This document shows, one piece after another, positions 1 to 64,000 of a stretch of DNA of 64,000 nt. The DNA is from Cyanobacteriota bacterium (GTDB lineage: Bacteria > Cyanobacteriota > Cyanobacteriia > Thermostichales > Thermostichaceae): positions 64,001 through 128,000 of the forward strand of contig JANRIL010000019.1 in assembly GCA_033764955.1 (NCBI GenBank), written 5' to 3'. Under the pieces are notes generated by a model. The model saw nothing but the letters and a program-made list of their open reading frames with translations, was not told the origin of the DNA and searched no databases. Position 1 is the first letter of the stretch. Each line of letters begins with the position of its first letter. The position numbers and the translations under genes are program-made.

Positions 1-630
1 CGCCGCCCCCGCCTGCATCAAGTCGAGGGTGACGGAGTAGGTGACGCAGTTGCCAATCACCACCGGAATCGGCATCTCCCGACAAAAATCCGCTAGATTG
101 AGGGGACGAATGCCCGCCGGGGCACGGTGATCGATGGAAACAACGGTAGCCTGAACGAAATAAAGATCTCCCCCCGCCGCCGCCACCAATGGTCCATACT
201 GAGCGGCTGTCGCTGGGGTGGAGCTAGCCGCCGCGATTCCCCCCTGAGCCTTGATTTCTTGAATGCGCTGTTGAATCAGTTCTGGCTTGACCGGTTCACT
301 ATATAAATGCTGCATGAGGGGAACAAACTCCTCTTTGCCCACCGCTGCAATTTTGTCGAGCACAACATCGGGATCCGCATAACGGGTTTGGATCCCTTCC
401 AGGTTGAGCACCCCCAACGCCCCCAGCTCGGAGAGAAGAATCGCCATTTTGACATCCACCACCCCATCCATGGCGCTAGCAATGATAGGAATTTCCCGCG
501 AAATTGAGCCGATCTGCCAGGTGGTATCCACCAAACTGGGATCCAGGGTATTACCAGCGGGAGCGAGGGCTATTTCATCCAGTCCGTAGGCACGTCGTAC
601 CTTCTTACCCAAACCCAGTTGAATATCCAC
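1..630 (-). CDS. guaB3: GuaB3-family IMP dehydrogenase-related protein (3' part runs off the window)
   Basis: Not in the ORF track. Manual minus-strand translation from GTG at 630 is open to position 1: MDIQLGLGKKVRRAYGLDEIALAP...IPIIASAMDGVVDV...LGVLNLEGIQTRY...VVIGNCVTY, the cyanobacterial IMPDH-family N-terminus. Confidence 0.88.
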   Translation of the reverse strand, partial: MDIQLGLGKKVRRAYGLDEIALAPAGNTLDPSLVDTTWQIGSISREIPIIASAMDGVVDVKMAILLSELGALGVLNLEGIQTRYADPDVVLDKIAAVGKEEFVPLMQHLYSEPVKPELIQQRIQEIKAQGGIAAASSTPATAAQYGPLVAAAGGDLYFVQATVVSIDHRAPAGIRPLNLADFCREMPIPVVIGNCVTYSVTLDLMQAGAA

Positions 631-967
631 CCAGCCTGCCCCCCGTACCTACAAAGTAATGACTGGCCAGGGATCCCCTCCACCCTAGCTCCCAGGTCAT
701 GGCGAATTGTCCCTAGAAAACGGTATAGAAAGTTACTGATCCACTGTGCCAAATGGTCTATCCAGCCTATCAAAGGGGTTTTCCCCTGTCAAAGCAGAAC
801 TTTCCCTGCCTATCTTTCTGGCTCTGGATGGGGGGCAATCCCTACGTCCCGCAGAGGTGGGGGATCCCTAGCGCAGTCAAAAACGGATTCAGAAAATCCT
901 CACCAAGACTGCTGTTACTTTCCGTTACACTAGAAAATAGACCATTCGGGCATTCGGAGGCAAGCTT

Positions 968-2056
968 GTGGGTAATTTTTTGCTGATTGGTTCAACGGAA
1001 CCCTATAGCGGCAAGTCAGCAGCGGTGCTGGGGCTAGCTTATCACCTGCAACGCCAAGGGATCCGTATTACCTACGGCAAGCCGATTGGTTCTTGTATGG
1101 AGGGGGATTGCGCCCTGGAGGGGGATCCCGATCTGCTGTTTATGACCAGTGCCCTGCAACTTACCCCTGAGCAGATGCCGCCGATGGTGCTGCAACTAAC
1201 TGGACAAGCCGTTCTGCAACAAATGGTGGATCCGCAGCCTACCCATTACATCGAACGGTTACAAGCCTATCGCCAAGAGATGCCGGCGGATTTGGCTCTT
1301 TTAGAAGGGCCTGCCGATCTCTATGAGGGGGAACTGTTTCATCTCTCCCTGACCGAGATGGCCGAGGCATTAGACAGTCCCGTTCTTTTAATCTGTCGCT
1401 ATCACTCCGCCCTCGTAGTAGATTCCCTGTTGGCCGCCCAGAAAAAACTCACCTCCCGCCTAGCTGGAGTGCTGATCAACGATGTGCCTGAGGATCAATT
1501 GCCCTCGGTGCGGGAGCAGATCATTCCTTTTCTAGAAGCCCAAGGGATCCCGGTGCTGGGGATCCTTCCCTCCAATCGCATCCTGCGTAGCATCAGCGTT
1601 GGCGAACTGGCGAAGCAGTTAGAGGCCGACATTCTCTGTTGCGAGGATCGCCAAGACTTTATGGTGGAGGACTTTGTGATCGGGGCAATGAATGTGAACT
1701 CCGCCCTCAAATATTTCCGCAAGTCGGAACACAAAGCCGTCATTACGGGGGGAGATCGCACCGACATTCAACTGGCGGCTCTGGAAACCTCCACCGTTTG
1801 TCTGATCTTGACGGGTAAGCTCCCCCTTGATGAGCGGATCCAGGCTCGCGCCGAAGAATTGGAAGTCCCCATTCTCTCTGTGGATCTTGATACCTTTACA
1901 ACCATCGAGCGGATTGAGCGGGTGTTTGGTCAGGTGCGCCTGCACGAAACCATCAAAGTTCGCTGTATTCAGGAGCTTATGTCAAGGAACGTTGACTTCG
2001 CTCGCCTCTACAATTGCCTTGGCTTGACACAACCCCTAGCGTCTGGGGTGGCCTAG
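968..2056 (+). CDS. Phosphotransacetylase-family protein (BioD-like P-loop plus DRTGG domain)
   Basis: N-terminal STEPYSGKS P-loop; ITGGDRTDIQLAALE DRTGG motif; lacks the PTA catalytic domain. Confidence 0.85.
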   Translation: MGNFLLIGSTEPYSGKSAAVLGLAYHLQRQGIRITYGKPIGSCMEGDCALEGDPDLLFMTSALQLTPEQMPPMVLQLTGQAVLQQMVDPQPTHYIERLQAYRQEMPADLALLEGPADLYEGELFHLSLTEMAEALDSPVLLICRYHSALVVDSLLAAQKKLTSRLAGVLINDVPEDQLPSVREQIIPFLEAQGIPVLGILPSNRILRSISVGELAKQLEADILCCEDRQDFMVEDFVIGAMNVNSALKYFRKSEHKAVITGGDRTDIQLAALETSTVCLILTGKLPLDERIQARAEELEVPILSVDLDTFTTIERIERVFGQVRLHETIKVRCIQELMSRNVDFARLYNCLGLTQPLASGVA

Positions 2057-2275
2057 TTTTTGTGTGAGAAAAATCCAGCCCTGTATTTAGTGGTTTTAGA
2101 GATGACTTTTCCAGTTCCTTACACTAGCGGTAAATGTGTCGCCAATTTAATAAAGATCACATGAACTTATTTAGTGTAGGGATCCCTGCTTTGAACAGTT
2201 CTTTCTATTACGAAAAACCGCAAAAAACTCTTCGGCAATCGCCCCCTTTCCGGATCCAGCTTGTATGATGCAAGT

Positions 2276-2326
2276 ATTCATCACCTCAACACACCACTCC
2301 TCCCCCAGTTTTTCTGGGGGTTTTTT
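2276..2326 (+). ncRNA. Candidate ~50-nt small RNA, Yfr1-like
   Basis: TATGAT -10 at 2264-2269, then a C/A-rich tract (TCACCTCAACACACCACTCCTC), then an intrinsic terminator. Confidence 0.4.
2302..2326 (+). terminator. Rho-independent terminator
   Basis: CCCCCAG-TTTTT-CTGGGGG perfect 7-bp stem followed by T6. Confidence 0.85.
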
Positions 2327-2558
2327 ATGCCTTGATTTCCGATGGTTTAGTCTTTAAGAAGTTGTCAGTTACGGTGATAGATCCCAAAAAATTCTTAAAT
2401 TGATATCACCACTGGGCAAGCTTAGAAAAGCTACTACTAGATACAGTGTAATAATCTTCTCAAAACAGCAAAACTACGCTAAAGTGAGCCAACTGATTCC
2501 GATTGCCCGTCGGCGGTTTCTCCCACCAATCCTGACTCCCCATTCCCTGTTGTGACCT

Positions 2559-3050
2559 ATGCCACGCCCATCTGCTCCCACTGCGGTTTCTCCCCATTCC
2601 GGCATCTTTACGGATGGAGGCTGTTCTCCCAATCCAGGCCCCGGCGGTTGGGGTGTCGTCGTTGTGGAGGCTGATCAGATTCGGGAGCAATGGGTCGGGG
2701 GAACTAGCTGGTCTACCAACAACCGCATGGAGCTAACCGCCTTGATTCGAGCCATCACCTATGTGGTGGAAGAGGGATCCGCTGCCCATCTACCCATTTA
2801 TGCGGACTCTCAACTGTGTGTGCAGACCTACAACGAATGGATGGAAGGCTGGGCGAAGCGGGGTTGGCGGCGCAAAACAGGTCCCGTCGAGAATTTGGAT
2901 CTGGTGCAGGAACTCTACGCCCTCAAGCAAAAGCTGAAGGCCACTGGCTCCCCGGTCACCGTCTCTTGGATCAAAGCCCACGCCGGCCTGCGCTGGAACG
3001 AGTATGCCGATCAGTTGGTGCAGCAGGGGCGGACGGCTCAGCAACCCTAA
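2559..3050 (+). CDS. rnhA: Ribonuclease HI
   Basis: FTDGGCSPNPGPGGWG, TNNRMELTA, ADSQ, WIKAHAG..NEYAD catalytic motifs. Confidence 0.93.
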   Translation: MPRPSAPTAVSPHSGIFTDGGCSPNPGPGGWGVVVVEADQIREQWVGGTSWSTNNRMELTALIRAITYVVEEGSAAHLPIYADSQLCVQTYNEWMEGWAKRGWRRKTGPVENLDLVQELYALKQKLKATGSPVTVSWIKAHAGLRWNEYADQLVQQGRTAQQP

Positions 3051-3094
3051 CCGAGAATCTGACGAACCACAACCTTAATGAAATCGAGTGTTTC

Positions 3095-3112
3095 TTTACA
3101 GGACTTTACAAT
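3095..3112 (+). promoter_or_regulatory. HLR1-like (RpaB) direct repeat upstream of apcF
   Basis: TTTACAGG-AC-TTTACAAT with a 10-bp period; candidate -10 TAAACT at 3150-3155. Confidence 0.55.
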
Positions 3113-3297
3113 TGCCGAGTCTTGTGCATGTGGGGATCCCCCTGCATGATAAACTTCGGAAGGTAATTTGGCGGGTATACGGGTGATTTTGGGGCATTGC
3201 CAAGGATCAAGCCTACTTGCCCTAGATCGTGCGCTGGGTGTCCTTTTTCTTAAAAAAACTGGTTTTGCTTTTTCCTGATAATCATGGAGTTTTGGAT

Positions 3298-3801
3298 ATG
3301 CGTGATGCTGTGACAAGCCTGATCAAAAAGTATGACTTGGCTGGGCGCTATCTGGATCGGGATGCTATGGACTCCCTCAAGTCCTATTTCAACACAGGCA
3401 TCCAACGAATCCGTGTGGTCAACACCATCAATCTCAATTCCGTCGATATTGTCAAGAGCGCCGCGTCTCGCTTGTTTAGTGAATTGCCGGATCTGATTCG
3501 TCCGGGGGGCAATGCCTACACCACCCGCCGCTATGCCACCTGCCTACGGGATATGGATTATTACCTGCGCTACGCTACCTATGCCTTGGTAGCCGGCGAC
3601 ACCAGCGTTCTCGATGAGCGGGTTTTAGCTGGACTGCGGGAAACCTACAACTCCTTGGGAGTGCCGATTGCCCCCACCGTGATGGGCATCCAAAACATGA
3701 AGGATCGGGTGATGGAGTTGCTGGGATCCACCGATGATTATCGCTTTGTGGCCGAACCTTTTGAATATATGGGATCCCAACTCAGCGAGACGGATATTTA
3801 G
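3298..3801 (+). CDS. apcF: Allophycocyanin beta-18 subunit
   Basis: MRDAVTSLIKKYDLAGRYLDRDA...PGGNAYTTRRYATCLRDMDYYLRYA (bilin Cys); start moved to ATG 3298 after GGAG. Confidence 0.95.
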   Translation: MRDAVTSLIKKYDLAGRYLDRDAMDSLKSYFNTGIQRIRVVNTINLNSVDIVKSAASRLFSELPDLIRPGGNAYTTRRYATCLRDMDYYLRYATYALVAGDTSVLDERVLAGLRETYNSLGVPIAPTVMGIQNMKDRVMELLGSTDDYRFVAEPFEYMGSQLSETDI

Positions 3802-3852
3802 GCTCTTACCTGAGTTATCCTAAAACCGCTTACGTCTGGTTTGGTCTGTATC

Positions 3853-4743
3853 ATGTCCCCTCGTTCTCGCCTGGATGTCTGGTTGGTGGAACGGGGGTAT
3901 TTTGCTACCCGCCAACAGGCACAGCGGGCGATTCAGGCCGGAGAGGTAAAAATTGATGGCCTACCCACCGATAAGCCGGGCACACAAGTAGCCGGAGACC
4001 TGAAGGTTGAGATCCAAAGCAAACCTGCCTTTGTCTCACGGGGGGGAGAAAAATTGCTGGGTGCCCTACAAACCTTTGGCCTAGCGGTGGCGGGGCGGAT
4101 AGCCTTGGATGCTGGAGTTTCCACCGGAGGTTTTACCGACTGCCTACTGCAAAAGGGGGTACGGCAGGTCTATGGGGTGGATGTGGGCTACGGACAACTG
4201 GCTTGGTCGCTACGGACGGATCCCCGTGTCATCCTCAGGGAGCGCACCAACCTCCGCCACCTCACCCCCATCTCCCTTTACGGGGAAACCTGTCCTGCCA
4301 CAGACTGGGCTAGCCTAGCCACCCTAGATCTCTCTTTCATTTCCCTAACCAAAATCCTCCCCCCCTTGCATAGCCTCCTCATCCCACCCCGAGAGGTACT
4401 GCTGCTGGTCAAACCTCAGTTTGAGGCTGGAAAAGGTCAGGTGGGCAAACATGGGGTGGTGAAAGATAGCCATATTCAAGCGGCAGCAATTGGGCAGGTG
4501 CTGCAAACGGCTTTATCCTTGGGGTGGCATTATCATGGACTCACCTGGTCCCCTTTGGTCGGGCCTGCGGGCAATCTGGAGTTTTGGTTGTGGCTGCAAG
4601 ACAACCCTGGCCTCCCTGCCCCCACGGATCCGCAGCTCTGGCAGGTATGTCAGCAGGCCAAGGAAGTGTTGACTAACACAAAGATCCAGGAAATGTCAAA
4701 TGTAGCCCAATATACTGCAAAGAATGATGAGCCAAACTGTTGA
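3853..4743 (+). CDS. tlyA: TlyA-family rRNA 2'-O-methyltransferase
   Basis: S4 domain RLDVWLVERG; FVSRGGEKL; DAGVSTGGFTDCLLQ; LVKPQFE. Confidence 0.93.
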   Translation: MSPRSRLDVWLVERGYFATRQQAQRAIQAGEVKIDGLPTDKPGTQVAGDLKVEIQSKPAFVSRGGEKLLGALQTFGLAVAGRIALDAGVSTGGFTDCLLQKGVRQVYGVDVGYGQLAWSLRTDPRVILRERTNLRHLTPISLYGETCPATDWASLATLDLSFISLTKILPPLHSLLIPPREVLLLVKPQFEAGKGQVGKHGVVKDSHIQAAAIGQVLQTALSLGWHYHGLTWSPLVGPAGNLEFWLWLQDNPGLPAPTDPQLWQVCQQAKEVLTNTKIQEMSNVAQYTAKNDEPNC

Positions 4744-5149
4744 AGAATTATTTCAGGAATGTATCCAGCGATACGAAGCCGGAGAGTCTCCCCGTGTCTT
4801 GATTCCAGCCTTTGAGTCAGTTTGTCAACGGGCTGGCAAATCCGCCGCCGCCTGGACCTGTTTGTCGTGGTTATACCTGCTAGAAAGCAAGCCCGAAAAA
4901 GCTTTGAAGGCCGCTCAAACTGCCGTGCGACTGGATCCGGTGGATGCTCAACCCCGCATCAATCTCACCTTAGCCATGCTGGAGCTAAAAAAAACAGGCA
5001 TCCGCCAACAGATTGACCCTATTAAGATGATCTTGGTGCGGGATAGCGAACAAATTGATACGGTCAAAGCCAACCTGGCCGATGGGCAGAAGCGCCGTCC
5101 CGACTGGACACACCTAGAGCGCATCCATAAATGGCTATTTGAAGACTAG
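4724..5149 (+). CDS. TPR-like conserved hypothetical protein
   Basis: Helical TPR pattern AAWTCLSWLYLLESKPEKALKAAQTAVRLDP; overlaps the tlyA end. Confidence 0.75.
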   Translation: MMSQTVEELFQECIQRYEAGESPRVLIPAFESVCQRAGKSAAAWTCLSWLYLLESKPEKALKAAQTAVRLDPVDAQPRINLTLAMLELKKTGIRQQIDPIKMILVRDSEQIDTVKANLADGQKRRPDWTHLERIHKWLFED

Positions 5150-5312
5150 GCCAAAAGCCAGCGAATCTTCATAAGAAAACATAATAAGTTGGGTAACTTT
5201 AGGGCTGGACTAAAGTCTTAACAACCCTCTCAGAATCAGGGTGTTAGACTCCATTTACTTTCAGTTCCAGTTGCTTTTTTACACTCACTTATTTAGCCAG
5301 GAGGCTCCTGTT

Positions 5313-5486
5313 ATGTCACTCGAAAATGTCCGCGTCAAGAGCGATACTCGCAGCCATCAAGGATTTTTTATCCCCCAGGCTGAATATACGTTGGTGGATC
5401 AGGATCAAAATGGCTGGGCACTGATTTGTGTGGATAATGCCCGTTGTTATTATGTCGATCCGGATGCTTTGTTGATTGAGGGATAA
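5313..5486 (+). CDS. Small (57 aa) hypothetical protein, possibly SH3-like
   Basis: AGGAGG RBS upstream of ATG 5313; beta-rich sequence with GWALI and YYVDPDALL. Confidence 0.6.
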   Translation: MSLENVRVKSDTRSHQGFFIPQAEYTLVDQDQNGWALICVDNARCYYVDPDALLIEG

Positions 5487-5628
5487 TTTGAGGTTCCTTC
5501 CCTAAGGAATTTAAGGATCTTTTGTCTTTCTCCGCTTCACGTTCTGGGCTTGTAACCGACGATTTTTGAGGGAGACGCCCAACACTTTTAACTCATTTTT
5601 ACCCGATTGAGATATGTCAAAACCTTCT

Positions 5629-5652
5629 GGGAGCTACAGTGTGGCTCCCTTT
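5629..5652 (+). terminator. Putative intrinsic terminator
   Basis: GGGAGCTAC-AGT-GTGGCTCCC stem followed by TTT and a pyrimidine run. Confidence 0.6.
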
Positions 5653-5828
5653 CCCTTTCTTTGCAGACAGTCCTCTGGAGATAGTGAAGATAGCTGGGGG
5701 ATCCCTCCCCCCTAGCAAGCCACCTGCCGATCCTCAGGGTTCCCTATCCCCTCCTCAAGTCGTGAATGGTTCTGAGCTAGGCTGAGCATGGCAAAATATA
5801 CTCATCGTTACGTTAAATCGACAAAACC

Positions 5829-7913
5829 GTGACCATCGCTGAGGGACAAGCTACTCCCAGTCTGGGATCCCTGCAAAGGGGATGGATCAACTTTATGCAA
5901 AAGTTGCGCCTAGAAACCCGTCTGTTGTTTGTGGCTACCCTAGCCGTTTCCTTGGTGGTGAGTAGTTTTACGCTTTGGGCAGTTAACAATGTCCAACAGG
6001 ATGCTCAGTTTAGCGACACCCGCTTTGGACGCGATCTGGGGTTATTGCTGGCCGCCAATGTTGCGCCCCTGATTGCCGAAAACCAAACCTCAAAAGTTGC
6101 TCAACTCTCCCAGCAATACTACGAAAGTACCAGCAGCATCCGTTATTTGCTCTACGCCGATCCGAATGGTGAGATTTATTTCGGGATCCCTTTCTCCAAT
6201 CAGGAGGTAAAAACCTCCCTCACCCTCAGCCGCCGCATTCAGCTACCCGAAAACCGCCCCCCCGCTGAAGGTCAACCCCTCCTCCGCACCCACCTCACCC
6301 CGGCGGGTAAAGTGACCGACATTTTTGTGGGGATCTACCACCGCAACCAATTTTTGGGCACCCTGGCTCTGGGCATCAACCCCAATTCAACCCTGGTGCG
6401 CTCCTCTCAACTGGCGCGGGAGGTTTCGATTGGAGTATTTGTGGCAGTGTGGGTGCTAGCCATTTTGGGATCCGTCGTCAATGCCCTAACCATCACCCAG
6501 CCCATCAAAGATCTAGTGGAAGGGGTACAAGGGATCGCCCGTGGCAACTTTCAGCAGCGGATCACCCTACCTTTTGGTGGGGAACTGGCGCAATTGATCG
6601 ACAGCTTCAACGAAATGGCAGAACGGCTGCAATCTTACGAAGAGCAAAACATTGAGGAGATCAGGGCAGCCAAAGCGAAGTTAGAGATCCTCGTCTCAAC
6701 GATTGTGGATGCTGCTCTATTGTTGGATCCGGAATTTAAGATTTTGCTGGCGAATCCCGCCGCCATCCGCATGTTTGGCTGGGAAAGCAAAGCCATCCTG
6801 GGCGCTTCTCTGCTCGACCACATTCCCGAAAGCTTAAGGACAGAAATTGCTCGTCCCCTGGTGCAATTGGCGCGTGGGGATTTTGGTCAGGAGGATGAGG
6901 AAGGAAGCGACAGCCAAGAACTGCGGGTGACGCTACCCGAACTGAAGGCTCGGATCATTCGGGTTTTGCTATCAAGGGTACTGGATCAACGGCGGCAAAA
7001 TCTGAAAGGGATTGTTATCACCGTTCAAGATATCACCCGTGAGGTGGAACTCAACGAGGCCAAGGGACAATTTATCAGCAACATCAGCCACGAACTGCGT
7101 ACCCCCCTCTTTAGCATCAAATCCTTCATCGAAACGTTGCAGGAATATGGGGATCAAATCAGCCCCGAAGAACGGCATGACTACCTAGAAATTGCCAACC
7201 GCGAAGCCGACCGCCTGACCCGTTTGGTCAATGATGTTTTGGATCTCTCTCGCCTCGAATCTGGTCGCCACTACCGCCTTGATGCCATTGATATTCCTGC
7301 TTTGGTAGAGCAAACTATTCGCACCTATCACCTGAATGCCCGTGATAAAGGGATCCAACTGCGTAAATCTCTTGACAGCGACCTACCCCTGGTTTGGGGA
7401 CACTATGATTTGTTGCTGCAAGTTATGACCAACCTGGTGGGCAATGCCCTCAAATTCACTCCCTCCGGCGGACAAGTTACCCTACATGCCCATGTTGTGA
7501 CCCAACCGGATGGTTCGATGCAGGCGGTACGAGTGGCGGTGGCGGATACCGGCATTGGCATCGATCCTGAAGATCAAGCTCGCATTTTTGAGCGGTTCTT
7601 TCGGGTGGAAAACCGCGTGCATACTTTAGAGGGAACGGGTTTAGGGCTGGCGATTGTCCGCAATATCTTGGATAAGCACCACACCCAGATTCGCTTAGAA
7701 AGCAAACGGGATCAGGGATCCACCTTTTGGTTTGACCTGCACCTGTTTGATCTGGAACTAGATCCGGCTCACCTCAAGGCCACCGGTTCGCCAGAGGAGA
7801 TAGCCTGCTATTGGAAGGAACGTCCCCCATCAGGGGATCCCTCCGATTCCGCCACCCCAGCATCACAACCCTCAGAATCTACTGCTGTTGAGACTGCCGC
7901 CCCTATCTCCTAG
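5829..7913 (+). CDS. nblS: Sensor histidine kinase NblS/Hik33 (2 TM-HAMP-PAS-HisKA-HATPase)
   Basis: [78 protein letters not shown]. Confidence 0.93.
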   Translation: MTIAEGQATPSLGSLQRGWINFMQKLRLETRLLFVATLAVSLVVSSFTLWAVNNVQQDAQFSDTRFGRDLGLLLAANVAPLIAENQTSKVAQLSQQYYESTSSIRYLLYADPNGEIYFGIPFSNQEVKTSLTLSRRIQLPENRPPAEGQPLLRTHLTPAGKVTDIFVGIYHRNQFLGTLALGINPNSTLVRSSQLAREVSIGVFVAVWVLAILGSVVNALTITQPIKDLVEGVQGIARGNFQQRITLPFGGELAQLIDSFNEMAERLQSYEEQNIEEIRAAKAKLEILVSTIVDAALLLDPEFKILLANPAAIRMFGWESKAILGASLLDHIPESLRTEIARPLVQLARGDFGQEDEEGSDSQELRVTLPELKARIIRVLLSRVLDQRRQNLKGIVITVQDITREVELNEAKGQFISNISHELRTPLFSIKSFIETLQEYGDQISPEERHDYLEIANREADRLTRLVNDVLDLSRLESGRHYRLDAIDIPALVEQTIRTYHLNARDKGIQLRKSLDSDLPLVWGHYDLLLQVMTNLVGNALKFTPSGGQVTLHAHVVTQPDGSMQAVRVAVADTGIGIDPEDQARIFERFFRVENRVHTLEGTGLGLAIVRNILDKHHTQIRLESKRDQGSTFWFDLHLFDLELDPAHLKATGSPEEIACYWKERPPSGDPSDSATPASQPSESTAVETAAPIS

Positions 7914-7990
7914 AGAGGTCTTTTGCCCAGAGGAGGGGGAGAGTGCCAAAATAGAGGATGTCGTTTCTGCTATCTGAGCTTCTTTCATTT

Positions 7991-9628
7991 ATGGATGTTT
8001 CTTCCCAGCCGTTTGACGGTCAAGCACTCGACCACGTTTTGATTTTCGACACCACATTGCGGGACGGCGAACAATGTCCCGGTGCCACCCTGAATGTCGA
8101 AGAAAAACTGATCATTGCTCGTCAACTGGCTCGACTGGGAGTAGACATTATTGAAGCTGGCTTTGCTTTTGCTAGCCCTGGCGATTTCGAGGCAGTGCAG
8201 AAAATTGCCCAAACCGTCGGATCCCCCGATGGCCCCGTGATTTGCAGTTTGGCTCGTGCCCTCAAACCGGATATCGAAGCGGCAGCTCAAGCCCTCAAAC
8301 CCGCCGCCAAACCGCGCATTCATACTTTTATCTCCACCTCCGATATTCACCTGCAATACCAATTGCGAAAAAACCGCGCCGAGGTTTTGCAAATTGCCGA
8401 AGAGATGGTAGCTTATGCCCGCTCATTCGTTGAGGATGTGGAGTTTTCCATGATGGATGCTACCCGCTCCGATCCGGAATATCTCTATCAGGTGATCGAA
8501 GCAGCCATTCGCGCCGGAGCCAAAACCATCAACATTCCCGATACCGTTGGCTATGTCATGCCGGAGGAATTTGGGCAATTGGTTCGTAACATTCGCCAAA
8601 ACGTACCCAACATCTCCCAGGCGGTGCTATCGGTGCATGGACATGATGACCTAGGGGTTTCCACCGCTAACTTCCTAGAGGCAGTCAAGCAGGGGGTGCG
8701 CCAAGTGGAGGTCACCATCAACGGCATCGGTGAACGGGCGGGAAATACCTCCCTCGAAGAATTGGTGATGGCGCTGCATGTGCGGCGCGCCTACTACAAT
8801 CCCTTCTTTGGTCTACCGCAGGACTCCGAAAAGCCCCTCACTCATATCCGCACCCAAGAGATTTATCGCACTTCGCGCCTGGTTTCCAACCTGACGGGGA
8901 TGTTGGTGCAGCCCAACAAAGCCATCGTCGGATCGAATGCTTTTGCCCATGAGTCGGGCATTCACCAAGATGGCGTCCTGAAAAATCGCCAAACCTACGA
9001 GATCATGGATGCCCAAACCATCGGACTCCAGTCCAATACGCTTGTTTTGGGCAAACACTCCGGTCGTAATGCCTTCCGCACCCGCCTCAAGGAATTGGGC
9101 TTTGAGCTATCGGAGCAGGATCTCAACAAAGCCTTCGTGCGTTTCAAAGAGCTGGCGGACAAGAAAAAAGAAATCTCTGACCTTGATCTAGAGGCGATTG
9201 TTAACGATGAAACCCGTCCAGTACCGGAGTTGTTCCGTCTAGAGCAAGTGCAAGTGGTCTGCGGCAACCAAGAGATGCCTACTGCCACTGTCAAGCTGGT
9301 TACCCCCACCGGACAAGAGTTGGTGGATGCTGCTGTTGGAACGGGACCTGTGGATGCAATCTACAAAGCGATCAACCGAATTGTAGATATTCCCAACCGT
9401 CTGATCGAGTTTTCTGTGCAGTCAGTGACGGCAGGTATCGATGCGATTGGGGAAGTGACGATTCGTCTGAAACATCAAGAGCGCACCTTTTCTGGTCATG
9501 CTGCCAACACCGATATCATCGTGGCTTCCGCACAAGCCTACATGAATGCCCTCAACAAGCTGTATTTTGCCCTCAACACTACCCCAATCACCTCAGAACA
9601 ACGGGAGGCCGCTACGCAAAAAATTTGA
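7991..9628 (+). CDS. leuA: 2-isopropylmalate synthase
   Basis: [37 protein letters not shown]-terminal regulatory domain GTGPVDA. Alternative start at 7958. Confidence 0.96.
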
Positions 9629-9662
9629 ACTCGCTGGCGGCAACCGAGACCTATCCCTGCGG

Positions 9663-9703
9663 AAAAGGGATCCTTCTGTTATGAATAGGGGATCCCTTTT
9701 TTT
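9663..9703 (+). terminator. Terminator-like hairpin made of two GGGATCC units
   Basis: AAAAGGGATCCTTCTGTT-ATG-AATAGGGGATCCCTTTTTTT just after leuA. Confidence 0.65.
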
Positions 9704-9769
9704 AGGTGTCTCTCAGATGGTTCGTGAGAGTTATGGGCTAAACTTTGGGCAACCTTTTTCTCCTACCGC

Positions 9770-10615
9770 ATGAGTCAGGTTTTTCAAGAGCGACAAACCC
9801 GTCCTGAAAAGGGGTTAACCCAAGATGGGAAGCTGATCGAGTGGCATCTTTATCCGGGCAATCGATGTAATCGCGCCTGCTCCTTTTGCACCGTTTTGGG
9901 ATCCCCAACCGGCTGGTATCACCCCTACACGCCGGAACTGTTGGATCAAGCCCTGGCGGTGGTGGCTCAGACGCCGGAGGCTGCCCTCAAGTTTTATGGC
10001 GGGGAACCCACCCTGGATCATGAAAACGTTATCTGGGCGATTGGCTATTTACGCGCCCAGCACTTTCAGGGGGCAATTGTTATCTATTCCAACGGCATTC
10101 ACGCTCAGGAATTGTTAGCGATTTTGCAGGCCGATCCACTGGGGCGCACCACCGCTTCCCTCAACTATTCCATTACGACAGGGGATGGCGCTCCCCCTAT
10201 GCCGGCGGCGTCTTTGCGTCTTTTAGAGACTATAGAATTGGCAAATCCAAGACGAATTGCCATCGGACATCCCGATATTGTGGATGCGGGCAAAGGAGTA
10301 GAGGGGTTTGAGGGAAATCCTGAGCGTGCTCGTGACACCAGCCGATGTCCCCATTGCTATCCGGTCTTGACTACGCAGGGGATATTTCACGCCTGTCCAT
10401 TTGCCATTGAGCAGTCGGATCCCCATTTCTATTTGGGCAAAACTGGCGATCCGATCCCACAAATCACCAATAATTTTCGTCAGTTTTTCATCTGGCTAGA
10501 TACTGTGCATGAACCCTTTGCTCGGCAAACTCAGTTGCCCGCTTGCACGGTCTGTCAGCACCACCTGGGGAATTTACCCTTGCCTGAGTATAACCATACC
10601 GGCAATGCCCCCTGA
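9770..10615 (+). CDS. Radical SAM protein, unknown function
   Basis: CNRACSFC (CxxxCxxC), FYGGEPTL, YSNG; C-terminal CPHC...HACPF...CTVC. Confidence 0.88.
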   Translation: MSQVFQERQTRPEKGLTQDGKLIEWHLYPGNRCNRACSFCTVLGSPTGWYHPYTPELLDQALAVVAQTPEAALKFYGGEPTLDHENVIWAIGYLRAQHFQGAIVIYSNGIHAQELLAILQADPLGRTTASLNYSITTGDGAPPMPAASLRLLETIELANPRRIAIGHPDIVDAGKGVEGFEGNPERARDTSRCPHCYPVLTTQGIFHACPFAIEQSDPHFYLGKTGDPIPQITNNFRQFFIWLDTVHEPFARQTQLPACTVCQHHLGNLPLPEYNHTGNAP

Positions 10616-10661
10616 CACTATCATCAGACCACCGTCGTCAATTTGTTCGGTGTGGATAAGA

Positions 10662-11051
10662 TTAGCGGCGTCGCCAGCGCCGTCGTTGTCCCACCTGAAA
10701 GCGAACAATCTCAGCCTTATACTGTTCGTCACCCTGCATGTGCTGATAGACCTGAATGGCGGAAGTTCGCCCAGAGGTCAAAGCAGGCAGAGGTTGACCC
10801 GCCCCCTCTGTTTCAATAGCTACAAAAAACTTGAGGCGAGTCAACACCTCCAGCCGTGTCAGATGGTCAGCTTCCGCCGGCATAAGGGTGCCCAGAGAAA
10901 TTTGCAGACGGGGGAGAAAGGGTCCCCCTTTTTGTCGTTGCTGCCGCCATTGGGCTAGCCACTCCGACCAAGCCCGTTGATGAGAGGACTTGACCAAGAC
11001 CTTGAGGCCATTCAGAGGATTTAACCCGTAGGTCAACACCAACGTATACAT
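10662..11051 (-). CDS. Hypothetical protein (129 aa)
   Basis: ATG-started ORF filling the gap, with protein-like composition; no motif recognised. Confidence 0.55.
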   Translation of the reverse strand: MYTLVLTYGLNPLNGLKVLVKSSHQRAWSEWLAQWRQQRQKGGPFLPRLQISLGTLMPAEADHLTRLEVLTRLKFFVAIETEGAGQPLPALTSGRTSAIQVYQHMQGDEQYKAEIVRFQVGQRRRWRRR

Positions 11052-11219
11052 GCCGTTTAACTGTAGCTTTGGAAGAGATGGCTATCTGTTACTTTAGCAC
11101 TCCCTTCCTGAGCAACCGAGTCGGGATCCCCTCACCCGATCAACCTCCATTGGGAGGGCTGGCTGTAGAGAGTCGGTGCTATCTCATCACGTCCAGTTAT
11201 GTGCTTGCGCTACCTAAGT

Positions 11220-11999
11220 TTAGGGTTGAATGGGCTGACGCTCAACGGTATCCCCTTGGGGAGGAGGTTCCTCAGCGGGAGGGGCTTCGGGAGGGGGTGA
11301 GTCAGCAGGTTGCGGAGAGGGAGGCACTTCCGAAGAAGGAGAGACGGGATCCGGCAAGGGAGGCAGTTCGGGTAGAGGACTTTCACTACCGTTGGGCACC
11401 TCCTCTGGATCGGGGGTGGGCTGCACCAGCAACGCCTGCACCTGTGGCAACAATTCTTCGGAGACAAAGCTATCCTGTTCGATGCCATAGCGATCCACCA
11501 CCCAGCGATGGCGGGGCACCACCAAGATCAGGAGGGGAACTTCTAGCGCCACAAAAGTTTCGCTGCCCCGATAGACCCGCCCATCGATCACCACTCGTTC
11601 TAAGCCGGGATCCCCCTGAAAGGCTTGATCCACCTGAGCAAGCATGGCACTGGTCAGACGAGCTTCTAAATCTTCAAAGGTATCCCCCACCTGGATGGGA
11701 ACCCTCACCTGAAAGCGGTAATCATCGCAGCGATAGTCCCCACAAATCGAGACTAATTCCTCATTCACCCGATCCTCAACAGCGGGTTCGACACCAAACA
11801 GAGGTCCCGTCAATTCGACCGGCACCTCCTGGGCTGAAGCCAAACCCATCGTGCCACCACTCAGAACGAGGATTCCCCCCAGCAGATAGCGATGGAGGCT
11901 GCCGATACGTTGAGCAACAGCTTGCCGATAAGCAGTCTGCAAGAGTTTTCCCACCAGTGAGGGAGATAGAGGATTGGGACGGTTGGGTAACAGATTCAT
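11220..11999 (-). CDS. Hypothetical exported protein with Pro/Glu-rich C-terminal tail
   Basis: Hydrophobic segment ending ASA-QE (signal-peptide-like); acidic core; PEEVPNGSESPLPELPPLPDP tail. Start uncertain. Confidence 0.7.
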   Translation of the reverse strand: MNLLPNRPNPLSPSLVGKLLQTAYRQAVAQRIGSLHRYLLGGILVLSGGTMGLASAQEVPVELTGPLFGVEPAVEDRVNEELVSICGDYRCDDYRFQVRVPIQVGDTFEDLEARLTSAMLAQVDQAFQGDPGLERVVIDGRVYRGSETFVALEVPLLILVVPRHRWVVDRYGIEQDSFVSEELLPQVQALLVQPTPDPEEVPNGSESPLPELPPLPDPVSPSSEVPPSPQPADSPPPEAPPAEEPPPQGDTVERQPIQP

Positions 12000-12125
12000 G
12001 ACGGTTTGGATACCCCAGCATTTTCCTATCGCCAAATCTATCCGACAACCTTCCGTCAGGCACTAGGTAAGCCGAATAAAATCGGGGCAAGGATAGAGAA
12101 AAAGCCAAGGATTCCCACCCACCCC

Positions 12126-12773
12126 TCAGGCACAACGGGGATCCCTTGGGTCAACAGACAGCAGAGGATAGGGTTCTCCCGAAAAGTCTGTGGGGATATT
12201 CTGCATGAAAAGCAGAGTAGAGTGCGGGGAGAGAGCTGCCTGCAGGCAAAGCACATCAGCGGGGTGAAGCTCGTCGATGCTCATTCCTGGCAAAACAATC
12301 AAGGAAAACTGGCTGCTCAGCAGCAACATTAAGGTACTTTGCAGGGCAAGACGGGTTGTATCGGGTTCAATCAACCAGTTTCGTCCGGAGCGGCTTAGCA
12401 ATTTCCAACGGCTAGTGCTGAATTGTTGAGTTTGATCAATCACCGCACAACGTCCATACCAGCGGTTAATCGAGGCAATCAGATGATATAAAATCTCGGA
12501 TTGGCGAGTGGAGGAGGGGGCAACCCAATCACAGATTTTGCCCAGGGGAAGATCCTGCCAGTTGAGGCTGAGCAAACTGGGGTTGAGTTCGATATAGTCT
12601 AAAACCAGTTGTGGACTCGACTCTGGCACGCTGGGGGGAGAGGCGGAAAGGGAAGGGGATCCGTGGTCACCCCTCAACAATTGGGAGCAATAATCCCAAA
12701 TAGCTTGTCCCACCCTCAGCAGAGAAGGGCTAACCGGAGCCGAAAAACGAGAGGGATCAGAGCAGTCAGTCAT
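12126..12773 (-). CDS. Degenerate RecA-fold protein (ImuA/SulA-like, inactive P-loop)
   Basis: LPLGKICDWVAPSSTRQSEILYHLIAS / CAVIDQTQQF / LIEPDTTRLALQSTLMLLLSSQFSLIVL align in order with RecA core motifs. Confidence 0.6.
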   Translation of the reverse strand: MTDCSDPSRFSAPVSPSLLRVGQAIWDYCSQLLRGDHGSPSLSASPPSVPESSPQLVLDYIELNPSLLSLNWQDLPLGKICDWVAPSSTRQSEILYHLIASINRWYGRCAVIDQTQQFSTSRWKLLSRSGRNWLIEPDTTRLALQSTLMLLLSSQFSLIVLPGMSIDELHPADVLCLQAALSPHSTLLFMQNIPTDFSGEPYPLLSVDPRDPRCA

Positions 12774-13222
12774 AAGTTCAGCGATAGTTCAGCAATAGGT
12801 AAATGATGTAAATAGCCAAGACCTTGACACCCCAGTGGCACTCATGGGGAAACTCGTCCCCTAAAACCTCTATTTTTCTGATGAATTAGGCTATTGATTA
12901 GCCTAAAACGTGGCCTAACGCCGGATAGCCAAACCCCACGAAAATTTACGCGGATTCCGAGGCAAAACCTCACTCAAGGGATCCCTGAAGAAGTTACCCA
13001 AAAATTCCTCCCTAATGAGTGAGTACAGGGAAGCGGCTTCCTCTAAAAGGAATGGCGGCTACTGAACGCTTCAAGAGGGATCCTAATCATTTTGGCGGCT
13101 TCTCAACAAGGATCCCCTGCACACTGTCGAAAGAGCAAAGGTAGGATAAGAAAAGCTCTTTCATGCCGTTAGCGTGAGGGAGGCGCTGCCTTTCGGACGA
13201 TTAGTCTCCTCAAGCTGGTTTT

Positions 13223-14977
13223 ATGCCCCAGTTGGCACTCTCTCACCTCACTGCCCTCCAACCGGAACCGATCTTTTTTACGCAAGATCGTCAGGGTCGG
13301 TTTTGGACATTTCATTGGGAGGAGGCGGAAAAATACGGGATCCACCCCCAGCAGATCTTATCCGGGCAAGAAAGTTGGGAGGTGAGCGATGGAAACCGCT
13401 ACAGCGCCCAAATGCAACAGGTTTTTGAAGGGAAACAGCCTCTGCATCTGGAGTGTCAGGTTCAGTCATTTCGCTATAAATTGCACTTATTGTTGGCTCT
13501 TAGCCCCATTCTGGGATCCAGTGGGGAGGTAATAGCGGTGGCGGCGGTCGGACAACTGCTGGGCGCTACCCCCCTCGGCTCTACCTTTCGCACCACGCAA
13601 CCACCGACTCCCATCACCCCCTTACCCGCCGACTCCTATCAGGGCATTACCAATCAACTGATGCGATCGATTCGCCACACCCTCGATATCCGCCAACTGT
13701 TGCAACAAACCGTCGATCAACTGGGACAACTGATCGGAGCCAGTCGCTGTGTGATGGGGCTTTATGATTTGGGCAGTGATTCCTTGACGGTGGCGGCAGA
13801 ATACCTTAGCCAGCCCGATTATCCCTCCTTGCTCAACCAAGTCCTGCTCCTGGCGGATTACCCCCATTTTTTACAAGCCCTCAAGCAAGAGGAACCAATT
13901 AACACGGGGCAGAGTTTGGTCTTGGCGATTTCCTATCGGGGTTACGCCAACAGCATTCTTTGCCTGGATATGTTGGAGAAACAGGCACAACCCTACTGGC
14001 AATCGGGGCATATGCAGGTGCTGCAAAGCATTTCTACGTATCTAGGGACGGCGATTGCTCATGCCATTCTTCTTGATCAAAGCCGCCAACTGGCCACCCG
14101 CCTACAACTGGCTAACCACACCCTCCGGCAAAAAAACAAAGAACTGGAGCAGGCGCGTTCGCAGGCGGAGTCCGCCAACCGTCTGAAAAGCCAATTTCTT
14201 GCCAATACCTCCCACGAGTTGCGGACTCCCCTCAACGGCATGATTGGCTTCCTCAAGCTGGTTTTGGATGGCATGGCGGAGGATCCCCAAGAGGAGCGGG
14301 AATTTTTGCAGGAAGCCTACCGCTCGGCACTCCATCTCTTAGCTCTGATCAACGATGTTTTGGATATTGCCAAAATTGAGGCGGGCAAGATGCAATTGGA
14401 GTTGCTGCCCTGCGATTTGAAAACTCTTTTTGAGGATGTGGAAAGTAAAACCCGTCTGCAAGCCCAGCAAAAAGGGCTAACCCTCTCCTTTCATCTGCCT
14501 TCCACCGTCGATCAAATTTTGTTGTTAGGGGATTATCAACGCCTCTTACAGGTGCTCCTCAATTTGGTGGGTAATGCCATTAAATTTACCCCCACGGGCA
14601 GTGTCACGGTCAAAGCCGATATTGTTCCTGGCAAACCCTATCGTGTCAAGATTCGCGTGGCTGACACGGGCATCGGGGTGTCTCTGGAAAAGCAGCAACG
14701 TCTGTTTCAGGCTTTTAGCCAGGTGGATGGTTCCACGACCCGTCAGTATGGTGGCACAGGCTTGGGACTGGCGATCAGTCAACGGCTGGTGGAGGCGATG
14801 GACGGTGAAATGAATTTTTATAGCTTGGGAGAAGGACTGGGATCCACGGTTACCTTTTCGGTTCCCCTCTACCGCAAACCCTTGATCAGCCTCAATGAAG
14901 AGGGGGATCCCCACGAGCACGGATCCGCTTTATCTGTGGCGACTGTGCCCAGCCGTGAATCCCCTCAGGAAGGGTAA
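13223..14977 (+). CDS. PAS-like/GAF sensor histidine kinase
   Basis: GAF ([27 protein letters not shown]); [36 protein letters not shown]. Confidence 0.92.
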
Positions 14978-14980
14978 GCG

Positions 14981-15862
14981 ATGCCCTATCCCCGCCAACG
15001 GTTTGCCCAGCACTGGTTGAAGGATGCCCGTGTCCATCAGGCTATCGTGCAGGCGGCCAGACTGGCGGAAGCGGGGGATCCCGCTCAGACCACGGTTTTA
15101 GAAATTGGCCCTGGTACCGGACAACTGACCCGCCGCCTTCTCCAGATGGGAGTCCAAGTGATAGCGGTAGAAATTGACCGCGATCTCTGTCGATTACTGC
15201 ATAAACAGTTTGCCGATCAGCCCCGCTTTCAGTTGATCGAGGGGGACTTTTTGCAGATGCCGTTGCCCACCGCCGCCAGTTTTGTAGTAGCTAACATCCC
15301 CTACAACATCACTAGCCCCATTCTGGAAAAAATTCTGGGATCCCCTGCCCACCCCATCCATCAGTTTGAGCGGATTGTCTTGTTGGTACAGCAGGAGTTA
15401 GCCCAACGGTTGACCGCTTCCGTTGGCAGCAAAGCCTATGGAGCTATGAGCTTACGGATGCAGTACTTGGCCGACTGCCAGCTTATCCAAACGGTTCCGG
15501 CTCGTGCTTTTAAGCCGCCCCCTAAGGTGGAATCTGCCATCATCAGTCTGGCTCCCCGCCCGCCCGCCCCGCCCGCCCTGGATCCGGCTTGGTTAGAAAC
15601 TTTGTTGCAACAGGGCTTTGCCATGCGGCGAAAAATGCTGCTCAACACTCTACAAAGTTTGCTACCCAAATCACAGCTCGCTCCGGTTTTTGCCGGCCTG
15701 TCCATTGAGGCAACCGTGCGCGCCGAGCAACTCACCCTTGCCCAATGGATTGAGCTAAGCGATCGGCTCCTCCCTCTCCGGCAAGCCTTTCTGCACTCGG
15801 CATCCCAACCAGAACCACCCCAGCCCACAGAGGAGATCGGACTGGCTGTTGAATCTGGTTAG
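14981..15862 (+). CDS. rsmA: 16S rRNA m6(2)A dimethyltransferase
   Basis: RFAQHWL, LEIGPGTGQLT, VVANIPYNITSPIL, FKPPPKVES. Confidence 0.96.
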   Translation: MPYPRQRFAQHWLKDARVHQAIVQAARLAEAGDPAQTTVLEIGPGTGQLTRRLLQMGVQVIAVEIDRDLCRLLHKQFADQPRFQLIEGDFLQMPLPTAASFVVANIPYNITSPILEKILGSPAHPIHQFERIVLLVQQELAQRLTASVGSKAYGAMSLRMQYLADCQLIQTVPARAFKPPPKVESAIISLAPRPPAPPALDPAWLETLLQQGFAMRRKMLLNTLQSLLPKSQLAPVFAGLSIEATVRAEQLTLAQWIELSDRLLPLRQAFLHSASQPEPPQPTEEIGLAVESG

Positions 15863-15972
15863 GGTAGCAAGGAAGATGAGGTGGGCTTTTTATCAAGAAT
15901 CTATTCACAAAAGTCAACCCACAATCGAATCTAGACGACTAAAATAATGGCAATTGTCCTTGCCATTGTTCT

Positions 15973-18900
15973 ATGAACGAAAATTTGATTGACCAGATGA
16001 TTGGCAATCGCTACCGCTTGGTTCGTTCGCTAAATGCAGGGGGCATGGGGCAAGTTTTTGAGGCGGTTGACACCAATCTCTTTGATCGACGCATTGCCGT
16101 TAAAATTCTCCACCAAAGCTTAACCGGTAACGAAAACCTGCGCCGTCGCTTTCAAGCGGAAGCTCGTATCAGCGCCCTTTTGGGAGAACACCCTCTGATC
16201 GTGCGGGTGATGGACTATGGCTTGCACTACGATCAGCCCTACATTGTGATGGAGTATCTGGGATCCCCTCCCTTCGCTGGAGAACCCCTCAGCGACATCC
16301 TGCGCCAAGAACCGATGGACGTAAAGCGGATGGTGCGCTTAGGGCGGCAGATTGCGGCGGCTCTGCAATATGCTCATTCCTTTGAAGCCAATCAGGGGGA
16401 TTTCAAAATTACGGGCGTGATTCACCGCGACATCAAACCCAGCAACATTTTTGTGATCCGCGATCAAACTATTGGCGAATCTATTAAGTTATTAGATTTT
16501 GGCATTGCCAAAACGGTGGCGGATGTCTCGATGGCACTGGGAACCCAGTTGGGGTTTGTCGGTACACCCAGCCACGCCTCCCCTGAACAATTGCGCGGAG
16601 AACCCATTGATTTTCGCTCCGATATTTATTCCTTGGGGATTGTCTTTTATCAGATGTTGTCGGGGCAATTGCCCTTAGTGCCCAAAACCGAGTCCTTCCC
16701 CGCTTGGTATGAGGCTCATAACTATCAGCAACCTCGCCCGATTGAACGCAGTGACGTGTCCCCCGCCCTAGCCGCCGTGATCATGTCCTGCTTGGAAAAG
16801 GAGCCGGATCGTCGTCCCGCCAGTGCTGAGGTGCTGCGGGAACAACTGAAAAATGTTTTTCAAACCACCCTGGCGACCCCAACCCCTCCTGCCACCAACG
16901 ACCGCTCGGTCTCACCCCGTCCCGGCGAACTCAGTCCCGAATTACTACGGCTGGTTCGCCCCATTGAGGTAGCGATGACCGATTTTAATGCTTCCGCTCA
17001 ATTCCGTCTGCGCGGGCGGGAACTGCATATTTTGCTGGAATATCCCGCCACCCTCTCCCTAAATCGGCAGGCCATTCTCCAAACCATCTCCACCCTTTTA
17101 TTGACCCAGCCCCAATCTTCTCTGGATCAAGTGGTTATGTATGGGCGGGTGGTCAAACGTCCGACTCCAGAGTGGCAGGAAACCCTGCGACTGGCGGATT
17201 TATCCCAGTTGGTGACGGCTCCCTTGGTGCCTGAGCAACCGGAGGCTCTCTTCCCGCCAGATCCCGCCGAACTTAGCCCCGATTTCTTTGCCGATCTGGA
17301 GCCGGGTCGGGGTAGTGCTACCGAGGACAAACCGGAAACGGCGCTCCTTGCCCCAAAACTCACGGATCCCCTAGCCCCTAACTCCCCCATCAGCCCAGAA
17401 CCAAGTCTCGTTCCTACCGATTTGGCGGCTGCACCCCTCGACACTCCCACTCCAGCCAGCCCCAAGGATCCCCACGCCAATAGCGATCCTACCTATGCCA
17501 AACCAGAGGTAGATCGCCAACACCTGACCCTCGATCTGGTGGATAAACCCTCTCAGATCTTGGGGAACGAACGCAGCACCACTCAGTTTAGCCGTCTGCA
17601 ACGGCGCGCCTTTCTGGCCTCTTTTCCCAGTTTGCAAGATCGCATGATCCAGGTGCGATCCTGGAGCCTGGAACCCCTCGATTCTTTTAACCTCCTCCAT
17701 CTGGAAATTGAACTCAAAAAGAGCATTATTGAAATCGATCCGGGGGCGATGGTGGCCTATCAGCAGGGAATGAGTTTCCTACAATCCCAAGATTGGGATC
17801 CGGCCATCGCCCAGTTTGACCTCGCCCTGCAACGGGATCCCTCTCTGGCGGAAATTCGGGTTTATCTGGGGTTTATCGCTCTCCAAAAACAGGATTTAGC
17901 CACTGCCATTCAACAGTTTCAAACCGCTCTAGAAAAGGATCCCTCCCTAGCCGAAGCCTCCTTGGGTCTGGGGATGATTTTTATGCAACGGCGAGAACTG
18001 GATGAGGCGATTGCCGCCTTTCAGGGCGCTCTGCAACATAAACCCGCTCTCACGCAAATCTTTACTTATCTATTGAAAGCGCTGGTGCAAAAGGGCTATC
18101 TCAAGGAAGCCATTCAACAATATCTGGAGGCGTTGCAACATACCCCTCAACTGATCACATTGCGGCGGCAAATGGCAGAAATTATTCTACTTCACTCCAG
18201 CTATTTGATTCAAAATGATGATATTTCCGATGCTATTTTTTATCTCAAAAAAGCTACTTCTTTTCACAGTGAAGATCCGATTCTGCATGGCTATTTGGGC
18301 TTAGCCCTCATGTCGAGCAAAAATAAAAGTGATTGGCAGGATGCGGCTACCGAATTTCGCATTGCCATTCGCCTAGACCCCAACCTATTGGAAGCCCATA
18401 TTGGTATGGGCATCACCCTCAGTCGCTTGGGGAACCAACGGGGAGCCATCAATGCCTACACCACAGCCCTCAACCTTAAGCCCCACCATACCCCCACCCA
18501 TTACAACTTAGGCATCGCCCTCTTTAAGCAAGGGGAATTGAAGGAGGCGATTGCTTCCTTTGAAAAGACCTTGCAGCTTGAACCCAGCTTTGCGGAGGGC
18601 TATATCACATTGGGATTGGCGAAGTTACAAGCCGGGGATCCCCAAGCCGCCATTCCATTGTTTGAAACCGCTCTCAATCTAGAGGATGCCGATTTAGCCG
18701 AAGCCCACTGTGGGATTGGTCATGCCCTAGCCTTGCAGGGAGAACTATCGGCGGCCATCAAGCGTTACCACACCGCCCTCGATTTATTCCCGATGCTGGC
18801 GGGTGCTCATGCCGGAATCGGTCTGGTCTATCTCGAACAGCAGCGCCAAATGCATTCCCAAGATGTGGAGGCGGCGCGAGCCAAGTTGGAAATGGCCTTG

Positions 18901-19176
18901 CGTTTGGATGCCAGTTGCTCAGATGCTCACTATGGTCTAGGGGAAATTGAACGGCAACGGCAAAGTTATGGTCTAGCGGTGAAGCACTACGAAGCGGCTC
19001 TTTATGCCAACCGCAGCTATACAGTTGCTCACTACAAATTAGCGCTGGTTTTGGCAGAACAAGGGAAAAGTAATGAGGCGATTTCTGAACTCCGCATCAC
19101 CCTAGAGATCAATCCCAATTTTCTGCCTGCTCAACAGGTGTTGAAACAGATGCTGGGGGAGCGGCGGTCAGGCTAA
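15973..19176 (+). CDS. Ser/Thr protein kinase with Pro-rich linker and many TPR repeats
   Basis: GGMGQVF, VAVK-like IAVK, IHRDIKPSN, DFGIAK; many TPR units in the C-terminal half. Confidence 0.93.
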   Translation: MNENLIDQMIGNRYRLVRSLNAGGMGQVFEAVDTNLFDRRIAVKILHQSLTGNENLRRRFQAEARISALLGEHPLIVRVMDYGLHYDQPYIVMEYLGSPPFAGEPLSDILRQEPMDVKRMVRLGRQIAAALQYAHSFEANQGDFKITGVIHRDIKPSNIFVIRDQTIGESIKLLDFGIAKTVADVSMALGTQLGFVGTPSHASPEQLRGEPIDFRSDIYSLGIVFYQMLSGQLPLVPKTESFPAWYEAHNYQQPRPIERSDVSPALAAVIMSCLEKEPDRRPASAEVLREQLKNVFQTTLATPTPPATNDRSVSPRPGELSPELLRLVRPIEVAMTDFNASAQFRLRGRELHILLEYPATLSLNRQAILQTISTLLLTQPQSSLDQVVMYGRVVKRPTPEWQETLRLADLSQLVTAPLVPEQPEALFPPDPAELSPDFFADLEPGRGSATEDKPETALLAPKLTDPLAPNSPISPEPSLVPTDLAAAPLDTPTPASPKDPHANSDPTYAKPEVDRQHLTLDLVDKPSQILGNERSTTQFSRLQRRAFLASFPSLQDRMIQVRSWSLEPLDSFNLLHLEIELKKSIIEIDPGAMVAYQQGMSFLQSQDWDPAIAQFDLALQRDPSLAEIRVYLGFIALQKQDLATAIQQFQTALEKDPSLAEASLGLGMIFMQRRELDEAIAAFQGALQHKPALTQIFTYLLKALVQKGYLKEAIQQYLEALQHTPQLITLRRQMAEIILLHSSYLIQNDDISDAIFYLKKATSFHSEDPILHGYLGLALMSSKNKSDWQDAATEFRIAIRLDPNLLEAHIGMGITLSRLGNQRGAINAYTTALNLKPHHTPTHYNLGIALFKQGELKEAIASFEKTLQLEPSFAEGYITLGLAKLQAGDPQAAIPLFETALNLEDADLAEAHCGIGHALALQGELSAAIKRYHTALDLFPMLAGAHAGIGLVYLEQQRQMHSQDVEAARAKLEMALRLDASCSDAHYGLGEIERQRQSYGLAVKHYEAALYANRSYTVAHYKLALVLAEQGKSNEAISELRITLEINPNFLPAQQVLKQMLGERRSG

Positions 19177-19188
19177 GTCAGCCAACAG

Positions 19189-22100
19189 TTAGCCAGGGAT
19201 CCCGCTCAAGCTGGTCTGCCCCACCGCCGCATTCATTTTTTCAAACCATGTGATCAGATTTTCCAACTGCTGATGAGCAGGCACCTGCCCTAGTCCACGC
19301 ACCGTTACTTTGCTGGGCTGATAAATAAAGCGAGCTTGCAGGTGGCTGGGCAGGGTTTCTTTGAGGCGTTGCCAAGCAGGTTCCGCCATCGGGGTTTCTA
19401 AAATTACATGCTCTTTGAGGGGCTTGATCCGCGAGAACCCCAGCGATTTGGCGAGCTGTTTGAGTTCCATCACCCGCAATAGCTCTTGGGTGGGCTTGGG
19501 CAATGAGCCATAGCGATCCAGCCAGGCAGCGGCAATTTGAGCCAATTCCACGCGGGAACTGGCAACAGCCACCTGCCGATAAGCTTGCATTTTTTGATCG
19601 GGATCCGGTATGTAATGCTGCGGAATCATTGCCGTTATATTTAAGTCAATTTGGGTGTCATCCACGACAGGAATTTCTTGTCCACGAATTTCTTTGATGG
19701 CATCCTGCAACATTTCCATATACAGATCAAATCCCACCGTATTGACTTGACCCGATTGTTCAGTTCCCAATAAATTGCCAACTCCTCGAATTTCCATATC
19801 GCGGATTGCCAACTGATAACCGGATCCCAACTGAGTGAATTCTTGAATGGCACGCAGCCGTTTACGAGCATCCTCCGTCAAGGTGGCTTGATCTCGATAA
19901 AATAACCAGGCATGAGCTTGGATCCCTGCTCGTCCCACCCGTCCGCGTAGTTGATAAAGTTGCGATAATCCAAAAAACTCAGCATTTTCCACCAAAATAG
20001 TATTGACCCGTGGAATATCTAAACCTGACTCAATGATCGTCGTGCAAACCAAAATATCGGTTTCTCCGTTGTTAAAGGTCAACATGGTGGCTTCTAATTC
20101 CCCTTCGGGCATTTGTCCGTGGGCAATGGAGATGCGGGCTTGAGGAATCATCTCCCGCAACTTACCAGCCACCTCTTCAATTCCTTCCACCCGATTGACC
20201 ACATAAAAAACTTGTCCCCCCCGATCCAATTCTTGCCGGATAGCCGTGTGAACTGCTTCGGGTTTGTAGGGAGACAGATGGGTTTTGATGGGGCGGCGGG
20301 AGGGGGGAGGAGTAGAAATGAGACTCATTTCTCGCAATCCAGAAAGCGACATATAGAGAGTGCGGGGAATGGGAGTGGCGGTTAAGGTCAAGACATCCAC
20401 TTGTGTTTTCAGGGCTTTAATTTTTTCCTTTTGATTGACCCCAAAACGCTGTTCTTCATCAATAACCAACAGTCCCAAATCCTTAAACCTCACCTCTTTT
20501 CCCAATATCTGATGGGTACCCACGACAATATCCATCTCGCCCGTGGCTAGACGAGCCAGAATGTCTTTTTTCTCTTCCGAACTGCGAAAACGGTTTAACA
20601 ACCCTACTTGAATGGGATAGGGAGCAAAGCGTTCTTTCAAGGTATGATAATGCTGCTGGGTCAAAATTGTGGTGGGAGCCAAAAGCGCTACTTGTTTGCC
20701 CGAAGTGACCGCCTTAAAAATAGCGCGAATGGCGATTTCTGTCTTACCAAAACCCACATCCCCACACACCAGTCGATCCATGGGTCGTTCACTTTCCATA
20801 TCACCCTTCACATCCTGAATTGATTTGAGTTGATCGGGAGTGGGTTGATAAGGAAACGAGTCTTCCATTTCCTGTTGCCAGGGAGAGTCGGCGGGGAAGG
20901 CAAAGCCCCGTTGTTCGGCCCGTTTAGCATAAAGTTCTAACAAATCATAAGCGACTTTTTGAATGGCTTTTTTAACTTTATTTTTAGTCTTTTCCCAAGC
21001 TTGACCGGACATCTTATTGAGAACAGGTGGGCGTTCAGATGTCGAACGATACCGAGAAAGTGAGTTAACCTGATCAGCAGCAACCCGCAATTCTCCATCG
21101 CTGTATTGGATCACTAAATATTCACGAGTTTCACCATTCAGTGTTAGGGTTTCCAGTCGCAAAAACTTGCCAATACCGTGGGCTTTGTGAACCACAAAAT
21201 CTCCTGGTTGCAAGAGATTGGGATCCACCTGCCGCGAACTGGCCTGTCGCCGTTTACGGATATAGCTGGAAGTAGCCAGACTATGCTGACCAAAAAACTC
21301 CCGATCCGTTACCAAGACGGTGCGATAAAGCGGCCAGACAAATCCTGCCAACTCCGCCAAACCAACATACTTGAGGGCGGTGGGAGTTTGGCTATCCACT
21401 AAGCGATCCAGGGTCGGAAAATCCTTTGGGTTGGGCACAAACTGCGCCGGACAATCATGTTCCTGTAAAAGAGCTACAGCGCGGGAAGGTTGTGCCGAGA
21501 CCACCCACACCTGGGATCCCTGTTGACGCTGTTCTCGAATCGTTTTGGCTAGGGCGGCAAACTGATGGGGAATGGCGGCGACGGCGCGGGTTTTGCAATC
21601 GAGACCTTCCGATCCACTTGCTAACTCAGAGACCCTTACCTGGGGAAAATGGGCGAGTCTATCCAGATTGACCGCAAAGGGCCGATGCAAAGGGGGAAGG
21701 CGAAAGGGGAGAGCTTGCCATAATTCCTGCGCCTGATTAACCCACTGTTGACTGTGGGCACAACACTGTTCCGGTTCATCAATCACCACCAGTGTGGACT
21801 CAGGCAGGTAGTCAGCCAAACTGGCGGGAGAGGCGTAGGCTAACCCTAGGTATTGGCGGAGTCCTTCGGTGTTGGTTTGCCAGTCGGCGGTGCTCATTTC
21901 CGAAGGTAGTCCGCCTTGATCCATGGCCGCTTGCAGAGCCGCCGCGATCATCACGCCATAGTTAGTCGCAGTGAGGAGCAATTCTGACAGGGCATCCTGC
22001 GAACGCTGACTAACGGGATCAAACTCCCGTAGTTTTTCCAAGTCGGAACCAAACCACTCCAGACGAACCGGCCACTCGCTCGCCACCGGGAAAACATCCA

Positions 22101-22641
22101 CCAGATCCCCCCGCTGACTCCACTGCCCTTCGCTTTCCACCAAACTGACCCGCTCATATCCCAGGCGAGTCAGGGCTTGCCCCAATTCTTTAAGGCTCAT
22201 CTGCAAGCCGGGACGCAACAGCAGACCAAAGGAACGAAAAACGTCGGGGGGAGGCAAATGGGGTTGCAGGGATCCCTCTGTGGCCACCACCGCCATCCCC
22301 ATCTGACCCCGCTGCAAATCCGCCAATACCTGAAACTGCCCCCAGACCATTTCGGCCTCTAGGTCAAACGGTTCGTAGGGAGAAGCCTCCGAAGTGGGAT
22401 AAAAATGCACGACATCCCAGCCCATCGCCTCCAGTTGAGCTGTCCAGCGCCCCGCCTCCTCCAAAGTTGCGGTGACTACCAACAGATTCCGTTGTGCCTG
22501 CCGTGCCAGGGCGGATGTCAACAACCCCTTAGGTAGGCGGGAGAGTCCCTTCAAATCCAAAATCTGATGCTTGAGTTTGCCGAGAAACTCAAGGGTGAGG
22601 GGCGATTGTCCGAGATAACGAACTAGCGGCAGAAAAGACAT
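19189..22641 (-). CDS. mfd: Transcription-repair coupling factor
   Basis: Car[57 protein letters not shown]-terminus. Confidence 0.97.
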
Positions 22642-22677
22642 GCAAGCCAAGCCAATCAGCAAATTAGGTTGCGTCCG

Positions 22678-22887
22678 TTAAGACCGAAAACGTGAGCGCA
22701 GGGCATCCCAGGCAACGGAAGCCGAATCACTAGCCACCACCCGTGCTTTGCTCAGCCAGAGATTGGCATTGTCCGTAACCAATCCCTTGATGCTGGAGAA
22801 ATTGTCCCCAGCTTGTACCCAGGTTTTGCGACTCCAAGATCCCAAGTTTTTGCTGGCGGCATTCAGGAGTGTTTCTAGCGTATCCAT
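22678..22887 (-). CDS. Small hypothetical protein (69 aa)
   Basis: ATG with GAGG upstream; amphipathic helical sequence; co-oriented just upstream of mfd. Confidence 0.55.
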   Translation of the reverse strand: MDTLETLLNAASKNLGSWSRKTWVQAGDNFSSIKGLVTDNANLWLSKARVVASDSASVAWDALRSRFRS

Positions 22888-23225
22888 AGGGTTGCCTCTG
22901 TTGAGTAACGTGTGTAATTAGGCGGCACTGGATTTTAAGATGATTATCCGGGGAAGGAGGGATGAGTAGTCAGAACATTTTGCGGATCCTACGGGATCCC
23001 CTGCCTGACCCCCCGTAGAAATTCAGGTGCTCAATAGCTTAGCAGGCGATCACGGCCAGACCAATCCGACCAGCAGGGCTGCCCCTAGCACCACACAGAC
23101 TCTACTGCTACCCCCGATTTTAACTGCATGATCCGAAGATATTACAAATCGTTAAGAATTTGCCGTCATGCCATCGCGCTAGTTAAGCTAAGCAGCATGT
23201 TCGGGAAACAAGAGCGTTGTATCGT

Positions 23226-23606
23226 ATGAGCTATCGGTCAGAGCAAGACTTCGAGCAATCCACTTCCAAGCAAAAGGTAACGCTGTATCTTTCGCCTGAG
23301 CTACACCGCAACCTCAAAATTCGGGCTGCCGTCGAAATGGAGGCCATGTCTGTGATGGCTGAGCGAGCCTTGAGCTTTTATCTCGATCACCCCGACATGA
23401 TTGAGAACGCCTTTGGTCGTTCCCATCAAGTTCATTACTGTCCCGAATGTTCTCAGCCCCTAGTCCTGCGCCAAGGTGAATTGGCTGCCGTCACATCCCA
23501 TACCTGTTCATCAGTCATTTTAGAGGATGGTGAGTCGGATTTTGTTCAGGCTACCTGGGGATCCCCTGACACCAGCAGCAAACGAGATGAGTTAGTGCCC
23601 TGTTAA
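23226..23606 (+). CDS. Ribbon-helix-helix-like protein with CxxC, first gene of the ycf46 operon (Slr0373-like)
   Basis: KQKVTLYLSPELHRNLKIRAAVEMEAMSVMAERAL; CPECSQPLV; position before ycf46. Confidence 0.8.
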   Translation: MSYRSEQDFEQSTSKQKVTLYLSPELHRNLKIRAAVEMEAMSVMAERALSFYLDHPDMIENAFGRSHQVHYCPECSQPLVLRQGELAAVTSHTCSSVILEDGESDFVQATWGSPDTSSKRDELVPC

Positions 23607-23676
23607 CCGTGAATGGGGATCCCCTCTATAGGGGGATCCCCGGCTTCAGCCCCATCCATTGAGTGTAGATGTCATC

Positions 23677-25185
23677 ATGCGAGAGCTAGAAATCCTCATC
23701 CAAGCTCAGTACCCACTCGTTTATCTTCTCACCCCAGAAGAAGAACGAGCCGAGGGTCTGCTCTCCAGCATTGCCCGCCTCAAGCCGCAACGCCGCCTCT
23801 TCATCTGGACGGTTACCCACGGCATTGTTGAATACGGCAATCCCCGCAGTCTCACCCAACACAACACCCAGTCTCCTCAACCGGCTATCCAATGGGTGAT
23901 GGAGCAAAAGGAACCCGGCATTTTTGTTTTCAAAGATCTGCATGATTTTTTGGACAATACCGAGGTCAAGCGTTGGTTGCGAGATGCCATTGCCAGCCTA
24001 CGGGGATCCCATAAAACAATTGTCTTGATGTCGCCCTTGCAAGTCATCCCAGTAGAGCTAGAAAAAGATATTGCTGTTGTAGAATTTCCTCTCCCCGATA
24101 TGGCCGCTTTAGAGCGAGTACTCAATCGCCAACTGGAGCAAAGTCCCCGCTCAGCGAACCTCTCTCCCGATACTCGAGAAAAGTTAGTGAAAGCAGCCTT
24201 AGGCTTGACGTTGGACGAAACGGAGAAAGTCTATCGCAAAGCGGTTGTGATGACGGGTCAACTCACGGAAAGTGAAGTCGAGGTGGTGCTTTCTGAAAAG
24301 AAGCAACTGATTCGGCGCAACGGCATTCTGGAGTATATCGAAGATCACGAAACTATTGACGGTGTTGGGGGACTAGAAGAATTAAAGCACTGGCTCACCC
24401 AACGGTCAGGAGCCTTCACCGAGCGCGCACGGATCTACGGCTTGCCCCAACCCAAAGGTATGTTAATTTTGGGGGTGCCTGGATGTGGCAAGTCACTCAT
24501 TGCCAAGACCACGGCTCGGCTTTGGGGCTTGCCTCTCTTACGCCTAGATATGGGGCGCATTTATGACGGCTCGATGGTGGGTAAGTCGGAAGCCAATTTG
24601 CGGAGCGCCCTCAAAACGGCGGAGTCTCTGTCGCCTGCCATCTTATTTATTGATGAATTGGACAAAGCTTTTGCTGGATCAGCGGGTTCTAGCGACTCAG
24701 ACGGGGGAACTTCCAGCCGGATTTTCGGATCCTTCTTGACCTGGATGCAAGAAAAACGTTCCCCTGTATTTGTGATGGCAACTGCTAACCGCGTCGATCG
24801 CCTTCCGGGGGAGTTTTTACGAAAAGGTCGCTTTGATGAGATTTTCTTTGTCGATTTGCCCAACACCAGCGAGCGCACCGAAATCTTCGAAATTCATCTG
24901 AAAAAGCGCCGCCGAGATATTAGTCGTTTTGACCTTAAGCAACTAGCCGCCGCCTGTGAAGGCTTTTCGGGGGCGGAGATTGAACAAGTATTGGTTGCTG
25001 CCATGTACGAATCCTTTGCCCAGAATCGGGAGTTTACCCAACTGGACATTTTGGCAGCGACAAAAGCAACTCAGCCACTATCACGCACCATGATGGAGCA
25101 GGTAGTTGCGTTGAGGGAATGGGCCCAGCAACGGGCTCGGCCAGCAGCGGCATCTGTGGCCGAGTACCAAAGGCTGGAGTTCTAG
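23677..25185 (+). CDS. ycf46: Ycf46-family AAA+ ATPase
   Basis: GVPGCGKS Walker A, LFIDELDK Walker B, ATANR, RKGRFDEIFFVDLP; degenerate N-terminal AAA module. Confidence 0.92.
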   Translation: MRELEILIQAQYPLVYLLTPEEERAEGLLSSIARLKPQRRLFIWTVTHGIVEYGNPRSLTQHNTQSPQPAIQWVMEQKEPGIFVFKDLHDFLDNTEVKRWLRDAIASLRGSHKTIVLMSPLQVIPVELEKDIAVVEFPLPDMAALERVLNRQLEQSPRSANLSPDTREKLVKAALGLTLDETEKVYRKAVVMTGQLTESEVEVVLSEKKQLIRRNGILEYIEDHETIDGVGGLEELKHWLTQRSGAFTERARIYGLPQPKGMLILGVPGCGKSLIAKTTARLWGLPLLRLDMGRIYDGSMVGKSEANLRSALKTAESLSPAILFIDELDKAFAGSAGSSDSDGGTSSRIFGSFLTWMQEKRSPVFVMATANRVDRLPGEFLRKGRFDEIFFVDLPNTSERTEIFEIHLKKRRRDISRFDLKQLAAACEGFSGAEIEQVLVAAMYESFAQNREFTQLDILAATKATQPLSRTMMEQVVALREWAQQRARPAAASVAEYQRLEF

Positions 25186-25320
25186 GACTCAGGAGGATGG
25201 ATCGCTCCAGCAGGAAGCTCTCGAACCCCTCGAAAGACTTCTGATCTGGAGTGAAACTGACTGAAAGCCTAGCCCATTGTGTGTCGTGATGTTCCTAACC
25301 AAACTCTCAGGAGAAACACC

Positions 25321-25671
25321 ATGTCTCATTTTAGCACTCTACGTACCAAAATTACCGATGCCCAAATTCTCCAGCAATCTTTGCGGGATCTTGGGTTTAC
25401 GGTCAAGCAAAATGCCGATGTGCGCGGTTACAACGGTCAGCGTGTTCGTTCTGACATCGTAGCGATGTTGGAAGGGGATTACGATTTGGGGTGGTCTAAG
25501 AATCCCGATGGTTCCTATGACCTGATTGCCGATCTGTGGGGCGTCGCCAAAAAGCATAACCAAACGGAACTGATTAATTCCATCAACCAAAAGTATGCCG
25601 TTAACAAAACCCTCACAGAAGTGAAGCGCCCTGGTCTACAAAATGCCAACGTCAAGCTGATGGTGCACTAA
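25321..25671 (+). CDS. ycf35: Ycf35/DUF1257 protein
   Basis: MSHFSTLRTKITD...VRGYNGQ...YDLIADLWG; AGGAG RBS. Confidence 0.9.
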   Translation: MSHFSTLRTKITDAQILQQSLRDLGFTVKQNADVRGYNGQRVRSDIVAMLEGDYDLGWSKNPDGSYDLIADLWGVAKKHNQTELINSINQKYAVNKTLTEVKRPGLQNANVKLMVH

Positions 25672-25716
25672 GCAAAACATCACTTCTGGCAAGTTGATCG
25701 TTTTGTCCCTAACCGC

Positions 25717-25744
25717 AATGGGCTGCCACCGCAGCCCATTTTTT
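25717..25744 (+). terminator. Intrinsic terminator of the ycf46-ycf35 operon
   Basis: AATGGGCTGC-CACC-GCAGCCCATT followed by a T run. Confidence 0.85.
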
Positions 25745-25759
25745 GTTGAGTTTTCTTGT

Positions 25760-27034
25760 TCAAGTGCTTTTGATGGGTTGAGGTGGATCGGGAGTGGGGG
25801 TTATGGAGGGCTTGGGAGCGTGACTAAATAAGCGGAAATAGCCCGATACTAAAGTCTCTTTGAGGGGGAAAATTAAGTAGGTGAGGGGATTGATCGTGAC
25901 AATAATGTTGCGAAAGTCCCGTTTAGCCTGAGCAATAATTTGGCGGGCTACCCAGTCGGCTGACATCACCCCAATCGGGTTAAGCTGACTACGAAATGGC
26001 CCTAAAATCAATTTGCGAATGATGCAGGGAGCCTCTAACCGCCGTAGGGTGACGAGATCTCCCAAGGCTCGCTTGGACAGTTCGTAGAGAGGACTGATGG
26101 CGGGCAAGACTTCTGCTTCTGAGGTATTGACCCAAACTTCTTTGCAGGCGATATCAGGATTGCTGGTGACAGTAGCTAAAAATAGTTCCAGCAAGCGCCA
26201 ACTGGAGAAGGTATTGACTTGAAAAGATTGCTCAATAGCATCCGCACTGCGCCCACCATGCACATTCACACCGTGGTTCAGGATAAGAATATCCACAGTT
26301 TGCAGGAGCGGGGTCAATTCGTTCTCTTGCCCTATTTGCCAGCGATGAGGCTCTAGTTGTTGGGATCCCCCATCCATCGGCAGCGAGATCGGCTGGGATC
26401 CCCTACTGAGGGGGATAACTTTGCACCCCTGTTGGAGAAGCTGCTGGAGAAGGGCTCGCCCCAAACTACCGGAGGCTCCGGTGACGGCAACGGTTTTGCC
26501 CTTGAGGGAGAGACTAGTACCCATCAATCGGTCCAAAAGGGTAAAGGTTCCAGAAAAATAGGCGTTGGGATCATCAAAGTGATGTCGCCAGTGGTAGGAG
26601 CGATTCACCCACCATAGCCCTGGAATATCGGTAAACGCTCCTGGCTGATGAGTTAAGTCTGTCTCCATAGCGATCCCTTGTCCACGACTCATCCCGCCCA
26701 CCAAAAAACTGAGGGAATAGAGGACGCCTAGACCACTGGCAAGGCTGTAAGTGGGGGCTATCAACCACAGGGTTCCGCACAGCAACAACCCCGCGAGCAG
26801 CATGGCTACTGACTCCGGTACATCGTGATGCCATTGGGATTGACGGTAGAGATCGGCATCAATCACCGTTAAATCTCGCCGGAATATTTTGTGGTGCAGA
26901 TGATGTTTGGGCATCAGTCGAGGAAAGGCATGGGCTAAAGCATGTCGCCCATCCCTGACCAATTCCGCCCATAGTAGAGAGCCGAGGGCGACTAGTCCCT
27001 GGAGCGCGGATCCCAACCAAAACTCGCTCGCCAT
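25760..27034 (-). CDS. mgdE: Monoglucosyldiacylglycerol epimerase (FA-hydroxylase-like plus SDR fusion)
   Basis: His boxes HHLHH and HWRHH; TGASGSLG; EVWVNTSEAE; SPLYELSKR. Confidence 0.85.
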   Translation of the reverse strand: MASEFWLGSALQGLVALGSLLWAELVRDGRHALAHAFPRLMPKHHLHHKIFRRDLTVIDADLYRQSQWHHDVPESVAMLLAGLLLCGTLWLIAPTYSLASGLGVLYSLSFLVGGMSRGQGIAMETDLTHQPGAFTDIPGLWWVNRSYHWRHHFDDPNAYFSGTFTLLDRLMGTSLSLKGKTVAVTGASGSLGRALLQQLLQQGCKVIPLSRGSQPISLPMDGGSQQLEPHRWQIGQENELTPLLQTVDILILNHGVNVHGGRSADAIEQSFQVNTFSSWRLLELFLATVTSNPDIACKEVWVNTSEAEVLPAISPLYELSKRALGDLVTLRRLEAPCIIRKLILGPFRSQLNPIGVMSADWVARQIIAQAKRDFRNIIVTINPLTYLIFPLKETLVSGYFRLFSHAPKPSITPTPDPPQPIKST

Positions 27035-27365
27035 ACTGTGCTTGTGTTTTGCAATGGAGTGGTAAGTGCTGAAAAGAGGTTAAAGTTTTTAGCTCTAATA
27101 TTTTAAGAAACTTAATCATGCTACCACTAATGCGGTGCGACCCGGCTGCAATCCCAGCCCCAGTTACAGTCACGTTTAGCGGGCACACACAGTTTTACCA
27201 CTCAGCGAACCTGCCCACATTAGCTATGTTCCGTGGCGGAGGCTGAAAAGGTTGGCCAAGCCATTTAGCCCTACACCCCGAACACGCCTAGACAAAGGGC
27301 AGGGATCCCGACCTAGGGGGTTTTTGGTTAAGCTCAGAAAGCAGTTGTGGTCACTCTTTTGCTTT

Positions 27366-27581
27366 ATGTTACGCATCCCGATTGGCTCAACGGTGCAAGT
27401 GATTGCCCTACCCCCTTTTCTGAAAACAGCGGATCCCATGCCAATGTTGCGTCCGGCTCATCTGATTCAGGTGGGAGAAACCGGTAGTGTGACAGGGCAG
27501 CGTCCGGGGGGATATCACAGCGTGCGCTTTGCCAACGGCGTATTTTTGATCGATCCGCAGTATTTGCAGGTAGTATCGTGA
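27366..27581 (+). CDS. sipA: SipA, NblS-interacting regulator (DUF3148)
   Basis: PPFLKTADPMPMLRP..I.VGE.G.V...RPGG..VRF..G.FLID..YL signature; start ATG 27366. Confidence 0.88.
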   Translation: MLRIPIGSTVQVIALPPFLKTADPMPMLRPAHLIQVGETGSVTGQRPGGYHSVRFANGVFLIDPQYLQVVS

Positions 27582-27613
27582 GTGCAAGCTCGTTGCCCCT
27601 GTCGCCATCAACA

Positions 27614-28207
27614 ATGCCCCCCTCTAAACAACAGAGCTTTGAAGCTCAACTGGCCACTACGGAAGCGGCGGATCGGCAGACTTGGCGGCAATGGCTGCAA
27701 ACCAACCATCTCACCTCCCCTGGAGTTTGGTTGATTTACTACAAGGTCAAAAGCGGTCAGCCCAGTGTGCAATACAGCGAAGCTGTCCAGGAAGCCCTCT
27801 GCTTTGGTTGGATTGACAGCAAGGTAAAATCCTTGGACGAGCAGCGTTATCAGCAAATTTTCACTCCCCGCAAACCAAACAGTGTTTGGTCAAAACTAAA
27901 CAAACACTATGTTGAGCAACTGTTGGCGGCAGGGCTGATGACGGAAGCGGGGTTAGCTAAGGTGCAGGCCGCCCAAGCGGATGGATCCTGGACAAGTTTG
28001 GATGCGATTGAGGCACTGATCCTGCCGCCGGATTTGCAAGAGGCGCTCGCCAAGCAGCCGTCCGCCCAAGAAAACTTTGCTTCTTTTAGCAAGTCCACCC
28101 GAAAAAATATTCTCTTTTGGATTGGCAGTGCCAAACGTCCCGCCACACGCCTCAACCGTATCCAGCAAACCCTCACCGCCGCTCTCGCCAACCGCAGCCC
28201 CCTATGA
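27614..28207 (+). CDS. YdeI/OmpD-associated family protein
   Basis: EAVQEALCFGWIDS, FTPRKPNSVWSKLN, AKRPATRLNRI. Confidence 0.9.
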   Translation: MPPSKQQSFEAQLATTEAADRQTWRQWLQTNHLTSPGVWLIYYKVKSGQPSVQYSEAVQEALCFGWIDSKVKSLDEQRYQQIFTPRKPNSVWSKLNKHYVEQLLAAGLMTEAGLAKVQAAQADGSWTSLDAIEALILPPDLQEALAKQPSAQENFASFSKSTRKNILFWIGSAKRPATRLNRIQQTLTAALANRSPL

Positions 28208-28749
28208 GTTTACGCATTCACGGACAGCGTTCTCTACAAACTTTGCCCGGACTAAAAACTCGTCCGACTTCAGCCCGTGTGCGGCAGGCGGTTTTTAATA
28301 TCTTGCAGGGAGAAATTGGGGATTGTCGCTGGCTGGATGTTTGCTGTGGATCTGGGAGTATGGGGGGAGAAGCCCTCTGCCGAGGAGCCAGTTATGTCGT
28401 GGGGATCGAAAGTTCGGAATCAGCCTGTCGCGTGATCCAGAGCAACTGGAACCAATTGGTTCGCCCCCAGCAATCTTTTCGGGTGATCAGAGGGGATGCC
28501 CGTCTGATTTTGCGCCAATCCTGTCCAGGGGATCCCTTTGATGTGATTTATCTGGATCCCCCCTATGAATCGGGTCTGTATGGCGATATTCTCCCCTTGC
28601 TTCCGGCCTGGTTAGCCTCGACAGGGTGGGTGATCGCCGAGTGTCGTGCTGGCACCGCTCTACCAGAACAGGTGGGATCCCTCTGCTTGGGGGATGTTCG
28701 GCGCTATGGCGAAACTGCTTTAGTGATCTATCACCCTGAACACGCCTGA
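28204..28749 (+). CDS. rsmD: 16S rRNA m2G966 methyltransferase
   Basis: TRPTSARVRQAVFNIL, LDVCCGSGSMG, IYLDPPY; ATGA overlap with the upstream gene. Confidence 0.93.
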   Translation: MSLRIHGQRSLQTLPGLKTRPTSARVRQAVFNILQGEIGDCRWLDVCCGSGSMGGEALCRGASYVVGIESSESACRVIQSNWNQLVRPQQSFRVIRGDARLILRQSCPGDPFDVIYLDPPYESGLYGDILPLLPAWLASTGWVIAECRAGTALPEQVGSLCLGDVRRYGETALVIYHPEHA

Positions 28750-28783
28750 TCAAGCTAGGGATCCCTAATGCCCCCCCCAAAAC

Positions 28784-29965
28784 TCAACTCTGGGAAAGAC
28801 GTTTGACTTGGTTGCCACCCAACAAATGATGGGCTTCCTGCAAAAGGGCTGGGATCCGCTCACGGTGGGGACTATTTACCAAACAGGTTGCCAACTGACG
28901 GGGGGAAATACGAGCGGCATTTTCTCCGGGCACCCAATGTCCACTGTTGCCCAGCATGTTGTAGCGGGTAGAGGCAAAATCGGTCATATCATAGGCCAGA
29001 GCTAGGTTGCGTAGCCAAAGGATCAGCGGGATGTTGATGCCCCCAGGGGTAGACTCCGGATCCGGTAAACCCTGTCGCCAGGTCTTGGCAAAATCTTCGC
29101 CCACCACTTCGATCAGGGCATTCTCTAAGCGAGCCACAATGGTCGGCACCACGTGATCGGCTTGATCTAACCAGGCTAGGGTTTTCAGATGTTCATCAAA
29201 ATCGGTGGGACGGGCAGCTCCTATGCTCAAGGTATGCACCTGCGGATGTGCCAAACAAAACAGGTCGTTGAATACCATCGGACTCAAGGGGGCGCACAGA
29301 TCCACCAGCTTCTGGGGGGGGGCATATAATTTGCCCCCTTTATCGGAGGGACTAATGATAAAAACTCCCATATCCCGTTCATGTGCCGCCAGAATAGCAG
29401 GCCAATTGACCTGTAAAAAGTAGTACCAGTGTAGGTTGATATAGGCAAAACGATTGGATTCGACCGCTTGCATGATCACAGGCAGGGGAGCATGGGTGGA
29501 AAATCCAATAAACCGGACTTTTCCGGTTGCCACCAACTGTTCCGCCACATCCAGACATCCACCCGCTTTGAGGGCATCGTGCAGCAGGTCAGGGGTATTA
29601 ATGCCGTGGATCCCCAGTAAGTCCACATAGTCTAGGTTGAGGTAACGGAGGGATGTTTCAAAATTTCGCAAAAACTGACGGGGATCCGCTTCGGGAGCCA
29701 CCTTGGTTTGCACAATTATCTGCTGACGAGGTAACCGGGGCAAAATTTTCCCCAACTGCATCTCGGAACTTCCATAGCCCCGCGCTGTTTCGATATGGGT
29801 AATGCCCAGTTCTAACGCCCGCCGAATTGTGGCCTCCAGATTGTCTTGGCTAGCGGGGGGAATGTCTGACCAAGGGATATCCTGCCATTTGTGTTGATAG
29901 CGCATACCCCCACAACTCAACACAGGCATGGGCAATTCCGTTCGACCAAAGCGTCGATAGAGCAT
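28784..29965 (-). CDS. Aldo/keto reductase
   Basis: MLYRRFGRTELPMPVLSCGGMR, HIETARGYG, GKVRFIGFSTH. Confidence 0.9.
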   Translation of the reverse strand: MLYRRFGRTELPMPVLSCGGMRYQHKWQDIPWSDIPPASQDNLEATIRRALELGITHIETARGYGSSEMQLGKILPRLPRQQIIVQTKVAPEADPRQFLRNFETSLRYLNLDYVDLLGIHGINTPDLLHDALKAGGCLDVAEQLVATGKVRFIGFSTHAPLPVIMQAVESNRFAYINLHWYYFLQVNWPAILAAHERDMGVFIISPSDKGGKLYAPPQKLVDLCAPLSPMVFNDLFCLAHPQVHTLSIGAARPTDFDEHLKTLAWLDQADHVVPTIVARLENALIEVVGEDFAKTWRQGLPDPESTPGGINIPLILWLRNLALAYDMTDFASTRYNMLGNSGHWVPGENAARISPRQLATCLVNSPHRERIPALLQEAHHLLGGNQVKRLSQS

Positions 29966-30041
29966 GGGCTACGCATCCTTTCTGACTCGCTAGCGGAGGG
30001 GATCCCCCCATCCCAACGGTTGTAGCAAATTTTGTGGCGGG

Positions 30042-30260
30042 CTATGGCTGGGTTTGGCGGAGTGGGATAACCGACTGGGCATCTGTGGCCTCAGAAGTTT
30101 GGGAATATTCTGGCAACTGTTCCTGGGTTTTCACCTGTCCTAAAGCCGCTTCAATCGGGGCTGTGGCCTCTGTGCAGCTTGATCCTGCTCCATTCAAGAC
30201 CGTCTCGGTGATCTGCCCATCAGGACTAATCCGATACTCCACTTTTAGATAGTGCGCCAT
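30042..30260 (-). CDS. DUF2997 family protein
   Basis: ISPDGQITETVLNGAGSSCTEATAPIEAALG signature; AGGAG RBS. Confidence 0.85.
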   Translation of the reverse strand: MAHYLKVEYRISPDGQITETVLNGAGSSCTEATAPIEAALGQVKTQEQLPEYSQTSEATDAQSVIPLRQTQP

Positions 30261-30481
30261 GCTAAAGACTCCTTGATTGGCTGAGGATGTGGGTGGGCAT
30301 CCCTAGGGATCCCGTATTTAGCAGCCTAGCAAGAGATATCCCAATCGTTAAAAACCTTCTCTCTGCCGCCAATGGTAAGACCTTCAAAAGAGAAAATCCC
30401 TCTGGTTTTTGTCCGAGGAGTGAGGGCGTGATCCTACCCTAGTCACCCTCAATGAGCAGTGATTTGTCGAGGTATTCTTCA

Positions 30482-30498
30482 TCTATTTTATTCATAGA
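30482..30498. promoter_or_regulatory. LysR-type T-N11-A inverted repeat
   Basis: TCTAT-N7-ATAGA, about 85 bp upstream of ATG 30583. Confidence 0.45.
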
Positions 30499-30582
30499 CG
30501 ACATACAGAGAATAGTTTGATTCAATTTTGGAGAATGCTTAAGATTTTGATTGTAGGCCAATGTCTCTACCATTCTGCTTTT

Positions 30583-30948
30583 ATGAAACCAGCCTCCACG
30601 AAAATTTCTCTGATCACTTGGGATGAATGGAAACCCAAATCTTCTGACTCTCCTATATCCCTTTCTTCAGCTCATCCTCTCTCCCAAACTACTCCAGACT
30701 CATACCATCACAGCCTCTTTTCTCGTTGGCTCCGAGCCATTGCTCAAACTATTCAATCATGGTCTATTTATTGGTCAGGCTCCTCTGAGTTAAAGGTGTG
30801 GAAAACCACTGATGCTCATGGAAATGTGCGCTGGCACACCTATGATCCTCTTTATAATCAGTCACTCACTCTGTTTTCTGAGGATGATCTACGAGTTTGG
30901 CTAGAACGTCATTACTATACTTCATCTTATTCTCGAGAAGTTTGGTAG
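30583..30948 (+). CDS. Cyanobacterial hypothetical protein
   Basis: C-terminal ELKVWKTTDAHGNVRWHTYDP...FSEDDLRVWLERHY motif; AT-rich codon use. Confidence 0.7.
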   Translation: MKPASTKISLITWDEWKPKSSDSPISLSSAHPLSQTTPDSYHHSLFSRWLRAIAQTIQSWSIYWSGSSELKVWKTTDAHGNVRWHTYDPLYNQSLTLFSEDDLRVWLERHYYTSSYSREVW

Positions 30949-31190
30949 TGATTCGCTGGATTAAGTGCTTTGTGTCCTTCCCATAATGCCTAATTCTCCT
31001 GAAACTTTTATAGGCAGGGATCCCTATGATCTCTGCCTATTTTGTGAATGACCTATGGGATTTATGGGATATTGAATAACCAGACCCAGCTACCATTTGT
31101 GAAACTGACGCGGGGCATCCAAAGATTTTCTGTCAGGGTCAGAATCTTAGGATTAAAATCAGACGGGATCCTTTTGCCTATGCTTGGGCT

Positions 31191-33023
31191 ATGACCTACT
31201 GCCTTAATCCTGCCTGCTCACAGCCAGAAAATCCGTTGCAAGCTCAGATCTGTTTAACCTGTCGTGCGCCCCTCCTCTTGCAGGAACGCTATCGACCGCT
31301 GAAACGGCTGGGAAAGGGGGGATTTGGCCGTACTTTTTTAGCTCTGGATCTGGCCAACCATAACCGTTGTGTTATCAAACAGTCGCTTGCCCTGCCCGGA
31401 CAAACTGAGCTAACTCACCAGCGATTTCGACAGGAAGCAGAGCGACTGCAGCAACTGGGGCAACACCAACAAATTCCTAAGCTGCTCGCCCATCTGGAGG
31501 AGAATCAGCACTATTACTTGGTGCAAGAATTTATGGCCGGAGCCAATTTGGCAGAAGCACTTGCCCAATCTGGCCCGCTACCAGAAAGCCAAATTCGTCA
31601 TCTTTTGCACAATCTCTTGCCAGTTTTGCACTTTATCCATCGCCATCAGGTCATTCACCGCGACATTAAACCTGCTAACATCATTCGTTCGGGACAGCAG
31701 TACGTTTTAGTGGATTTTGGGGCGGCTTGTTTGGCGGATCCCAGCCATCCCCAGCAAACGGGCACCATGATTGGCACTGCTGAATATACTGCTCCTGAGC
31801 AGGTGAGGGGTAAGGCGGTTTTTGCCAGCGATCTGTATAGCCTGGGGGTCACCTGCCTCCATTTATTGACGCAAATGTCCCCCTTTGATCTCTACGACAG
31901 TGGGGAAGACCGTTGGGTTTGGCGGGACTATTTGGGATCCCGCACCGTCAGTGAAGATCTGGGGTACGTTCTGGATCGCCTCGTGGAAAATGCTACAAAA
32001 CGCCGTTTTGCCTCCGCCTATGATGCCATCTTTGCCCTCAATCCGTTACAAGCCAAATTGGTACAACTGGCGGTAGGAAGGGATCCCGATGTTGAGGTTC
32101 AGCCCTCTGCTCCTGCTCTTCCCCCACCTACCAGCCGCAGTTGGGTCTGCCGGCAAACCCTGCTGGGACATCCTCAGGGCATCACCGCCATCGCCATCCA
32201 TCCAGAACGGGTCGTCACGGGAGGGGTGGAAGGGGGAATCCGTCTTTGGCACCTGCCGACCGGGCAAGAAACGGGTTACTTTTTGGCCCACCAAGCCGCT
32301 GTGACCAGCATTGCCCTGACCCGTCGAGGGGAGTGTTGTGTGAGTGGCAGCCTTGATCAAACCCTCAAACTCTGGCATTTGCCCAGCCAGCAGGAATTGC
32401 ATTGCTTTCAAACCGAACAGGGTGGGATCCGTGCGGTGGCGGTCAGTCCTGATGGGCAAACCTTGGCAGTGGGCAGCACCAACTCCCAGATTCTCTTGTG
32501 GGATTTCGAGACGGGGGTGTTGAAAGGTACCCTCAAAGGGCACAGCGGGCCGATTCGCTGTTTGGCCTTTAGCCGGGGCGGAGAAATTTTAGCCAGTGGC
32601 AGTGAAGATGCCATGATCCGCCTTTGGGATCCGGAAACGGGAACGAAACTGCGGGAGGTGGCGGCCTTTTATCCGATTTTTTCGGTACAGATCACCCCGG
32701 ACGGGCAATGGCTGATCGGCGGGGGCTATGACTCTACCTTGAAAATTTGGGATTTGATTAGCGGCAAGATGCTATCCATCTGTACCGATCATGCCAACTG
32801 GGTCACCAGCACCGCCATTACCCCAGACGGGCAGATTTTAGCCAGTGGCAGCGACGACTATACGATCAAACTGCGCCACCTCAAGACGCGGCAGGTGTTG
32901 GGATCCCTGACGGGACATCACGGTCGGATTACGGCTCTGCAATTTAGCGCTGATGGGCACTACCTCCTGAGTGGTTGTACGGAAGGATTTCTCAAGTTTT
33001 GGCAGACGGGGCGAAGTCTGTGA
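31191..33023 (+). CDS. Ser/Thr kinase with 4-Cys prefix and WD40 repeats
   Basis: YCLNPAC..C..C; LGKGGFGRT; IHRDIKPAN; DFG; about 7 WD40 units (GH...ASGSED..IRLWD). Confidence 0.94.
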   Translation: MTYCLNPACSQPENPLQAQICLTCRAPLLLQERYRPLKRLGKGGFGRTFLALDLANHNRCVIKQSLALPGQTELTHQRFRQEAERLQQLGQHQQIPKLLAHLEENQHYYLVQEFMAGANLAEALAQSGPLPESQIRHLLHNLLPVLHFIHRHQVIHRDIKPANIIRSGQQYVLVDFGAACLADPSHPQQTGTMIGTAEYTAPEQVRGKAVFASDLYSLGVTCLHLLTQMSPFDLYDSGEDRWVWRDYLGSRTVSEDLGYVLDRLVENATKRRFASAYDAIFALNPLQAKLVQLAVGRDPDVEVQPSAPALPPPTSRSWVCRQTLLGHPQGITAIAIHPERVVTGGVEGGIRLWHLPTGQETGYFLAHQAAVTSIALTRRGECCVSGSLDQTLKLWHLPSQQELHCFQTEQGGIRAVAVSPDGQTLAVGSTNSQILLWDFETGVLKGTLKGHSGPIRCLAFSRGGEILASGSEDAMIRLWDPETGTKLREVAAFYPIFSVQITPDGQWLIGGGYDSTLKIWDLISGKMLSICTDHANWVTSTAITPDGQILASGSDDYTIKLRHLKTRQVLGSLTGHHGRITALQFSADGHYLLSGCTEGFLKFWQTGRSL

Positions 33024-33102
33024 GGGATCCGTTAACCCCCACAGCCCCTCGAAAAAAACAGAAAACCTCCTAAAATTAGAATCTCTCCCTCCTGGGATCT
33101 TT

Positions 33103-34101
33103 ATGCAGATTGAGTTTCAAGTTTTTCGGCAACTGCCACCGGCTCCCCCTCACATGCAGTCTTTTTGGCTAGAGATCTCCCCTAGCAGCACGATTCTGGA
33201 AGCCCTCACCCGCCTGAAATGGGAGCAAGATGGCAGTCTGGCCTTCCGCAAAAATTGCCGCAATACGATTTGTGGCAGTTGTGCGATGCGGATCAACGGG
33301 CGGGCGGCGCTGGCTTGTCAACGGCATATCAGCGAGGAGCAGCAGGGATCCCAGCCGATTGTGATTGCCCCCCTGGGTAACCTGCCCATCATGAAAGATC
33401 TGATCGTGGATATGCAGAACTTTTGGCAGGATCTTGAGAGGGTGGATCCCTACGTCAGCACTGCCACCAGGAAAATTCCTGAACGGGAGTTTTTGCAGTC
33501 TCCTCAGGAACGGCAACAGATCGGTCAAGCCGCCAACTGCATCCTCTGTGGGGCTTGCTATTCCGACTGCAACGCCAAAGAAGTCAACCCCGCATTTGTT
33601 GGCCCCCATGCCCTGGCAAAGGTTAACCGTCTGATAGGAGATTCCCGAGATGACCAAACCGCCCAACGGCTAGCTCAACAAAATAGTCTGGCGGGAGTCT
33701 GGGGGTGTACCCGTTGCCTCAATTGCGATCATGTTTGTCCGATGGGGGTGGCTCCCCTTGATCAAATCACCCAAATCAAGCAAACGTTGTTGGCGCAAAC
33801 CCCCGATACTCCTGCTGCCAGCCGCGCCATCCGCCACCGCAAAACCCTCGTCACCCTTGTGCAGGCGGGGGGATGGATCGATGAGCGCCAATTTGGTCTG
33901 ACCGTGGTCGGTAACCGCGGACGGGATCCCTTAGGATTGTTGTCCTTAGCTCCTCTGGGGTTACGGATGCTTCGCAAAGGTAAATTTCCTCTGCATTTCA
34001 AAGCCTCGCTGGGATCCGCCACTGTCAAGAAACTGATTCAACGGATTCGTGCCCAGACCCCCTCTGATCCCAAAAATCTGCTAGGTCGTGTTGATCTTTA
34101 G
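33103..34101 (+). CDS. sdhB: Succinate dehydrogenase/fumarate reductase iron-sulfur subunit
   Basis: CRNTICGSC, CILCGACYSDC, CTRCLNCDHVCP Fe-S motifs. Confidence 0.94.
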   Translation: MQIEFQVFRQLPPAPPHMQSFWLEISPSSTILEALTRLKWEQDGSLAFRKNCRNTICGSCAMRINGRAALACQRHISEEQQGSQPIVIAPLGNLPIMKDLIVDMQNFWQDLERVDPYVSTATRKIPEREFLQSPQERQQIGQAANCILCGACYSDCNAKEVNPAFVGPHALAKVNRLIGDSRDDQTAQRLAQQNSLAGVWGCTRCLNCDHVCPMGVAPLDQITQIKQTLLAQTPDTPAASRAIRHRKTLVTLVQAGGWIDERQFGLTVVGNRGRDPLGLLSLAPLGLRMLRKGKFPLHFKASLGSATVKKLIQRIRAQTPSDPKNLLGRVDL

Positions 34102-34116
34102 CCAAGCAACCGGAGA

Positions 34117-34193
34117 GATCTCCCTTAGCCCCCCTTAAGAAAGGGGGGAACTGGATTTAAAGTCCCCCTTTTTAAGGGAGATTTAGGGGGATC
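34117..34193. repeat. Cyanobacterial small dispersed repeat (inverted pair of GATCCCCCTAAATCCCCCTTAAAAAGGGGGA-like units)
   Basis: GATC at both ends; two ~33-nt units in opposite orientation, each with an internal CCCCCTT..AAGGGGG-type hairpin. Confidence 0.75.
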
Positions 34194-34790
34194 CGAGACT
34201 AGAACTGGCGGTATTTTCTGACTGAAGAAAAAGATCAACAGAAACCTAGTCCACTCTAGATGAGTTGATTCACGAATGCGGCAAGAACCTGAATTCTGTG
34301 GAATAGGTTGGATAGAGGTAAAGATTCTTGGGAACTGATCACCTGTATGTAGGGATCCGGTAAGGAGCAAGCTGATCCCTTTCTGTTGGCTGGATTTCTC
34401 ATAAATAGCTCTGTCTAGGCAACTTACGACTTATAGTTATTCCAAATAAGAATGCAACCACCTAAATCTTCATATTCAAACTTTGAGAGATTTTGGGTTT
34501 CTCAAACTAAGTTGGAACAACTATAGCTCGCTATCTGTAGGTGCTTGAGACGATAACTCAGCCATGTACCGTTTCGATCCAAGCCTCTAGGGATCCGGCT
34601 GAACGTAATTTTTGCCGGAGGGTTTTGATGGGAGCTTTGCCGGTTTCTTCTTCGGGAGATTCTTCGGTTGTCCAGATGTGCTCAATTAGGGGTCAGGGCA
34701 AAGTTTAAGAAATCCTAGCTGTCTGGGGAGAAGAGGGATCCCCTATAACGGGAGGAGCGATTACCCTGTTGGCTCCGACAGGCTTTCCTT

Positions 34791-37067
34791 ATGGATAACA
34801 TCTATTGGTTAGGACTCGCTTGGATTGGCGGATTGTTGGCACGCTTTCTTCCCTCCGGCGAAACCTGGGGTTGGATCTGGCCGTTGCTAGGTGCCTTGCT
34901 GGGGGCAGGATTGGCTCGGCGGCAGCCTCGCCTGTTGCGAACTTGGCTGCTGGCCGGGTTGGTGGGGGTGATTGCCTGGGGATATCTGGGTTTTCGCACT
35001 CCTTATCCAGCTCCCGATGATGTCAGTCTGTCCGCTCCCCAAAACCGCGCCATCCTGGTGGGCAAGCTGACGACCGATCCGCAAACCACCCGCAGTGGAC
35101 GACAACGCTTTTGGTTGGAAGCTCAAACCCTAGAACAGGCCAATGAGCAATCCGAATCGGTGACGGGCAAAGTCTATGTCACCATCAAGCCTGATAACTT
35201 ACCCAAGCAACAAACCCTCGATCCAGGTCAAATCCTCAAGCTAACCGGATCCCTTTATTTGCCCAGTCCCGCCCAAAATCCGGGGGGCTTTGACTTTCAG
35301 AAATATCTACAAAATCAGGGATCCTTTGCTGGATTGAGTGCCTATGAGGTGGAGATCCTTCAGCCGGCATCCTGGGGGGGCTGGGTTTGGCGACGCCGCA
35401 TCCGCGCTGCTTTGGTAAACGGACTGGGGCAACAGCAGGGGGAACTACTCAGTTCGATGGTTTTGGGATCCCGTGCCGCCGATCTGGATTATCAGATACG
35501 CGATCATTTCCGGCAAATTGGGCTATCCCATGTCTTAGCGGCCTCTGGCTTTCAGGTGACCCTCCTAATTGGGGTGGTGTTGGCTCTAGTGAAAACTCGT
35601 TCTCCCCAACAGCAGCGAGCGATTGTCCTCTTGGGGTTAGGACTTTATACCCTGCTGACGGGATTGAGTCCTCCTGTTTTACGAGCTGCTTTGATGGGTG
35701 TAGCAGCAACCTTCGCGCTGACGGCTAGTGAGTCACGGCGCAAGCTGCATCTGGATCCTTTAATGCTATTGTTGCTGGCGGCAGTGGTTCTGTTGATCGT
35801 GATTCCCACCTGGGTGAACGATCTGGGCTTTCAACTGAGCTTTTTGGCGACATTGGGTTTGATGGTGGGTGTGGAGCCAATCAGCAAACGCTTGGAGTGG
35901 TTGCCCGTAGGATTGGGGGCGGCGGTGGCGGTCTCGCTGGCCGCACAGTTCTGGACGCTGCCCCTACAACTGTCGGCGCTAGGACAAATGGCTAACTACT
36001 TTTTGGTGGCAAACCTGATCACACTTCCCTTTGTGGTGGTGCTATCGGTGGTGGGATTTGCGGTCTGTGGAATTGCTCTGATCGCCCCCCCTCTGGGATC
36101 CCTTTTAGCCAGTCCCCTGCAATTTTTGTTGACTCCCCTAATCAACCTGGTGGGGTGGATGGCCAGTTGGCCTCATGCTACCTACTATGCCGGACAGGTC
36201 TCTTGGCTACAGTGCGTTCTCTGCTACGGGGTTTTCGCTGCCCTCACCTTTTGGGGGGGCTGGCGGCAACGGGTGCGCTGGCAGGGATCCCTGTTGCTGG
36301 TGGCGGGGATCCTACTCCTGCCCAATTTTTTGCCGGATCCCTCCCTGCAAATCACGGCGCTAGCCACCCGTGATGCCCCAGTTTTGGTGATTCAATCTCG
36401 GCAAGAAACCCTGCTCATCAACAGCGGCGATCCAGAAACGATCCAGCAGGTGGTGCTGCCCTTTTTACGTCGTCAAGGGATTCGTAACCTGGATCAAGCC
36501 ATAGTCACTTCCTCAGAGGGCAAGCTCAACAGTGGGTGGGGAGAACTGCTCAAAGCAGGCATTGGCGTCCGTCAATTTTGGGATGGGGGGGGAGGCTCCT
36601 CTCTGTCGGGGGGATATGCGGAAGCTCTGCAAGCGGTGCAATCCCGGCAAATTCCCTATCAAGTGCTACAAGTAGGTCAGCAGCTATCCACCCGCTCTGG
36701 TCTCATCCTGACTAGCCTCTATACCAATCCCCTGGTACTCAGTCTGACCTTGCCTGAAAGTGCGAATCAGGGTGCAGCGGATAACTGGTTATTGTTGGGA
36801 ACCGCTCAGCCTGCGGTGCAAACCACCTTGCTTTCCTCACCCCAACTGCCCCAAGGGATCCCTGGATTGTGGTGGAATGGAGGGCTGATCCAACTATCCC
36901 TTTTGCAACGGCTAGGGGCGCAAACCGGATTGGTGAGTGGATCCAATTTAGAAGACAGTAGAGCCTGGTTTCAGGAATCAGGTCGCGCCCTGTTTAGCAC
37001 CGATACCCTAGGGGCGATCACCTGGACACCTCAGCAGGTGCAAACCTGGCAAGCCCGCCTGGATTGA
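34791..37067 (+). CDS. comEC: ComEC/Rec2 competence membrane protein
   Basis: NPGGFDFQKYL, GLSHVLAASGFQV, PPVLRAALM, GFQLSFLAT; degenerate C-terminal MBL domain. Confidence 0.93.
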   Translation: MDNIYWLGLAWIGGLLARFLPSGETWGWIWPLLGALLGAGLARRQPRLLRTWLLAGLVGVIAWGYLGFRTPYPAPDDVSLSAPQNRAILVGKLTTDPQTTRSGRQRFWLEAQTLEQANEQSESVTGKVYVTIKPDNLPKQQTLDPGQILKLTGSLYLPSPAQNPGGFDFQKYLQNQGSFAGLSAYEVEILQPASWGGWVWRRRIRAALVNGLGQQQGELLSSMVLGSRAADLDYQIRDHFRQIGLSHVLAASGFQVTLLIGVVLALVKTRSPQQQRAIVLLGLGLYTLLTGLSPPVLRAALMGVAATFALTASESRRKLHLDPLMLLLLAAVVLLIVIPTWVNDLGFQLSFLATLGLMVGVEPISKRLEWLPVGLGAAVAVSLAAQFWTLPLQLSALGQMANYFLVANLITLPFVVVLSVVGFAVCGIALIAPPLGSLLASPLQFLLTPLINLVGWMASWPHATYYAGQVSWLQCVLCYGVFAALTFWGGWRQRVRWQGSLLLVAGILLLPNFLPDPSLQITALATRDAPVLVIQSRQETLLINSGDPETIQQVVLPFLRRQGIRNLDQAIVTSSEGKLNSGWGELLKAGIGVRQFWDGGGGSSLSGGYAEALQAVQSRQIPYQVLQVGQQLSTRSGLILTSLYTNPLVLSLTLPESANQGAADNWLLLGTAQPAVQTTLLSSPQLPQGIPGLWWNGGLIQLSLLQRLGAQTGLVSGSNLEDSRAWFQESGRALFSTDTLGAITWTPQQVQTWQARLD

Positions 37068-37104
37068 CATCCTCACCATCCAACCTGCCCGCTCTTGGCT
37101 AGGG

Positions 37105-38493
37105 TTATTCATTCATCGTTTTGTAGGTAGCGACAGCGGAAGGGGAAACACGATTGAGGTAACGGAAGATCCAATACTTAAAGAGAGTATCCAGAAAAAC
37201 AGGAAATGTTGCGATAAAAGCATAAATAGCATCTTGATTTTCGGGGATCCCCAAGTGATGAGCCGTGATCGATAGTAAAACCTCCCATCCGTGGGGAGAG
37301 TGATATCCAACAAAGACATCGGTAAATAAGATAATAATAAATGCCTTAGCACTATCACTCAAACCATAAATAAGTCGATCTAAAAAAGCTTTGAGAACCT
37401 CAATCTCTTCTTTGCCAATGTAGATCAACCATGCAAACACTCCAAATGAAAGGGCGTCTGCCACAACATTTTTGAGTCCCTCTAGATTGTCATAGCCATA
37501 TTTGCGAACCAATTGGATAGCTTTATCCCGCAGAATTTGTTCCGTATTGTCTTCTGCCTCTTTACTTATCCCATTGTCAGGAGCCAATAGCTTTTGAAAT
37601 TCTAAATGCTCCTTAAAAGCTGCAAATTCTCCCATGGCTTTTTCTTCAAACTCATAGCTGAGGGTAATTTCCGTGGGATCCCGTTGCTGAAAGAAATAGT
37701 GATCGATGAGAGGGCTAATCAGAAAGTTTTTGGCCATGACCTGCACGAGCAAAGGCAGAAAAGCCAACAGCACCAAATAACGAATCGAGATCATCGTTTT
37801 GGCACGAGCATCCCGAAAATCATTCACGACTTCCTGCTCATACTCAGGATCGAGTTCGCGGCGAATTCGGCTGGCGGTTCGCAAAATAGAGCGGGGCAAA
37901 AGACCTGTTTTTGTCGCTACGGGTTCGCCAGATTTGACCGAGGCGGCAGCCAGTTCTTCCTGAGAGGAAAGCGGGCTGGGACGAAAGCCGTTATTGCCAT
38001 TATTCTGGGCAAGGGAGGTCTCCGAGTCCGCCGAGGATCCCTGGCTAGAGGATTCGGCAGACTTAGCGGGAGTGGTAGGAGATTGTGGACGACGAGCCGC
38101 ATAGCGACTGGTGACTTGATCAATAAATCGCAGTTTTTCCAGGACTTCAGATTGGGGGTCGGCAGGTGGATTGGGTTGGGATCCGTTACGGGTGGCCGCT
38201 GCCTCTGGATCGGATCCCGCAGAGGGAACCAGTGGCGTAGGACGAGTTAAGGTACTGGCAGTGCGATATTCTGCCAGTCTTACCTCAATTTTGCTGAGGT
38301 TTCTCCGTAACTGCAGCTGAAAATATTGGCTGACATTCCGCCCATGCTCGCTGCCCGATCCGACCTTTTTGCCGTTAAAATGCTCAATTTCTAGGGTTTG
38401 GATGGCTTGGGCTGCCGTGTAGGCTTCCTCTAGAGAGCGAAATGGCGTATCGCTGATCCATTGATTGATCTTCCCCAAAAATGATGATCCCAT
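37105..38493 (-). CDS. pxcA: Proton extrusion protein PcxA/CemA
   Basis: TPFRSLEEAY N-terminus; LSDSAKAFIIILFTDVFVGYHSPHGWE; FIATFPVFLDTLFKYWIFRYLNRVSPSAV. Confidence 0.93.
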   Translation of the reverse strand: MGSSFLGKINQWISDTPFRSLEEAYTAAQAIQTLEIEHFNGKKVGSGSEHGRNVSQYFQLQLRRNLSKIEVRLAEYRTASTLTRPTPLVPSAGSDPEAAATRNGSQPNPPADPQSEVLEKLRFIDQVTSRYAARRPQSPTTPAKSAESSSQGSSADSETSLAQNNGNNGFRPSPLSSQEELAAASVKSGEPVATKTGLLPRSILRTASRIRRELDPEYEQEVVNDFRDARAKTMISIRYLVLLAFLPLLVQVMAKNFLISPLIDHYFFQQRDPTEITLSYEFEEKAMGEFAAFKEHLEFQKLLAPDNGISKEAEDNTEQILRDKAIQLVRKYGYDNLEGLKNVVADALSFGVFAWLIYIGKEEIEVLKAFLDRLIYGLSDSAKAFIIILFTDVFVGYHSPHGWEVLLSITAHHLGIPENQDAIYAFIATFPVFLDTLFKYWIFRYLNRVSPSAVATYKTMNE

Positions 38494-38742
38494 TGCTGAT
38501 CCTGCGGCGATTCATCAAGTATTTAACGCCTGTCACTCAGCACCTGTGTCAAAATTTACATTGGGTGCTAACTCCAGAGGGATAGGGTCATCCCTCCTTG
38601 CCTACCTACGAATTCCAGTATACACAATGACATAATCGTCAAGAATAGCTTAACGATTAGAGAATAGGCAGGTATTTTCTTGTCTAACTCCAGCCAGCCA
38701 GATCCCAGAATACAGCCATCTCTGCCTAACCCCTCTGCTGGC

Positions 38743-40233
38743 TTAGTCCGCTTGATCGAGTTTTTGTTGCAGGAGGGTATTAGCCAGTTGTGGATCGGCG
38801 CGTCCTTGGGTCTTTTTCATCAGTTGACCGACAAAATAACCCAGCAACTTGGTTTTGCCGCTGCGATATTGCTCCAGTTGGGTCGGGTTTTCGTCAAGAA
38901 TTGCCTGAATGATCTGTTGCAAAGCCGAGCTGTCAGAGATTTGGGTTAGCCCCTTGGCGGTCACCAATTCACGGGCAGAACCGCCCTTTTCCAACAGCTC
39001 CGGCAGAATATCTTTGGCAATTTTGGAAGAAATGGTGCCTAACTCAATCAGCGCAATTAACTCCGCTAGGGTTTCGGGTTGGAGGGCAATGGTGGTGTAA
39101 TCTTGTCTGTGGGTGTTGAGGTAGCTGGCCATATCACTCATCATCCAATTGGCGACGGCTTTGGCGTCGGCACCCTGCTGAAGCACCCGTTCAAAATAGT
39201 CGGCGGTTTGCCGATCATCACTCAGATAACGGGCATCATAAACCGATAGTCCATACTCCTCTTGATAGCGTTGCCGCTTTTGGGCGGGTAGTTCGGGGAG
39301 TTCCTGTTGCCAGGTGGTTAGTTGATCTTGGCTGACGCGAATCGGCAATAGATCCGGCTCTGGGAAATAGCGGTAGTCGCTAGATCCCTCCTTCTTCCGC
39401 ATACTGATGGTGCGCTGCCCATTTTCATCCCAGAGGCGGGTCTCTTGGATGAGCTTTTCTCCGGCTTCTACGGCTTTTACCTGGCGATGAAATTCATAAT
39501 CGATGGCTCGTTGGATGGCATTAAAGGAGTTCATATTTTTGATCTCCACTTTGGTGCCAAAGGTTTGGCTGCCTAGAGGACGCACCGAGATATTCACATC
39601 GCAGCGCATCGAGCCTTCTTGCAGGTTACCGTCACAAATCTCCAGATAGCGCAGGATCCGTCGCAGTTCTTGCACATATTCGGCAGCTTCTTCTCCGGTG
39701 CGGATATCCGGTTCGGAAACGATCTCGGCAAGGGGGGTGCCTGTGCGGTTAAAGTCCACCAAGGAGTGGGTGGATCCAGATAGGCGATCACTGCCGGCGT
39801 GAACTAATTTTCCGGCATCTTCTTCCATGTGCAGGCGGGTGATGCCAATTTGTTTCCGGCGTCCATCGGTTAACTGAATCTCTAGCCAGCCGTGGGTGGC
39901 AATCGGCAAATCGTACTGGGAGATTTGATAGTTTTTCGGCAGATCGGGATAGAAGTATTGCTTGCGGTCAAATTTGCTGTAGGGGGCAATTGAGCAGTGC
40001 AGAGCCAAGCCTGCTTTCACGGCATATTCCAGCACCTTTTCGTTGAGAACAGGTAATACTCCGGGCATCCCCATGCAGATCGGACAAACCTGGGCGTTGG
40101 GATCCCCGCCAAACGTAGTGGAACACTCACAAAAAATCTTGGAGGCCGTCTGAAGTTGACAATGTACCTCCAGACCAATCACGGCCTCGTATTGGGTGGT
40201 GGATAGGGATGGGGTAGGGGCAGCCAGTGTCAT
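38743..40233 (-). CDS. gatB: Asp/Glu-tRNA amidotransferase subunit B
   Basis: VIGLEVHCQL, FDRKQYFYPDLPK, HMEEDAGK, DYRYFPEPDL. Confidence 0.97.
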   Translation of the reverse strand: MTLAAPTPSLSTTQYEAVIGLEVHCQLQTASKIFCECSTTFGGDPNAQVCPICMGMPGVLPVLNEKVLEYAVKAGLALHCSIAPYSKFDRKQYFYPDLPKNYQISQYDLPIATHGWLEIQLTDGRRKQIGITRLHMEEDAGKLVHAGSDRLSGSTHSLVDFNRTGTPLAEIVSEPDIRTGEEAAEYVQELRRILRYLEICDGNLQEGSMRCDVNISVRPLGSQTFGTKVEIKNMNSFNAIQRAIDYEFHRQVKAVEAGEKLIQETRLWDENGQRTISMRKKEGSSDYRYFPEPDLLPIRVSQDQLTTWQQELPELPAQKRQRYQEEYGLSVYDARYLSDDRQTADYFERVLQQGADAKAVANWMMSDMASYLNTHRQDYTTIALQPETLAELIALIELGTISSKIAKDILPELLEKGGSARELVTAKGLTQISDSSALQQIIQAILDENPTQLEQYRSGKTKLLGYFVGQLMKKTQGRADPQLANTLLQQKLDQAD

Positions 40234-40347
40234 AGCAGGCTAAAACCTCGCTGGATAGGGGGTGGTCAATATTCAGCAGATGGGGTTCGGGATCCCTCTC
40301 CGCGGATCCGTGAGGAGGAATCCGCATGTGCCGATCGGGCTGAATCT

Positions 40348-40782
40348 TTATGCTAGCTCCCCTGTCTGGACAACTTTAGCCATCCGGCGAAAGAATTTTC
40401 CAACCGCCTGCACGAGTTTGGGGGTGGCTTCTGCATGGGCGGGAATGGTCTCCATCAGGGCATAAAAATCATCCAACAAGCGATGTTCGGGAGGGCTGAC
40501 TTCGTTATCCGCTATCAATAGGTTACCAAGAGCCGCCAATAGCTTCATCCGTTCCCCTTCCCCTGCCTGCGAGAGATACGCAGCTATCCACTGTTCCGTT
40601 TGGCGGAGGGAGACGGGCTGACTAAGCAACGCCCGCAGGTGGGGATCCCGATCATAGCCATAGCGCTGCATCAGACGGTCAAGATAGCCTACCTCAGCTG
40701 CCTCAAGGTGCCCATCCACCCAGGCAGCGGCTATGACAATCTGCAAAAGCTGATAATGCTGCTGATCAGAATCCATCAACAT
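40348..40782 (-). CDS. TerB-family protein
   Basis: AAWVDGHLEAAE and LIADNEVSPPE paired TerB motifs. Confidence 0.8.
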   Translation of the reverse strand: MLMDSDQQHYQLLQIVIAAAWVDGHLEAAEVGYLDRLMQRYGYDRDPHLRALLSQPVSLRQTEQWIAAYLSQAGEGERMKLLAALGNLLIADNEVSPPEHRLLDDFYALMETIPAHAEATPKLVQAVGKFFRRMAKVVQTGELA

Positions 40783-40830
40783 CCATCCATTGACATCGTC
40801 AGTGTGAGAAGGAGCCTCCGCCCAAGCCGG

Positions 40831-42072
40831 TTAGCGGATGTATTCTTTCAAGACGCTGTTGCGATTGGGATGGCGTAGTTTGCGGAGGGCTTTGGCTTCG
40901 ATTTGCCGAATCCGCTCGCGAGTGACATTAAAAATCTGGCCGATTTCCTCTAGGGTTTTCATGCGCCCATCATCCAGACCATAGCGCAGCTTTAGCACAT
41001 CCCGTTCGCGGGGGGTCAATGTGCCCAAAACACTTTCTAAATCTTCCCGCAACAGCACTTTCGCTACGCGATCCTCCGGGGTTTCGCCATCCGATTCGAT
41101 AAAGTCTCCCAAGCGGGAGTCTTCTTCCTTGCCAATGGGGGTCTCTAGAGAAATGGGCAGTTGAGCCGACTTGGCAATAAACCGCAGCTTCTCGATGGTG
41201 ATTTCCATGCGGGTGGCAATTTCTTCTTCGCTGGGTTTGCGCCCCAGTTCTTGAGAAAGTAGTTTGGTGACTTTCTTGATGCGAGAGATGGTTTCGTAGA
41301 GGTGAACTGGTAGGCGGATCGTGCGGGATTGATCGGCGATGGCGCGGGTGATGGCTTGGCGAATCCACCAGGTGGCGTAGGTGGAGAATTTGTAGCCTTT
41401 TTCGTGGTCAAACTTTTCGGCGGCACGGATTAGCCCCAGGGATCCCTCTTGGATCAAATCCTGAAAGGAAAGTCCTCGGTTCATGTATTTTTTGGCAATC
41501 GACACCACCAAGCGCAGGTTTGACTGCACCATCTTTTCCTTCGCTCGCCGTCCACGGTAGAGTCGCCGCCGAAAATCGGGGAGGGGCATGTTAACTTCTT
41601 CTGCCCAGTGGGAATCGGGAACTTCTTCCGGATCTTCCCACAAGCCCATCCGGTCAAAGATTTTTTCGCGGATGCGTTCCAGTTCCAACAGGTCGGCGAT
41701 TTTCCGCGCCAGTTCGATTTCTTCGTCCGCCCGCAACAGTCGAATCCGCCCAATTTCTTGGAGATAGACCCGGATCGAGTCATCGGTATAGTGCTTTTTC
41801 TTGGCTGGGGTGCGGCGACGGGAGCGAGACTTGCTGGGAGATGCAGCTTCTTCTCCCTCTTCCCCTTCCATGTCTAGGTCTTCGTCAAGATCAAGGTCTT
41901 CGTCCTCGCTCTCCAAGGAATCGGAGTCCACGCCTCTGGCGATACCACCTGCTGGGGGAACCGGAGCAAGCAGATCCGTCGCTAACTCTGGGTTGGCATC
42001 GTCAAGGGATGGGTCATCCAACTCCAATGGGCTAGAGGTCAACGGTTTCAGCAGTGGTTTCGCTTGCGTCAT
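40831..42072 (-). CDS. sigA: Principal RNA polymerase sigma factor
   Basis: MTQA start after [27 protein letters not shown]; region 2 [12 protein letters not shown]; region 4 ending [15 protein letters not shown]. Confidence 0.97.
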
Positions 42073-42599
42073 GCTGGTCTCCTCATATTCCAGGGCAGGG
42101 TAGGGTAGGTGATCTAAGCCGTCAGGAGAGTGAAGTTGGTCTCCCTCCCCTCTGGCGGCTGGGTCAAAAGCTGAGGATCCCATCGATTCCCCACTGCCCT
42201 ATCTTGCCCAAAAGCAGGCTGACGAAGAGCTCTTTTGGGGTGTTGATAGGCATCTCCCTCGAGGAGACAAATGGAGTGATCCAAAGCTGGTCTCATAGTC
42301 TATGACTGGTGCTTTCCGTGAAGCGACGATTTTCTGTGTCTGAGCAACCATCTAAGCCCCAAACAAACTGTAGAGTTTAGATACTGTTTAGATATCAATT
42401 ACCCTCATCAACGCTCAACATCTCCCAAAAATGGGTCAATAAAGGAGGGTTTTTCAGACCGAGAGAAATCAACTGTAGCCGTTCACACAAAACATCCTTC
42501 CTAAGTTAGCCCGACGTTTGGCAAACAGCAACAGGTTCGGGACAAAATTTGGAGAGAATCTGAAATTTATCGGGGAAATTGCCAGGAGGGGGACGAAAT

Positions 42600-42992
42600 A
42601 TGGGGGAGGATGCCGTTGCCGACCAGCCATGCCTATGGATCCCGCTGTTTGTTTATGGATCGCTGATGCGGGGAGGGCAGTATCACCATCTGTTAGGGGG
42701 GGGTGAGTTTGTGGCCGAAGACTGTTTGCCCAATGCCCAAATGTATGACTTGGGGCCTTATCCGATGGTGATTTGGGGATCCCGGTGCGTCTATGGGGAG
42801 CGCTATCGGTTACCTGTGCATCGCCTGCCGACTCTGGATGCTTTGGAGGAGCATCCCCATGTGTATGAGCGGCAGTGGGCGGACTTAGCCAGTGGTGAGT
42901 CAGCCTGGGTCTATGTGGGGCGACCCCAGTTCACCCATGGTTATGCTGAGATTATCGAGGGAAAGTGGCTAAGGAGGTCGTCCATTCTGTGA
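42600..42992 (+). CDS. Gamma-glutamylcyclotransferase family protein
   Basis: LFVYGSLMRG, GPYP, LDALEE, AWVY. Confidence 0.88.
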   Translation: MGEDAVADQPCLWIPLFVYGSLMRGGQYHHLLGGGEFVAEDCLPNAQMYDLGPYPMVIWGSRCVYGERYRLPVHRLPTLDALEEHPHVYERQWADLASGESAWVYVGRPQFTHGYAEIIEGKWLRRSSIL

Positions 42993-45451
42993 CAGAAGCG
43001 AGGGTTGGTCAAGCTTATGGGGATCCCCTGCCCTTCGAGCGGCTCCACAAAGCCCTTGCGGTAGAGGCGGAGCAGGGGTTTGCGGATTTGCAGGGGCGGC
43101 AACAAAAGTTTTCGCAATTTTTGGCGGGATCCCTTGCCCAGCATCCGCCAGCGGAATGGCACCTGGACGAGGATGACCGACGCAAATGGCGGGAATTGGG
43201 ATCCCGTTATGGGGAGTATGCGGACTTGCCCCTGGGGGAACGGCAACATCTGGTGGCGGAGACCCGGCGCTGGCTCTATCAGGTCAAAAAGCAACTGGAA
43301 CCCCCCCCCGCCCCCAAGCCCTCCTATCTACCCAAAAGTGAGCTATCGCTAGAACAATCGGTGCAGTTTCTCAAGGGAATGGGGCCAAAATCTGCCGAAA
43401 AATTGGCGCAGTTGGGAATATTGACCGTTAGGGATGTTTTGTATTACTTTCCCCGCGATTACATTAACTATGCCAATCAAGTCTTGATTCGAGAGGCTCG
43501 TCCTGGAGAAACGGTCACGCTGGTGGGCACGGTGCGGAGTTGTCGTGTTTTTAGCAGCCCAAAGAACAAAAATCTGACCATTTTTAACCTGAAATTGGCG
43601 GATGCTAGTGGGGTCATCACCCTGAGCCGCTTTTATGCAGGCCGACAATTTGCCCATCGCGGTTGGCAAGAAGCTTGGCAACGTCAATTTCCTCCTGGGG
43701 TGATGGTGGCTGCCAGTGGATTGGTCAAAACCAGCAAACTTGGCTTGACTTTAGAGGAACCCCAAATCGAGGTTTTATCGGAGGAAACCGCCGACATTCG
43801 CTCCCTCAAAATAGGCAAGATTTTGCCTGTCTATCCCTTGACCGAGGGTATCACCGCCGATTTGGTGCGAAAAGCCGTGCAAGCCGCCTTGCCTGCTGTT
43901 GTGCATCTGTCGGACAGTTTGCTGGGATCCTGGCGGCAAACTTGGGGGTTGATGGATTTGCCCCATGCGGTTCAGTCCATCCATTTCCCTGAAAATTCGG
44001 AGCAACTAAGTCAAGCCCGCCGCCGCCTGGTGTTTGATGAGTTTTTTCTTCTACAATTGGGACTTTTGCAACGGCGACAAGCCTATCGTAGTCAAGCCCA
44101 ATCGGTGCCTCGGTTTCAGCCGCTAGCCGGCGAATTGGTGGATCGCTTCTATCAAATTTTGCCTTTTGCTCTGACTGGGGCACAGCAGCGGGTGGTGGAT
44201 GAAATCCTTCAGGATTTACGGGATCCCATGCCCATGAATCGGTTGGTGCAGGGGGATGTGGGATCGGGAAAAACAGTTGTGGCCGTGATTGCTTTGTTAG
44301 CCGCCATTCAATCGGGATGGCAAACTGCTTTGATGGCTCCCACCGAGGTTTTGGCTGAGCAACACTATCGCAAATTGGTGGAATGGTTCAGTCAATTGCA
44401 GTTACCCGTAGAGTTGCTGACGGGATCCACTCCTGCCGCCAAACGACGGGAAATTGCCCGCCAATTAGAAACTGGAGAACTATCCCTCTTGGTGGGCACT
44501 CATGCCCTTATTCAACCCAATGTCAAGTTTCAAAATTTAGGTTTAGTGATTATTGATGAACAACACCGCTTTGGGGTCGGACAGCGAGCTAAACTGCAAG
44601 AAAAAGGCCGTCACCCTGATGTTTTGAGTATGACCGCAACGCCGATTCCTCGCACCTTAACCTTAACTATTCATGGGGATTTGGATATCAGTCAAATTGA
44701 CGAATTGCCACCGGGACGCAAGCCGATTCAAACAACCGTGTGTCGCCCACGAGATCGCCATCATATTTATGATCTGATACAGCGAGAAATCGTGCAGGGA
44801 CGGCAAGCTTATGTGGTATTGCCTCTCATTGAAGAATCTGAAAAACTTGATCTGAAGTCAGCCATAGAAGAATACCAAAGGCTACAGGAGAAAGTTTTCC
44901 CCCAGTTTCAGGTGGGTTTACTGCATGGTCGGATGAGTTCTGCCGAAAAGGATCAGGTGATTGAGTCTTTTCGCCAGCGAACGCTGCACATTTTAGTCTC
45001 CACAACCGTTGTAGAAGTGGGGGTGGATATTCCCAATGCGTCGGTGATGCTGATCGAACATGCCGAACGCTTTGGGCTTTCTCAACTGCATCAATTGCGG
45101 GGGCGGGTGGGGCGAGGATCCGATCAGTCGTTTTGTTTGTTGATGACCCCCTCGCAGTCGGATACGGCTCTGCAACGCTTAAAAGTTTTGGAACAGTCCA
45201 ACGACGGCTTTTTTATTGCCGAAATGGATTTGCGCTTCCGTGGCCCTGGGGAAGTGATGGGAACCCGCCAATCGGGCTTACCCGACTTTGCCCTGGCTAG
45301 CCTGATCGAAGATCACGACGTGCTGGAGTTAGCCCGCTCAGCCGCCGAAGCCGTGTTGGCCGAGGATCCCGATCTTGAGCGCTATCCTCACCTGCAAGCG
45401 GTTTTGCAAGCACAACAGTCTCGGCTGTTGGGGCAAGCCATTTTTACATGA
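42965..45451 (+). CDS. recG: ATP-dependent DNA helicase RecG
   Basis: [44 protein letters not shown]; cyanobacterial N-terminal extension. Confidence 0.96.
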   Translation: MAKEVVHSVTEARVGQAYGDPLPFERLHKALAVEAEQGFADLQGRQQKFSQFLAGSLAQHPPAEWHLDEDDRRKWRELGSRYGEYADLPLGERQHLVAETRRWLYQVKKQLEPPPAPKPSYLPKSELSLEQSVQFLKGMGPKSAEKLAQLGILTVRDVLYYFPRDYINYANQVLIREARPGETVTLVGTVRSCRVFSSPKNKNLTIFNLKLADASGVITLSRFYAGRQFAHRGWQEAWQRQFPPGVMVAASGLVKTSKLGLTLEEPQIEVLSEETADIRSLKIGKILPVYPLTEGITADLVRKAVQAALPAVVHLSDSLLGSWRQTWGLMDLPHAVQSIHFPENSEQLSQARRRLVFDEFFLLQLGLLQRRQAYRSQAQSVPRFQPLAGELVDRFYQILPFALTGAQQRVVDEILQDLRDPMPMNRLVQGDVGSGKTVVAVIALLAAIQSGWQTALMAPTEVLAEQHYRKLVEWFSQLQLPVELLTGSTPAAKRREIARQLETGELSLLVGTHALIQPNVKFQNLGLVIIDEQHRFGVGQRAKLQEKGRHPDVLSMTATPIPRTLTLTIHGDLDISQIDELPPGRKPIQTTVCRPRDRHHIYDLIQREIVQGRQAYVVLPLIEESEKLDLKSAIEEYQRLQEKVFPQFQVGLLHGRMSSAEKDQVIESFRQRTLHILVSTTVVEVGVDIPNASVMLIEHAERFGLSQLHQLRGRVGRGSDQSFCLLMTPSQSDTALQRLKVLEQSNDGFFIAEMDLRFRGPGEVMGTRQSGLPDFALASLIEDHDVLELARSAAEAVLAEDPDLERYPHLQAVLQAQQSRLLGQAIFT

Positions 45452-45609
45452 GCCAGGCAGACCGATGGGAGGGGATCCCCGAAACAGGCATTTGGCGAGT
45501 CTTTTCCAAAAGGTTTTCAGAAAGGGTAGATCCGGTTGACCGTCGTCTCTCGGGCAAAGCCTTAAGATATGTGCGTTAAGATATGTGAAGTTGATTTCTC
45601 CGGCATCCA

Positions 45610-47451
45610 ATGGCGATCCCTCCTGTTTTAGATGCTCCTGCCACCACTCCCCGCCTGCCCAGCGGAGCCTTGTCGGTACACCGATTGGATCCCCCCCTGC
45701 GCTACGACCCGACGGCTATTGCCCAGGAATATCGCGGCCAATACGGTCAGGTTTGGCGTCGCCTGTTTAGCCTGGTCTACCCGTTTGTGGCGCTGCTGGT
45801 GCAGGTGTTTTGGGATCGCCTGTGGGGACAAGAACACCAGCAACGACCTCGCCATGCCATCCGGTTGCGGGAAATTTTAACGGAATTGGGGCCAACCTCC
45901 ATCAAAATTGGGCAGGCGCTTTCCACCCGTCCAGATTTGGTCTCACCCCTCTTTTTGGAGGAACTGACCAAGCTACAGGATGAACTACCCCCCTTTGACA
46001 ATCAAATTGCTTTTGATTTGATCACCGCCGAATTGGGCTTGCCTCCCCACGAAATTTATCGAGAAATGAGTGCTCAGCCGATTGCTGCTGCCAGCTTGGG
46101 GCAGGTTTATCAAGCCTATCTAAAAACGGGAGAAAAAGTAGCGGTTAAAGTGCAAAGACCGGATCTGATCAAACATATCTCTATTGATATGTATATCATC
46201 CGCTCCTTGGCTGCCTGGGCAAAACGAACCTTTCCCAAAATTCGTAGCGATTTGGTGGGAATTGTGGATGAATTTGCCAGCCGTCTCTACGAAGAAATGG
46301 ACTATACCCAAGAGGGAGAAAACGCCGAGCGTTTTTTACAGCTTTATCGTCATCCTTCAATCTATGCCCCCAGAATCTACTGGCCTTACACGGGTCGGAA
46401 GGTCTTGACAATGGAATGGATTGACGGGATAAAACTTACCCAGTTGGAAAAAATTACGGCGGCGGGTTTGAATGGGCGGCAACTTATTGAAGTGGGGGTA
46501 AACTGTTCCCTCAGACAGCTTTTAGAAAATGGTTTCTTTCATGCGGATCCCCATCCTGGCAACCTATTAGCGATGCCCGACGGACGATTGGCCTACATTG
46601 ACTTTGGCATGATGAGTGCCATTCAACCTCATCAACGCTATGGATTGATCAAGGCGATTGTTCACCTAGTGAATCGAGATTTTTCGGGTTTAGCCCATGA
46701 CTATGTGGAACTTGAGTTCTTGACAAAAGACACTGATCTAACCCCTATCATTCCAGCTTTGGGTCATGTATTTGCCGAGGCGATGGGGGCAAGTGTGGCG
46801 GAAATGAACTTTAAGAGCATGACGGATAAATTGTCAGCGGTGATGTATGACTATCCATTTCGTGTACCTGCTTACTATGCCTTAATCATTCGCTCCCTGC
46901 TCACATTAGAAGGTATTGCCATCAGCTTGGATCCCAACTTCAAGGTGTTAAGCGTTGCCTATCCCTACGTAGCTGGTCGATTGCTGAGTGATCCGGCTCC
47001 TGAGCTACGCATTTCTCTCAAAGAATTGCTATTTGGTGAAGGACAATTTCGTTGGAATCGTCTAGAAAATTTATTGCGAAATGCCTCCAAAAGTGAAGAC
47101 TTCGATCTGGAGGGATCCCTAGAGAAAGTCCTGGATTTCATCTTCTCTGAGCGGGGAACGTTCCTGCGGGAAGGTTTGGTGGAGGCGATCTTTACCCCCA
47201 GCTCTTCCAACGGATCCCAGCCGCAGCAGGGCTGGCATCATCTGCAACGGGTCTGGCAACTCCTTTCGGAAAATCCCTCCTTTCAACCCCTCAACCTGTT
47301 GCCGGTGGTTGCTAAAGTTGCCACCAAACCAGAAGCTCAGCAATGGGGGCAGCAGTTGGCCTCGCGCTGGTTGCAGCGCTCGGCGGCTCAGTGGTTGCGT
47401 CAGTGGTTTGCTCCCGCCCAACTGCCTGCCTCTACCCTGCGAGATCCCTAA
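45610..47451 (+). CDS. ABC1/AarF/UbiB atypical kinase
   Basis: IKIGQALSTRPD, AAASLGQVY, VAVKVQRP, FFHADPHPGN, IDFGM. Confidence 0.94.
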   Translation: MAIPPVLDAPATTPRLPSGALSVHRLDPPLRYDPTAIAQEYRGQYGQVWRRLFSLVYPFVALLVQVFWDRLWGQEHQQRPRHAIRLREILTELGPTSIKIGQALSTRPDLVSPLFLEELTKLQDELPPFDNQIAFDLITAELGLPPHEIYREMSAQPIAAASLGQVYQAYLKTGEKVAVKVQRPDLIKHISIDMYIIRSLAAWAKRTFPKIRSDLVGIVDEFASRLYEEMDYTQEGENAERFLQLYRHPSIYAPRIYWPYTGRKVLTMEWIDGIKLTQLEKITAAGLNGRQLIEVGVNCSLRQLLENGFFHADPHPGNLLAMPDGRLAYIDFGMMSAIQPHQRYGLIKAIVHLVNRDFSGLAHDYVELEFLTKDTDLTPIIPALGHVFAEAMGASVAEMNFKSMTDKLSAVMYDYPFRVPAYYALIIRSLLTLEGIAISLDPNFKVLSVAYPYVAGRLLSDPAPELRISLKELLFGEGQFRWNRLENLLRNASKSEDFDLEGSLEKVLDFIFSERGTFLREGLVEAIFTPSSSNGSQPQQGWHHLQRVWQLLSENPSFQPLNLLPVVAKVATKPEAQQWGQQLASRWLQRSAAQWLRQWFAPAQLPASTLRDP

Positions 47452-48446
47452 AGAGCCTGCGCCAGGATCTCTGCATCCACGTTGCCCCCTGACAGCACCA
47501 GTCCAACCCGCTTCCCTTGAATGGCTAGCTTGTGGGAGAGAAGCGCCGCCACTGCCACCGCCCCCGTTGGTTCGACGACCATCTTCATGCGATAAAGCAA
47601 AAACCGCATCGCCTGCAAAATCTCCGCATCGGAAACCAACAGCACTCCGTCCACCATCTGTCGAATCACCGCAAAGGTACACACTCCGGGATAGGTGGTG
47701 CGGATCCCGTCGGCAATCGTATCAGGCACAGGGATCCGCACCCGCTCTCCCTTTTGCAGGGATTGGTAAAAATCATCCCCAGTTTCTGGTTCCACGCCAT
47801 AGATCGTGATGGTGGGGTTGACGGTGCGAGCCACCATACTGCATCCGCTCAGTAACCCCCCGCCGCCCAGGGGCACCATCAATACATCCAGATCCGCCAC
47901 CTGCTGAAATAGCTCCAGGGCAACCGTTCCCTGTCCGGCGATAATTTGCCAGTCATCATAGGGAGGAATCAGGGTCAGCCCTCGCTCCCTGGCCAACTCT
48001 TGGGCGATCGCCTCGCGGTCTTGCTGTTGCCGATCATAATCCACGATCTCCGCCCCATAGCCGAGTGTGGCTTGCCGTTTGGCCTGAGGAGCATCGTTGG
48101 GCATGACAATTGTGGCCGGGATCCCCAGGGTTTTAGCGGCGATGGCGACCCCTTGGGAATGGTTTCCTGACGAAAAGGCCACTACCCCCCGCTCTCGCTC
48201 CCCTGTCCCCAATTGTAGGATCCGATTCATGGCTCCCCGCACCTTGAAGGATCCCCCCCGTTGGTAGTGTTCTCCCTTGAAAAAGCATTGATTATGGACA
48301 ATCTGGTCAAAAGTTCGACTGGTGAATAAGGGCGTGGGTTGGAGGAAGGGGGTGATCCGATTGGCGGCAGCCTCAATGTCGCGGATTGTCAGGGGAAGTG
48401 GAGCCGGACTATTGGTGAAGGGAGGAGAAACCGTCATTATCTTCAT
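47448..48446 (-). CDS. PLP-dependent Ser/Thr dehydratase-family ammonia-lyase
   Basis: KGEHYQRGGSFKVRGA (PLP Lys), SSGNHSQG, LGGGGLLSG, LSGGNVD. Confidence 0.9.
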   Translation of the reverse strand: MKIMTVSPPFTNSPAPLPLTIRDIEAAANRITPFLQPTPLFTSRTFDQIVHNQCFFKGEHYQRGGSFKVRGAMNRILQLGTGERERGVVAFSSGNHSQGVAIAAKTLGIPATIVMPNDAPQAKRQATLGYGAEIVDYDRQQQDREAIAQELARERGLTLIPPYDDWQIIAGQGTVALELFQQVADLDVLMVPLGGGGLLSGCSMVARTVNPTITIYGVEPETGDDFYQSLQKGERVRIPVPDTIADGIRTTYPGVCTFAVIRQMVDGVLLVSDAEILQAMRFLLYRMKMVVEPTGAVAVAALLSHKLAIQGKRVGLVLSGGNVDAEILAQAL

Positions 48447-48449
48447 GGT

Positions 48450-48911
48450 TTAGTGAATAAACCGATCCAGGGCACGTTTCAGTTCTTCCAGCTCCATCTC
48501 AATATTGCCCGTCTCGGCGGCATGGACAATGCAACTGCTGATATGGTCATCCAAAATTAAGCGAGCCACCCGATCCAAAGCTCCCCTGACCGCCGCAATC
48601 TGCAACAGCACATCGGGGCAGGGCTGCCCTTCCGCAATCATTGAGCGGATCCCATGCACATGCCCTTCAATGCGCGCCATCCGATTGAGGAGCTTGCGCT
48701 GCGCTTCCGGATCATGCTGGTGGGCATGGGCACGTCCCGACAGGGGTGGGTTTTCTAGAGCGATCTCCAACTCATCTTGCCAGTCATCCTGGACAGACTC
48801 AGAACCGACCCGCGTATCGCGAGATTCTTGGGTGGAGACATGAGATGGCAGCGATGGGGAAAGGGGGGAATGAACGTGTTGATGGTGGGGGTTGCCAGAG
48901 AAGGTAGACAT
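48450..48911 (-). CDS. CsoR/RcnR-family metal-sensing repressor (InrS-like)
   Basis: His-rich N-terminus, HAHQH, NRMARIEGHV, CPDVLLQIAAV, DDHISSC. Confidence 0.88.
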   Translation of the reverse strand: MSTFSGNPHHQHVHSPLSPSLPSHVSTQESRDTRVGSESVQDDWQDELEIALENPPLSGRAHAHQHDPEAQRKLLNRMARIEGHVHGIRSMIAEGQPCPDVLLQIAAVRGALDRVARLILDDHISSCIVHAAETGNIEMELEELKRALDRFIH

Positions 48912-49259
48912 AAAAAGCAGGCTAGCCACTCTAAGGTAGTGGGATGAGCATCTCTCCATAGTCGAAAAGGAACTAAGGACAGACATTCTCCAGGCATCTT
49001 ATCTCAGATCCCCAGTGGGGTTGGAAAAGCGGGAGCGGCTCTTCCAATATCTCCAGAGGGATCCCTTAACCCATACTCCACACTATTTCACCATTCACAG
49101 CCGTAAAATCTAGGGAATTTCCCCCTTGCTATCAATTTGTAGTCCCTACGCGATCTCTCCTGTACAATTGCCTCAGTTATGGAAAGTAGGGCAATCTTGC
49201 CTAGCTAAGCAGTATGTTGAGTGGATTTCGCCCCGCCCTTTTTCTCGCGTGATTTGGTG

Positions 49260-50339
49260 ATGAATGGATTCTTGCCCTCCCTAAAACTGCTGAGTGTATT
49301 GGCATTCTGGGCATTGCTTAGCCCTCCTGTCTGCCTTGCCCAGTCTGATTTGCCGGTTCCTAATCCCGCCCAGCCCCGCCTCGATGTAGAGTTGCCCCAG
49401 CCCCAAAAACGCTACATCTTAGGTGCTGGAGATCGGGTGCAGATCAATGTCTTTAATGTGCCGGAGTTTACGGGCGAACAACAAATTTTATTGGATGGAT
49501 CGATTACCCTGCCACTGGTGGGATCCATCACCGTAGAGGGACTAACCCTACAGCAAGCCGCCGATGAAATTACCTTTCGCCTGTCGGCCTTTTTGGAGCG
49601 TCCCATTGTTAACGTGTTGCTGCTGGCAGCTCGTCCCCTGCGGATTGCCGTGATTGGAGAGGTCAACCGTCCGGGTGTTTATACGCTACCCAGTGGCACC
49701 TCCACGACGACGGCAGGAGCTAACCAGCCCAGGATCCCCACCGTCAGCGAACTCATTCAGACGGCAGGTGGCATTACCCAAACGGCTAACATTCGCAACA
49801 TTCAAGTCCGCCGCCCTCAAATTGGTTCGACCGGGGTCAACCAGAGTTTTACCGTTAATCTTTGGGACGTGTTGCAGGGAGGGGATCCCCAAAAAGATTT
49901 GCTCTTGTTTGATGGCGACTCGGTGTTTATCCCCACCGTCGTGGATCTGGCTGCCGAAGAAGCCAGCCAGCTAGCCAGTGCCAACTTTGCTCCCGATGAA
50001 ATTGCCGTCAACGTTGTGGGGGAAGTGGTCAACCCTGGGCAACTGCGCCTCACCCCCAATGCCACCCTCAATGAGGCGATTCTGACGGCGGGAGGACTCA
50101 ACCAGCGGGCGGATCCCAACGCTGTTGAACTGATTCGCCTCAATCCCAACGGCAGTGTTTCCCGACAGGAGGTGGTGGTGGATTTCAGTCAAGGCTTGAA
50201 TGCCCCCCAAAATCCCGCCCTGCAAAATACGGATATCATTGTCGTCAAGCCGACGGAATATGTGCAGGCTTCCGATAGCTTCGAGCTTTTTATAAGTCCT
50301 CTCCTCAATATCAGCAATGCCCTGCGTATTTTCCGTTAA
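49260..50339 (+). CDS. wza: Polysaccharide export protein (Wza/OPX, SLBB domains)
   Basis: YILGAGDRVQINVF, DGSITLPLVG, VIGEVNRPG, VVGEVVNPG. Confidence 0.88.
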   Translation: MNGFLPSLKLLSVLAFWALLSPPVCLAQSDLPVPNPAQPRLDVELPQPQKRYILGAGDRVQINVFNVPEFTGEQQILLDGSITLPLVGSITVEGLTLQQAADEITFRLSAFLERPIVNVLLLAARPLRIAVIGEVNRPGVYTLPSGTSTTTAGANQPRIPTVSELIQTAGGITQTANIRNIQVRRPQIGSTGVNQSFTVNLWDVLQGGDPQKDLLLFDGDSVFIPTVVDLAAEEASQLASANFAPDEIAVNVVGEVVNPGQLRLTPNATLNEAILTAGGLNQRADPNAVELIRLNPNGSVSRQEVVVDFSQGLNAPQNPALQNTDIIVVKPTEYVQASDSFELFISPLLNISNALRIFR

Positions 50340-50430
50340 TTCCCTTGCCTTCCGTTGACTGAAGATCCCATGAATTGGATCCCGTAAACAACCCCCATCC
50401 CTAGCTCCCGTTCTGTACCCCGTGACACCT

Positions 50431-52743
50431 ATGGCTGATACTATTCTCGAAAAGCCAGATTATCTCAGTTCGGCTGGCCCAGAAGCTGAAATCAATATGA
50501 TGCGAGCCTTGCGGCGGCATTGGCTAGCTGGCTTAGGAACAGCGGTAGCGATGGTATCGGGGGTGGCTTTCTACACCAACTCACAGGTGCCCATCTATCA
50601 ATCTGAAGCGCTCATTTTGCTAGATACCCAGTCGGCAATTCCGGTGGTGGATTTATCTACTTCAGCCACGGTGGGCAGTTCCAAAGATCGCTCCACAGAA
50701 GTAGAAATTTTGCGAAGTCGCCCGCTAGTGGAACGAGCGGTGGCGGATTTGATTACTGAGGATCCCACATTGACCGTTGGACAGGTATTAGGAGGGCTTT
50801 CGGCTCGACAAATTGAACGTTCGGATATCTTGCGAGTCACCTACAAAGATACGGTTCCTGACCGCATTAAAAAAGTCTTGGATGCCCTGGGATCCACCTA
50901 CGTGGACTACAGCTTAGAGAGCAAACGCTCTCAGGCTACGAACGCCATTCGCTTTATCGAAGAACAACTGCCGGTGGCGCGCGCCGCTCTCGATACCTCA
51001 GCCGCGGCTATCCGTGACTTTCAAGAAGCCTATGGAATTGTTAACTTTGATGCTTATGCCACAGGCGTAGCCGATGTCGCCCAAGCCCTAGCTACCCAGT
51101 CCCTGCAAGCCAAGATTCAGTTGGAACAAACCCGCCAGCAGGAACAGGAAATCCTGGAGCAAATTCGCCAACTGGGGCAGGATCCCTCCACCCTCATGCA
51201 GCAATCCCTGCTCAGCCAAAGTAGTAGTTACCAAGAGCTAGCCAAACAATTACAAGAGATCGATATTCAGTTAGCCCTAGAACGGGTGCGCTTTCGAGAT
51301 GACTCCCCCACGGTTTTAAGTTTGAGTAATCGTCGCCGTAATCTGGAAAATCTCCTCAAACAGGAGGCACTCAGTATTTTGCAAGGCACAACCCCCGTGG
51401 CGCTTTCTCCGGAAGTGGGATCCTCTACTCCCACCTCCGTCCCCCTGCTACGGGATAGCCTGACGACTCCCCCCCTAGCCACTGCCGGATTGCCTGCTAC
51501 CCCTACTAATGCTGGAACCACTGAAAGTCTAGCCGGGATCCCGGATTCCGGATCCCTGCAACAGAGTCTGATGGCCGAACTGCTGCAAGCCCAAACCAAC
51601 CTGGCGGTTCAATCGGTACAAGTCCTCAGCATCAATCAAGCCGAAGTCGAAGTGGCTAGCCGCCTAGAGCAGATCCCTTCTCTCCAGAAAGCTTATGTTG
51701 AGCTGGTGCGGCAAAATCAGGTGGATTCAGCGGTGGTTAACAACTTTCTAGAAAAACTACAAAACCTCCGCATTACCGAAGCGCAAGAGACCTCCCCCTG
51801 GCGCGTCTTGCAACCCGCCATTACCCCAACCACTCCCATCTCTCCTGACTTAAGGCGCAACTTAGTCCTGGGTTTGATGGCGGGCGTATTAAGTGGTCTG
51901 GGGATTGCTCTTTTGTTGGAGAGTATTGATCACCGCATTAAAGATGTGGAAGAAGCTCGCGCCCTAACGGGTTTACCGCTGTTGGGGGCGGTGCCGAAGG
52001 TGACAAGCGAAATTTTGTCAGGGGTGATTCACAACAACGACTACACTCCATTTACCGAAGCCTTCCGGTCAATCGCCGTCAGCATGGGCTATCTGGGAAC
52101 CGCCGGACAGATCAAAACCCTCTTGTTAACCTCGGCAATTCCTTCAGAAGGGAAGTCAACGGTCAGTTTTTGTTTAGGGATGGCTCTGGCGGATTTAGGA
52201 CACCGCGTCCTGATTGTGGATGCGGACATGCGTAAGCCAGGCATCCACGGTCTGCTCAATCAGCCTAACGCCCAGGGATTGAGCAGTGTGATTGCCTCAG
52301 ATCGCCCTTGGCCTTCCCTGATTCACCTCTATTCGGATCATCTGCATGTCTTGACGGCAGGTCCAGTTCCCCCCAATCCGATTGCCCTCTTGGGTTCCTC
52401 CAAGATGACGCAGCTTTTGGCCGAGTGGCGACAACGATATGACTATGTGTTAGTAGATACGCCACCCGTTTCTGGGATCGCGGACGCCCAAAGTATTGCC
52501 AATCAAGTAGATGGTGTGGTCTATGTCTTGGGCATAGAACGTTCCGATCGGCAAATTATTGCGAGGGCCTTAGAACTACTCAAAAGCACCCAGGCAAATT
52601 TGGTGGGTATGGTGGTCAATCTTGTGGATGCCAAACAAAATGCTTACCACTATCGCTACTACACCGCCTACTATGGCAAGCCTTCCGACCAAAAGAAAAC
52701 GACAAGTCGAGCGACATCTAGCCGCTTGAAGGAGAATTCTTAA
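50431..52743 (+). CDS. wzc: Polysaccharide co-polymerase / tyrosine autokinase
   Basis: Two TM segments, coiled coil, PSEGKST, IVDADMRKP, VLVDTPP, C-terminal Tyr cluster YHYRYYTAYY. Confidence 0.92.
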   Translation: MADTILEKPDYLSSAGPEAEINMMRALRRHWLAGLGTAVAMVSGVAFYTNSQVPIYQSEALILLDTQSAIPVVDLSTSATVGSSKDRSTEVEILRSRPLVERAVADLITEDPTLTVGQVLGGLSARQIERSDILRVTYKDTVPDRIKKVLDALGSTYVDYSLESKRSQATNAIRFIEEQLPVARAALDTSAAAIRDFQEAYGIVNFDAYATGVADVAQALATQSLQAKIQLEQTRQQEQEILEQIRQLGQDPSTLMQQSLLSQSSSYQELAKQLQEIDIQLALERVRFRDDSPTVLSLSNRRRNLENLLKQEALSILQGTTPVALSPEVGSSTPTSVPLLRDSLTTPPLATAGLPATPTNAGTTESLAGIPDSGSLQQSLMAELLQAQTNLAVQSVQVLSINQAEVEVASRLEQIPSLQKAYVELVRQNQVDSAVVNNFLEKLQNLRITEAQETSPWRVLQPAITPTTPISPDLRRNLVLGLMAGVLSGLGIALLLESIDHRIKDVEEARALTGLPLLGAVPKVTSEILSGVIHNNDYTPFTEAFRSIAVSMGYLGTAGQIKTLLLTSAIPSEGKSTVSFCLGMALADLGHRVLIVDADMRKPGIHGLLNQPNAQGLSSVIASDRPWPSLIHLYSDHLHVLTAGPVPPNPIALLGSSKMTQLLAEWRQRYDYVLVDTPPVSGIADAQSIANQVDGVVYVLGIERSDRQIIARALELLKSTQANLVGMVVNLVDAKQNAYHYRYYTAYYGKPSDQKKTTSRATSSRLKENS

Positions 52744-52993
52744 GGCTTAAATTTTTAGCGATTAAAATAGGGATCCCGGCCTTTTACTCCCCGCCTAACG
52801 CTACTCAGCCAAAAATGCTTAAGGATCATCATTGCAAAAATCTATACCAGGGTCTAGTGTGGATCTAGTCTGGATCTTGTGGAAAGACTTGAGTTCCCTG
52901 TGGTGCTGCACGATAGATTGAATAGTTTCCCAGATTTTCTCGATCTGGCTATAGCTTTGGTGCAAAATTACTTAGGAACTACCTTCCACCTCT

Positions 52994-53566
52994 ATGGAAT
53001 ATGCATTAGTAATTGACTCTTGGCCAACTGTTTGTCAAGTTTCCTTTTTTGAACAGTGGCAAGAAATGCTGTCTAGTCTATTTCGTGGAGATAGGCTGGG
53101 TAAACAGGCGGCTTATCGGAAGCGCATGACCACTGTGGACTGGGTGATCCCGGGTAAGTTGGCGGTGGGATCCTTACCTCGTCCTGGTGACAGTGCTATC
53201 CTGGCGAAAGCGAAAATTCAAGTCATCTTTTCCCTTTGTGCCCCAACCGAAGGCTCCTTACCACCGGATGTTCGCAAGCAGTTTTACTGTGGCAATTTAG
53301 TCTTGCCCGATAGCCACTGGAAGCACCCGATTCGGGTTGAGCAGTTGCGGCGGGCTGTCGAAGTGGTGCATCGAAGCGTTGAGAAAAATATGCCCATTTA
53401 TGTGCATTGTTTAGCGGGCATCGAGCGCTCCCCATTGGTTTGTATTGCCTATCTGTGTTGCTATCAAAACCTGCAACTGCAAGATGCCCTTACCTGGGTT
53501 AAACAGGTGCATCCACGCACCATGCCCACTCGTGATCAACTGAATGTTATTAAGCAGTTATTGTGA
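52994..53566 (+). CDS. Dual-specificity protein phosphatase
   Basis: WVIPGKLAVG; YVHCLAGIERS (HCx5R). True start may be 53066 or 53126. Confidence 0.9.
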   Translation: MEYALVIDSWPTVCQVSFFEQWQEMLSSLFRGDRLGKQAAYRKRMTTVDWVIPGKLAVGSLPRPGDSAILAKAKIQVIFSLCAPTEGSLPPDVRKQFYCGNLVLPDSHWKHPIRVEQLRRAVEVVHRSVEKNMPIYVHCLAGIERSPLVCIAYLCCYQNLQLQDALTWVKQVHPRTMPTRDQLNVIKQLL

Positions 53567-53740
53567 ATTTCCTGACTGCCCAGCGGGTTTGATTGCCGCC
53601 TTGAATCTAAAGAACTTTGGAAGTTGTGGTAGAGCTAACCATGCCTTTAATGGAGAATCAGCTAAGCTATCCCTGGTGGGTTCTACTCCCTATCAATAAG
53701 GGTTTGAGCCGGTTCTCAACGACAATCAGGACAGGAATCT

Positions 53741-53878
53741 ATGGCAAACTTCAATCGTGGCATCATGCGATTTGCTGGAGCCGATAGCCCTCTAGCAATA
53801 GCCCTCTCCACAGGGGTTGTGATAGGTGTTGTGGGATCCTTAATTTGGTGGGCGCTGCATTCTGCCTACAGTCTTTAG
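53741..53878 (+). CDS. ndhQ: NDH-1L small subunit NdhQ (45 aa)
   Basis: Below the ORF-track cutoff. MANFNRGIMRFAGADSPLAIALSTGVVIGVVGSLIWWALHSAYSL matches the NdhQ pattern FNRGIMxFxGADSP-TM-IWWALHxAY; AGGA RBS. Confidence 0.85.
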   Translation: MANFNRGIMRFAGADSPLAIALSTGVVIGVVGSLIWWALHSAYSL

Positions 53879-53905
53879 CCCCTCTGACTCCCCCTTGCCC
53901 CTCCG

Positions 53906-55003
53906 ATGTGGACTCCTGAGCAACAGCAACGTCTGCGTCATCGGCTTTTGGATTGGTATGGGCAGCAGGGCAGAGATCTGCCGTGGCGACACACCAGGGA
54001 TCCCTATGCCATTTGGGTCTCTGAGATCATGCTGCAACAAACCCAGGTGACAACGGTTTTGCCCTACTTTCAGCGCTGGTTAGAGCAACTCCCCCACATC
54101 CAGGACTTAGCTGTCGCTGCTCCGGCTCAGGTACTCAAGCTCTGGGAAGGGTTGGGCTATTATCGACGGGCACGCTACCTCCAGCAGGCGGCTCAGCAGT
54201 TAGTCGCCGAACGACAGGGAGTGTTTCCCACCACTTTGGAAGAAGCGATGGGATTGCCGGGGATTGGTCGCACCACAGCGGCGGGGATCCTGAGTGCTGC
54301 TTTTGATCGACCGCTCCCTATTCTGGATGGTAATGTCAAGCGGATATTGGCTCGTTTGGGGGCGTTGCCGGTTCCTCCCCGCAGGGCAACTCGGCAGCTT
54401 TGGCAATGGTCGGAGACTTTATTGGATCGGCAGCATCCCCGCGACTTTAACCAAGCTCTGATGGATTTGGGGGCGCTGATCTGTCGTCCCCGACAGCCTC
54501 ACTGTAGAGAGTGCCCTTGGCAAGAGGATTGCACCGCTTACAATCACAGACAGCAAGATCACTATCCTATGTCTGAACCCACCCCACCCCGCCCCCACAA
54601 AACCATTGCTGTTGCCGTCGTTTGGCAAGGGGAGCAGTTGCTCATTGATCAACGGTTGGAAAGTTCGATGCTGGGGGGCTTATGGGAATTTCCGGGGGGG
54701 AAGATTGAGGAGGGAGAAACGGCGGCGGAATGCGTCGTGCGGGAGGTGAAAGAGGAAATTGGCATTGATGTGGTGGTGGAATCGGCGCTGACCACTATCG
54801 ACCATGCCTACAGCCATTTTACGATTACGCTCATTGCCTTCATTTGTCGCTATGTGGCGGGAGAAGCGCGGGCGTTGCAATGCAGTGATGTGCGCTGGAT
54901 TTATCCTTCTCAACTGAGTGAGTATGCCTTCCCTTCTGCCAATCAAAAACTTTTTCCGGCTCTCTACGAATGGCTGAACACCCAATCCTCCAGTACCTCT
55001 TAA
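53906..55003 (+). CDS. mutY: A/G-specific adenine glycosylase with C-terminal Nudix domain
   Basis: WVSEIMLQQTQV, WEGLGYY, LPGIGRTTA, CRPRQPHCRECPWQEDC; GGKIEEGETAAECVVREVKEEIG. Confidence 0.95.
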   Translation: MWTPEQQQRLRHRLLDWYGQQGRDLPWRHTRDPYAIWVSEIMLQQTQVTTVLPYFQRWLEQLPHIQDLAVAAPAQVLKLWEGLGYYRRARYLQQAAQQLVAERQGVFPTTLEEAMGLPGIGRTTAAGILSAAFDRPLPILDGNVKRILARLGALPVPPRRATRQLWQWSETLLDRQHPRDFNQALMDLGALICRPRQPHCRECPWQEDCTAYNHRQQDHYPMSEPTPPRPHKTIAVAVVWQGEQLLIDQRLESSMLGGLWEFPGGKIEEGETAAECVVREVKEEIGIDVVVESALTTIDHAYSHFTITLIAFICRYVAGEARALQCSDVRWIYPSQLSEYAFPSANQKLFPALYEWLNTQSSSTS

Positions 55004-55129
55004 TTCAGACTGATGACCACTTTTTTTCTGCTGGTTGAGACCCTCTGCCCGGAAGGGTGTCATTGCAGATTTTGTTCACAAAGACGGAACCACAACTATT
55101 TTGTATAGGCAAGTTGGGGCGAGGAATCG

Positions 55130-56311
55130 ATGAAATCATATGACTGGATCGTGGTAGGCGGCGGCATCACCGGAAGTTTGCTGGCCTATCATTTGGTTCG
55201 CCAACCATCCCGTGTTTTATGGCTGGAAAAAGATGTATCCCTGCGGGGAGCCAGCCGCTATAGCTATGGTGGATTTAGTTATTGGGCGGCCAAAACCCCT
55301 CTGCAACAGACCCTCGCCCAACGGAGTTTTGATCGCTATTTTGAGTTGCAAGACGAATTGCCAGAGAATTTCCGACTGCGCTTGCTTGACTTGGTCATGC
55401 CCATTTTGCCGGGATGGGATCCCCAGCAGGTGCTAGCCATGCACGCCGATATGCGGATCCCGCCCCAACTGATTGATGTTCCGTCGGCTTGCCAATTGGA
55501 GCCGCTCCTCAACCCAACCGCCTTTGATGCCGCTCTCACCGTTCAGCACGGCCACCTTCATCCGGGACGATTGGTCAAAGCTTTGCAAGCTGCTTTCCAG
55601 GCGTTGGGGGGCGACGTGATCATTCAGCCCGTCACAGGTTTTTTGGGTCAGCCCAGCATCAGCGGTGTCACCACCCCAACCCACACCTATAGCGGATCGC
55701 AGGTAATTGTCTGTGCAGGTGGTTGGAGTCGGCAGTTGGTCAACCAAACGGGGTTGTCGATCCCCCTTTACTTCACCCATGCCGAGTCGATAGAAATTCC
55801 CCCTCCGCCTGACCTACACCTGCGGGCATTGGTCAACCCCATTCCCCTCAAGCGTTTTGACCTAGAAGCGGAGTCTTGTCGGCCTGAGAAAATCGGTTTG
55901 TGGGCAGCCGCGGGGCATGAGGCAGCGCCACCCATCCTGGATGTGGGGGCAGTGCCATTTGGAGAGGAGGGGATCCGCATCGGGCAGGTGAGCCGCACCT
56001 TGACGGATCCAGAGGCAAGGGTGGATCCCGTCAGCAGCGAGGCGGCCATGCGGCAGGGATTGCGCCCCTATCTTCCCAGCCTTGCCGATCTGCCGGGGCA
56101 GTGGTACGAATGTTTGGTGGCGTTTACGGCTGACCAGTTGCCCCTCGTGGGATCCCTCCAGCCGGGGCTGTCGATTTTTTCTGGATTTAGCAATCCACTG
56201 GCTACCGTACCCGCCCTAGCCGAGCGCTTTGCTACCCATCTCACCGCCGGAACGGTTGACCGGGATCCGCTGCTAGCACCGCTATCCCCCAGCCGCTTTG
56301 GCAAGGGGTGA
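55130..56311 (+). CDS. FAD-dependent oxidoreductase (DAO/glycine oxidase-like)
   Basis: IVVGGGITG, VCAGGWS, AFTADQLPLVG. Confidence 0.88.
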   Translation: MKSYDWIVVGGGITGSLLAYHLVRQPSRVLWLEKDVSLRGASRYSYGGFSYWAAKTPLQQTLAQRSFDRYFELQDELPENFRLRLLDLVMPILPGWDPQQVLAMHADMRIPPQLIDVPSACQLEPLLNPTAFDAALTVQHGHLHPGRLVKALQAAFQALGGDVIIQPVTGFLGQPSISGVTTPTHTYSGSQVIVCAGGWSRQLVNQTGLSIPLYFTHAESIEIPPPPDLHLRALVNPIPLKRFDLEAESCRPEKIGLWAAAGHEAAPPILDVGAVPFGEEGIRIGQVSRTLTDPEARVDPVSSEAAMRQGLRPYLPSLADLPGQWYECLVAFTADQLPLVGSLQPGLSIFSGFSNPLATVPALAERFATHLTAGTVDRDPLLAPLSPSRFGKG

Positions 56312-56324
56312 GGATCCCCCCAGT

Positions 56325-58775
56325 TCAACAAGCCACTTCCGAGTCGAGATGAAAAGGGATCCGCACGGTAAAGGTGGTCTGGTTGTTTTCACTTTCGACA
56401 GCGATACTGCCATCCAAAAGAGAAACCCGTTGCTGAACCAGGGCTAAGCCTAATCCTGTACCCCCTTGCCGCCAGGGATCCGCATTGGGCACTCGATAAA
56501 ACTTCTCAAAAATATGGGGAAGCTCACGACTAGGAATTTCTACCCCCGTATTGCGGACAACAATCATCAAATGTTGTCTATTGGCGGTTACCTGCACAAA
56601 AATATCCTCATGAGGGGGGGTATATTTGCAGGCGTTGTTGAGCAGCTCGCTCAAAATTTGCTCCAGACCCAACGGCAGCGCATAAATTTGAGGCAAGTTT
56701 TGGGACAATTCGACGGTTAAGGTTTGTTGACGGCTTTGGGCACGGTCATAAAAGGGCTTGATAACCGTTGGGATCCAACTTTGTAGATCCATCTGCTGAA
56801 ATTGTTGGGGATCGGGATTGGCTTCCAATCGTTGCAGATCCAGCAGATCGTTAATCAGGCGAATTTCCCGCTCACATTCCTCCTGCAAAATTTGCAGATA
56901 ACGAGTGATTTTGGCAGCATCCTGCAAATGGGTTACCTGGGGATGAAGCAGGCTAGTCAGGAGTTGAATAGCCATCCGAATACTGGAAAGTGGTGTACGT
57001 AACTCATGGGAAACGGTACTCAAAAAGTCATTTTTGAGGGCATCCAGACGACGTAGTTCTATGACTTGAGCATTGAGTTGGGCGGTGCGATCCTGAACTT
57101 TGGCCTCTAAATCTTGGTTGAGGGTTTGGATTTGCCCAAACAGTTGACCCTGTTGAATGGCAATAGCTAACTGATCGGCAATCGCCTCCACCAGAACCTT
57201 TTCAGAATTGAGCCACTGTGCCGATAGATTTTCACTGGCTAAGGCTAAATATCCCCAAAAAGTTGTGGGGTTGGATTCAGAAATAGGTTGGGGGATCTGC
57301 GAACTCAGGGATAGGGGTACAAATAGAGAAGTCCTGGCCTTATCCATTAACCAATGGGGGGATGGTTGGGATCCCGTCTGCTGGATGAAGGTCATGGATT
57401 CATTACTACCAGAAGCTAATGACGGAAGACTCGCTTCTGCCGCTAAGAGAGTGACGATTTCAAACCGTTTGAGATGCTGGGTAATGGGATGGGGTTGATC
57501 GGGCAAAATAGAGCCTAATTCATCCAAATGACTGTGATGGCGGCGATAGTCGGCTCGATTGATCCAAACCGCTTGTTCGGGCAGATATTGGGCGATAATC
57601 ACCTGATCCACATGCAAAATTTGGCTAATGGCTGCCACAGCCGTTGAAAAGATATCTTCCAAATGCAGCGAGTTGCGAATGGCTTGAATGACTTGGTTGA
57701 GGGCACGTTCCCGTTGTGCCTGTTGCTGACTGTGCTGATAAAGTTGACTTTGTTGAATAGCACTTTCCACCTGAGATCCCAGGTTTTCCAAAAAGTGCAT
57801 CTGCCAGGAATGCCAATGGCGGGGATGCAGGTAGTGATGCACCACCAATAGACCCCAAAACTCCTCCCCCTGCATGAAGGGAAAACAAAGCAGCGACTTA
57901 ATGGGAGGGGCGATCGGGCTAAAAGGAATGTCAGCAAGAGGAGACTGAAACAGATCCGGTAGAGCATAGCTGCGTCCGGCCTGCAAATGGGGGAGCAGTT
58001 GTTGACACCACTCGCGGTTGAGGGAGGTTTGCAGGAGGCTGGGGTGCTCGGCCTGATGAGCCTCAGCAATCACAAGCGGGGATCCCTGCGGCCATTTACG
58101 ACAGATCAAGACACTATCCGCCTGCAAAAACTGCCGCACCTCTTGCACCGTCGTGGTCAAAATATCATTTAAATCGAGGGATTGACGAATATGAGCTGTG
58201 ATGGTGCTCAGCAGTTGTTCTTGGCGATTTTGTTGTTGCAGCGTTTCGAGGGTGCGACTCGCTTGGAGTAGCCGTTGCATCCGTTGTCGCAACACCGCCC
58301 AATGGATAGGCTTGGTCACATAATCGGCGGCTCCAGCGGCAAAAGCCCGATCCACCGAAACACTATCCTCCAAACCTGTGATCATCAAAACAGGGGTATT
58401 GTGGCTATTGGGCAGGGCTTTCAGGTGGCTACAACAGGCAAACCCGTCCATAACGGGCATGATGGCATCCAGCAGGATAATGTCCGGTTGCAACTGTTGA
58501 AAGAGTCGCAAACACTCCTCCCCATCAATGGCCTCGACAACGCGATATCCTTCCCCAGCTACCAGATGACGTAGCCATTGTCGCGTGACCCGATCATCAT
58601 CCACCAATAACACCAAGGGATCCATGGTGGGGGTGGGGGGTGGGATGGGGTCGAGGGTCTCTAGAAGCATCGATAGCTGGAGATATGGAGGAACCTGCTG
58701 AGCAGGATCAAGCAGCAGCCCATGTTGAGAAACACGAACTGTATCTATTTTCAACCGCGAAATGGCTGGGCGCAT
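56325..58775 (-). CDS. Hybrid sensor kinase: receiver-GAF-GAF-HisKA-HATPase
   Basis: LLVDDD..ILLDAIMP..YVTKP receiver; two GAFs; [23 protein letters not shown]. Start may be 58670 or 58625. Confidence 0.92.
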   Translation of the reverse strand: MRPAISRLKIDTVRVSQHGLLLDPAQQVPPYLQLSMLLETLDPIPPPTPTMDPLVLLVDDDRVTRQWLRHLVAGEGYRVVEAIDGEECLRLFQQLQPDIILLDAIMPVMDGFACCSHLKALPNSHNTPVLMITGLEDSVSVDRAFAAGAADYVTKPIHWAVLRQRMQRLLQASRTLETLQQQNRQEQLLSTITAHIRQSLDLNDILTTTVQEVRQFLQADSVLICRKWPQGSPLVIAEAHQAEHPSLLQTSLNREWCQQLLPHLQAGRSYALPDLFQSPLADIPFSPIAPPIKSLLCFPFMQGEEFWGLLVVHHYLHPRHWHSWQMHFLENLGSQVESAIQQSQLYQHSQQQAQRERALNQVIQAIRNSLHLEDIFSTAVAAISQILHVDQVIIAQYLPEQAVWINRADYRRHHSHLDELGSILPDQPHPITQHLKRFEIVTLLAAEASLPSLASGSNESMTFIQQTGSQPSPHWLMDKARTSLFVPLSLSSQIPQPISESNPTTFWGYLALASENLSAQWLNSEKVLVEAIADQLAIAIQQGQLFGQIQTLNQDLEAKVQDRTAQLNAQVIELRRLDALKNDFLSTVSHELRTPLSSIRMAIQLLTSLLHPQVTHLQDAAKITRYLQILQEECEREIRLINDLLDLQRLEANPDPQQFQQMDLQSWIPTVIKPFYDRAQSRQQTLTVELSQNLPQIYALPLGLEQILSELLNNACKYTPPHEDIFVQVTANRQHLMIVVRNTGVEIPSRELPHIFEKFYRVPNADPWRQGGTGLGLALVQQRVSLLDGSIAVESENNQTTFTVRIPFHLDSEVAC

Positions 58776-58904
58776 CCTGATTTCTACTACAGAAACCGAT
58801 CAATTGGTTGCTCTGGAGTTACAAGAGTCTGGAGGCACAACCTCCCGCACAAACTAGGACGTTCTTCCCCTTGTTCCCCACTCCTTCCCCACCGCATCTG
58901 TTCT

Positions 58905-58992
58905 GGGCAACACCCCAAATCAGCGGTGGCTAGTAGCCTTGGTAACCCAACCAACTATCTTTATACCGTCCGCTGCATTTGGATTATTAGAC
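58905..58992 (-). other. Integron attC recombination site
   Basis: Minus strand: GTCTAAT (R'') AATC CAAAT-G-CAGCGG ... CCGCTG ATTTG GGGT GTTGCCC (R'); paired arms with an extrahelical G; 18 nt after a stop codon. Confidence 0.8.
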
Positions 58993-59010
58993 CTTGCGCA
59001 AAGACATCAT

Positions 59011-60117
59011 TCATAGTATTACCGCTTCAACTGGTCGCCGTAGTGATCGCTGAGTCTCAGTACCATATCCAAAACGGACAACTAGATCTGGTCTGAGATC
59101 ACCAATGCCAAGATAAGTAGCGAATTGTGGACGTAATGATAAAACCTCAACTGGCTGGTTCAAAAATGCATTTTTTATGCCTAGTGCAGTTGCTTGCAAG
59201 GCGAACCGCTCGTAACATCGTCCTGTTTCAACCCAATGTTCCTTATCGTTACGCTCAGACACAAATACAGCAATCCCCGCAGAGGTACGAATGTGTTTAG
59301 CATATTTGTCGTTTTCACTCTTGGTTGTAAAAAACAAATTCAACAATCTCATCCCCAGCCAGCGAGGAACAATAGGATTTCCTGACGAACCAGCAAATAG
59401 CCCATCCCTTTTGCTCAAGACTTCGTCATGGCTGAATCTAATCCAAGATTTCAGTTCCTCAACAAAGGCTCGATCATTCATCTGCGCTGTATTACCCTGA
59501 ACAACATACTCCAGGATGTTCTCAATTTGGGCTTTTTCGGTGATCAGCAATATCCTGACCCCATTGCCCTGCCCTGTCGCTTCAAGGGAGGCTAAATCAG
59601 CGGTGCTTAATTTTCTACCGTCATACTCAACTCGACTGCATTGACGTTGAGGAATCGCATTAAAAAGGTCAGAAGATATTATTTTTGAGGGTTCTAAGGT
59701 GACTTTCACCCTGTCATCAACAGAATCGAAATGTGCAAATCCGTGCTTGCCAAATGCCTGTGCCGCTTGAATCAGATTTTCGGCAGCACAGCCTAAACTC
59801 ACAAACAAATGATGGTCATCAGGATCAACAGCAGGGCATCTCCGTGCCCAGTCTGGCAAAATTGAAATGGTTTGATCTGCAATCGTGAATTTCCAGCATT
59901 GCGTATTATGACTCGACGCAGCTAAGGTAGCGTAGCGAACCAGTTCATGATTGACTGCTATCAGGTCGTTCGTTGAGTTATCTAAGGTATGTCGCCAAGT
60001 ATCACGGACGGTATTGTTGTATCGACCGTTAGACTGATGAGCAGTTCCTATTGCATATGTCATTGCTCCTCCCGTCAGTGCAGTAAGACCTAAAATAATT
60101 TGTCTTCGACTCAGCAT
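59011..60117 (-). CDS. Acg-family FMN-binding nitroreductase-like protein with Tat signal
   Basis: MLSRRQIILG twin-arginine signal; ATLAASSHNTQCW, VDPDDHHLFVSLGCAAENL, FLNQPVE, RSLRRP. Confidence 0.88.
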   Translation of the reverse strand: MLSRRQIILGLTALTGGAMTYAIGTAHQSNGRYNNTVRDTWRHTLDNSTNDLIAVNHELVRYATLAASSHNTQCWKFTIADQTISILPDWARRCPAVDPDDHHLFVSLGCAAENLIQAAQAFGKHGFAHFDSVDDRVKVTLEPSKIISSDLFNAIPQRQCSRVEYDGRKLSTADLASLEATGQGNGVRILLITEKAQIENILEYVVQGNTAQMNDRAFVEELKSWIRFSHDEVLSKRDGLFAGSSGNPIVPRWLGMRLLNLFFTTKSENDKYAKHIRTSAGIAVFVSERNDKEHWVETGRCYERFALQATALGIKNAFLNQPVEVLSLRPQFATYLGIGDLRPDLVVRFGYGTETQRSLRRPVEAVIL

Positions 60118-60127
60118 CAGTAAACCC

Positions 60128-60544
60128 TCAGTCTGAAACTTGGAGTGATACCCTACGGATTTTTGCAGCGATGAGCGGGGATAGCATTAACCAGACTAAG
60201 CCAATAGGCATTAAGCCACCTTGCAACAAATTATAGTCAGCACCGATTTGCTGCCATGAATAGCCTAAGACAAAAAAACCCAGACTAATCTCGAATACGA
60301 CGGTTAGCAGCAGCCACAGTATACCAATGCCCAAAAGTTGGGAAAAGTGCGATACATGAAGCCATCGGATAAATAACGTGGCGATCATCAACACCAATAC
60401 TGATCCAATAGCAAATGAAACTTGATGAGCAAGAGGATCACCCAGAAATGGCACTAGGCAAAAGATCCGAGCAGCACCATTTAAGCTCTCCACAAGAATA
60501 AATACAAGCCAAATCACAATGCTTTTCAGGATGATTATGGTCAT
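60128..60544 (-). CDS. Four-TM hypothetical membrane protein
   Basis: Four hydrophobic segments; WLLLTVVFE..LG, ADYNLLQGGL. Confidence 0.85.
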   Translation of the reverse strand: MTIIILKSIVIWLVFILVESLNGAARIFCLVPFLGDPLAHQVSFAIGSVLVLMIATLFIRWLHVSHFSQLLGIGILWLLLTVVFEISLGFFVLGYSWQQIGADYNLLQGGLMPIGLVWLMLSPLIAAKIRRVSLQVSD

Positions 60545-60665
60545 ATGTCATGTCCTTACAACCAAAGTGCCCTCTAGCTATGAGAGTAAAACTGAAAACT
60601 GAGTAACTTGTGAGAAATTCTTGCGATTATAATTCCGATCAGTTGGTTTCGGTCTAACAAAGCGG

Positions 60666-61631
60666 TTAAGCGGGGAAAAGGGTTTGGAGCACCTGAGCGG
60701 GCAAAATAGAGGTAATCTTTTGATCGGCAGCCCGCACCCAGCGATAGGGGCCTTGGGAGGGCAGGAGGCGATGGGGATCCGTTGGGCCAAAGAGAGCCAG
60801 CAAAGGGGTTTGGGTGGCAACGGCTAGGTGCATGGGGGCGCTATCGGTGCAGAGGAGCAGGGTGGCTCCGGCGATCATGCCCGTCAGTTGACTGATCTGG
60901 CGAGGACGGGTTAGGTAGAGATCCGGTTGCCGATCCAAAAAGGCTTGGGCTAGCTCCTGATCCTCAGGGCCAATCAACAGAACCATCGGCAGCTCAGGCC
61001 GTTTTTTCTGAAAGCCCTGCATGATCTCTAGCCAACGCTCCACCGGATAAATCTTTTGAATACCCTTGTTGATGGAGATCTGACTGGCTCCGGGATGGAT
61101 CAACACATAATCAGACTTGTCGCCAAACAAACGCTGCCGCTCCTGTTCACACCAATCGAGAGCCGGCTTTTTGAGGCGAATTTGCGGTAGGGGAGTGGTG
61201 GTAGCCCCCGGAAATCCTTGCAGCAGATCCGCATACATACTCGCGGCATACTGCTCCTCTTTGAGGGGGACTGCATCCGTTAACCACGGACCTGTTGTTT
61301 GTCCATAGCCCACCCGCTTGGGGATCCCGGTCAACCAGAGCAGCAGCTTCAGCCCCCAGGAACGCCCTAGACTGACAACCCCGTCATATTGCCGCTCCCG
61401 AATCCGCCCCAAGAGATCGCTGAGATCCCCCAAAGACACCTGTTCCTTAAAGGCAAAGGTGAGGACACGATCCACGGAAGGACAGACCTCATAAGCCCCC
61501 GCCGCTCGTGGTTCCACCATCACCTCGATTTCCGCCTGGGGAAACCGTTGCCGCAGCCCCGCCAGTGTGGGAAAAAATAAGATCTGATCGCCGATTCCAC
61601 CGGGAACAAGGGCTAAAATACGCTCGTGCAT
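60666..61631 (-). CDS. Glycosyltransferase family 9 (heptosyltransferase-like)
   Basis: PGGIGDQILFFP, LIHPGAS, CTDSAPMHLA, ALFGPT. Confidence 0.92.
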   Translation of the reverse strand: MHERILALVPGGIGDQILFFPTLAGLRQRFPQAEIEVMVEPRAAGAYEVCPSVDRVLTFAFKEQVSLGDLSDLLGRIRERQYDGVVSLGRSWGLKLLLWLTGIPKRVGYGQTTGPWLTDAVPLKEEQYAASMYADLLQGFPGATTTPLPQIRLKKPALDWCEQERQRLFGDKSDYVLIHPGASQISINKGIQKIYPVERWLEIMQGFQKKRPELPMVLLIGPEDQELAQAFLDRQPDLYLTRPRQISQLTGMIAGATLLLCTDSAPMHLAVATQTPLLALFGPTDPHRLLPSQGPYRWVRAADQKITSILPAQVLQTLFPA

Positions 61632-61845
61632 GGGGTTGACCTGCGTAAGAGAGATCAGGAACGTGGCCGAGGAACAGGACTTAGGCTAATTATGAGCTTA
61701 ATTATGAATGGGATCAGGAATTAAGGATAATTAAACTGGCCGATTTCGCGGATGCTGAGTTAAGTATTTCTGCTGTGACGGCTGAATAACCTTAACTATT
61801 GTAACGGCTTCAGTCCCTGGATCATCCTTATTCTCCCCAGTCTGC

Positions 61846-62994
61846 ATGGATTCTATTCCCCTTCTTGATCTCCGCCAGCAATACCAGGCGTTAGCCCCTG
61901 AGTTAGTTCCCCAGATTGAAGCCCTTTTGGCCTCTGGTTATTACATTGGTGGAACCGCCGTTCAACAGTTTGAGGAAGCGTTTGCTCAGTTTCTGGGATC
62001 CGGATCCCCAACCCCTCTAGAAGTGATTGGCTGCAACTCCGGTACCGATGCCCTCTATTTGGCGCTACGGGGTCTGGGCATTCAAGCAGGGGATGAGGTG
62101 TTAACCAGCGCCTTTAGTTTTTTTGCCTCGACGGGGGTGATTTCTCAGGTGGGAGCACGCCCTGTCTTTATCGATATCAACCCGCAAACCTTTAATCTGG
62201 ATCCGAGCCAGATTGCTCGCCACATTACCCCCCGCACCAAGGCGATCATTCCCGTGCATTTGTTTGGGCAGCCCCTCGATATGACGGCTGTGATGGCGAT
62301 TGCCCGCCAGCATCAATTAGCAGTGATTGAAGACTGCGCCCAAGCGGTGGGAGCCTGCTGGGCTGGTCAAACGGTGGGCACGTTTGGGGAGGTGGGCTGT
62401 TTTAGTTTCTTCCCCACCAAAAACTTGGGGGCGGCGGGAGATGCCGGAGCAATGGTCGTCCGGGATCCCCATCTTGCAAAAACTCTGCGGATCCTCAAAG
62501 ATCACGGCCAAAGCCAGCAATATCGCCATGAGGTGGTGGGCATCAACAGTCGTCTGGATGCGCTGCAAGCCGTCATTTTATCGGTCAAATTGCGCCATCT
62601 GCGGGAGTGGAATGGGCGACGCCGCAGTTTAGCCGACAGCTATACCCACCTGCTGCATGGGATCCCTGATCTCCTTCTCCCCAGCGCCATTGTAGGGGGA
62701 AATAGCGTCTGGCATCAGTACACGGTACGCATTTTGGGGGATCCGACTCGGCGGCGGGATCGGGTACGCGACTATCTACAACGCATCGGCATCAGCAGTC
62801 GCATTTATTATCCGGTTCCTCTGCACTTACAGGCGGTTTATCACCCCTTGGGCTATCAAGTGGGGGACTATCCAGAAGCGGAAAGGACAGCTCAGCAAGT
62901 GTTGTCATTGCCCTTTTTCCCAGAGCTAACCTTGGCTCAGCAAAAACGGGTGGCTAGTGGGTTAGCCAGCGCGATGCAAGCGACTACCACCTAG
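61846..62994 (+). CDS. DegT/DnrJ/EryC1/StrS aminotransferase
   Basis: CNSGTDAL, IPVHLFG, IEDCAQA, SFFPTKNLG (PLP Lys), NSRLDALQA. Confidence 0.95.
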   Translation: MDSIPLLDLRQQYQALAPELVPQIEALLASGYYIGGTAVQQFEEAFAQFLGSGSPTPLEVIGCNSGTDALYLALRGLGIQAGDEVLTSAFSFFASTGVISQVGARPVFIDINPQTFNLDPSQIARHITPRTKAIIPVHLFGQPLDMTAVMAIARQHQLAVIEDCAQAVGACWAGQTVGTFGEVGCFSFFPTKNLGAAGDAGAMVVRDPHLAKTLRILKDHGQSQQYRHEVVGINSRLDALQAVILSVKLRHLREWNGRRRSLADSYTHLLHGIPDLLLPSAIVGGNSVWHQYTVRILGDPTRRRDRVRDYLQRIGISSRIYYPVPLHLQAVYHPLGYQVGDYPEAERTAQQVLSLPFFPELTLAQQKRVASGLASAMQATTT

Positions 62995-63001
62995 CTTGTC
63001 T

Positions 63002-63098
63002 GCCTAACGCCCTGCCGCTCAGCCGCGAGCGGCGGGCGCGGCTGAGAGAAGGAGTCTAATGCAACTCGCCGCTTGTCGGCTGCAGCGGCTGGTTAGGC
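63002..63098 (-). other. Second integron attC site (GC-rich type)
   Basis: Minus strand: GCCTAAC CA GCCGCT-G-CAGCCG-A-CAAGCGGCG ... CGCCGCTCG CGGCTG AGCGGC AGGGC GTTAGGC; canonical RYYYAAC/GTTRRRY ends and two extrahelical bases. Confidence 0.85.
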
Positions 63099-63387
63099 AG
63101 GGCGAGGCTACAGACTAAGCTCGACCCGCAGGGCTACACCGAAGGCTATATTGATGCCACTATTTGTGACATTTTCTCTGCGTTTTGCCACAAAACCCCC
63201 TTTCTGAAAAATCGGGGGTGGTAGCTGAGCGGTGGTTTTGTTATCCTGTCGCTAACACTTGCTCATCGTGCCCTCAAACCCTCACCTTGAGAGGCATACA
63301 GCAAATTTCATCAGCGTTGGGTAGAGTGTCTTCCCCCGTTGATTGTGCGTTAAATGGCAGGCAATTTCAGGCTTGGAGAAAAGCGCC

Positions 63388-64000
63388 ATGTTTACCCTCA
63401 TCTGGACAAAAAAGTATTCCCGAATGACCGAGCGGCTGAAAAGCTTGGAGGCAACCCGTGAAGAGCATGTTTTTTCTCCCGATCTGAGTGCCCAGACTTT
63501 AGAAGTGGCTCCTGACTTTTGGCAACGCCAGCAGCAAGCCTTCAGCTATGTCAATCAGCAGATTCAAAAGGTCAATCGCCGTACCCGTGTCTGGGGGACG
63601 ATGGCGCTTATGGCTATCTTGGCGGATGCCACCCTATTTGTCGGGGGGTTGATGGCCTTTCAAGCTTTTCAACAATATCAAGCGAATAACTCCCTGCAAC
63701 GGTTAGCCCAGGGGGACAAAGCCACCGATCCCATTCAAAAAACGATTGATGAAATTTTTGAGCAGCTCCCTCACATGGATCCCACTCAGCGGATTCAGGC
63801 TCTGCAACAACTGGAGCTACTCACTCAGGCTAGTCAATATTCCGACATTCCCACTTACGGATCCTCGGTATTCACGACAGGGGCGGTGGCACTCTCTCCC
63901 TTAGAGATGCAGCTCCAGGCGATTAGTCAATTGGGGGATCGACGCACCCTAGAAGCCGTTCCCGCCCTCCTGACCAAGCTAAGCGATGGAGAGGCTAATA
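63388..64000 (+). CDS. Membrane-anchored HEAT-repeat-like protein (runs off the window)
   Basis: Manual translation is open to the end; one TM (WGTMALMAILADATLFVGGLMAF); HEAT-like QLQAISQLGDRRTLEAVPALLTKLSD. Alternative start at 63424. Confidence 0.7.
   Translation, partial: MFTLIWTKKYSRMTERLKSLEATREEHVFSPDLSAQTLEVAPDFWQRQQQAFSYVNQQIQKVNRRTRVWGTMALMAILADATLFVGGLMAFQAFQQYQANNSLQRLAQGDKATDPIQKTIDEIFEQLPHMDPTQRIQALQQLELLTQASQYSDIPTYGSSVFTTGAVALSPLEMQLQAISQLGDRRTLEAVPALLTKLSDGEAN

Follow-up and report, generated by a model that had tools for sequence, protein, structure and literature searches.

A two-gene integron cassette, complete with its own attC recombination site, lies between a glycosyltransferase gene and a hybrid kinase gene in the 64,000-nucleotide stretch of cyanobacterial DNA analysed here (the window). 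We consider it probable, at roughly 0.8, that this cassette and its functional-looking attC were inserted by an integrase at a plain chromosomal G|TT (the bar marks the crossover), leaving a SALIN. The process has already been described, and the present case is a clean natural instance of it. Cassette insertion outside integrons was demonstrated in the laboratory only recently, and single attC sites had long been dismissed as possible false positives. The features of the locus, in the direction of the genes, are as follows.

60666 to 61631, minus strand: GT9 (heptosyltransferase-family) glycosyltransferase gene, the upstream flank (Pfam PF01075)
60651 to 60665, minus strand: left junction, host CCGCTTT and then G(60658)|TTAGACC
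60657 to 58911, minus strand: integron cassette, 1747 nt, from the TTAGACC start to the G of the core site
60128 to 60544, minus strand: gene 1, a 138-aa hydrophobic (membrane-type) protein (open reading frame)
59011 to 60117, minus strand: gene 2, a 368-aa Acg-family FMN-binding oxidoreductase with a two-domain nitroreductase fold (NCBIfam NF047509)
58905 to 58992, minus strand: attC, 88 nt (covariance model R1, nhmmer and folds)
58905 to 58910, minus strand: TTGCCC, the target-derived part of R′ under the cassette model (core comparison)
56325 to 58775, minus strand: hybrid response-regulator/GAF/histidine-kinase gene, the downstream flank (Pfam)

Extent and content of the cassette

The cassette coordinates proposed in a first-pass annotation of this DNA all agree, base for base, with the minus-strand sequence. 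The TAA stop codon of the GT9 gene occupies 60668 to 60666, the G at 60658 is the eighth base past it, and TTAGACC follows at 60657 to 60651, exactly where that annotation had placed the start of the segment. A G|TT is seen at both cassette junctions. The cassette is oriented in the same direction as the GT9 gene, opens with a leader of 113 nt and carries its two genes 10 nt apart.

Its composition is foreign. GC content is 0.42 to 0.47 within 58900 to 60699 versus 0.52 to 0.60 just outside (300-nt windows), and the cassette is devoid of GGATCC, a motif that occurs 191 times in the window versus 26.8 times in shuffled sequences, none of 100 of which reaches 191. The longest GGATCC-free gap of the window, 58623 to 60775 (2152 nt), spans the cassette, and the Poisson chance of a GGATCC-free stretch of 1754 nt is about 0.005 given one site per 335 nt. 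Both measures agree with the earlier statement that the insert is richer in AT than its flanks and lacks this motif.

The product of gene 1 has no match in Pfam or NCBIfam; the gene is 83% identical to the copies in L071 and L073 and 76% identical to that in L072. The product of gene 2 scores 290.9 bits with NF047509, for which the cut-off is 199, and matches Pfam Nitroreductase with an E value of 4.9e-7. As read from the translation, its N terminus holds a signal-like stretch containing RR, which may be a Tat-type signal. With dN/dS values of 0.26 to 0.29 for gene 1 and 0.18 to 0.27 for gene 2, both genes are under purifying selection, as are cassette copies elsewhere. This likeness, together with an attC that is intact, leaves the earlier proposal that the cassette has been domesticated without support.

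The cassette ends in an attC of the family that prevails in the genome

The attC begins 18 nt past the TGA of gene 2 and has the orientation of the genes. Its inverse core, R″, is GTCTAAT (58992 to 58986), its L″ arm is CAAAT[G]CAGCGG[A]CGG, the L′ arm past the loop is CCA-CCGCTG-ATTTG, and R′ is G|TTGCCC (58911 to 58905). Pairing of the hairpin arms CAAAT-G-CAGCGG and CCGCTG-ATTTG is given both by the folds and by covariance model R1, for which 25 other attC sites of the same genome served as input, the window's site being left out. The model matches this site over positions 1 to 87 of 87 with 58.8 bits and an E value of 4.8e-15, and the site pairs at 17 of the 21 model pairs (the other four were flagged). 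A separate nhmmer model made from six other sites finds it in the whole genome with an E value of 8.1e-11. Thus, the first-pass description of an attC with these paired arms, ending in G|TTGCCC, is borne out, and the covariance search that had been put forward as a check of it returned a clear score. The free energy of the hairpin is unremarkable (z −1.5 and −2.2), and energy alone is not decisive. Rfam, which may hold no attC model, gave nothing attC-like at E values up to 10, its two matches (CyVA-1 and mir-766) being at chance level.

PMC5027507, which also describes VCR2 of V. cholerae, places the extrahelical bases of attC on the bottom-strand arm opposite 5′-AAC. Read on the plus strand, the window's site is ...CCG[T]CCGCTG[C]ATTTGG..., with its unpaired bases on the arm opposite 5′-AAC, a 6-bp stem between the two and T as the last of them, which agrees with that description. 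The first-pass annotation had cited an extrahelical G as part of the geometry of an integrated cassette. An unpaired G does exist, but it sits on the gene-sense (top) strand, whereas the strand that recombines has C and T, and we therefore rejected an extrahelical G on the recombining strand. The first extrahelical bottom-strand base is "usually a G" in PMC5027507, which does not word this as obligatory; here it is C, unlike the usual base, and the same holds for nearly all of the 25 aligned family members (column 17 of alignment A1).

The GTT triplet of R′ is intact, and the triplet of R″ is AAT in place of AAC, the changed base being the pairing partner of the G to the left of the crossover. 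The earlier suggestion that this change may have fixed the cassette in place was rejected, as AAT is common in the attC family. It is also present in an array site beside an intI gene (C9:6465) and in sites at C42:77270, C30:21363 and C20:47364.

Agreement of the inverse core with the cassette's own start

In a cassette that has integrated from a circle, the inverse core is expected to be complementary to the cassette's own first bases, and such complementarity would be the signature of the circular intermediate. The reverse complement of the window's R″ agrees with the cassette's own start, GTTAGAC, at four of four variable positions and with the downstream GTTGCCC at one of four. The same rule could be validated on 30 consecutive array pairs of this genome. 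There, the reverse complement of R″ equals the R′ of the preceding site at all four variable positions in 18 pairs and the site's own R′ in one; the mean number of matches is 3.23 for the own start, 1.77 for the downstream core and 1.78 for background. These comparisons confirm the first-pass reading that the inverse core fits the start of its own segment and not GTTGCCC. The core GTTGCCC has no equal among the other R′ sequences listed for this genome.

Integrons and attC sites of the host genome

The genome is a draft of 48 contigs with 89% completeness and 0.23% contamination. A genome-wide search for intI, which had been proposed together with the cassette, found two intact genes, at C9:19-960 and C38:63588-64529, neither of which is interrupted by a stop codon; they score 463 and 451 bits with TIGR02249, for which the cut-off is 265. 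Seven co-oriented attC sites lie beside the gene at C9 and five beside the gene at C38. Several intI fragments are also present in the genome. The statement that the cassette has no integron platform holds for the locus, but intact intI genes with arrays occur at two places in the genome, one of them about 122 kb from the cassette on the same contig.

The census gave about 80 attC sites on at least 30 contigs in 3.8 Mb. When sites separated by gaps of up to 4 kb are clustered, they form 15 small clusters, 13 of which have no complete intI adjoining, and 35 single sites, one of which is that of the window. Pairing in the family alignment A1 holds in 81.2% of cells versus 27 to 54% when the partners are slid, and changes on both sides occur in 12 of 21 pairs, with a covariation score of 0.283 versus 0.124 in shuffles. 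The arms are repeated about 80 times in the genome, but only as short stretches. At the 35 solitary sites, an exact match of GTT plus four bases to the start was found upstream in 14 and downstream in eight, which makes for a weak test; a clearer signal is that the upstream side is AT-rich, as it is at 32 of the 35. Some attC sites are followed by a 21-nt tag, for which a search revealed neither a left-hand partner nor an inverted copy.

Non-integron insertions appear unusually frequent in this genome and in the wider cyanobacterial attC family. We tentatively suggest, at slightly less than even odds, that resident integrases may have scattered dozens of cassettes outside integrons as a genome-wide habit, here and in many others of the class, using an attC family with C as the first flipped-out base and with arms that are uniform within each genome even when the same cassette has other arms elsewhere. 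If this were true, non-att cassette insertion would be one of the main ways in which these chromosomes gain genes, not a rare accident.

The same cassette in other genomes and metagenomes

A related cyanobacterium carries a sequence (L002:1501-3178) that is 90% identical to the cassette over 1679 nt and starts at the same GTTAGACC (G|TTAGACC). Homology with the G010 copy begins exactly at GTTAGACC. In L002 another attC lies directly before the copy, such that the cassette is situated between attC sites, and the contig has three co-oriented attC sites in all. The covariance model is strand-specific on this sequence, with 61.8 versus 17.6 bits. Contigs from two sequencing runs of one study (X3 and X4) cover 58983 to 60658; from exactly 60658 onward they diverge from the window, and the diverging sequence has the form of the 3′ arm of an attC. 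Four runs gave small shares, 0.05 to 0.08, and their contigs leave the flanks outside about 58906 to 60723 essentially uncovered.

The cassette copies in two other cyanobacteria have an attC arm type that differs from the window's, whose arms are of the type prevailing in its host genome. These host-type arms would fit residence of the cassette in this lineage's own integron system. Whether homologues of the two genes are followed by attC, another check proposed at the outset, received a divided answer: the L002 copy lies between attC sites, but in L073 and L072, where the pair of genes has close homologues, attC is absent. Three lines of evidence secure the identity of the solitary attC: an independent model, the boundary rule of the same genome and the array copy in another cyanobacterium.

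Flanking genes and the predicted empty site

The GT9 open reading frame matches Glyco_transf_9 (PF01075) with an E value of 1.6e-25. The gene is present in all 18 loci fetched from relatives; in the loci of nine relatives (9/9) it is kept to its last residues at 66 to 73% identity, and in seven of nine it has a divergent DegT neighbour. On the other side, the hybrid kinase gene, which matches Pfam Response_reg, GAF, HisKA and HATPase_c, starts 129 nt past the attC and has no full-length orthologue among 24 relatives.

Under the cassette model, the empty-site allele would read ...CCGCTTTG|TTGCCCAGAAC... on the minus strand, with TTGCCC directly after the crossover. No GT9-kinase joint of this kind was found in the 18 relatives, and in none of them (0/18; 1.7 to 8 kb searched) do the kinase or the cassette genes lie downstream of GT9. 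A metagenome scan with GT9 returned two distant loci and no close relative. Because no empty site was seen, the insertion event and its target are read from the junctions alone. Gene order downstream of GT9 varies among the 18 relatives, and because it does so a larger array or a later rearrangement could have existed here.

Model R1 finds no attC match in the left flank of the cassette, nor does it find a second attC between GT9 and the kinase gene. The window as a whole has no match to TIGR02249 and no intI fragment. The nearest attC-like match, at 63002 to 63098 on the same strand, scores 28.8 bits and lies 4010 nt away, beyond the DegT and GT9 genes.

A model for the insertion and its alternatives

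As neither an att site nor intI is present at the locus, insertion at a non-att G|TT is the most economical reading. A circular two-gene cassette, probably excised from one of the genome's own arrays, would have entered the 140-nt spacer between GT9 and the hybrid kinase gene when a resident IntI recombined the folded bottom strand of its attC with a plain chromosomal 5′-G|TT-3′ (attC x attG). The predicted product is a single attC without a nearby integrase, which is what defines a SALIN. The cassette genes could be transcribed by read-through from the promoter of GT9, which is possible because the two are co-oriented, or from a promoter in their own 113-nt leader. A scan for promoters and terminators gave no more sites than shuffled sequences do. 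The first-pass claim of insertion at a non-att GTT accordingly stands on the junctions, the attC family and the att-free locus, with the predicted empty site as the part that was not found.

In a different history, an integron or CALIN downstream of GT9 would have decayed until this cassette alone was left, its neighbours and any intI having been deleted and no fresh non-att insertion having taken place. The clusters without a complete intI, the intI fragments elsewhere in the genome, the plasticity of the region past GT9 and the weak attC-like site 4 kb away would all suit such a history. We consider it unlikely, since the cassette starts exactly at G|TT, 8 nt past the stop codon of a conserved gene, and the crossover base is not where a random deletion would end. 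There is also no intI fragment in the window, no second attC lies between GT9 and the kinase gene, and the conserved DegT and GT9 genes separate the cassette from the weak site.

A somewhat smaller chance attaches to a real cassette of which one flank is secondary, either because a subsequent exchange (attC x attC or attC x GTT) among the roughly 80 sites placed the kinase gene beside it or because two loci were misassembled at the repeated attC. The related sites occur on at least 30 contigs, the kinase gene is without a full-length orthologue in the 24 relatives, and according to Loot et al., genomes can be altered when excision takes place at nearby genomic sites (10.1101/2022.09.11.507474). 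However, neither side of the left joint carries a repeat, the identical stretches shared with other attC sites (17 to 28 nt) are short for a misjoin, GTTGCCC equals no other listed R′, and contamination of the assembly is low. We regard as very improbable the notion that the segment is an ordinary horizontally acquired two-gene islet whose hairpin is a terminator or an unrelated repeat. Although Rfam has no match at the site, the hairpin energy is unremarkable and the closely homologous gene pairs of L073 and L072 lack attC, the covariance model E value, the family members in arrays adjoining intI, the L002 copy with its boundary at the same base between attC sites and the strand specificity of the model all argue against it. 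Integrase-mediated insertion at the chromosomal G|TT thus remains our preferred reading.

Relation to known systems

Work by Loot et al. shows cassette insertion by IntI at genomic 5′-GWT-3′ (the attG consensus), describes SALINs as common and counts a single SALIN in 1847 of 2469 SALIN-bearing genomes; its events were generated with IntI1, IntI2 and IntI3 in E. coli and V. cholerae (10.1101/2022.09.11.507474). The present locus is like those SALINs in having a lone cassette and attC away from attI and intI, with a crossover G|TT that fits 5′-GWT-3′, and like the cases they describe in that the cassette is intergenic, downstream of a host gene and co-oriented with it. It is unlike them in being a natural case, with a cyanobacterial IntI and attC family and a host that harbours 35 solitary sites besides its two intact integrons. 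Insertions of resistance cassettes at secondary sites in RSF1010 and pRAY (aadB), which Loot et al. cite, likewise place a cassette at a non-att site just past a promoter or gene, whereby expression is possible. Those are plasmid resistance cassettes, whereas the one described here is chromosomal and encodes an oxidoreductase and a membrane protein.

The 13 clusters without a complete intI resemble the attC clusters outside complete integrons described by Cury et al. 2016 (PMC4889954), a study that discarded single attC sites as possible false positives. Unlike those clusters, the locus has one site, which is validated by homology, the boundary rule and the array copy. It offers a good natural system for asking how often cassettes exit from an integron, whether host promoters drive their expression and whether a second exit is possible.

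The VCRs of V. cholerae are uniform in a host-specific manner. As in such sedentary chromosomal integrons, similar attC sites (87 nt) fill this genome as one large family, and the attC of the window has host-type arms. Unlike the VCRs, most sites do not lie in one long array but are distributed over 15 small clusters and 35 singles.

Anatomy of the insert and its flanks

Between a GT9 glycosyltransferase gene and a hybrid kinase gene, the first-pass annotation had placed a complete integron gene cassette, and all of its coordinates proved correct when checked on the minus strand. The locus is organized as follows.

Features of the cassette locus (window coordinates)
61631–60666, minus strand: GT9 glycosyltransferase ORF (Pfam PF01075, E 1.6e-25), with its stop codon TAA at 60668–60666
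60658, minus strand: left junction, a G separated from the GT9 TAA by seven bases and followed by TTAGACC
60544–60128, minus strand: gene 1, an ORF for a hydrophobic 138-aa protein
60117–59011, minus strand: gene 2, an Acg-family FMN-binding oxidoreductase of 368 aa (NF047509, 290.9 bits, cut-off 199)
58992–58905, minus strand: attC element of 88 nt, starting 18 bases past the stop of the second ORF
58775 (start), minus strand: hybrid response-regulator/GAF/histidine-kinase gene, 129 nt past the attC

The two cassette ORFs are separated by 10 nt, and the 138-aa product of the first matched no family in Pfam or NCBIfam searches. The attC element has the inverse core box (R″) GTCTAAT, the arms CAAAT[G]CAGCGG and CCGCTG-ATTTG, and the end G(58911)|TTGCCC. 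The GC content is 0.42–0.47 within the insert versus 0.52–0.60 immediately outside. The palindrome GGATCC, a host-wide signature that is ~7-fold over-represented in the window (191 sites per 64 kb versus 26.8 in shuffles), is missing from the insert, which lies within the longest GGATCC-free gap of the window (58623–60775).

The hairpin is an attC of the host's integron family

An Rfam search gave no match to the window hairpin, and its free energy by itself was not decisive. Its arms recur across the genome in a repeat family of ~87 nt with the form ..CTAAC-AAnn-arm-loop-arm-..-GTTA.., and 25 of these sites, with the window site left out, were aligned (alignment A1) to build a covariance model (R1). 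In this alignment, pairing is found in 81% of cells versus 27–54% when the partners are slid, and 12 of 21 pairs carry both-sided changes. An R1 search of the window recovered the site (58.8 bits, E 4.8e-15) at full length and at exactly 58905–58992.

At E up to 0.01, with the best 150 of 1152 candidates scored, the genome contains at least 80 sites. When gaps of up to 4 kb are allowed, the matches listed fall into 15 clusters (45 sites) and 35 singles over at least 30 contigs. Examples of clusters are C9:1694–7943, on the contig that holds the window, and C38:53284–61831. A TIGR02249 search of the genome identified two intact intI genes, both over the curated cut-off, along with several intI fragments. 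One of the intact genes (C9:19–960, 463 bits) lies on the window's contig at a distance of ~122 kb and the other is located at C38:63588–64529 (451 bits). Thus, the original description of a cassette with "no integron platform" is accurate for the locus and wrong for the genome, where the recommended search for intI was positive. Two attC clusters adjoin the two intact intI genes and diverge from them, an arrangement classically seen in integrons. The repeat family is therefore the organism's own attC family, and the window hairpin is a member of it.

Strand assignment and the AAT variant

As described by Nivina et al. (PMC5027507), the bottom strand of an attC carries 5′-AAC in the core box (R′) and extrahelical bases on the opposite arm, of which the first is usually G and the last a conserved T, with a 6-bp stem required between them. 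On the gene-sense strand of the window site, the extra G and A fall on the AAC arm, and this identifies that strand as the top one. Its counterpart, the bottom strand (the plus strand of the window), reads CCG[T]CCGCTG[C]ATTTGG, with a last unpaired T, a 6-bp stem, and a first unpaired C. Nearly all of the 25 A1 sites have C as the first flipped-out base of the recombined strand; the family shares the last T and the 6-bp stem with the sites of that description but differs from them in its first base. The extrahelical G noted earlier is consistent with attC geometry, but it sits on the top strand.

It had also been proposed that an AAC-to-AAT change in R″ may have fixed the cassette in place. 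We reject this proposal: AAT also occurs in four further members of the family, including an array site adjoining intI, and the altered base lies opposite the G to the left of the crossover, so there is no sign of a lock. Excision may instead be hindered by how poorly the new R′ (TTGCCC) matches R″; Loot et al. (10.1101/2022.09.11.507474) describe some genome-inserted cassettes that do excise.

Boundaries of the cassette

In 30 consecutive attC pairs within clusters of this genome, the reverse complement of R″ equals R′ of the preceding site at 4 of 4 variable positions in 18 pairs, and equals the site's own R′ in one (mean matches 3.23 versus 1.77, with a background of 1.78). The window R″ agrees at 4/4 positions with the cassette's own start, GTTAGAC, and at 1/4 with the downstream GTTGCCC, which upholds the earlier argument for pairing of the inverse core with the start of its own segment rather than with the downstream core.

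A copy of the whole unit that is 90% identical is present in G010, one of the 40 relatives, from the same family and a different genus. The alignment begins exactly at GTTAGACC (query 643, window 60658), and this start coincides in G010 with the core site of the attC that precedes the unit (L002:1422–1507, 61.8 bits with R1). Because the G010 contig has another attC further upstream, with the cassette's own attC on the downstream side and all of them co-oriented, the unit is there a cassette within an array. Metagenome contigs of four runs from three studies also carry the unit. Those of two runs from one study (X3 and X4) match 58983–60658 and then continue from exactly 60658 with unlike sequence that reads as an attC 3′ arm. 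The array copy, the metagenome contigs, and the boundary rule agree in pointing to cassette-type boundaries.

The insertion site and alternative explanations

The anatomy of the locus suggests insertion at a plain chromosomal G|TT, a crossover that agrees with the 5′-GWT-3′ consensus given by Loot et al. (10.1101/2022.09.11.507474) for genomic non-att sites (attG). The left flank consists of the 3′ end of the conserved GT9 gene, and R1 detects no attC in it. The GT9 gene is present with a conserved C terminus in the loci of relatives (9/9 in one set and 18/18 in another), and it has a divergent DegT neighbor in 7/9. Neither the kinase gene nor the cassette genes lie downstream of GT9 in any of 18 relatives, no full-length kinase orthologue was found among 24 relatives, and a metagenome scan for the empty site encountered no close relative. 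The empty GT9–kinase junction predicted by the first-pass annotation was not found in these three surveys.

A decayed array at the locus, rather than a fresh insertion, is an unlikely origin; the window contains no intI fragment by TIGR02249. We consider it somewhat less probable again that the downstream flank was exchanged later or that the assembly was misjoined at a repeated attC. The genome is a draft of 48 contigs that is 89% complete, and the attC is repeated, so a misjoin at this point has a small probability. Insertion of the cassette at a non-att G|TT is the interpretation that we regard as well supported by the sequence.

The window cassette is a SALIN (a single attC without a nearby integrase) as Loot et al. 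use the term, and this type of event is already known: these authors give 3400 SALINs in 2469 of 21,105 genomes, with more than one in 622 genomes (10.1101/2022.09.11.507474). Integrons are noted in Cyanobacteria by Cury et al. 2016 (PMC4889954), who discarded single sites. The scale goes beyond this single case, since 35 sites of the present genome are solitary, 32 of which have a higher AT content upstream than downstream, and across the class 32 of 41 genomes have R1 matches at E up to 1e-4. Matches per genome range from 0 in several to a highest count of 96, with 54 and 33 in others. As a natural example the window cassette is clean, and its host seems unusually rich in such events.

Homologues and source of the cassette

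Homologues of the oxidoreductase occur at 64–90% identity in many cyanobacteria and at ~60% in Betaproteobacteria and others. Three more loci, L071 (the G010 contig, as identical R1 scores indicate), L072, and L073, retain both genes as a pair. An attC follows the genes in L071 and in L106, a locus with the oxidoreductase gene, whereas L073 and L072 have neither an attC nor the first bases of the cassette. The gene pair therefore also exists as ordinary genes. Among copies, both genes have dN/dS values of 0.18–0.29 and no stops, so both are maintained. The claim that the cassette had been domesticated was not borne out.

Homology among copies falls off inside the attC. The window site (58905–58992) has the arms CAAATGCAGCGG / CCGCTGATTTG, the prevailing type of its own genome, and the sites L071:4126–4218 and L106:1203–1288 have another type, CCGTTGCAC.. 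/ ..GGGTGAAC. All three copies share the leader, R″, and loop center. The host-type arms suggest within-genome homogenization of attC arms. They also hint that the cassette may have resided in the integron system of this lineage itself, from which the resident integrase might then have moved it.

Other attC-associated elements

A second, weaker attC-like hairpin is located at 63002–63098 on the minus strand (R1 28.8 bits, E 8e-6, GC 0.69), 8 nt past the stop of a DegT-type aminotransferase gene and with no obvious own-strand gene upstream. The sequences at its two ends, GCCTAAC and GTTAGGC, complement each other perfectly.

In several clusters or single sites of this genome, the G of the last attC is followed by a conserved 21-nt tag (about TTATCGAATTGATGACAGACC). 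Copies are present at C4:15558, C7:103492, C11:33787, C11:52279, C23:45267, C27:18906, C27:112545, and C38:64781, and one copy lies ~250 nt past the stop of the C38 intI. A search for an inverted or left-hand partner of the tag found none. The sequences past the tag are mutually unrelated and host-like, and the tag may represent the right-hand half of a favored landing site or, alternatively, mark where a larger mobile unit ends.
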